A DNA stretch of 60,876 bases, filler included, from Hausera hauseri (Eukaryota), in the NCBI GenBank assembly GCA_046269625.1. It is 12 parts of 12 records of this genome, joined end to end, with 100 filler letters (N's around TTAATTAATTAA, not from the genome) between each part and the next. Parts side by side here need not be neighbours in the genome. Positions count along the whole stretch, not along the records: positions 5,926 to 11,069 come from JBJURY010322828.1; 11 more parts are not named here. One strand, given 5' to 3'. Below are positions 1 through 60,876 of the stretch, in pieces. The translations under genes were made by a program, and so were the position numbers. The notes beneath the pieces were generated by a model that ran no database searches, had not been told where the DNA came from, and was given only the letters and a program-made list of their open reading frames with translations. Numbering within the stretch: the stretch's first letter is position 1; every line of letters begins with the position of its first letter.

Positions 1-304
1 ATGGTGTGGAACTCATTGACTCTGAACAGAAAGTTGTGTGGCTAATCATGCTATAGTTTGTTTGTAATTCAAGAGTGTGAGATAACTGGACCACGTCATT
101 AGTTTCTGTGGCCATCATCAAGTTCAGGAATTCTTGCGAGTGCAAGGTATCTCGAAAAACTATGCCATGGACAAGGGATAAAGTAAAACAATGATTGAAT
201 AGCATAACCGAAAGTTATTATTTGAGGATTAAAGAAGTATTTTGCAGAAATTATTTAGGATTCCAAAGGTGGTAGCAGTCCTGTTAGAATAATAGCCATA
301 TACG

Positions 305-1195
305 TTACCAAAGGACGCCTTCACAGGATAAAATTTGTAGGACAAATATTCGCGACAACCAAAGAAGGGCAGAATCATAAATAGAGAAAAGGTAATACTG
401 CCAACAAGGACCAAAATAAAATGTTGAATACCATACCTTTGAATAATCCGAATTTCCCCACGATGTCATGTTTATCAAATCACTCACAAAATCTAGTAAA
501 GAAAAACTGAATACTCCACTAAATAGTTTACTATTCGACGGGTTATAATTAAACATAATTTTCATGTGACCTTTTGTTACAATGAAATTCCTAACTTTTA
601 CGGAATAGTTAAATAAGTTTATAATCTGTTCCGTCGGCATTCGGTTATTACCAACGATAGATTGAAATTTGGGTGGGAAACCACATAGCAGAAGTAGCTT
701 TTCTCTTTCAACTTGATTTTGGCAAATAACAAAATTTAGACACAATGTAAAAGGGGTACTGTAATCATTACTCGGTTTGTTTTCGACGAATCTTAGGGAT
801 CGGAATATGGTTTTAAAAAATGATTTAAGAAAGGTCGTGAACACGTAGTTGGATATCTTACATTGGATGGTATGAGTTAAGCGCTTATATAAATATATAG
901 TGAATCCAAAACTACGGTTGCGTCTATGTAAATAAGATTGAGATATTTCACTACTTACAAAACCGCGGGAAGGCGATGTTGTGACAGCACAATAATGAGC
1001 AAGGTAGTAGGTGAAAGGTGGGTAAAAAATATCATGAATAAAAAATGTAGAAAAATATTTGCCGAGCGTATATACAATGATTAATCCTACCTTGTCGTGT
1101 GTCAGTTTTGCGAAAGGACACCACGTAGAGATATCCATGTAGAGTGTAAATGGCCGTAGTTTCTCCAATTGTAATTCAGCTGCTATGTTTTGCAA
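305..1195 (-). CDS. Hypothetical 296-aa ORF, possibly the unrecognised C-terminal continuation of the DFCP1-like pseudogene
   Basis: Long open frame in AT-rich DNA on the same strand as the upstream DFCP1-like ORFs; no motif recognised and no FYVE R(R/K)HHCR motif. Confidence 0.3.
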   Translation of the reverse strand: MQNIAAELQLEKLRPFTLYMDISTWCPFAKLTHDKVGLIIVYTLGKYFSTFFIHDIFYPPFTYYLAHYCAVTTSPSRGFVSSEISQSYLHRRNRSFGFTIYLYKRLTHTIQCKISNYVFTTFLKSFFKTIFRSLRFVENKPSNDYSTPFTLCLNFVICQNQVEREKLLLLCGFPPKFQSIVGNNRMPTEQIINLFNYSVKVRNFIVTKGHMKIMFNYNPSNSKLFSGVFSFSLLDFVSDLINMTSWGNSDYSKVWYSTFYFGPCWQYYLFSIYDSALLWLSRIFVLQILSCEGVLW

Positions 1196-1569
1196 ACGTC
1201 GTGCTGTGTACCCGTTTTCCTTTTTCGTGTACTTTTGACCAGAACAAGCTCTACGGTAAGACGTTGGAACTCATCAAATTTCAATATTGTCTCGCCGTTT
1301 CACTAATAGATCTTTCTTGACGGTAAATAGTTCCTTTGATTCTCCGATAAACGAAATATCTGTTGTATTATCCGTAAGGTGTTTTTCGCAGTATAAATAT
1401 GATTCAACTGATGGAGCCGAATATTTGGAAAGCGTGCAAATTTTTTCTGTACAACAGACAATCGTCAGTGGCCTATAAACTTCTTCCCGACCATAACAAA
1501 ATCCCGATTGTTTCATAATCACGTCCAATAAATTTTGTAGTCCGGGTACAACTTCATCCAGGTTCTTCT

Positions 1570-2850
1570 TCAATTTTCGATTTTTTTACAAGGGTTTACA
1601 TTATAACCATCGATTAACTTTACACGAATGGGCGAGAATGATATCGGTATCGAATCAGATTTGTTGTATTTGATCTTTGGGCCAAATCGATTGAATAATG
1701 GCTGTTTATTCTGGCAGCAGCTGTATATCCTTAGGCCAGCAATCCGCGGAGCACGAATATTTAATTGATCAGTTTTTTCTTTTATCTGTCTATTGAACTT
1801 CTTATGATCAACGAGTTCCCCATTACCATCCTCCATTGGTTTACAACCAACATAAAATACATTAGAAAATCCGAACGGCTGATCAGGTTTAGCCTCACGA
1901 ATTGCGCCTAAAATGAACTTTTCGTTTAGTGTAAAATCTGTGTATTCAGCGGTATGAAAGAGCAAAAATGAGGAATTTAATATTTCCGCTTTACACTTAT
2001 ACTTATTAGCTTTCACTTCCAGTAGGACTTTAAAATATTTGTCAAATGCATATCGAGCGTAGGTAATAAGTTCGAATGTTTTATAATTCAAGCAGCTATC
2101 TCTAGTGCCTTACAGTACCAAATTGGGCAATGCAGTTATTTTCATAAGTAAACGCTTTTGAACATCGGGAGTTTTTGACTCGCCTTGTAAACCTTTAGTG
2201 TCAATAAGCATGTAGCATAGATTTCTGTCTTTCTCTCTCGTGACAGTCGTCCAAACTCCGATTGTGCGTCGATTCTGACTTGAATCAGTTACAAACACAT
2301 GATGTCCATTGAAAAACATGTAGTTCAATAGATGGGATTTACCATCTCCGGTACGTCCTATCACAGATATGACGTTGAGAATATCATTAGGTTTAACTTT
2401 CAATGATTGCGCCAAGTTGCCAGCTGATGTAAAATTAAAATGTTCATCTTCAATGAACAACTGTTGTGGGCTTGAATTAGATGAAAGATTAATTGTATTG
2501 TAACAGTCGTTATCGTCATCATCATTGTCTGCGTCCAATGCATTTAAGAAAATCTTCCCCGATTTAAAAAGTTTGTTATCGAATTCTTTGAAACCATTTA
2601 TACAGTATCTTCTATTACAAAAGGTACAAAATGCATCAGCGAGATTTGTCGATTTGCTTCGACAGTTAAATTCACAAACTTCTGAATCTTTTAAAGTTTT
2701 CAATTTTTTGTATTTGTGATTTGCATGAATCTTCAAACGATCTTGACAGAAGTAACATTTACGCTTATCGGTACAGATATATGATGCAATTCCATTGAAA
2801 TAGAGGTATTTGCTTTGACATGGGAATTTTGTAGGTCTTGCCGATCGTGG
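1570..2850 (-). pseudogene. ZFYVE1: ZFYVE1/DFCP1-like N-terminal Cys/His region plus P-loop NTPase domain, interrupted by a premature stop
   Basis: VISVIGRTGDGKSHLLNYMFFNG..VF..S....TIGVW and LIDTKGLQG..KRLLMKITALPNLVL, then after TAA at 2110 FELITYARYAFDKYF, FSNVFYVG, NIRAPR. Collinear with DFCP1 (SIFGNTGDGKSHTLNHTFF, VIDTEGLLG, RLLLKVLAISDLVI, FSSIHYKG, TRSPR). Confidence 0.8.
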
Positions 2851-2984
2851 TATAAAGCATGATGCCAAAAATATTAAGAATTCTTTCATTTCACATTCAG
2901 CGATAGTTATTGTACCTTTTAGAAATCTCGTCTGATTAAGTTTTAGATAACAAATCTGCATCAGCTGTACTCGGGAATATATAG

Positions 2985-4403
2985 CCACCACACCGAATTG
3001 TTGCGTTAAACCGCCACCATAAGCCATTGTTCTATTGACGGTATTCGTGATCAACTTTGAAATTTTCAGATCTAATAAACCCCATGAGAAATCTGGGGAA
3101 TTTTTGAACTCAATATTTCCCTTCTTTGTTATATCTGAATGAACATTTGCCTCTAACTGCATACTGAATTTGGTTTCTTTTCCTAATATCTTTTCCATAC
3201 TCGTATGCTCGTGAAATACTGAAAAAGTAACATCTGAACAAGGTGCTTCTTTATATGTGATTCTTAGTTTGCCTAATTTCGTTTTGGGCAATTTGTATTC
3301 AGTTCGAACTCTCTCAACAACAAATTCCAAATGTAAATTGCGCATTCCACCAATACCCATCGGATTAGGTTTTTCATCTTTATAAAAAATTAAACTCGGG
3401 TCTTCCTTTAGTAATTCTAAAAACGATTTCTCAAGCAACTCAATTTCCGAGAGTGAATAAGCCTTAATAGACGCAAAAACAACAAGTTGTGGAACGGGAA
3501 TTAAGTTAGAAACAATATCGTCAGATGATAATTGAGGCATATGTGTATCAATCAACACATCACCAATTACAGAATTTTTTAAGCCAGAGACGGCAACGAC
3601 ATTGCCAGAACAGGTTTCACAGATATCGGTAGAATGATCACTGGTCATTTGCATTATATTCTCCACCTTCTCATTTAGAGACCTCGTAATGTTCGTCACT
3701 TTCACATACGTTTTCAGTGTACCCGAATATAGTCGTAAAAGCGTTAATGGTCTGTGAAATTTATCATGAATAACTATAAACACCAAAGCACTTAAATAAT
3801 CAGGATGCGATACGATATTTTCAAATTGGTATGGAACTTTCGTTTCCATCGGTTCGGGGAGATAATCGACGATGGCATCTAACATGTTTGTAACTCCAAT
3901 GTTCATTCTGGTGCTACCAATCAAAACTGGCGATGCTTTACAAGATATAACAACCGTTCGTAATGCTTCGCGGATAAGTCTTTGGGAAATGAACAAAGCT
4001 GGATTATCCTGAAGTAGAAATTCGATTCGAATAGGACCGTCATCTAAATCTGCAAGCAGTCCAATCAATGTCAAATGAACCTCTAATGAAGGATTAAAAA
4101 GCGGATCTGTCTCATTTTGATTGCGAAAATAACTCTCTGTTAAGACACTTTTTGATGTTTGTTTGGGAAGATCCCAAAACTGCAAGTGAAAGTCCATAAC
4201 ATTGATAATTCCATTAAAAACTCCTGTTTTCTCACAAAATGTTTAAGATGAATAGGTAGAGGAATGATATTTGGTAATTTCTTCGAAACTGATAATAGAC
4301 TACTTTTGAAATCAGCCATCTTTCTGTCTAATTTGTTGGTGTAAAATATATTTGGCATTTTGTGCTTCTGACACCAAAATGTGGTTCTTCTTGTAAATAG
4401 CAA
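2985..4403 (-). pseudogene. GFM2: Mitochondrial EF-G2 / ribosome-releasing factor 2 fragment (late G domain to start of domain IV), frameshifted near 4190
   Basis: NKLDR (G4), LADLDD, PVLIGS..NIGV..MLDAIVDYLPEP, LSALVFIVIHDK..LRLYSGTLK, LLKEDPSL, GMRNLHLEFVVERVRTEY..LGKLRITYKE match EF-G/GFM2. G1-G3 motifs and domain V are absent. Confidence 0.85.
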
Positions 4404-4959
4404 AACACGGTAATTCAGTATCTATTTTATTGTTTAAAACCTTTTAATAATTAACTCATCAATTATAAAAAAATCATTAGTTAATTTTTTGTACATATTT
4501 ACAACTTAGATTATTTACAGTTTAAGGCTGTGTTAGATTCAGTACTGGATAAATATTTTCTTTTTTTTGGAAAAGTCATTTCATTTTGGCACTTGAAGTT
4601 TGATGTATATTTTTATTTTGACGGAACATCATATTGAGTCTTGACCAAAAAATATTTAAATTCCGATTGTTGTGGCCCTGCCTAAATAGTTCAGACACAA
4701 CGAGACAATAGCACCAAAACACTGCATACTCGATCGGCAAACAACAAAAAAGAAATGAAAAATACAAAATGGTTAATACAAAAGAAAATATGGTTAAATA
4801 AGGAAACCTCGTTGGGCACAACACATGACGTTAAGCATCTCCAGGTACGCTACATATTCTAAAACAAATACAATCACGAAAATATTACAAAAAACTGATA
4901 ATTGGTTTTTTTCAAAGATTGTTGAGCTTCCCATGCCATCAAAGTTCTCGAACTAGTGT

Positions 4960-5530
4960 TCAAGCACAGAAATCCGAGTCTTAAAGAGATCAACAATTGA
5001 ATTACAATGGTGCAGCGAACCACACACAATGGTAGCTGAATGGTACAATAGTGACGAGTTTTTGAGAAACACAAAAATTGTATTCGGACAGAAATTCGCT
5101 TTGGTCAGTCAGAAGTACAGAAGCTTGCTGATTCACAGAGTAGATAATTCTGACGAAGGATTCTATTTCAATAAACTCTCATATCACGTAAATAAAGATC
5201 ACAATGCACTTGACTTTCGAGTTATTGTGAGATTTTGAGTTCGAGTTTGGCCAAATGAAGTACGGGTACCGGTTAATAATTTCTCGATATTGAGATGTGA
5301 AGTTTCCGGTTATCCGGCTCCAAATGTGTATTGGGTATTTAACGTACAGTGAATACGAGAGAATTCTGATGATTATAAAATTGCCATCAAGAATGAATCA
5401 CAATCAACAAAATACCGTCGTTAGAAATCTCCATGGTAAAAAAACGAACGGCAGAAATCCATCAATGTTTTGTCGACTGACTGAAAAGCGATTATTTTGG
5501 CAATGCTCCAGATTCAGTACATTTGTTTAT
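4960..5530 (+). pseudogene. Degraded tandem I-set immunoglobulin domains
   Basis: IRVLKRSTIELQW...EWY...SLLIHRVDNSDEGFY, followed at about 5251-5345 by PNEVRVPVNNFSILRCEVSGYPAPNVYWVFN (classic LxCxxxGxPxPxVxW); in-frame stops present. Confidence 0.7.
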
Positions 5531-5825
5531 CGGTAAAATTCCCCAGTTTCAATAAGTCAGAATCCAGTACTTTTGCCTGGCAGCAATTATGGCACGATTA
5601 CTCTAACCACTACAAAAGGCAATGCCAATGTTCTGCGTACTTTTGAATCATATGCAAGATCTAAAATACAGTGATATCTTGATGCTAAATATTCAAATCG
5701 ACGACGTGACGCTTGAAAGTGTTGACATTGAAGAGGCTGACCCGAGTCATCAGAACTAACTAACATTTTCATACATGTACATAGATATATATCTATATAG
5801 TTCAGCGTTTTTTGTTTGTTTGAAA

Positions 5826-5925
5826 NNNNNNNNNNNNNNNNNNNNNNNNNNNNNNNNNNNNNNNNNNNNTTAATTAATTAANNNNNNNNNNNNNNNNNNN
5901 NNNNNNNNNNNNNNNNNNNNNNNNN
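5826..5925. other. Artificial contig spacer N44-TTAATTAATTAA-N44 (also at 11070-11169, 15117-15216, 22485-22584, 26763-26862, 31351-31450, 37097-37196, 42559-42658, 46809-46908, 51246-51345, 55553-55652)
   Basis: Identical 100-bp N-flanked linker with stop codons in all six frames, found 11 times. Confidence 0.98.
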
Positions 5926-6851
5926 AATTTTCGTTTATGTATTCCATTAGTCATTCGCGCCTGTCGTTTTAATTTCGGTTTTTCTACTGATTGTTGTTGT
6001 TGTTGGACAGGTTCTATTTTCGGTTCCACCAGAGAGTTGACATTAGAATTGTTGTCACCAAGCACTTGTGACAAATCACAAGTCTCACCACCACAACCAC
6101 CACCATTGAGTATTATCGCTCTATCTTCGTCTGACATGCGTTTGCCACCAATAATTCTCCCTCGCCGTTTTAATATCGGTTTTACTGCTACTAATTGTTG
6201 GACAGGTTTCGGTTCCAGACAGTTGACATTGTCCTTCTTGTCACTAAACAGCCATGACCAATCTGTACTTTCGTCATTGTTGTTGTTGAGCAGAATTGTA
6301 TTATCGTCGTTTTCCATTATCGTATTAATGTCTGAATGCAAATCAGAATGATATTTATAGTTCATTGGACAGAGTACAGTACTTTGATTCAGTAAAACAC
6401 TTATGTGGTGTTTAATTTGATTAATAATCGACTCGTAGTTGATTGACCGAATCCCCAATACGACAATTTTTCCACTGCTAAACACATTGACACACAGCGG
6501 ACGGAATAGTGTTAGTCGCAGTGCAGGAAACAGTTCGGGCTCATAAATACATTCGGTAGCCATTGATAATTTGTGTAGATTAATTGATGGTGGTGGTGGT
6601 GGTGGTGAGCAATCTAACTGAGCCGTTACCGTTATTGATTGAATTTGGTCAATGACAATTCCGAATGGTAGATGTCTGTCATTTGTGATTGGTTTGCGAC
6701 AACCCATAATACGACACTTTTCCGATGGAAATATGATGCTTGTAATATTCGGTTGACATTTGTGGACATAATTCCTCGGCTTCCAATGATTAAACGGCAG
6801 TGCATTAATACACTCGGTAACATGTCCGCGGTAGTTGATATGGGCTATCAT
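5926..6851 (-). CDS. Compact TATA-binding protein-like ORF (first ~155 aa) with a low-complexity, internally repeated C-terminal extension; runs off the contig
   Basis: Two TBP repeats: IIFPSEKCRIMG and IQSITVT..INLHKL..YEPELFPALRL..VNVFSSGKIVVLG (cf. YEPELFPGLIYR..LIFVSGKVVLTG). Confidence 0.8.
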
Positions 6852-6940
6852 GATTGATTGATTAATTGAAACAGTGTTTATGCTGCGCCTATTTATGTGT
6901 GATTATAAACAAAATGTATGATAAATGCATCAACAACAAC

Positions 6941-7600
6941 ATGAAGCTACAGAATAATGCCATTTTCCAGATTGTAGGCCCCAGTGGAAGTGGCAAAACG
7001 CACTTTGTTTGCAAATTGCTGCAGAACTACCGTGACATATTCCAATCGCCGCTGTTCAATCACATTTACTGGCATCTGGGCAGTGGTCATGATGGAGAGT
7101 CTAGCCTGACTCTACGGGAATTTTGTAAATAAAAACCCGTAACGATAATAGATGGGTTTGATGATAACTGGACCAGACGATTACGCTACCGTGACGTTAT
7201 TGTCATTGACGATTTATTTCAAGAGGCAACGAAACAATCGGATTTCATCAACCTGTTCACGAAGATTGCACGGCACCGTGGCGTAACGGTAATTTTCATT
7301 ACACAAAACATGTTCCATCAGGGCAGCCAGCACCGAAAACGAAATCTCAACGTACACTATTTGGTGTTGTTCAAAAACCCCCGTGATCAAACCGCGAAAT
7401 ATTACGTTGCGCGAAGGCATTTCCTCACAACCGAGCCTACTTGATAGATGCATATCATGATGCTACGATCGAGTCACCGGGATACTTTTTCACCGACTTT
7501 ACGCAACAGTGTCCCGATAATATACGTGTACGAACAGATATTTTCAATCAGAAAGATGTATGTGTCTATAAACAAATTCGAAAATCGACATTATTATGAT
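6941..7600 (+). pseudogene. A32-like FtsK/HerA genome-packaging ATPase
   Basis: Walker A IVGPSGSGKT; after a premature TAA at 7130, Walker B VIVIDDL, LFTKIARHRGVTVIFITQN and LNVHYLVLFKNPRD. Confidence 0.9.
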
Positions 7601-7811
7601 AAAAAGTGAAGAATTTCCGAGAAACGATTGTTAAACGTAAACCTACCAAGCGAGTTCCCGGCAAGAAACGTGTATCAAAACGAACTGCTACAGTCAAGCG
7701 ATTAATCAATTATATGCTTCGAGCAGCAGCAGCAGCAACTAGACGCAAATTACCGTCACAGTGGCAACGGTTATAAACAACTACGTTTCATCAGCATCAA
7801 TACGTCCAAAA

Positions 7812-8132
7812 ATGCGATTCAAACGTAGTCATCTGTACTTTATTGCTTTGCTCAAGGCACCTTCGAGACATAAGCGAAACATGCTGCGATCATTTCTACA
7901 ATTTATAGTAGACGATTTAATGAAAGTTTTATACAATATCGCTGTGGATCAAGTTGACCATTGGTAATGGAAAGCGGAATTTACTAAAGTATCAAAAATG
8001 ACTCATGGGCCTTGCCAATGCCCGTAGTAAACGATTGAAATGAGAGGTCATGTACCAGCAAGATGGTGGATTCCTTGGTGCAATTCTACCGATTGTCACG
8101 TCATTACTGGGTGGAGAACAATATAAACAATG
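7812..8132 (+). pseudogene. Polinton conserved small basic protein with C-terminal pX/Mu-like motif
   Basis: ALLKAPSRHKRNML...VLYNI, ending in QQDGGFLGAILPIVTSLLGG (about 8057-8116), resembling the GGFLPAL adenain-cleavage/amphipathic motif; frameshifted. Confidence 0.7.
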
Positions 8133-8262
8133 ACTAAGTATATGATGATTCGGCGATATGGGTGCATGGTTTTCATCATTTTACCCAGTTTACCGAATCT
8201 TTTATTTACGTTTCGTTCTAATTGCTGTAATGCTAACAAAAACGGCATTATCGACAACAACG

Positions 8263-8639
8263 ATGGGCGACGTGTGGTTCGATCCGCGTCATCCCTTCGG
8301 GTATACTAGTGTCGACGAACTGGCAAAGACTCTCAAACAGACTCGGCGACAAACCCAACGTTGGCTGGAGCAACAGTTAGCATACAGCCTAAACAAACCG
8401 ATAAGAAGGCCGTTTCCAACTCGTGCATACCGTGGTGCAGGTGTAAACAATGTATGGCAAATGTATCTAATGAATATGATTCCGTACGCCAGCATCAACG
8501 GTGGGTATCGGTACGTGCTGACATATATCGTATTCAGGAAATTCTACGTTCATGTGTCAAGGGTTCGAATAAACAATATCTCGTCAAGTGGCACGGATAC
8601 ACTGCACCGAGTTGGATTTTTGCATCACAAATTCAATGA
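8263..8639 (+). pseudogene. Polinton retroviral-like integrase: N-terminus joined directly to the C-terminal chromodomain (catalytic core deleted)
   Basis: WFDPRHPFGY..WLEQQLAYSLNKPIRRPFP..WQMYLMNM..NGGYRYVLTYI, then in another frame YRIQEILR..KQYLVKWHGY..SWI (chromodomain). Confidence 0.85.
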
Positions 8640-9694
8640 GAAGCAGCATTCACTCTGTCTTTGATAGTAACAGATCATTATCACAATATGATGACAATGA
8701 CAATAGCACTAAACAGTTTACCATGCACTTGGACCAACCGGTCGATTTACGCCAGGACGCCTGGGAAGTGGCTTTGACGGAATTCACATTTACATTTTCA
8801 CCAATGACAATACGTCAGAACAGTGGTATTTACTTTACTCGACAAGAAACGTACCCTATTTCAAGTCCTTTGCGGACAATCCGACAAAATATCTGATATA
8901 CTCTTCGCAATTATTCGCCAGAAAATTTCTCGATTTATGTTTATTTTCCAAACTATTGTATGAAACTAATGCATAGAAATCCCTTTGAAATGCAGTTTAA
9001 ATATGTAGCTGATGCTCAGGCATGGGGTTTTTAATCAATCAATGTACACTCAACGTCTACGGCTAGGTGGACATGTTATAATTGGTGAAAAATTGGACCT
9101 TTCTTCCGATGCGTAATCCGATATTATAGTAAAGTGGACTAGTCACAATCAGTCTCCCGCTCATATATTATATCACATGATTTATTAATGGAAACGGAAC
9201 TGGAATTGTGTTAATACGTCAGGAAAACGGCTACATTAACCGTAAAGACATGTGAAATAAACGCAGATGGTCATATTTCGATTATACGACATGATAGTGT
9301 TACATAATTTGCCTTTTGTGTATCATTTCCCGGAGTCTGGGTTTTTCAAAATGCGAATTCTATCAAAACATTTTGGTGGATCTATTGTTGCTAAATACAA
9401 ACCATAACTCTGGAGCATTTCATAGCATCAACATTTTAACGGACTTAACCCAATCCGTACTCGTTAGTGGAGAACGTAAACAACTACTGGATTTTATCGA
9501 ACTGGATTCTGACACGTTCAAAACATCGGGTGAAACTTTTCACGTTAATATGCTCAGACCCATGTACTTATCATTGTATCACTATTGTGCACAGTATTTC
9601 CGTGTATATGCTTGATGAATTTTGGGAACCCATTAAATTTCTTTTCGGGTCAACGATACATTGGACGTTACATTTTCGACTTCGTCGATTATAA
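8636..9694 (+). pseudogene. Penton-like minor capsid protein, copy 1
   Basis: N-terminal SNRSLSQY..N...FTMHLDQPVDL..WEVALTEF; C-terminal INILTDLTQSVLVSGERKQLL..PMYLSL..ISVYMLDEF.EPIKF..TLHFR, typical of the Polinton minor capsid. Confidence 0.75.
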
Positions 9695-9739
9695 ACAAAC
9701 TGCGTCATCACCATCATCATCATCATCATCATCGAGATC

Positions 9740-10780
9740 ATGAGTATTTACATGGTGTTGCCGAGCAACAGTCGTCTGAAAACTCGTTCGAACAATTCAG
9801 CCAGTGAAAACGTTGTAGATTGGAACAATTAGATTTATCTGGAAAATGGGAGGTTGCACTGACGGAATTTAACTTTCCCTAGGCACCGGTGACATTGAAA
9901 TGTAGAATGAAAATAACGCTCAATAAGACTGTTACTGAAACCAAAACACATTCTTGTCCTCTGACACTTGCTGACAATAAAATAACATTTGGAGAATCGG
10001 CAATTTGCACGACCGAAGCAAATTACGGTTCACACGGCAAAATAGGTATTTTTATTTTAGATCAAAACTTACATTTTATGACAGATTTTGAATTTACTGT
10101 TACCTTTCCGTCCTCTGAGACGGCGCAGAAATTTGGATTCAAAAGTACAGAGTACAAAGGTAAACATATTAAAAGTGAATATGTAGTTGGTCCAAGATTA
10201 AGTTCCGTATATTACCAGACAACGGTGAAATACAGCAGAAAGGGTATCAGCGTCATACATATCGATTGGTGATAATATCTATTTCGAATATTTAGCACAT
10301 CTCTGTCAACACTTCTTCAAATCAAAAGTACAAGGAGATATTTAAAGTTTTCGAGTCAGATACAAATGGGTACATTAAATTTGAACTGCCTAAGGGTCTT
10401 GTCGACATTTCATTGGACAAAGCTTTGCCCATGGTATTGGGTTTCGAAAAACAGTGGTTTGAGGCGTCGACGGCGGCGGTGGCACATGTTGCAACACTTA
10501 AACCAAAACTGAAAACTGGATTAAATCAAATATACATTTAGGTGCACGTCGCCGAACCGATTTTGCTTGGTGGACTACGTGTACCGGTACTCCGTGCAAT
10601 TTATCCGGAAAGCAGCAAGTATACTGCTTGCGACAATGTCACTATGGCATCTACATCTATAAAAAATGTTAAAGTGAATATCTGATGTGGCGCTGCTACC
10701 TTATTGAATTTCTGTACGGTACCACAACCAGTCTAATTCTTCATTTCCGTCGAATCCTACAACAACAACAACATGATTGA
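9740..10780 (+). pseudogene. Penton-like minor capsid protein, copy 2
   Basis: MSIYMVLPSNS...LDLSGKWEVALTEFNFP; C-terminal HVAEPILLGGLRVPVLRAI and IEFLYGTTTSLILHFRR. Confidence 0.75.
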
Positions 10781-10955
10781 TTCTGAAATCGTTTCCATTT
10801 ACAATAAACTGCAGCAGGGCGGTAAACTGCCGCATTTCGTTGGTAAACAGTATGGCTCTGGATGGTTGCGTACATTGGCACATTTAACATTTTCGGTGTT
10901 GAAGCATATTGGAGCCGTGGCAGCAAAAAACAGCACAGGACGTACTCTATGAAAA
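10774..10955 (+). pseudogene. Small Polinton protein with QQGG / QYGSG + amphipathic motif (pVI-like membrane-active candidate)
   Basis: MIDSEIVSIYNKLQQGGKLPHFVGKQYGSGWLRTLAHLTFSVLKHIG, matching the QxGxG-amphipathic-helix ORF usually found between minor and major capsid genes. Confidence 0.6.
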
Positions 10956-11169
10956 CAAATCGATTTTACCATCATTGAAGGTACATGCCTTGTGAGAAAT
11001 AAAAAGCGATGCACCGGGAGTTGTTGAATCAGTCAGAAAACAATTAGCTGTCAATGGCTTGATCAGAAANNNNNNNNNNNNNNNNNNNNNNNNNNNNNNN
11101 NNNNNNNNNNNNNTTAATTAATTAANNNNNNNNNNNNNNNNNNNNNNNNNNNNNNNNNNNNNNNNNNNN

Positions 11170-14100
11170 CAGTGTTATGAAGAAGTACTTTGGCCATATG
11201 TACAACAGGGTTCAGTATTATATATGCCCTACATGTGAGGTAGTGTACCAAACCAATTATGAAGACTTCTACAATGTCCATAAAAAGCACTTGATTTCCT
11301 TCACCAAGTCGAAGAAACAAATGTTCAGTACCAATATGCCAATAACGACTTTCGTGCCAAAGGAAAATCAAAGATGCAGTTCATGTGTCTTGCACATGTG
11401 CAATACACAACCCCCAAAATTGCCACAATGCCATGAGGAGCTATCATGGACACAAATTCAACAAGATCATTTATTATATCTGCCCACGATGTGAGACTGT
11501 ATGTGATGGAGAATACATACAGTTTTATGAAGATCAAAAGCATCATTTGAGTGACTTTGCATCAAAGCCCTAAAAGATCATATGTATTGAGCATAGACCA
11601 GTTGCACAGTCCGCAGTATGGCCAGATGCAGCAGTACAACCTGTAGTACAGCCTGCAGCAGTACAGCTTGCAGTACATCGAGGTTCAGGATTAAAACGCC
11701 CATCAGGCCCACCATTTGTCTCAAACTCAACAGGCGTAGCGGCTCCGCCAAAAAGCTAAAGACAGCGGCCAGCTGATGCTGCTGCATTGCACAGAAAAGT
11801 CCGAAAATATGTGAATGATGCAGCTGGACAAAGAAGCATCAAGGAGTTCCTGGAATATTAAAAGGAAGAAACAGAAGGGATCCTACAGGACAATATGACT
11901 GAGCTCAAAGCTCTTAAGGTTAATATAAAACTTAAGGCCACATACGTCAATGTTGATGCTGAAGAATCAAATAGGGCCATCAAGACCAAAAATAGGCCCA
12001 TAAGGGAAAACACAAACATATCTAATTGGCTGCATGAAGAGCATACGAAGCTGATCCGTAAAGCCGATAGGAGCCAGGATAAGACGAGTAGATGGGCTCT
12101 AGCAACCATCAAAAGACTGCTTATATATGTACACAGATACTCCCCATGCGAAGCAGTTCATATATGCAGCTTCCGGAATGCATTCGGCAGAAAAATGCTT
12201 GCATCAATGTCTATAATAATGACAACAAGTGTTTCATGTATTCCATTTTTTGTAAACTCGTATGGGATCAAAAACGTGCAGCAGATCTAATTTGACTATA
12301 TAATGATCTCCAACACAACTACGACTTTCAGTGTATCACATTCCCTCCATCCCTTAATGAAATCAAGAGGTTCAGCAGCATCAACAAGATGTCCATCAAT
12401 ATCTTTGGATTGGATGAGAAAGACAAATTATACCAGTTGCAAATATGTGATGCTGAATCGGAAGATAATAGGGATCTACTCCTACAAGACGATGACGATA
12501 AGAAACATTATGTTTGGATAAAGAACTTTGAGCGTCTAGTCAGATCACAAATATCAAAGCAGGAACAGAGAATGAAAATATGCAAAAGATGTTTATCCCA
12601 TTTCAGCGGAGAGTTAGCTGTGGAAAAGCTGATGGAGCACAAGATGTACTGCAACAACAATTATTGTGTAAGGCCAGAATTTCCCAAAGAGGACGATATC
12701 AAATTTAAGGAATTCGAAAACAAAATTTAGGTACCTATTGTCGTCTATTGCAACTTTGAGGCCATTTTCAGGCCAGTTCACACATGCAGTCCCAGTCCCC
12801 AGTATAGCAGTACAACGGCATACCAATATCTAGAATTATCATCGTATTGTATGCATTCCAAAGGATTGGACTGTGAACCATATCTATTCAGGGGTCCCGG
12901 TATAGCAGCACATTTCATGAAGATATTTGAAGACATGGCTCATAAGCTTGAAAATATGCGACAACAACATTAAGACGACATAAGCATGTCTTGGATGCAA
13001 GAAGAAGAATGGCGCAAGGCAACATCATGCTAATTGTTCGACAATTCCTTTACCAAGGGAAATTGAAAAGTCAAGGATCACTGCCATTGTACAGGTGCAT
13101 ATCGGAGCGCAGCATGTAAAAACTGCAATCGCCGCTGCGAAACATGCAAATATGTGCCTGTAATATTCCGTAATCTCAGCGGCTATGATAGCCACTTCAT
13201 ATTACGAGAATTAGGCAACATTGATGGCAATATAGATATGATCCCAAACAGTGAGGAGAAATATATCACCTAACTAAGCATGTTGGTAAAATCCGACTTC
13301 GCTTCATCGATAGTTTCCGATTAATGTCGTCTTCACTAAACAGTTTAGTGCAGAACCTGCCTGCCGAAGAACTCAAGAAACGAAGCCATTCTTTCCTGAT
13401 ACCTTTGAGCTGGTTAAAAGGAAAGGAGTGTTTCCCTGTGACTATATAACATCATGGGAAACACTGTATGAGTCCCCATTACCACCCAAGGATGGTTTTT
13501 ACAGCAAGTTGTCGGACTGCAATATCAATGATGAGAACGACCAGCATGCTCAGTACGTCTGGCAGGCATTCCAATGCAGAACATTAGGGGAATATAGTGA
13601 TATATATCACCGATTTGCTGCTGCTGACAAATGTCTTTGAAAGTTTGAGGGATGTCACAATGAAGAGCCCTACTTTGGATCCGGCTCATTTCTTCACGGC
13701 TCCAGGAATGAGCTGGGCAGCAATGCTGCGCTATACCGGTATCAGGCTGCAAATCATTAAAGAATAGGACATGATCCTTATGATCGAAAGATGCATTAGA
13801 GGGGGAATATGCCAAGCCATTCACCGGTATAGCGAGGCCAACAACAAGTATATTGCTGAATACGAAACAACAAAGGAGTCATTATATATTTCCTATATGG
13901 ATGTCAACAACTTGTATGGATGGGCAATTAGCGCCCAATTGCCATATGTAAAATTCAAGTGGGCTGAGCATCCTGAAGACATCCCTCTCTTGGACCTAGA
14001 TCCCACTGGAGTTACGAGTTACATACTGGAGGTGGATATGGAATATCCGACGTCCATCCACACAAGGCATAAACGGTTGCTTTCCTCCCTAAAAGCAGGC

Positions 14101-15080
14101 CACCGCTCCATTGAAAGCAACGAAAGCTGCTCTGTCATTTGGGTAATATGGAGGGGTATGCAGTCCACTACATCAATCGCCATTAGGCAGTTAAACATGG
14201 ACTCCGCATTACTAAGGTCCATAGAGCCCTACACTATAGCCAGTCCATGCGGCTGCAGTCCTACTTTGATCTGAATACCAAGCTGTGGACAAATGCCAAG
14301 AACGATCTCGAGAAAGATCAATTTAAGCTGTGTAATAACAGAGTTTTTGGCAAGACCATAGAGAATATCCGCAACAGGATCAACATCGAGCTAGTATGTG
14401 ACTGGAAGCTGTCAAAGAAGCTTATTGCCAAGCCTAACTTCCAAAGCAGCACCACGTATGCTGAGAACTTGGTAGGCATCTATATGCTAAAAATATCATT
14501 AGTATTCAACAAGCCCATAGATATGGGTATGGAAATATTGGACTTATCAAAAACCCTAATGTACCACTTATATTATGATACAATGGTACCTACATTCAAG
14601 TCCATACAGCTGATGTATATGGATACTGATAGTTTTATATATCAGGTCCATTCTGAGGACATGTATGAAGATTTTGCCCAATTGGTTCAGTACATGGATA
14701 CCTCGGATTATCCGAAGGATTATCCAAATTATTCAACCACCAACAAGAAAGCCCTCTGGAAATTCAAAGACGAGCTGAATGGGAAGATCATCACCCGTTT
14801 CGTGGCATTGCGATCAAAAATGTATGCTGTAGACATATGTAGCCAAATCAAAAAGGTGTTCAAAGAACTACATTTTCAAAAATGTCAGTTTTGCGGACTG
14901 TGAGAGTTCTGCAGGAGTAGACTCACATAATATCGAAAATTCGAAGGATCCAATCTAGGGATCATAACATCCAAATAGTAAAACTGCAAAAAAAGAGCCT
15001 AGATTGGATGGACGACAAGCGGCAGATCCTGAGCGATGGAGTCCACACCGTACCTCATAGATATGTGGCACTACAAATAT
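11170..15080 (+). pseudogene. Protein-primed family B DNA polymerase (Polinton type) with N-terminal tandem Cys/His repeats and EndoVII-like insert, copy 1
   Basis: HYVWIKNFERL..CKRC..H..YC; KVKDHCHCTGAYRSAAC..CN; NLSGYDSHF; YMDVNNLYGWA (motif A); KLCNNRVFGKTIEN (B); YMDTDSF (C); LRSKMYA; DDKR. Many stops and frameshifts. Confidence 0.93.
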
Positions 15081-15688
15081 GTACATATTGTTAGTCTTTG
15101 TTATTTTTGGTTGTAANNNNNNNNNNNNNNNNNNNNNNNNNNNNNNNNNNNNNNNNNNNNTTAATTAATTAANNNNNNNNNNNNNNNNNNNNNNNNNNNN
15201 NNNNNNNNNNNNNNNNTATTTGCTTACCATCAACCGAAAAGTAAAGAAAGACTATCAGAAATGGGCGAAATCTTAAAAGGGCGCAAATCTAGTTCTACTC
15301 ATTTTTGTATCGGAGGGATAATAAAGAAGTACATTGTCTATTAAAACTGACATATTCAATGCTATAATTATCAATTAAATGTAACGCTTGTTAAGAGACA
15401 CATTGGAGATATTATTTCAAACCACCGTTTGTTTAAATAATATTTCTCTACCATGTTTTATGACAATGCCTTTGCACACAGCTTTACTGTTAAAAGTTAT
15501 CTACATATTTAAGTCTTAAATTTATTAAAATTTTTCAATGTAAATAATTTTATAACTTCTATAATTACTTTAGCACAAAAAATTAGTTTTGCTTNNNNNN
15601 NNNNCATCTTCACGTTCATCCATTGTTTCGTCGTTTCCAAAAGATATAGTAATTATTTATGCACTGCGTGCATTTATTCTTCTTTAGG

Positions 15689-17446
15689 CATACCAGGCAA
15701 TGTTAAACGGATGTTCATTGGATGAACTTTATCAATTAATAGTTCGAAGGAATGTTAAGGAAGTTTTAAGAGTTATGTCTGCTTTAGATAATGGTATTCA
15801 CGTATGTATAAGTATTCTTTGTTAGTTTCTTTGTTTAGAGAAACAAGAAGGATTAAACGAATTTGAATTTGAAGATGATTATGAAGATTCAATATCTTAT
15901 GGTGACGAAATAGATAGTAGGAAGACGGAAATTATTTTTTCAAATGGATATACGCCACTTATTTTGGCTGCAGAGGAAGGTTAGTAGATCTTTATTACGA
16001 TATTATTTGTGAATTTAATTAATAATTTGTATGTTACAGGGAATTGGGAAATATAAATTTTTTAAAATGAGAAGAAAATTCGATTTAATCGTATGTTCAT
16101 TTGAATTTTGAACATTGGTTTATAATGTTTTAATTCATCTCATGATAATTCGTACTTTGCATTTTAATTGTTTATCGAATTCTAATTATCTATGCATTTC
16201 AGGAATACCCGAACTTGTCGAATACTTCATTTCACAGTCCTACGATGTTAATTATAGAGTAAACAACTGCGGAACAACTGCTCTTCTTGCTGCATGTGGC
16301 AGTTCTAACCGACCCAATTCAGGATTGGTTTCACATAATCAGAATATTACTCAATGCATTCGGCTTCTTCTTGATGCTGGTGCAAATTTATCCGATACAG
16401 TCGACAGAACGAAACAGTCTGCTTTACACCTGCTGGCTTTCAATAATTACATTGAACCTTGCTCTGTGATACTTCAACGTTTAAACGATGATCCATCTTC
16501 TGCTTTATCTATCGATTGCTTGGTGAGTCCGTTTGTTCGACGTTGTTAAACAAACTCCGTATTTCTTGGATAGAATACGAAAGAATGTACTCCGCTGATG
16601 AATGCTGCTATCAGGGGTCATGTTGGTGTTATTCGACTACTCATAGACAATGGCGCAGATTCTAGTTTTCGAAATAAGTCGGGATATTCCGCTTCAGAAT
16701 TGGCATTGATGAACGGCCATTATCGTGCGGCTGACGCGTTGAAGAGGCCGTCGGAAAATCTCGATTTTTTCCGTGCGTGGTCATTGATTCACAAAGATAC
16801 TGTGCAGAATGATAATCAGAAAATGTTGAATGAGCCATTGCTTAGGAAACAGGAGAACAGGTAATCGTATGATGATGTATAGAAATAAATAACGTCAACA
16901 ATAGTAAACTATATGCCGATCCGGTGGCGTCTCTTTGCGCTAGTCTTAATTTGACACATTTACAGCCGATTCTGGAGGAACATGACGTTACATTTTCCAA
17001 ATTGCGATGTATGAGTGACAAGGAAATGAAATCTGTTAGTTCAAGATATTTAACTGACAATGAATACTGCAAAAAATGGTTCTGGAGTAGCCGAAAATTA
17101 CTATTTTCCACTACAACTGTCGTCATCTTCGTATTGATGTTGACAGTTATGTATTCCAATATTTTTTGTAGAATTGTTCACTAATTCTATGTAATCCATG
17201 GATTTAATATGGATATATTTCTTCTAAGGCAGTACCAGTTTTCTATATGTAGAATTTGCAAGGATGGCCTTTTTTTGCAGTTTTAAAAATTCACATGTTT
17301 GTCTATCATTTTTGTTTTATATTTTTGTCCAGATTGGCATCACGAAATACTCTGATCGCAAATGTCTCACCAATCTCATGGTAGACGTTCATCGATTTGG
17401 ATGGAAACATGAGTCTAGTTTGTGTTTCCCTGATTATAAGACGTCG
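15689..17446 (+). CDS. ASZ1: Spliced ankyrin-repeat + SAM protein, ASZ1/GASZ-like piRNA-pathway factor (partial; approximate exons 15689-15794, 15839-15979, 16203-16522, 16573-16860, ~16904-17034, 17333-17446)
   Basis: GYTPLILAAEEG, GTTALLAACGS..ITQCIRLLLDAGAN, TPLMNAAIRGHVGVIRLLIDNGAD; SAM LNLTHLQPILEEHDVTFSKLRCMSDKEMKS/IGITKYSDRKCL..VHRFGW; GT-AG introns, several only about 45-50 nt. Confidence 0.72.
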
Positions 17447-17889
17447 GTAAAGTACGCTTTTCTCTTATTTTCTATTATATTATTAATATACTTACTAAAA
17501 TTACTGGGGGAGGGGGTTGTTAAATTCTTTCAGCTGTTTGAAGTATTAATCAACTTTGTAAAATCGTTAAGTCCGTTGAGTTATACATAGCGATGCATAA
17601 GAAGAAGGAAAGAAAATATTGTGAAACTACTGTCAAAGTGCTTTGATAATTAACACGGATATTGAGCTACAATGATCTACAACTTTATGAAATTATTCGG
17701 TAACCGTGTCATTTCAATATTCGGTGACATTCGCTGACTCTCAAAATCAAGACTAAACCGGGGACACTGGATGAATTGAAAGAAAGAATTCAAAAAATGA
17801 AATTCGTGGTATTCCAATTGAGATGTTGCAGTGATTAAAGAAAGTAAAACGGATTCCACACGAATTGAAAAGCTATGCATTTGGTGCGA

Positions 17890-18005
17890 GTAGAGAGACG
17901 CATTGCAAGAAAAACGACGCGAATATGCCGGAATTATTCTTCTGCATGATAATGCTCGATTTCATATTGTCCTATCAGACTACTACTTGTTCCGATGATT
18001 GGATT
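17890..18005 (+). mobile_element. Mariner transposase remnant
   Basis: GIILLHDNARFH followed by SDYYLF (mariner HDNARPH / PSDYHLF motifs) with the intervening sequence deleted. Confidence 0.65.
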
Positions 18006-18534
18006 GGTTTTAAACCAGAGTAAAAATTTTCGGGATGGAATTTTATTTTCTATTTGATACTTTGTTTCGTAACGGGTATGATGTCCAGTGATGTAAATAA
18101 GCGGCTAAGTGCAATGGGGCATGTGAAAGAGAAATTGTGAGAGGAATGCAAAATGACGACCAGGACATCGGCAAAGGTTACGGTGATTCATTTGACGAAA
18201 TTAAACAGTCAATTGCAAAGCAACCAACAGTATTATGAAGAATAAAATGGATTGAAATGTTTTAAGCCTACACGTGCAGTTTTTATCCAAAGGAGATCAC
18301 CAAAACCGAGTGTCCTGCTGTCAAGAAAATCTGGAAGAAATCATCAAGCAGTGGTTTGGAGTAAGGAAAAGGCACACTTGTGGAAACAAGTTAAAGAACA
18401 TCCATCAAGCGTAATGATTTTATATTTTATCACAGGCGCATCTATAATCAATGATAGAACTTTTCGTACGTTTCAATTATGTATCGATAAGCATTTGACA
18501 ATTGAACTGTTCACATGTAATATGGTAAAGTACT

Positions 18535-18562
<28 letters not shown>
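18535..18562. repeat. (TG)n microsatellite
   Basis: About 14 uninterrupted TG units. Confidence 0.95.
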
Positions 18563-18565
<3 letters not shown>

Positions 18566-19899
18566 CATTTACATTTTATGTACTTTTTAAAATTCACTGG
18601 TTTCATATTAACCGTCTACACCAGGCATTGGACTGAGATTGTATTCAGGTGCACTGTCTCGCATGGCCGACGGATATCTTCATGTCGGAATATCCCGAAG
18701 GAATTGTTCGTAATGCGACTGTTTGCCACTTACGATCCATTGATTTTAGCATCATCCAAAGTTGACTTTCTTGGCACATTTAAGAAAATTATTCTAAAAT
18801 CAAAGGACATTTAATAAATGGAATGTCCATCGAAAATATTACGTTTCTTAATAACTACCAATGAAACGAATTTAACTGTAAAACCAGTGAGAGGAATATG
18901 CAGAATATAAAGCCAAAACAATGCATTTGGAACCTTTAAAATGTGACAGTATTTCGCAATTGTTCAAAATTCCCCAGCAACATTTTGAAATATTACAAAA
19001 TTTGCATTACCCTTTTCTCGATCTGATGTTGTTTTAATGTACAATTTTTAACGTTTCCTTTATGTTTTGACGAAAAAAAAAGAATATCCATCGAATATAG
19101 TCTGTGGTCAGTCATTAAACCAACATATTTGAGATTGACAGAACATCAAGAAAACATAAATCGAACATTAACAGAAACACTTGCACGTAAAAAGGATCGA
19201 AAATGTTGTAACACAGTGGGGCATTTGAACAAGTGCGAAATGCTGTCACATTAAATGCGTTATTTTGGCTTTCTCGGCAAACCCTTTTTTCCCTATTAAT
19301 CAGCATTATTTGTTACTAAAAATGACCCAGATTTACAGTAAAATTTGTTTCCTTGTCAGTAAACCTCATTTGGTAAAAGGAAATGGCGAAGAATCGAATC
19401 AACAGAAAAAGATAGGGTTAAGTTGTATGAAAGCAATCAACTTTAGGAATGATGAGTCGAGTTTTATATACTGTTTTTAGATTTACAATCAATGTAGTGT
19501 CGAATCGTAGTTGCCAAAAGTGAAAATTAAACATACTGTTTTATTTTTCGTCAGAGATTCATTTATAAATTCATATCGCTGTATAGAAACAAATTCAAAT
19601 ATAGGGTTCGCCATTAAAAATTTCGCTTAACATAAAAATGGAAATTCTACCCCATAAATTTTATTTAGGTTTCATTACAAAATTTTGATTTAATGAAAAA
19701 TGCAGAAAGATGTTAATGTATTATAAATTATTGTACAGTGAATATGAATCAATCAATTTACAACAAATTCTACTACCCCTTTTAGGTTGATTTTGAAAAA
19801 ACCTTTTTAAAATTGCCACACTATTAATCTTCGCAGTCACTGCTATCAAAATTTACACGAGTGACAAACAGATCAACAACATCATTAACATCTGATTCA

Positions 19900-21015
19900 G
19901 ATTCACTTTCTTATATCTTGTCTTCTTCAGTTCCATTCAGAGAACTTGATATTCCAGTCTTCTTAAATGACTTAATGATGATGTCTTTCCTGATGCTCTC
20001 CAAGACATGAAGAATCCATTCCCAGACCTATGCAATGCTTACTCGTCTGAATTTCCCTGTTAGTGTAACACTTTGATTTTCTTTTTTTCATCATCCAACT
20101 TAAATGGCTTGTTGCATATCAATAGGTTGCAGCTGTGACAGCTTCCTGGAATGACAGCTAGATGTGTCTTCATGTCTGCAGCAACCCGTTTTGTTCTTTC
20201 AGTCAGGTGGGTCCTGAACTGATCAAAGACCAAAATTTATTACTTTTTCAACAGTCTACCTTGTCTTCCCCAAATCTTCTCAAAATATAGTTTCATCCTT
20301 TCTTCGTCTATCCAGTCCTTATCGTGGCAATAAATTAGTACTCCAGGTGAGATCTTCTCCTTTGATATAGTTTTTCTCTTGAAGCTCAACATGGGTGGCA
20401 GTTTTGTTTTATCTGTCAAAACTGTCAGCACTGCTGTGAAACGATTCTTCTCGTTTCCTGTTGTCTTGATTGAAACTTTTTCTCCTTTCTGATGAACAGT
20501 TCTGTTGCTGGGTGAATCAAAAGTCATTAGAGTCTGATCCATATTTACAAACGTACTCAACTTAACGATAACTGGAACTTCTTCCTAAACTGAATCATAT
20601 ACTTCTGAAATTCCAAAATCTTGCTCCCATACTCTTTTTGGCATCTTCTGGGCCAGCTTGGTTTTTGTGTGCAGTGATAGGCCTTGTCTCTTCATGAGCT
20701 TGAAGACCCAGTTAAGAGTGTCTTCTGCCATCCATCTTATCTCAAAGAGAAGCATTTTTGTTGAAACAGCAAGTCAACTGCTCCGTTGATCCTCAATCAA
20801 CATCTTGAGAACTTCTAACTGGCCACTTTGCACTCTTTCCTCGGAAAGTTCTTTTTATTCTTGGTATCCTTTTAAGCTTTTCTTCTCTTCGCCAGATCCG
20901 AATTGCAATCTCAATTGGTTCAAACTCTTTATGAAGCTCTATTTCCATTTGTCTTGGCAAATTCAGTGACTTTCAGTTTGAAACCAGCAATGTAGGACGT
21001 TCGTTTTACAGGGTT
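19900..21015 (-). mobile_element. Pogo/Tigger-family (POGK-like) DNA transposon fossil
   Basis: N-terminal SYIAGFKLKV..AK..GN (HTH); NMDQT.MTFD.P..RTV..KG..V.IKTTGNEK.RFT.VL..KLPP...FKRK; LVFDQFRTH; AVIPG..NKPFK. Confidence 0.85.
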
Positions 21016-21519
21016 ATGCAGTATTATAAATAATTCTTTTGTACTAATATAAATAAAACATACTTAGAATAGGCACAAGTACTTATAGACAGAATTCATT
21101 TTTAATATTGTTATTATAATCAATAATCTGATTAAAATAAATAATATAGATACAAATAGGCTATACAAACAATAAACAACAACCAGTTAATCTCATGACT
21201 GGTTTTGGATTTCTGAGTTTTGGATAATAATTTTTGAATTATTGGTATTTCTTGCATAACTAATTCCTCAATATGAAACAACAAGTACACAAAACAACGA
21301 TGTATTTAGGTCATTAGTTACAAATACTTAGGTTACACCAGAAGTCCTATCACATATTTATTGCGGTTATAGTAAGAAGGCCTTGATGAAATGTTCTACT
21401 GATTATTATACTGTAAAATAAGGAATGTTTAAATTTAAATTATGTGTGTTATAACATCATTTAAAGACGTACATACAAAACCAAATGTCAGAGCATTATT
21501 TTTTGTTGGTTTAGATATC

Positions 21520-22425
21520 TCTTGTTATTCATAATGGCAATTAATAACAAATTATCGTCTGCTGAAATGCGATTGTTGGTCGAAACATGTAGAAACAGTA
21601 TGGAAGCAGCTGAAAGTAACAAATCTGTTACCACTGCTTGGGATGATGACTGTATCACACTGCGTAGCAATTATCACTCGATGCAAGAATTTCAGTCAGG
21701 GAAACATGAATTATTTGAAGACTGTTCTCGATCTGGCAGGCCTAAATCAATAATAAATGATGCAAGTATCGCAGTTATTCATGATCTGATTGATCTAAAT
21801 CAATAATAAATGATGCAAGTATCGCATTTATTCATGACCTACTTGAAGAATATCATTATTTCACAACAGATGAATTGTGTGATGCCTATGATTTATGTCA
21901 CGGTACTGTGCATCGTGTCTGAAGAGCTGAAAATAAAAAAATTCTTTCAAAATGGGCACCTCAATATTTGAATGGTTAACAGAACCAATGTTAAACGTGC
22001 ACAAAACATCATACAATTCCTCAACATGCATATTAACGTTGAAGAAAGACTAGTAATCATTGACGAAAAGTGGATGTTCCATAGATCAGTAGGATCTAAG
22101 CAAATGAATGCCGTTTGGGTAAGCAGTGCAAATCAACCAGAACAATCTCTAACCATGTGTCGAAGAATACTGCATGAAAGAAAGAGTTTAATTATAGCAG
22201 CTGTAACTTTTCTGGCTCTCATTGTGTATAAGTGTTACCTCAATATGTTTTAGTAATATTTCATATTTATTTGGATTTTTAAAAATGGTCAGCACAATTT
22301 CTCCAGATATGTAAGGAACCCGGTAAAGTGAAATAGCATTGTCATTATGCATAACAATGCTAAGCCACGTTCAGCTTACAATATCACAACATTTTTGAAT
22401 AATAATGGTGCTAACCTTTTAAAAT
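21520..22425 (+). mobile_element. Mariner-type transposase fossil with a 53-bp internal tandem duplication (21742-21840)
   Basis: FEDCSRSGRPKS, LSKWAPQYL, VIIDEKW, IMHNNAKP motifs; ctaaatcaataataaatgatgcaagtatcgca occurs twice. Confidence 0.8.
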
Positions 22426-22584
22426 TAGTGTTATTAATTAAATAATTAAATTTTGAGTAAATTAGAAAAATTCAAGTCTTTGTGNNNNNNNNNNNNNNNN
22501 NNNNNNNNNNNNNNNNNNNNNNNNNNNNTTAATTAATTAANNNNNNNNNNNNNNNNNNNNNNNNNNNNNNNNNNNNNNNNNNNN

Positions 22585-25500
22585 TGTGAGTGTTAAAGAT
22601 AAAGTAACTAGCTTTTATGACTGCGGCCGATATGCGCTCAGCGAGAGGCTTGACTTCGGTTGAGAGGAAGCCATGTTGTTTCAGGATGGAATTATTTTGA
22701 GGTAGCCAGCTCCCAAGGCTGCGGACGACAAATGTGGAGTCATGTATTCTTTTATCGTTAAAGTCTAGTTGAGATTGGTACATTGTTTTAAGGGAGATGT
22801 ATTTGGTGACATTATCTTTGGCAACTTGTTTAACGGTTCTGAGACTGTCAAAGGACAATTTTACATCTATGATGAAAAGTTGATGAAAAGGTTTGGAATT
22901 TAGTTGATGTTACGCCAGGAGTGTTTTTTCTCTCGAGCAACATTGAGGCCTTTTGCCAGGATAGCTTCTGTGAGAATATGTAGGACTTTATCGTGACGAG
23001 CAGTAATTAATAGTTCATGGTGTTTACATAGGTTAAGTACATGTGGTTCTGAATCTTTATAATCATGGCATAGGCGGCAGTGGCGAGTTAGGCATAGTTT
23101 ATCCCGAAATCCTCGATGGTTTAGTGGGAGTAAGTTATTCCTGGCGACATAGGCAAATCTCCACGTATCGGGGCTGAGGGTTATAGATGACATAACTAGG
23201 TTAGAGTAACTGTGGAGTTCTAGCATGTCGGCGCATTTTCCTTGGACTTTTTTAAGTTGGGCTTTAGATTTGATCAGAAGAGTTATGGTGATGGATTTGC
23301 CTTCGTGTGTGTTTGGAGTTTGGTTCATTTGTTTACGCCATTTTTCAAAGTAGTACGTGTGAATAAGTTTGTGAAGTTCTTTGCAGCAGTCATCGGCTTT
23401 GGTGGGAAGGATTTTGAGATCTTGGCCCGGTCTGTGGACCATGAGGATTACATCGTCATCAACATCAAGTTCAAATTTGCACGTAATTTCTTTGCGGCGG
23501 ATATGGAGAACTGAATCTCGATTTTTTTCCACCAAATAGTGCTTGGAGTCTGTCTTATTTCGGTTGAGGCGGCGATTATCCATCTCAAAGATTCAGAAAG
23601 TTCCAGACTGTTGTGGAATCGGTCACAAGTGACTCGCAGGAGGTGATATTTGGCAAAGTATCTAATGTTGTGGTCGTCGCCATTAAGGAGTTGGTGAGCT
23701 TGGGCCATGCTTTGGATTGCATTATTCATCCTTCATGGGCACTAGGCCTAGTCCACCTTGGTCATAGTCCACAAGGGGGAAGTCTGTGCCAGCGTCGTTG
23801 GTTGGGGGTTTTAGGATTTTGTCTTTGAGAATGCGCATGCATTTGGCATCAAAGTTTAGGTAGGTGAGATTGCCCGATTTATGAGTGGTGTTACGTCCAA
23901 GTGATGTCCAGTTAATTACTGTGCTGCAGAGGTGGAATTTTGTGGTGGAGAAGATAAATGTTTTGTATGCGTGGATTTTTGGGGCTGGGTGGAGATCAGA
24001 GTCGGCAGTAGTGTTCCAGAGTTCGATGTTTTGATGTAGTAGATCATCGAGTTGTTGTTTCTTTTAATGGCCGAATGGAACACCGAGGTATTTATAATAT
24101 TCATCACCTATTATGGTAGGTACTATTTGTCCGTTGATAAGTAAGTCGAGCATATCATCCTTTTTATTCATGCGAAAGTAGCCATATTTGCTAGGATTCA
24201 ATGTGAGGTTGACCTTGGATGCTAAGTCTACTATTTTATTGAGGTGTTTTTGAAGGTCAGCGTGAGATTTTGTAAGGTAGACTGCGTAGGCCAAGCAGCG
24301 TAATGGTTTGTCGAATAGTGTTATTGTATCGGTGATTGTTTGTTCAGCTTTGGTTAAGAGGAAGTTCGTGACTAGCGAGAAGAGTGTCATGGATGAGGGA
24401 CTACCTTGTCTAACATCACGCTTGATGTCTAGAGCAGGTATATGGATGTTACCATAAATGTAGCTGGATTGGCAATTTTTGTAGAGTTTTTTAATGAGGA
24501 GTCTTGTTTGTCAGTTTAGACCAATTTTTCTATGGCGTGATTGATGAAATTATGCGGGATTGAAGGGAATGCTTTCTTGAGATCAACGAAGCACATATGT
24601 ACATGTTCTTTAGGATATTGAACTACATGTGCTTTGAGCGCTATCAACCAGAAATTGTGTTATCAGCATGCATTGGAGGCTCCGATGGCTTTTGATGGGG
24701 ATGTAAAAGGTCTCCAAAGGCTATCCATTTCATAAGGCGGCTATTTATAATTTTGGTAAAGATACGGTAAGAGGTATCCATGACTGCGATGGGACACCAT
24801 GAGGATATTAGGTATAAGTAGTCTTCTTTACCTAGTTTGGGTATCAAGGTAGTTCTGAATGATTTCCACTGCGCGGGGATGTCCAAGTTTAGGAGGACAT
24901 GGATGAATAACGTTTCCAGAGCAGTAAAATTTGGGGTCTAAGGTTTTCGAATGTGAGTATTTAATTTCATTTTTTTCAGGGCTGCTTTTTTGCATTTCTT
25001 GAAAGCCTTTTTGATATCGTCAGTGGAGACTGGTGAGTTTACAAAGGAGTCTTTGGCAGAGGGAGCATTATAGAAAGTATAGTTGATGTCTGGAATGTTT
25101 GGAGAGGTTTGAGGATAGTGGCTAATTACCGCTTGTCTCGAGGAGAGTGAGATGTAGATGGTTGGATGAAAGACTTTATTGTAGACAATTTTTGGAGCTT
25201 TTTTGTATTCGAGTCTAAGGAGGAGATCAGATTGTTCCGTTTGGCGAGTGTTTGTGATTGGGTGTCTGGTATTTTTTTCAGGTGTTGGGAAAAGTTCTTC
25301 TTTGGCTCTTGCTGCTTCCTTGAGAAAGTATGTGGCCCGTAGGCCTGATGTGTTTAGATATAATAGGGCTTTCTCAATAAGGAGATGGGTGGTTTTATCT
25401 TTTTTTTTCTTGAGTTTTTGGAAGATTAGGTACTCGAGTACGAGTTGTGCTACATATTTTCTCATTTTAACAGGTGGCAGTTTGGAAAGGATTTATGTAT

Positions 25501-38797: not shown

Positions 38798-39259
38798 TTC
38801 ATTGACACGACCGTCGGTGAGCGGTTTTTGGGGCAGCGGACCTGGGATAGAATACAGTTTCGAGTTCTCCCAGATGGTTAATTTTGATTATGTGATGAGG
38901 TATTCTTTTCGAGTATAATATTCCGTGGTCGTTTTTTGTTAGTCCTTGGTCAATAACGTTCATTTTCTGTAGTACTCCATATTGTTTCGTTCTTTCATAA
39001 GGGTCTTCATAATCGATGGGCTTGAGGTAGATTTCGGACTTGTATGACATGACTGATTTTCGGTCGCAGTCTTCATATACTGATGCGGTTGGTGGTAAGA
39101 TGGGCAATGGCGCGTTAATCACTGAGTACATCTTGCGCATCTTTATTCTGGAACTCGCTTCTCCTCCCTTAGGCTCGTCATCATCTTAATCATCCTTTCG
39201 TATTATTGTTTTTTGTTTTTACGTCTATATAGAATCGAGGGCTTCTCTCGTCGTTTGCG

Positions 39260-40818
39260 ATTATAGTACCCGATGTGGCGTTCTACGTCATTTTTCCACC
39301 GATTTTCTTCGTAGGCCTTAAGTATTTTTCAAAAAGGTGTGATAATTGCAGTTAACATTTTGCAGGAAAATCCTGTTAATGTGAATATTTCATATTCGTT
39401 GCTGATGGCTTGGATTACTGCTTTAATTAGCTGAACTAAAAAGTAGATGGCTAGGAATCCCGATGCAGCTTGTCCGAAAATCAGAAACCTTCCCCAAGTC
39501 TTATACAATATTTCTGAAGTTACTCTTTGATAGTGATTAGCGCCGAGTAACGATTTCCATTTTGCTTGAAAGCGGGTGTCGTCCATGACCATTGACATAG
39601 CACGATTCAGTTCATAAGTTCTTTGTCGCGGAAATGCTAAGAATTGCCTAAAAGCTTCTATGTCTTTTGGTCTATAAATACCTTTATTTGCCATGTCCTC
39701 GAACTTGTCTTCTGATAATCCTTTGATTAGATTTGTTCCGGTTAGCTTACTAGGGGCTGCAGCAGCGCCTCCATTAGGTAAAATTATCCAGTCGGTTCCA
39801 CTACGTCGGATCATGGGTTTACCTAGGCTCATTTTGCATTCCTTCAGTATTGTTGGTTTGGCATCGCTAGTCTCGGCATATTCTCATAAATGACTGGTAA
39901 TTCTTGCATACATCTTTTTTCTTCTACGTTGATCGGCACGTCTCTTTTTTCGCATTCGTAAGTTAATAGAACTTCACCGGTAACTCGCCCGAAGATACCT
40001 TCTTTCATTGGCATAATTGGTGATGCCAATTCTGGGTTGGCATAAATTAAGGCCAGTTTGGTTCTCATGACTTCAGTATCTAATCTTCAGTCATTCGTTA
40101 TCATTTTGTGGTATAGTTCTGCTATTCGAGTCTGTCCTTTGTAATAGAAATAGTCGTCTAGATTTTTGAGGTAATCCTCGATCCGCACATCTTGTGTTTT
40201 CAAATCGTATGTTTTCAGGTCGATTTCGGTTTCTGCTACAAAAAATGCTTCGTAGACATTTTTGATTTTCAGCGAATAGTTTGGTAACACTATGAAACAT
40301 CGCTTTTAGGTATCTTAACTCGGTTTTGTAAAAATCCACGACTACTATTCCTTCTTCTTTTCCCTTTCCGGTGTCATTCTGCTCCGACGCAGTAACCTGT
40401 GTGCATGTTCAATTTTTTTACTGCCACTTTGTAGGCTTTAATTATCTTCCCTTCTTGGGTTTCTAACTCCATGCCATCCTAAACCATTTTACCGGTTATC
40501 CGGGCTCCTAAACAGTGTTGTCTATCTACGTTCATTGGGATCAATGGTGTGGTTGGTTTGATTATTGAAGAATGACCGTGCATATTACCACAATGAAATA
40601 CGCTGCGGGATCTCCGTATCATGCATTCCATTGCATCCATTGCGATTTATTCGCGCTGTTGATATAGTATATTTTTTTACTGTCTCGAGCTTATGAGGTC
40701 TCGCATCTTCACATGTTTCTAAGTCCATTAAGGAATATTTCTGACCCACCTTGAATTTGTCGCAGTCGTATATAGTGACTGCTCCTATCTGCTTAACTAA
40801 CATCATTTTCGTCAGCAA
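39260..40818 (-). pseudogene. Chuvirus-like (class III-type) envelope glycoprotein
   Basis: YDC..YSLMDLETC; VFHCGNMHGH; G..GRVTGEV....C..C.QELPV.Y; ANKGIY...DIEAFR..LAFP; W..F..FGQAASGFLAIY....LIK..I..I...Y....L.GFS..ML.A. This is the motif order of chuvirus glycoproteins (GYDC..SLL..C, YCGMHSH, AGEV...KC, ELPV, SGIY, MFP, FG..SAG). Confidence 0.82.
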
Positions 40819-41164
40819 GTTGATTAATCAATTGGATTCGTTTCCTTTGTTCAGAGATATTTCGTATCATGTCCTCTAACTTATTAGTCCCTTTTGTATC
40901 CTCCTCTTTTTCGAATAATTTAGTCCATTTTATTTCTTTAGGTACCCTTGCAGCTTTTCTAGCTAATCCAATTGTATTGTCAAATTCGTTTTCCCGAAGA
41001 GGGTTAGTTCTTACTGCTAAATATATCAATACTTTCCTTAATTCTTCCATCGTATTGTGTATCATAATTCTATCAATTACTGTTTCGTCAGGGCAGGTGC
41101 TTTTAGATAATTTAAATCTCGAAGTTTTCATTGTCCGGGTTATATTATATATTAGTCTTTCCTT

Positions 41165-41728
41165 CTAGGATAATATGTCGCCTTGGAGTCCAGTATAATT
41201 TACTATCCTAATTAGGTCTTTCAATAGCTCAATTAGTTCTTCGTTATCTGAACTCGGGGTTGGTACCGATAGTTGTCTCAATTCCATAATTAGGTCTGCA
41301 TTATAGTCAATTTCTTTTATTTTTCTCGGTCTTCCGACCGGTCGTTTCGGTTTCATTGGTAGTAAGGCTTCACTTAGAGGAACTAAGTTTTTATCATATT
41401 GCGTATTGTCATCATCAGTCTGTAAGCATTCGAAATACATTGCGGTATCCTGAATCCCCATGATTCTTCCGACGCAATGTTCTGTATGTGCCTTTCTCAT
41501 GGCATCATGTTTGGTTTGCTCATTATTCGATTTTCTTCGAGGGGTATAATTTCTACGTCTATTAAGGATTCTAGCTCGTCTAATATCCTGCCCCTGAAAT
41601 AGAGTCGGTAATTAACTCCTTTCCTACTATCCTTATCCATTATCCACTGTTTTGTATCTTCAACGGTGGTATATAGTGCACTCAAATTCTTCGTCGTCCA
41701 TCTCTTCTGATGATACTTTCACCTTAAT
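41165..41728 (-). pseudogene. Ubiquitin-like domain (split by a 1-nt frameshift) followed by an AT-hook
   Basis: IKVKVSS..EEFECTIY/TTVEDTKQWIMDKDSRKGVNYRLYFRGRILDELESLIDVEI vs ubiquitin [50 protein letters not shown] at about 41320-41347. Confidence 0.68.
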
Positions 41729-42553
41729 TTCCGCTTCTCGTTTATTTTTCAACAAATTGGTACATTCTCTTATTAGGAGCTTGGGTACAGCGATGTATGC
41801 GGTGTTTTCACTGGATAGCTTGGTCAAGGTTGGAATCAATTTCCTTAACCTATTATCACTTATGTTTATGTTCAACACACTGCTCAATTCCTTTTCAGCT
41901 AGCGTGGGATCAAGTAGCATTTGTACGTTGAATTTCGTTTTCTGGGTTCCAATAGGTGACTCATAAATTTGTATTGGAGTCCTTTGACTTTTCTCATTTA
42001 AGCTTAGGAGGTATTCATCCCAATCTGCACTATTATCCGCGTCCGGTAACTCGTAGTTCATTAATGCCGCGTTTCCAACCTGGACTCTTTCGCGTAGTTC
42101 TCTTATCTGTGGTTGCAATATTTTCATTACAGATATACTAAATGCATATCCGTTTCCACAAGCTTGTTGTATCAATTTTATTAATCGGCACATTTCTTCT
42201 GGTTGTATCAAGGCATTCTCCTGATAGTTAGTCACTTCTGCGATTCTGTCCCTTTGCCATTTTTGTATAAATTCCATTTTGTCGTTAATTTCAGATTCCG
42301 TAAGGGAATACTTGTTCTTGTAAACTTCCGTTTCTCTCAGTAATTCGTTTAGTTCATGCTGTCTTTTCTCGGAGCGCCGCCGGGTTTCTTTTATCAGACG
42401 TATTGGATTTGTCAATTGTCTGGCTACTACTTCGTCAATTTCTGCCATTTCTGTTAATAGTGAGATTAATTTGTGCGTTTGATTTAATACGTCAGCGTCC
42501 GGATCTATTGCGTCCGTTAGCCTGCCTATGAACTTGGCTTCGTCGCCCGTCAA
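41660..42553 (-). CDS. Helical/coiled-coil-like ORF of unknown function (N-terminally truncated)
   Basis: 297-aa open frame rich in E/K/R/L; no capsid or zinc-knuckle motif recognised. Confidence 0.55.
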   Translation of the reverse strand: MTGDEAKFIGRLTDAIDPDADVLNQTHKLISLLTEMAEIDEVVARQLTNPIRLIKETRRRSEKRQHELNELLRETEVYKNKYSLTESEINDKMEFIQKWQRDRIAEVTNYQENALIQPEEMCRLIKLIQQACGNGYAFSISVMKILQPQIRELRERVQVGNAALMNYELPDADNSADWDEYLLSLNEKSQRTPIQIYESPIGTQKTKFNVQMLLDPTLAEKELSSVLNINISDNRLRKLIPTLTKLSSENTAYIAVPKLLIRECTNLLKNKREAEIKVKVSSEEMDDEEFECTIYHR

Positions 42554-42658
42554 CTGATNNNNNNNNNNNNNNNNNNNNNNNNNNNNNNNNNNNNNNNNNN
42601 NNTTAATTAATTAANNNNNNNNNNNNNNNNNNNNNNNNNNNNNNNNNNNNNNNNNNNN

Positions 42659-45653
42659 TTTTGGCATTGGCCCTCAGCTATATGTTGAATGCAATGTATG
42701 GCTCCAGCCATTTGGACTGGCTGAAGGAGAGGGCACGATGGATTTTCATGGCTTGGAGTCCATTCTTCAGAGCCTGTTGGAGGTTGATATAATGGGCTAC
42801 ATACCTGTTCCGGTTTCCGAGGTGGCACAGCAGCTTCTTGTGCTTCCCATTTGGCGGAATGCCGGTCTCCGGCAGAAACGGCAACTGCTCATGCTTATTG
42901 TGGATACTATGAGGGCATTTCACATTTACCTCCAGTATGTAGCCCGTATTTTCATTGGGATCCATACTTTAAATATGCAGGACTTGTGGCTGCTTCGCCC
43001 ACTGAAAATTATCGTAGGGCAATGGGTCACTCATTTTCCATCAGTAGAGATTGTTTGCATCTAGGTATGCTATATATGATTATTCCTTGGGTGCATCATA
43101 GTCTGCCATGTACTTATTATTGGCCTCTCCATACCGCTGAATGGTCTGACAGATTCGACTTCTGATGCCTGGCTCCATCATAAGGATCATGTTATATTCC
43201 TTCAAGATCTGGAGCCTTATTTTTGAATATTTTAGCATTGCTGCCCAGCTCATGCCTTGGGCACTGAAGAAATGGGCCGGGTTTAGCTTGTGACTCTTGA
43301 GAATGACATCCCGGAAACTCTCGAACACATCTGTGAGCAGGAGAACATCTGTCCTGAGGTATACATCGCTGTATTCCCTAATAGTCGTGCATTGGAATGC
43401 GTCCCAGACATTCAGCGCATGCTGGTAGTCAGCATCACTGATATCGCTTTCTGTTAACTGGTTATAAAAGCCATCCTTGGGAGGTAATGCTTCTTCATCC
43501 AGTGATTTCCGTGATGTTATGTAGTAATATGGGAGCACTACCGTCCTCTTGACAAGGTCAAAGGTTGTAGGGAAAAACATCTTCGTCTCCTTGAGTTCGT
43601 CCAATGGAAGGTTCTTTACGAGACTGTCTAGCGATGACGACATGAAGCGGAAGTTGTCGATGAATTGCAGCTTGGTACGTCCCACATGCTTTGTGAAGCT
43701 GATATATTTGTCTTCACTGTTGGGTATTACATAGATATTCTCAGGGATATTACCAAGTACACCGACTATAAAATGGGAGTCATAACCACTGAGGTTCTTG
43801 AATATGACAGGTATATATGAAACTGCCCTGCAGCGTAAATTGCAACTGTTGCATGCTGCGCCGCGATACATGCCAGTCGTATACAATGATCCCGAACTTT
43901 GTGATTTTCCATAATGAATGTCTCTTTGCACATGTAGATGTTGTTGTCTGGTACCATTTGGGTTTTTCTCATCACCATATCATTCTTATGCTGCTGCCTT
44001 TGATCTTCTAATTTGTGTGCCACATTTTCTAGCCACTTCATGAAATGCAATGCTATATCTGGACCCCTATACAAGAGTGGCTCCTTGCCCAGCCCTTTTG
44101 CATACATGCAATAGGATGACAGCTTACGATACTGATATGCTGTCGTGCTCCTTCTCTGAGGATTTGAGCTGCAACTCTGGACTGGTCTAAAAATAGCTTC
44201 AAAATCGCAGTATAGAACAACTGGCACCTTGAGCTGCTTCTCGAATTCCTTAAATTCGAGGTAATCCTTCTTGGGGAACTCCAACCTCATGCAATAGTTA
44301 TTATTGCAATAGAGTTTGTGCTCATGTAACTTCTCCAATGCACATTCGCCACTGAAATGAGACAGGTATCGCTTGCATATATCGATTCTTCCATGGTGAT
44401 TTGTTATTGGGCTTCTGACTAGTCTCTAGAAACGTTTTATCCAAATAAAATGCTTCGTTTCACCATCGATTAGTAGCTGCAAGTTCTTGTGATCATCTAT
44501 CTCCGTTTTGCCCACCTGTAGAGGAAATATTTTATCTGCATCATCCACTCCAAAGATGTTTATGGACATTTAATTAATCCGAGCAAACTTTTTGGTATCA
44601 TCTAAGGATGGTGGATATTTGATGCTTTCGAAGTCGTAATTGTGTTGGATGTTGGTATATGGTACCTGAATCGCGTACTTAAAGCACATGTTGTCACTGT
44701 TTTTCACATTGCCGCATGATTCTTTCAGTGCAATCCATTCGGAAAGCGAAATGTAGGAGCTGCCTTTCATTCAGAATGTTTGTGCACAAACACAAGTAGT
44801 CATTTGATTGTTGCCAGGGTCCAGCTGCACTTCTTCTCCTGGCTTTCCTCCGCTTCATGCATCAGCTTTCTGTGTTCTTCACTGATCCAGTCCCAAATAT
44901 TAGTGACTTGCAATACGGGTATATTCTTTGTTTTGAAGGCCCTATTTGCTTCCTTGCCATCGGTATTGGTGAATGTCACCATCAGTTTCATATTACCTTT
45001 AAGGGCGTGCATCTCCATCAAGTTCTCCTGCAGAATCCCAAAGATTTATTCCTTTGAATACTCCAAAAATTCACGGAGGGTTGTTTGCTCCGTTGCTGGG
45101 ATATTATATCTCCGGACTTTCCTCTTCAAAGCAGCGCATCAACTGCTCGATATCTCTGACTCTTTAGCGGGTCATTAGTTGCTGCTGCTGGGCCTCGTTT
45201 TGATCCACTGCGCTGCATCACGAATTCAGTGTGCTGCGCCATGGATCCATTATGCTGCGCCGCGGATTTAGTGCGCTGCACTGATGTTGAAGCCTGAACT
45301 GGCTGTGCCTGCTGGACTGGCTGCACCTGCTAGACTGGTTGTGCGACATCTTTCTTCTCACTGGACTTTGTCCTGAAGTCACATAAATGAGCTTTATGTG
45401 ATTCATAAGAGGCCATGTAGTCAGAGCCGCTACATACCTTCTCACATCCTGAACATATGAGAAACCGTATGCGATTTAACACGTACCCGTAATAACTTTG
45501 CATTGCTGGATGACATGTATCCGGTTTGTGCTTTGTTGATATGCAAAAGGCATACATACCGCATGTATTTGTTGCTGCAGCCTGCATTATCGGTTTCTTC
45601 TTTTTAGATATTTCCTTTTTCGCCTTTGTAAACGTATTCAATATTTGGTCCAT
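42659..45653 (-). pseudogene. Protein-primed PolB copy 2 with a single N-terminal Cys/His domain (C-terminus cut by contig end)
   Basis: VLYCDFEA, KVRDHC..TGMYRGAACNSCN, NLSGYDSHF, YSDVYLRTDVLLLTDVFESFR, GYILEV, SQSKWLEPYI.FN; ORF 45330-45653 carries the Cys/His motif. Confidence 0.92.
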
Positions 45654-45699
45654 AAAGATTGTAGGACACGCTGAATCCGACGATGAAATCAGACTATCG

Positions 45700-46690
45700 A
45701 TTTTTGGACAAAAATCGGCTTTTTATTTTAGCACATTTTCCATAATCTGATGTTATATTCCGATTCCGCATAAGTGAATTTCTATCCCTCTACTCTTTTA
45801 GATTTTCCGATTTTTCCTTCTCTTCGAATAGAAAATCAAATATTCGAAAAATTCGATTTGTATTCGAGTTTTCGAATATCTAACGTCATAATCGAATACA
45901 GCATATGTTAGTTTCTATGTGTGTACGCTTTTAAAATTTTCGATTTTTACTTGCTTGTGTGCTAAAATCAATTTTATAGGTTTTGTCGGAAAACCGTTAT
46001 TATTGATTGAAGCACACTTATACATGTGCTACACATCTGCAAAGTGCTACATAGACGTAATCACACATGGAAAACCGAATGACGCTCTCCGATTTATCGA
46101 CTGTATAATAGTTGCAAAGTTATGCGATAATATATAGTGAAATTCGAAATCTATTTGACTTGTTAACCGAATATTGAAATTCCAAGATGGGAGTCAGGGA
46201 TTACCACATGGACGTCCTATCCCTCTACACTCTCCGAATTTTTGATATTCGCTTCCTATAGCCTGTAGACTCTATGGGAATTCGAACACACTTGAACTTG
46301 AAACCTTAATTATTCAAAATCGATCCGATCGATTTAAATTCATTTTGCACAGTTGTATAGAGCATCGTGTTTTTAAGCGAACTGCACTATTATGTAACTC
46401 ATATTATCAATATTGGAATTATCGGGAAACCGTAATTATTGATTTAAAACCACTTGCATTGTGCACCAGTTGATGTGCCTCGATGAGCTCTATCGACTAG
46501 CATTTTGTTCCGATCGATTCGATCAATAATGCAGTGTGCAGCGATCAATAAGTGAAAATGCAAAAGTGCCTTAACAACGGTACCGAATGACACGGTTGTT
46601 ATGCATATCTACCGATCGATAGTGCACCGGAAACACTATCGATTGGCACAGTGCACTATTTATTTTGCACATGTGCAAAAAATCGGTTGT
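45700..46690. repeat. Palindrome-rich non-coding block shared with 50150-51245 (inverted) and 59130-59790
   Basis: Collinear matches such as tattccgattc(c/g)gcata, cctatc, ctatgggaa, attgg(a/t)attatcgg.aa.ccg..attattgattt, ctatcga.tagca.ttt. Confidence 0.75.
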
Positions 46691-47729
46691 TAGGTTACAC
46701 AGGAAGAGATGAATATATTTGACCGACACCTAAACGATCAAACATGGAAATATGTTGATGTTGTTGCAGTGAGCTAAAGAAGAAACCATTAATATAAAAT
46801 ACTGAAATNNNNNNNNNNNNNNNNNNNNNNNNNNNNNNNNNNNNNNNNNNNNTTAATTAATTAANNNNNNNNNNNNNNNNNNNNNNNNNNNNNNNNNNNN
46901 NNNNNNNNAATTAAACAAAACTTTTCAATATGTGCTCTTTTTAATCTTTTCTGATTTTTAACAAAATTTAGTAATGAAAAGATGAAACAATATTATATAC
47001 ATTTATATTTTTATTAAAAAATACATAGCACAAAATCCAAGTAGAACTGTAAGTTCACCATCACCGTCTTCCGCCTTTTTTCTTCTTCACAAATACTTTT
47101 ACACGCTTCATTAATCATAATGCATCGACATGTGAATTTGGCATTTTGATCAAATGTTAATGGTGCAGTTGATATTGGTAAAAATCTTTTACTACCTATA
47201 ACTCCATTTACATATATATTCGCGAGGATTTCAATACTTTTTTCAAACTTTCCTTCACGTTTCGACTGGCAATCATCATTCTCAAATTTTCTTCCAATCT
47301 TAAATAATTTGGTTTTTCTGTATGGTATATTGTTCGGGGGTTTTCTGGTACGTAATCAAAATCACAGTAATATCAAATTATAAGGTAATTAAAAATAAAC
47401 ATTAAGAATTACCTTTGTTTCGTCACTAGATAATAACGTACAGCAAGATGGAGATTCAATTATTCTTTTCTGTTCATTTAAATGTTATATTCACATTTTG
47501 TTAATAACCCTTTTTCTCATAAAAATGATCCTGACCTCCAAGTTACTTCGGATTTATGTCACTAGGGGGATATAATATAAGCGCCAATTACAGATTCACC
47601 CTATACGAAAAAATAAAAATATAGTGCCAATTACGGATTCATCCCATCGTGGAATAAAAACAAGTGCCGTACTGACTTTTGTTTAAATGGACATATTTAG
47701 TAGGGAGGGATATGGTGCTTTGTTCCAGA

Positions 47730-50110
47730 ACTTCCATTTTTCCACTACTAAAGTCGATATATAGCTGCAACCACATTGACTGGCTGAACTGCAGGGCCTG
47801 ATGGATCTTGGTGACTTGGAGCCCATTCTTCATAGTCTGTTGGCGATTTATGTAATGGGCGACATATCTTCCCAGATTGTCCAAATGGCACATCACCTTC
47901 TTAAATTTCCTATTATATGGCTGTGTCCTCTCTGGTAGAAAAGTCAGCTGTTCATGCCTTCATGCCACTTCCAATTTGTAGCCCGTTTCTCCATTGGGAT
48001 CTAGATCTTGTATTCTGATGTCTTCAGGCTGTTCCATCCGTTTGAAATTATCATATGGCAATGAGGCGCTCATTGCCCATCAAGCAGGTTGTTGGCATCC
48101 AAATATATTATATATGCGGATGGCTTGGATGCATTATAATCTGCCATATACATGTTGTTAGTCTTAATATATCTGTGAATGACCTGGCAAATTCCTCCAC
48201 AAATACTTCAATATCTAGAGATTGCTGCCAAACTCATTCCTGGTGAGGTGAAGAAATGAGGTGTATCCAATTTATGGCTCTGAAGAGTTACTTTTCTGAA
48301 GCTGTCGAAGAAATTAGTTAGCAGCAACACATCCATTTTGAGATATCACTATATTTTTCGACTGTTTTACACTGTAATGTATACCAGACCTTTCGCGCAT
48401 GCTCATAATCACCATCAGTAATATCTGAGTCTGACAGCTGATTATAAAGTCCTTCTTGGCTGGCAATGATGTTTCATCCAGTGATCTGCATTATGTTGTG
48501 AAATAGTAGGGGGAAACTTCATGCCGTTCGACCAAGTCAAATGTAGATGGAAAAAACTTCTTTGTTTCCTTTAGTTCATCTGAATGAAGATTCTTGACGA
48601 GGATATCAAGAGATAAACTCATGAATCGGAAACTGTCAATGAATTGAAGTTTTCTGTCTCATGCTTGGTAAAAATGACATATCTCTCCTCACTGTTTGGG
48701 ATGCCATAAATATTCCGCTCGACATTGCCAAGTTCTCAGACTATGAAATGGGAATCATAGCTACTCAGATTGTGGAAGATGACAGACACAAATGTTACAG
48801 CCCGCCACGTAAATGGCATAAATTGCATACAGTACCTCTATTTTTCTGTTACATGGCATTGATCACACACCTTGTAGTTATCTGCTGTGAATGTTTTGCA
48901 ACATATGTAACATGTTGTTGCCTTTCTCCATTCATTTTCTTCTATTGATATAACGATACCTTTAGGCTTCATACTTTCGATCTTGTGTGCCAGTTTTTCC
49001 AATCTCTGCATAAAATGATGTGCTGTATTTGGACCTCGAATAAATATGGCTTTTTGCCCATTCCCTTTGCATACATGAAAAATGATGACAGTTCATGATA
49101 TTGGTATGCTGTCGTATTACTTTCTTAAGGATTTGGACTACAAGTCTGAGCTGGACTAAGGATAGCCTCAAAGTCACAATATACGACAACTGGCACTTTG
49201 TGCATTTCCTCATATTCTTTGAATTCAATATAATCTTCTTTGGGGAATTCCACTGTTGCAATACATTTTGTGTTCTTCAAACCTCTCCACAGCTAAGTCA
49301 CCACTGAAGTGAAATAAGTATCGTTTGCAGATTTCAATTCTGGTAGTATGCTTTGTTATTTGTGATCTCACTGGACGTTCGAAGTTTTTGATCTAAATGA
49401 AATGCCTGTTTTCACCATAGTCTAACAGGAGCAGATCCCTATAATCCTCGAATTCAGCTTTACACACTTTAAAAGACATCCTTTATCCGTTTCATCCACT
49501 CCAAAGAAATTGATGGACATCTGGTTCACATGTTCAAATCTTTCGATTTCATGTATTGTTGGTGGGAATGTAATACAATTGGAATCATAATTGTGCTGAA
49601 TATATTGATATATTGAAACACGATTAGCATGCTTTTGATCCTTTACGACTGTGGATTTTGAAAGAATGGAATATGAAGCACATGCTATCGTCATTTTGAA
49701 CATTGACGCATGCTTCTTTCAGTGCAATCCACTCCGGAAGCTTTATATAAGAGCTTGCAGCATCGGGGAGAACTTTTCTACATAAATGAACAATCGTTTC
49801 ATGGTTGCAAGAGTCCACCCGCTCTTCTCGTTCTGGCTCTCCTCAGCTTCACGTATCAGTTTGGCATGTTCCTCGTGCAGAAATTCTGATATATTATTGG
49901 CTTCCAATATTGGCTTATTTTTCGTTTTGAAAGCCCCATTTGATTCTTCGTCCTCAATATTTGTGAATATAGCCTTTAATATTAGATTGACTTTGAGGGC
50001 CTTCAGCTCAATCTAGTTATCTTGTAGAATTCCAGCAGTTTCATTCTTTGAATAATCCAGGAAGTCATGGAGTGTTGTTTGTCCTGTGGCAACTATGACT
50101 ATCGCCTCAC
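47730..50110 (-). pseudogene. Protein-primed PolB copy 3, heavily decayed and truncated at both ends
   Basis: SSYIKLPEWIALKEACVNVQNDD, MSINFFGVD, CHLDNLGRYVAHY, FSQSMWLQ.YIDF; homologous to copies 1 and 2. Confidence 0.88.
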
Positions 50111-50149
50111 TTTTGTTTTGAATGCATGTAGTATGAGAATGTATGTTCG

Positions 50150-51245
50150 CACTCACCTGCCCCTGGGGGAAGGGGTAATCGATAAAATCAATTTTGCACA
50201 TGTGCCAATCGATAGGGCACCCCATGCTCTATCGATCTTTGGTGTGGCAGGCAACGGTGCCCTTAAGCGCCGTTGCTAGGCACATTTTTGCACATTTGAC
50301 AAATCGATATCTGCACATAGCGCAATTGATCGAGTCGATCGGGGCAAGGTGCTAATAGATAGTGCTCTTCAAGATGCATCGATCTGTGCACAGTGAATGG
50401 GCACTGCACATTTGCAAGTGTGAAAAAATCAATAATATCAGATTTCCGCAAATTCCAATATTAATCATTGGCACGCGGCACCGGGTTCAGTCGAGTGCAT
50501 ATACAATGCACTATGTGAATATGCAATTAGAATTTAAATCCATCGATTGGTTTTCGATAAAATGCAAACTGAAGGCTAACATATATAGGCCTTTCCGGTA
50601 TAAAATAAAAATCGATAATATCCATACTGAGCATGTACTCGTAGGTAGTGCACCCGGTGCACTACCAAACTGGAAATACTCAATGCATGGGTATCTTTGG
50701 GCACGGTTGCCATGGAACTTTTACACTTTTCATATTTTTGTCGCTGTAGGGCCCAGCATTGCTGGCATCTATAGGGGAACCAAGTGCTAGTGGATAGAGA
50801 ATTTCGAGGTGCATCTTGCTGTGTCCGGTTCAGGTGCACCGCACATGTGCAAGCGTGAAAAATCAATAATATCGGACTTCCCGTAATACCAATATTGTTG
50901 CTCTATCAATCTATGGTGTGCTATGCACATTTTTGCACATTTGACAAATCGATATCTGCACATTGCACAATTTATCGTATCGATCGATGCAAAGTGCTAA
51001 TAGATAGTGCTCATCAGGATGCATCGACCTGTGCACAGTGCAGGAGCACTGCACATGTGCAAGTGTAAAAAATCAATAATATCAGATTTCCGATAATTCC
51101 AATATTGATTATTAGGACATGCGACCGGGTGTGATCAATTGGAAACACGGTGAACTATGTGAATGTGTAATTAGAATTTAAATCGGTCGAGTGGATTTCG
51201 AATAATATCGATTCAAAGTGCAAGTGAGGCAGATTTCCCATAGGT
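50150..51245. repeat. Non-coding block with a ~645-bp direct duplication
   Basis: gcacatttttgcacatttgacaaatcgatatctgcaca at about 50280 and 50925 with ~280 bp of continued similarity; third partial unit at about 50830-50900. Confidence 0.85.
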
Positions 51246-51345
51246 NNNNNNNNNNNNNNNNNNNNNNNNNNNNNNNNNNNNNNNNNNNNTTAATTAATTA
51301 ANNNNNNNNNNNNNNNNNNNNNNNNNNNNNNNNNNNNNNNNNNNN

Positions 51346-51660
51346 TGCTTGTCGTTCAACATAATCTATGATAGTCTGATCACGGGGATTTTTGAACAAC
51401 ACCAAATAGTGTACGTTTAGATTTCGTGTTCGATGCTGTCCGCCCTGATGTGACATGTTTTGATTAACGAAAATAACCGTCATACCATGGTGTCATGCAA
51501 TCTGCGTGAACAAGTTGTTGAAGTCGCTTTGTTTCGCGGCTTCTTGAACTAAAACGTCAATGACAATAACATCACCATGTAGTAATCGTTCAGACCAGTT
51601 CTATTCAAACCCGTCTATGACTGTTATAGATTTTAATTTACAAAATTCCTGATGTTTCAG
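51346..51660 (-). pseudogene. Second A32-like packaging ATPase fragment
   Basis: DVIVIDV..SDFNNLFTQIA..MTVIFVNQNM.HQG.QHRTRNLNVHYLVLFKNPRDQT, very similar to 7140-7395. Confidence 0.88.
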
Positions 51661-52299
51661 ACCAAACCTGTTTGTATAAATTAAGTTTTTGTGTGAACGT
51701 TCAGGGTCGCGACACTATATAAATGCTGAAGTGTTTTCAAAAAAATGTTTTTTGGAAAACCATCGTACTGTGAGATATCATGGACTGTTGTTTGCCAATC
51801 ATTTGATGGCATGACTCTTCTGTCCACGCAAAAATTGTATGCATATTAAGACGGGAAATGTCAAACCGTTAATAATTCTAGAATAACTAGAGGGTAACTT
51901 TAACAATACGTCTTGTCCATTGAGTTCCATTTTTGATACCCGTCTACTTTCTTCATCAAGATACTGATACATTGTGGCAAACGAAATTGTTAAATAGCTT
52001 TTCAAATTCTATATTATTCAAACACATTATCCGTGATAATATTAAACAATTCGTTTAATATAACACTCGTTCCTTCTGATAATTTTATTATCTGTATCTG
52101 GTTGGTTTTACTCGGTATCTCTGAGTTCTGTTTAATTTGCCAATTCTGCATGTTATCATTTCCACGGTTCACGATGCCTGGAACGGTTCTTTGGTTTAGT
52201 TTATTTTGTCTGTTCGAGTGATTCTCCCACGTAGATCTGGACTCCACTGTCCTATCCTCTCTTCTTATTTTACAAGCAGAAGGATCTTTGACAATTTTA

Positions 52300-53420
52300 T
52301 TTAGATGTATTCTGTTTCTGTCTATTGTCTTTCTTTCTCCTTCCTTCTGTGTTAAGTATGTGTGTTTTCCTAAACGTTTGGTAACTGTATATAGTCCTTA
52401 ATATTGAGGATAATATTTATACTATTGCCTTGTTGCTCACTATTAATTCTTAATTTGGATAAATATTTTTGTGTTCTTTCGCTTTCGGCTTTATTTGAAT
52501 GTTTTTAGCCATGCGTTTGAACTGCTCTCTCAGTTTGGTGTTGTATTCACTGACGGATCTTCCAGTGGTTTCATTGGCTTTTCCTAGGTTTAATTGTGTC
52601 CTCATTCGTTTTTCGAATAAGGTCTCATACAGGCTTCATCCGATTGCAGTACTTATCGTGTAACGGAGTTCTAATTCTACTGTTGGAATCGCGTGTCCTC
52701 ACATACAGTTTTATGTCTTACTAATCGAAAATAACACGTCTTTCACCGTTCTGAGGAGTCATGCCACAACTCCATCACCAAAGCGGATAGTATGGGGAGT
52801 TTCTTAATTTTCTGATTCCTAAAATATTGCATAATCCATAAATTATATGGTTCTCAAATGAGGTTCCTCTATCGGAATGTATTATGTCTGAAATGACGAA
52901 TACCACAATTCACTTAATGAATAACGATGCTGCCATAATTTTTGAAATTATGTTCTTCACAGAGATTAACATGGGATACTTGGAATAATTGTCAATTATA
53001 CCTGTAAGGTATTTGGTTCATTTTGGAGTTTCTAGTAAAGGTCCAGCAGTATCTACTGAGATCATTTCGAACGGTTATCCGACTCTTAAAGATTCTTTAT
53101 TTTCGGCGAAGTTTCTCTGCGGTGCTTTGGTTCGCCAGCAATTTTTACAGTGATTAATAGTGAGCCTGACGTTAAACGCAATCCCTGGCCAATAGTATGT
53201 TTGTTTCAGTAGTGTCAACGTTTTGACATCCTAATGTGTCCTTATATAGTATGAGCACTTTGAATAATTTCGGTTATATTTCCTTCTGGGACTATCGGCC
53301 TATATTGATCATCCACACATTTATTCACTAAACCTTCTCTAATTCTTAATTTGTTTTGAACGTTCCATAATTTTTTCGTTTCTTCAGATGATACATACAG
53401 ATCATCGGACCAGTTTTCTA
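52300..53420 (-). mobile_element. Ty3/Gypsy integrase remnant
   Basis: YYWPGI..V...I.HCKNC; PFEMISVDTAGPL; IIDNYSKY; IHSDRGTSFE; SPYYP; degenerate GPY/F near 52390. Confidence 0.85.
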
Positions 53421-54235
53421 GTGTGTATATTAAGGTGTTTCACAAAAATGAAAATTTTTGATTTTGAAAAACTTTCACAGCTTATCAGATGAAACATTTT
53501 ACACATGAAACAGGTACCAAAAAGTTTTCCCATACAGTTACAAAAAGTTCATAATTTTTATATTTTTGTCGTGAAAGCTAATGAGGAAATTTATGAACTT
53601 TCCTGACATTTCTATCAAAACCGTTGTTATTACCATAATAACGGAGTTAAAGTTCATTCGAAACCACTTGAAAGTAATTTAACAGCCGAACTTGCAACAC
53701 TTTAATATATAAATGTATATAAATATAATATATACTGCATCGACATGTGCACTTTAAACATTCGGCGCACAATTCGAAATGGATTAAAATCAATAATTTT
53801 GGTTTCCCGAACGTATTAAAACAATTTCAAATTTTGTTGCATCTGGAATATTCGAAAATCGATAAATTTAACATTCAAATTTTAATTAGAAATCAATAAA
53901 TTCGAAATTCAAATATGAAATTTAATTAAAATTCAATAAAACACGATGCGGAATTCTGAAAATCAAAATTAATTTTTAAGTTATCTTTCGGACATCTTTG
54001 TTCATCTTCATTATCCCATAATCCAGAAACATACACGACGTTTTGTATTTTTGTAAGTTTTACACAATCTTAATGTATTATTTACTCCAATTTGGTCGCT
54101 AGTATGTCTTTAATGTTCCGTCAAACTAAAAGTAATAATGAATACTATGCCATTGGTTGTGCAAAATTTCTTTGCATACGAGTAACGGCATACAATCGAT
54201 TAAATATTTGTTGAATATGCTTACATGGCACAACC

Positions 54236-54805
54236 CTTACTACTAGTCGGAGTTTCACAAGTTTTACAGGTTGAAGTACAAAATTTTATATTGATTAATA
54301 AAATGACAAATATTTTTGCAAATAAAGTTTAGAGTATATAATATGGGTTTCTAAATGTCACATAATTTTGTACTTCTTTAATTTTCCACCTAACAATGCA
54401 GACGAATTTTGTGAATTAACAAACGTTTTACCATTTTTTCGAACATTAGCATTTGACTAATTGTGTTGATTTGATGTTTTGCCGACCTAATAAATATCTG
54501 TATAATATTTGACTCATAACACGTAATCGTTCATGTGTAAAAGTTAATATTTATATAGAAGGAAGAAATATTAGTGATGTAACTGATAATTAGACGAATA
54601 CATTGTACTTTGACATAACATGAATGACAAATAGAAAATTCGAGCATAGTGAAATATTGGTTGAATGAAGAAAGAAAAATTCTATGAAATTTCAAAATTC
54701 TTCTGCACGTAAGGGGGGATGGAGAAGTGCAAAAAATTTTTATATAATTGATCAGTATAAAATTTTGTACCTATAGAACTTGTAAAATTATGACTAGCAA
54801 TAAGG
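54236..54805. repeat. Imperfect ~65-bp inverted repeats about 440 bp apart (MITE/foldback-like)
   Basis: ccttactactagtc..cacaagttttacagg..gtacaaaattttatattgattaat (54236-54300) vs reverse complement of 54745-54805 (ccttattgctagtc..tacaagttctatagg-tacaaaattttatactgatcaat). Confidence 0.65.
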
Positions 54806-56189
54806 TGCTGTTCCTTGTTAGAAATTGAATTTTAGTAAAACACTCGACCTTCTTTGCTAAGAAAATAATGTATAGAGTTCTCAAATGACGACAAGAAAAT
54901 GTGAAGCTGTATTTGTTGTATAAACCTTTCCGTAGAAAAATTAAGCAATTAAATCAAGACTATATGCGTCGTCAAAAGGCGACAAATGAACATTTCAAGA
55001 ATAGTCTGATTAACATTTTCGACAATACTAAAGTTGGCGATATTTGGCTTTCTCGGCGAGACTGTTATGCAATACAATACATGCTCTTCTGTCCTGGTAA
55101 TGCAAGCATTTCACGTGAAATAAATTGTTCAATCCTCACAAATTCACGTTGGGAGTGACTTATTATCTGAACGTGTGGAATTAATGGGGAAAACAAATTT
55201 ACTTTGACAGATGTTTAACGCGATGAATCGGGTGAGACAGATGCGAGATCCTTACCTAATCCTAACTTATAGGTAATGTGTGGGGTACAGTGGCCTCTGA
55301 GGTTGATTTTAGATTATTACTCTCTACGGTTTACTTTGCACTCAGTTATTTAAGATTAGACAGGATGCCGTCAGGTAGGTTTGACCTGGACGGCTTGTGC
55401 AACAAAACTACTTACGGGTTTATTTGGTTATTGACAGTTTACTTAAGGATAAAACATAAAAGACAGCACCTCACGGATGCAAAAACAATAGTATATAATT
55501 CTGGAGACAAATAAACGAAAAATCCAAAACATAAAAGTTATAATGTGTACGTNNNNNNNNNNNNNNNNNNNNNNNNNNNNNNNNNNNNNNNNNNNNTTAA
55601 TTAATTAANNNNNNNNNNNNNNNNNNNNNNNNNNNNNNNNNNNNNNNNNNNNGGATTTTGCTTCACATGTACTAAATTCTTTTTTGGTTTCCCTGTCGTC
55701 CATGCAGTGGACTAGAAAGGTTTTCACCAATTCTTCTTTCGACATGTCATGTTGGTAAACAATTATATTGAAATAAAGTAATAAAAGTAAACTGACTGTG
55801 TAGATCTTTATGTAATCTAAAGCATTACGATGTAAAATAATAAGAAACAAAAATAAGAAATAATCCAACCTGTATGATGCTGAGAAATGTATCGGGCGTC
55901 GATTCAGAGAAACCGACGTCATCAATTATCACGACGTCGTATTTCCACGTCCAGTCAATGGGGGTGTCGTGAAGGAAATGTAACAGGAATGGATTCTTGC
56001 CGTGAGGTAACGCCTAACTTGTTTTTCCTATATTTGAGTTGCCAAATAAGATTGCACTGTTAACTCCCTCATAAGGTCTGAACTGGATGGGAGGCAAGGT
56101 GAATGCTAGAATGCTTTGTTCTTGGGGGTGGGAATAATGAAACCCAATCCAAGCCAAGTGTTATTAGGTCTATGGAATATTGCTTTCTG

Positions 56190-56331
56190 ATTGGTCAGTT
56201 TTCCTTACCCCGATGACGTGTCCTCCTCCCATTGGCTAGTTTTCCTTACCCCGATGACGTGTCCTCCTCCCATTGGCCAGTTTTCCTACCCCCGATGACG
56301 TGTCCTCCGCCAAGTGGTTACTTTCCTACCC
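56190..56331. repeat. 41-bp tandem repeat (~3.5 copies) with CCAAT and TGACGT motifs
   Basis: attggYYagttttcct(t)acccc(c)gatgacgtgtcctcctccc at 56190, 56231, 56272 plus a partial copy. Confidence 0.92.
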
Positions 56332-56359
56332 TGGGGGGTGTGGCCTCATGTGCTCCCTT

Positions 56360-56763
56360 CTACCTGGAGAATTTATAGTTAAATGGTGTAACAAAATCAT
56401 TATTATTATTATACATTTTCCCCACTGAATAAAAAACCATATCAATTAATTCATTAGTCGTATAACGTTTCGATATTACATTCACCAATCTTTCACCAGG
56501 CCCATATATTTTACCTACTAATTTATATCTCCCCCTCCACCAATCAAACATCTTTGAACCATCGAAATCTCTGATCCCTCAGCTAATTCATGTTGGTTCT
56601 TCCCCATCATTATTAAGATAACACAATCATCAACAATTTCATTCCACACATATTTCTTCCCAACTTTCCCGATCAAGCATATATCCCTCACCACACACGC
56701 ACTCTTGGAGACAGAGAGAAGGAAATAACCACAAAAAGTATTATTAAATTCATATGTGACCAT
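56360..56763 (-). pseudogene. Hypothetical ORF split by a frameshift
   Basis: Overlapping ORFs 56518-56763 and 56360-56551 read as one protein-like sequence; no motif recognised. Confidence 0.35.
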
Positions 56764-56814
56764 AGAAATTGTAAATTCTCTGTTATCACATTTCTCACGA
56801 AAGCGGCGATGGTA

Positions 56815-57324
56815 TCATAGATGATTTAAGACAGAATCACTGCCCAGGACTCCCGAGTTTTTCGTATCATAGAAACGGTTTCGATGAGTGAACGAAATTT
56901 GTCGTAAAGAACCATTGGAAAAATTTCTGATATCTTCTTGCGCGAGGTACTTTGTTCTCTTTTTTGTCGTCTCTTGGTCATTTTTCCTTTTTCCATCTGC
57001 TTGAGTTAACGTTTCACAGCGATAAGTAAATTGACTAAAGAAAATTTTATAATAAGATCTCAACGATTTCAATGATCCTTTTGAAAGATATTTGATGTCA
57101 CAACATTTGACCGTATTTTGAAATGTTAATATCAAAGTATCACGATTCCGACGATTTTCATCACCAACACGATTTCTTAGATTTATACGATTGAATTTTG
57201 AATAATATAATCTCCACAATTCTCTTTCATGTGAAATAAGCTTTGGGGGCATTGGTTTTGGGTTGAATTTTTCACAATAATTCCCATTCATCTGTTTTGT
57301 AGAATTATAATCTTCAATGTACAA
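56815..57324 (-). CDS. Hypothetical basic protein (169 aa)
   Basis: Open frame downstream of and co-oriented with polB; no recognisable motif. Confidence 0.35.
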   Translation of the reverse strand: MYIEDYNSTKQMNGNYCEKFNPKPMPPKLISHERELWRLYYSKFNRINLRNRVGDENRRNRDTLILTFQNTVKCCDIKYLSKGSLKSLRSYYKIFFSQFTYRCETLTQADGKRKNDQETTKKRTKYLAQEDIRNFSNGSLRQISFTHRNRFYDTKNSGVLGSDSVLNHL

Positions 57325-57709
57325 TTAGCAGAATTTTTTCAACTTATTATCTTGATTATTATATATTCAAATTTCAAATATATTTTAAATTTTATTTTAT
57401 TCAATAATAATATTTATTATTATAAACTATACACATGTACATTCATACACTTATATATAAATGCACACATACACAGTTTCCCTCTCTCTGTCTCCTTGAA
57501 TCCCTACACACCATATTAACATAAACGCAAATCTTATGTACAATATAATATATATAAGGTCAACATACCATACCTATTCACACACACCTATGTACAAATA
57601 TATCTATTTACACACTCATCTTTACACACACCCTTTCATTTACTCCGGTCTTGATTTCTGATTGGATCGTTGCCGGATTTCCCCACTAACAATCGGGTCC
57701 CAGCACTAC

Positions 57710-59030
57710 CTACTTCCTATATCCCACATGTCCATGAGGTAGTGTGTGGATTCCATCACTTAGGATCTGCCTCTTGTCGTCTATCCAATCTAGGCTTTTC
57801 TTCTGTAAAGTTACAGTTTGGATGCTATGATCCCTAGATTGGATCCATCTCGTCTCTGATATGATGTGAGTCTGCTCCAGCGGAACTGTCACATAATCTT
57901 CAAAACTGATCTTCTTGGACAATGTAGCCCTTTGAGCCGCTTTTGCCCGATTCTTTACTTGGCCACATACTTCTAGGGCGTAAATTTTAGATATGAGAGC
58001 CACAAATCTCGATATTATTGCCCCATTCACCTCGTCTTTGAATTTCCCAAGGACTTTCTTGTTGGTAATTGAATAGTTGGGATGATCCTTTGGATAGTCC
58101 GAGGTATCCATATGTTTGGCCAACTGGGCAAAATCCTTATACATATCTGTATGGATCTGATAGATGAAACTGCATGGGCTTGAACTTGGGGACTATTATA
58201 TTGTAATGGAAATGATACAGGGCTTGTTGAATACCAGTGCTGTTTTCAGAATATGGATGCTGACCAAGTTCTCAGTATATATGGTGCTGCTGTGGAAGTT
58301 AGGTTTGACAGTAAGCTATTTGCCCGCTTCCAGTCACATACTAACTTGATGTTGATCCTGTTGCGGATATTTCCCATCGTCTTGCCAAAGACCGAGTTGT
58401 TGTAAATTTTGAACTGTCCTTCTCAAAATCGTTCTTGGCATTAGTCCGCAGCTCACGTTCATTAAAGATGATCTTTGACTTTGTGAAGTCAGTCAAATGA
58501 TGTTTGTGATCTTCATAAAACTGTATATTCTCTATCACACACAGCATCACATCCTGGGCAGATATAGTAAATGGTCCTATTGAATTTGTGATTATAATAG
58601 CTCCTCATGGTATTGTGGCAATTCTGAGGGTTGTGTATTGCACATGTGCAATACACATATGAACTGCACCATTGGTTTCCCTTTGACACAAAAGACGTTA
58701 TTGGCATATTGGTACTGAATGTTTGTGTTTTTCGACTTGGTGAAGGAAATCAAGTGCTGTTTATGGACATTGTAAGTCTTTAAAATTGGTTTGTCACACT
58801 GCCTCACATGTAGGGCATATATAATACTGAACCCTGTTGTACATATGGCCAAAGTACTTCATAATATTGTGGCAATTTTCAGGCTCATGGATTTGAGCCA
58901 AGCATTTTTTGTAAAGTTTGCACATCTAAAAATTAACCAATTATTTGAGGAGCACAATTAAAAAACTCACCACTCGTTGAAGTGGTTTTGGAAATAATGA
59001 CATATGTAACCATGTCATCATGCACTTCTC
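57710..59030 (-). pseudogene. Protein-primed PolB copy 4: deletion derivative joining the N-terminal Cys/His repeats to the polymerase C-terminus
   Basis: HKHHLTDFTKSK..ELRTNAKNDFEKD junction near 58455-58470; MDTSDYPKDHP..KKVLGKFKDE..SKIYA..DDKR; motif C (YMDTD) also deleted. Confidence 0.9.
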
Positions 59031-59129
59031 GCTTATTGATCGGTTTTAATGCTATTTTGTTTTATTGCATAAATTAAATACATGGTGGGACCAACTTTAA
59101 ATAGGTCATTAAATTATTCGAATAATGCG

Positions 59130-59790
59130 TGCTTGACCGAGTTTTCGAGTTCGAATAGCCAAGTATTCGACTTGTAAGCTTCAATTCGAATATCTGATAC
59201 CGTATTCCGATTCGGCATATATACATTCCTATCCAGCCCCGCTATTAGATTTATTGATTTCCACTTCACGGGGCTTTAAATTCACATTTTGCTTCATTCG
59301 AAATATTGATTTTGTACATATAGTACATTTTCATGGAATAATTTTTATGTATATGGGGGTATTCATATATGAGAAATCGATTGTCGTTGTTAGATTTTTC
59401 GAATAGTTCGATATTTGATATTCGCCATACTCGATTTCCTATCTGTCCCCGCCAATTATAATATCGAATTTTGCTTCCTTAGGACCTAAAAAACCTATGG
59501 GAAGTTTGTCCCAGTTGTACTTTGGATCATTATTATTCCATAACTAATCGATAAATTGAAACTCTAACTGTACAGTGATAGTCCATCATGTGTGCTTTCG
59601 ATTGCACCCGGTGCCGGGTGCAGATCATTAACATTGGTATTATCGGAAATCCGATATTATTGATTTTTGTACATTTGCACATGCGCAGCACCTGCCCTGT
59701 GCACTAATCGATCTGCACTGACGTGCACTATCGATTAGCACTTTGTCCCGATCGATTTGGTTAAATGTGCATAAATGTGCTTAGCAACGG
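59130..59790. repeat. Third copy of the palindrome-rich non-coding block upstream of polB
   Basis: 59580-59790 is the reverse complement of about 50270-50540 and is collinear with 46330-46580. Confidence 0.75.
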
Positions 59791-60876
59791 TGGGGTGGGA
59801 CAGACTCCCCATTTTTCCCCTACTTATATTTTTATGAATGATGTGTATTAAATAAATTCTTGATTATTTCGAGTATATTTCATCGATTTTTAGTTAAGCG
59901 GGGGAATTTTTGCATATTTTTGTACGCTCAGTTATAAATATTGTTATGTAAACTCTTGAGTTCTTAGTAACTTTTGTCTGATTTAGTAATGTTTTAGTTA
60001 AGCTGAATAATTTTACCATGTATTTTGATGGCTTTTGATTGATAACTTAAGCGATTTATAGGCTACATCTTGAAAATTTTTTAAATTCTTTACATTTACA
60101 GTTGATTTTTTCCATCTCTAACTTTTACTTCATTTGGGATGATTTTGACATTTTTTGACAAATTTTCAATGATAAAGCAGAATTACAAATGTAATCAATT
60201 AAACACTTGACTTTAGTAAATTTTGCCGGTTTTAGTAATCTTTCACAAGTAGAATGATTTTATGACGTATTTAGTTAATGTTAGGTAGATAAATGTGTAT
60301 GTTTTAAGTGAATTTAAGGTTACAATTTGAATAATTGTTTCAACTTATGAATAATTTTATCAGATTATGTTTATTTCGGTATTTATATTTAAATAAGGTG
60401 ATTAAGTCATACTTTTGCTAACTTTTGATTTACAAATCTATTTTCAATGAATTATACAAATTCCTAATTAAACTCTCGAACTTTTACTGTAGAATTTATT
60501 TGTTTCAATAAATCTTAATCAAATAGGGTAATTTTGTGTATGTTGATTGATTTTAGAATGATAGATCTTTATGTATTTTCACAGAATTACAAATATTAAT
60601 AAATGAAACTCTTAATCTTTTAAGTAAATTTTGTCTATTTCTGTAATTTTTAATTTATGGTAATTTTATCACACATTTTGCTGAATTTTGACTTTGAAAC
60701 ATAGTTTCAGTGGATTACGGAAACTCCGAATTAAATAAATTCTTTTAATCTTTTGAATGTTTTAGTAAATTTTGGACAATTTTATCATTTTTAATTTAAT
60801 AGTGCAAATTACTCATACGTTTTATCGAATGTGACTTATAGATCTGTCATTTGAGATAATAACCTCCTTCATACTC

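Follow-up and report, generated by a model that had tools for sequence, protein, structure and literature searches.

What is a gene resembling the one for TATA-binding protein (TBP) doing inside a Polinton, and is it a working part of the element or a stray copy of a host gene? This question is raised by 60,876 nucleotides of Hausera hauseri DNA (the window, meaning the whole stretch that was analysed), and it bears on the control of Polinton virion genes with or without a helper virus. The gene proves to encode a genuine and conserved TBP variant that belongs to the element, and a promoter signature matches it. Judged by the type of element, the host, a eukaryote, is probably an animal.

The window consists of 12 separate contigs placed end to end, with N44-TTAATTAATTAA-N44 linkers at 5826-5925, at 11070-11169 and at nine more places, and since these linkers join separate contigs, neighbourhood across them is meaningless. 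All 30 bins of the stretch are covered by contigs that come from four runs, each of a different coded organism. Two other regions can be mentioned here. On a separate contig, positions 305-4242 (minus strand) hold long open frames in which EF-G domains and a GBP-like GTPase are matched within a single frame, with a MEIOB OB fold nearby, and that contig looks like a patchwork of captured host-gene pieces; the contig at 26863-31350, where strand bias is extreme (AT skew ~0.85) and open frames are very long, is probably a tandem or satellite array.

The element lies on the contig at 5926-11069, which carries the TBP-like gene together with broken ATPase, protein-X-like, integrase, two penton-like and cupiennin-like genes. 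The TBP-like domain (aa 1-156) occupies 6384..6851 on the minus strand, and a divergent spacer of 89 nt (6852..6940), bridged by contigs of other runs, among them X2 record 10 across 6787-7026, separates it from an A32-like packaging ATPase at 6941..7599 on the plus strand. This ATPase is 55-66% identical to those of loci L014, L029, L034 and L041, and is broken by a stop at 7130-7132 and a frame change near 7414-7423. On the same strand, a small decayed basic ORF is followed by a broken protein-X-like gene within 7772..8100 (ATG at 7812), whose label comes from a weak match in a relative (Adeno_PX, E 0.011), and by the region 8122..8636, with a small ORF starting MG (8158) and an integrase with a chromodomain (Chromo, E 2.5e-4), from which ~200 codons have been deleted internally; its relative in L014 matches rve at E 1.2e-12. 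Two decayed penton/minor-capsid-like genes, with ATGs at 8636 and 9740, then fill 8568..10753 (+), behind ATAAACA sites at 8568 and 9690. The penton label is one that we presume, rather than one given by a Pfam match. Capsid labels in general are likewise our own assumption, or follow gene order as in PMC8502044, and do not come from Pfam. A small gene at 10773..11049 (+), which in relatives precedes the major capsid gene, is called cupiennin-like by its place in the gene order, under a name found in the accessible part of PMC8502044. The contig ends inside the element, before any capsid gene, and pPolB, major capsid protein and protease are absent from it; a decayed protein-primed PolB on the next contig (11170..15116, +), is 22-39% identical to the PolBs of TBP-bearing loci, and no link between it and the contig of the TBP-like gene was found.

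The preliminary description is thus confirmed in part. Its Polinton/adintovirus-like context stands, with ATPase, rve integrase and penton-like genes sharing one contig, and so does its statement that the neighbouring genes are disrupted. Two other observations in it are correct and carry no weight as evidence. The TBP-like gene and the ATPase are indeed divergent in the window, but among the 24 loci holding both genes none has them directly head-to-head: in 11 they are adjacent and co-directional, in nine co-directional with genes between, in two divergent (gaps of 358 and 1649 nt), in one in reversed order and in one convergent, the position of the TBP-like gene differing between subgroups. 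Likewise, its stop-free run of 155 codons is clean, but unremarkable, because by our own arithmetic the ATPase has only two lesions in ~210 codons.

The assignment to TBP is confirmed by a Pfam match (PF00352) of 43.7 bits, against a curated cut-off of 22.9 (E 2.5e-11), and by a structure model with the two-lobe saddle fold. Identity to human TBP is 19-20%, whereas it reaches 74% to an element-type relative. Two peculiarities of the window copy, a poly-Pro insertion (about aa 82-88) that its relatives lack and departures from the family at positions 4 and 44, make it probable that this copy is decaying together with its neighbours, as a decayed member, probably, of a multi-copy family. Its frame continues for ~150 codons to the contig edge (5926..6383, minus strand), although likeness to relatives stops near aa 166. 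Taking into account that the closest relatives end at 149-160 aa, these codons probably represent a second, separate ORF, for which there is an ATG at 6317 with its own TATAAATA 42 nt upstream (6352-6359); no homologue of the tail was found. Family members P0112, P0120, P0127 and P0146 also carry low-complexity C-terminal tails (223-275 aa), so that a run-on may be natural in some lineages.

Beyond the window, 107 of 125 candidates matched at E ≤ 0.001, all of them with a TBP domain, most 144-170 aa long and the best 74% identical. A profile search gave 63 cluster representatives at E ≤ 1e-30, the 3463 profile matches at E ≤ 0.001 including cellular TBPs. A metagenome scan yielded 80 loci, 74 of which were kept after dropping six weak matches limited to the C-lobe (L076-L081). 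A Polinton hallmark gene accompanies the TBP-like gene in 34 of the 74, accessory genes shared with such loci in 35 (one cluster of these being linked only via the gene cluster c4), and five are too short; L014 and L029 have pPolB, ATPase, integrase, capsid and protease together with it. The family is under purifying selection, with a median dN/dS of 0.185 and a maximum of 0.423 over 37 non-independent pairs of 50 genes. In a C-lobe tree of 38 rows, from which three further rows had been dropped for lack of an anchor, 24 family rows lie on one side of a 100/98 branch and 14 cellular-type and giant-virus-type rows, so labelled mostly by our own reading, on the other. The phylogeny proposed in the preliminary description therefore sets the family apart, but these 38 rows pick out no donor lineage.

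Some neighbours deserve a mention in their own right. Clusters c2, c18 and c19 (e.g., L053:943-1794) are conserved unnamed genes beside the TBP-like gene, with a weak lead to single-stranded DNA-binding proteins; c18 and c19 lie mostly behind ordinary TATA boxes, and c8 and c2 resemble a pair of exons belonging to a single spliced gene. Cluster c4 (e.g., L039:56-646) is a conserved gene after the protease that has no Pfam match and whose acidic N-terminal pattern we take to resemble that of DEDD exonucleases. Accessory genes of L029, L041, L059, L006, L069 and L032 include a ubiquitin-conjugating enzyme, RING fingers, a dual-specificity phosphatase, KilA-N and leucine-rich repeats.

The promoter signature is a short word, ATAAAC, found upstream of nearly every ATPase and of most other core genes among the upstream regions listed. 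Among 85 distinct 100-nt regions upstream of ATPase, pX, integrase, penton, cupiennin-like, capsid and protease genes (three rows with wrong starts being left out), 68 contain ATAAAC[A/G], against a mean of 4.4 and a maximum of 11 in shuffled sequence, and one on the reverse strand; gene starts were chosen automatically, some wrongly, and the loci are related, so that the shuffles overstate significance. The preceding base is T in 79 and C in 36 of 125 sites. A named gene starts 20-130 nt downstream of 122 of the 212 distinct YATAAACR sites, and for 64 of these the distance is 30-39 nt, a spacing resembling that of the ordinary TATA boxes of the TBP-like gene. Before this gene the picture is reversed: of 48 regions, three carry the virion-gene motif and 21 have TATAWAWR (shuffle mean 6.1, maximum 12), the latter word being missing from the other 27; an accessory-gene group, picked after the data were seen, behaves likewise (3 and 21 of 35). 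Upstream sequences thus show two promoter-like classes: ordinary TATA words before the TBP-like and some accessory genes, and YATAAACR before virion genes and the integrase.

In the window contig there are seven plus-strand sites, where 1.8 are expected; for five of them the ATG of a gene, recognisable or decayed, follows after 29-50 nt, for a sixth the distance is 68 nt, and the seventh precedes no gene that was recognised. TATAAACA is found at 6904..6911, 37 nt before the ATPase ATG, at 7567..7574, 29 nt before the small basic ORF, at 7772, 40 nt before the protein-X-like gene, and at 8122, 36 nt before the small MG ORF. The candidate promoter words of the TBP-like gene itself (6875..6897, minus strand) are CATAAATA, 46 nt before its ATG, and CATAAACA, 31 nt before it, the latter being the virion-gene motif, unusual for this gene.

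Co-occurrence of gene and motif was followed in an ATPase-only scan that gave five loci (L082-L086, L086 being too distant). In L082 a TBP-like gene is present (E 1e-39) and 5 of 7 genes have the motif upstream, while in the partial contigs L083-L085 no TBP-like gene was found and the motif stands before 0 of 16 starts tested, one of them misplaced. The direction fits, in three incomplete contigs, two of one assembly, whose 51-56% GC (44% in L082) and missing sequence confound the comparison. In L084 and L085, TATAAG/TATAAAG followed by AC precedes several genes in place of YATAAACA. All five loci are filed under bacterial genome bins while holding Polinton-type genes, and are probably eukaryotic or viral contamination of those bins.

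Does the protein look able to read such a word? Residues are given in yeast numbering from Table 1 of PMC12529657, anchored by structural range (model residue 1 being yeast 66) and by eye against a plant-type TBP. The equivalents of the intercalating F116, F190 and F207 are Phe in 53 of 53 sequences, and the TFIIB-contact glutamates are kept almost throughout (E104 in 77 and E106 in 78 of 78), the TFIIB role of this C-lobe pair being described in the accessible part of PMC7221094. The position of F99 has no conserved Phe (Lys in 58 of 78 in A1), in an N-lobe mapping made by eye and uncertain by one residue; a Phe at position 20, conserved in 43 of 53, might stand in for it. Checking of these residues, suggested in the preliminary description, thus finds three Phe and both glutamates kept, but not the fourth Phe. 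N69 (51/53) and P191 (46/53) are mostly maintained, while at V71, V122, T124, N159 and L205 the family has Asn, Arg, Met, Ser and Asn instead, all near-invariant. The structure model has no helix of at least four residues before residue 92, so that the N-lobe is without its two helices, which in canonical TBP go with a basic surface that binds regulators; a longer subgroup (L061, L082, ~165 aa) seems by sequence to keep them.

In a bound TBP, the N-lobe faces the 3' half of the TATA box. The protein would therefore turn its most altered part to the very base where motif and host consensus differ. In eukaryotes the consensus is YWTAWADN, which does not admit C at position 7, and step 7/8 is where the second pair of Phe inserts (PMC1935006). 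A viral reader is not indispensable, since a crystal structure of wild-type TBP on a C(-25) variant (PDB 1qn3, by its title) indicates that host TBP can bind a C-at-7 box.

From these sequence patterns we infer binding to YATAAACR, timing and activation by the TBP-like protein, and consider it rather probable that an element-specific TBP is the early-to-late switch of a Polinton/adintovirus subgroup, 'early' and 'late' being assigned by gene type and not by timing. The TBP-like gene would be transcribed first, by host TBP/TFIID, from an ordinary TATA box. Its product would then bind YATAAACR in the minor groove, the polar N-lobe face reading the 3' half with its C at position 7, and host TFIIB, hence Pol II, would be recruited via the kept Glu-Pro-Glu stirrup to virion and integrase genes. 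The reduced N-lobe may also escape the host regulators that bind that lobe (Mot1/BTAF1, NC2, TAF1, TFIIA, Brf1), a step that would not be family-wide, because the longer subgroup seems to keep its helices. More tentatively, at slightly under even chances, a TBP of ~150 aa may alone redirect host TFIIB and Pol II to YATAAACA promoters, as part of a self-encoded two-phase programme; it would then be smaller than any viral promoter-specificity factor so far described. The preliminary description had already suggested a viral TBP factor tied to morphogenesis genes, as a basal factor or a decoy; the conserved family, its purifying selection, its ~20% identity to cellular TBP and the shared motif uphold the tie, while the evidence from sequence leans to a sequence-specific promoter reader.

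A decoy is nevertheless the strongest of the alternatives, although unlikely. The motif would then be a weak TATA box read by host TBP, and the element protein a competitor that titrates TFIIB or occupies TATA boxes, damping host or early genes; the almost invariant glutamates, the lost intercalating Phe position and the 1qn3 complex agree with it. Yet a pure TFIIB sponge needs no invariant new polar residues across its DNA face, reading by host TBP does not explain why position 7 is almost always C in front of so many genes of unrelated kinds, and motif and gene co-occur in the small control. Less likely again, the motif is read with element-encoded partners, either a herpes-like complex or a hidden TFIIB analogue, and not through host TFIIB alone. 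As described in the accessible parts of PMC7221094 and PMC12529657, most viruses with a TBP, including those with a Nucleocytoviricota one, encode their own TFIIB, and herpesvirus vTBP requires five partners; several conserved neighbours have no family assignment, and a bare N-lobe could serve as a partner surface. Against this, no accessory cluster common to all subgroups was found, none of 48 ORFs of partial Polinton elements (incomplete contigs) matched TFIIB, and the glutamates resemble those of the host, whereas in viruses that encode a TFIIB themselves the first one shows only ~40% conservation (PMC7221094, same part).

A role outside Pol II transcription, such as Pol III/Brf recruitment or binding of AT-rich termini in replication or packaging, with the motif read by something else, is very improbable: the same glutamate also contacts Brf1/Brf2 (PMC7221094, same part) and the gene is often near the ATPase, co-directional and upstream in 20 of 24 loci, but the motif lies ahead of protein-coding genes, spaced as a Pol II TATA box would be, and the position of the TBP-like gene varies. 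Still harder to sustain is a polyadenylation or termination signal (a TATAAA/CATAAA variant) unrelated to the TBP-like gene. Many sites are indeed close to the upstream gene's stop codon; they are, however, inside coding sequence, 73-115 nt before the stop (six penton sites at exactly 100 nt, capsid sites at 73-82 nt), their spacing is fixed to the downstream ATG, and the window site at 6904 has no gene end upstream on its strand. Finally, a recent retrocopy of host TBP/TRF, a functionless passenger, would be intronless, as this gene is. That reading is refuted by the low host identity set against the much closer element-type relative, by copies at many loci and in four runs, and by family-wide purifying selection; the near-identity to host TBP and absence from other copies that the preliminary description named as its contrary case are both contradicted. 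The promoter reader thus remains the preferred reading.

If the TBP of ~150 aa does act alone, this would account for the way in which integrated Polintons hold their capsid genes silent and activate them with no giant virus as helper, and protein and word would form a compact orthogonal TBP-promoter pair. The promoter reading, if right, would be a natural experiment in re-specifying the TBP DNA face, and the herpesvirus strategy would have arisen a second time independently, as a minimal version that works through TFIIB and not round it. In any case, a conserved TBP-like gene and an eight-base motif can be tested without any virus, and the motif helps to place gene starts in these elements.

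Among known systems, adintoviruses, Polintons and Mavericks have the same gene set and order in the accessible part of PMC8502044: ATPase, pX, integrase, penton, cupiennin-like, capsid, protease, pPolB. In that part of Starrett et al. 2021 (preprint 10.1101/697771), the sole mention of 'TBP' is in a figure legend, the text searched offers no analysis of it, the Fig. S2 labels show no TBP and the promoter motif was not found; the label may name this family. The other Polinton papers searched name no TBP or TATA box in their main text, and in the literature covered, which leaves subscription journals and Repbase outside, no account of this Polinton gene or motif was found.

Cellular TBP and its paralogues (PF00352) share the two-lobe saddle, the C-lobe signature, the TFIIB glutamates and three intercalating Phe, at 18-26% identity; the family differs by its helix-less N-lobe (this subgroup), its invariant polar DNA-face substitutions and the lack of a conserved Phe at F99. 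Nucleocytoviricota, which mostly carry their own RNA polymerase, have TBP-like proteins with a shared virus-encoded fold and an N-lobe diverged from host regulator contacts. These are the top BFVD matches, but at 8-19% identity, and the giant-virus-type sequences sampled lie across the supported branch.

The closest likeness in mode of action is apparently to herpesvirus vTBP (KSHV ORF24, EBV BcRF1, HCMV UL87), as far as the accessible part of PMC12529657 describes it: a nuclear DNA virus without an RNA polymerase of its own, a polar-faced TBP fold and a non-standard word before virion genes, the last two being present in the Polinton family. The two have polar changes in common at V122 and L205, and BcRF1 gives a weak fold match (E 0.016). 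The differences are equally clear, since vTBP has ~750 aa against ~150, four Phe against three, and a late word TATTWAA/TATT against YATAAAC; ORF24, in that part of the source, lacks the TFIIB glutamates, both of which the Polinton family keeps, while the family has no Pol II-binding N-terminal or C-terminal DNA domain, and no partner complex like that of vTBP was found for it. In sum, the family is one that works like herpesvirus vTBP without being a member, with a fifth of its size, the glutamates kept and another word to read.
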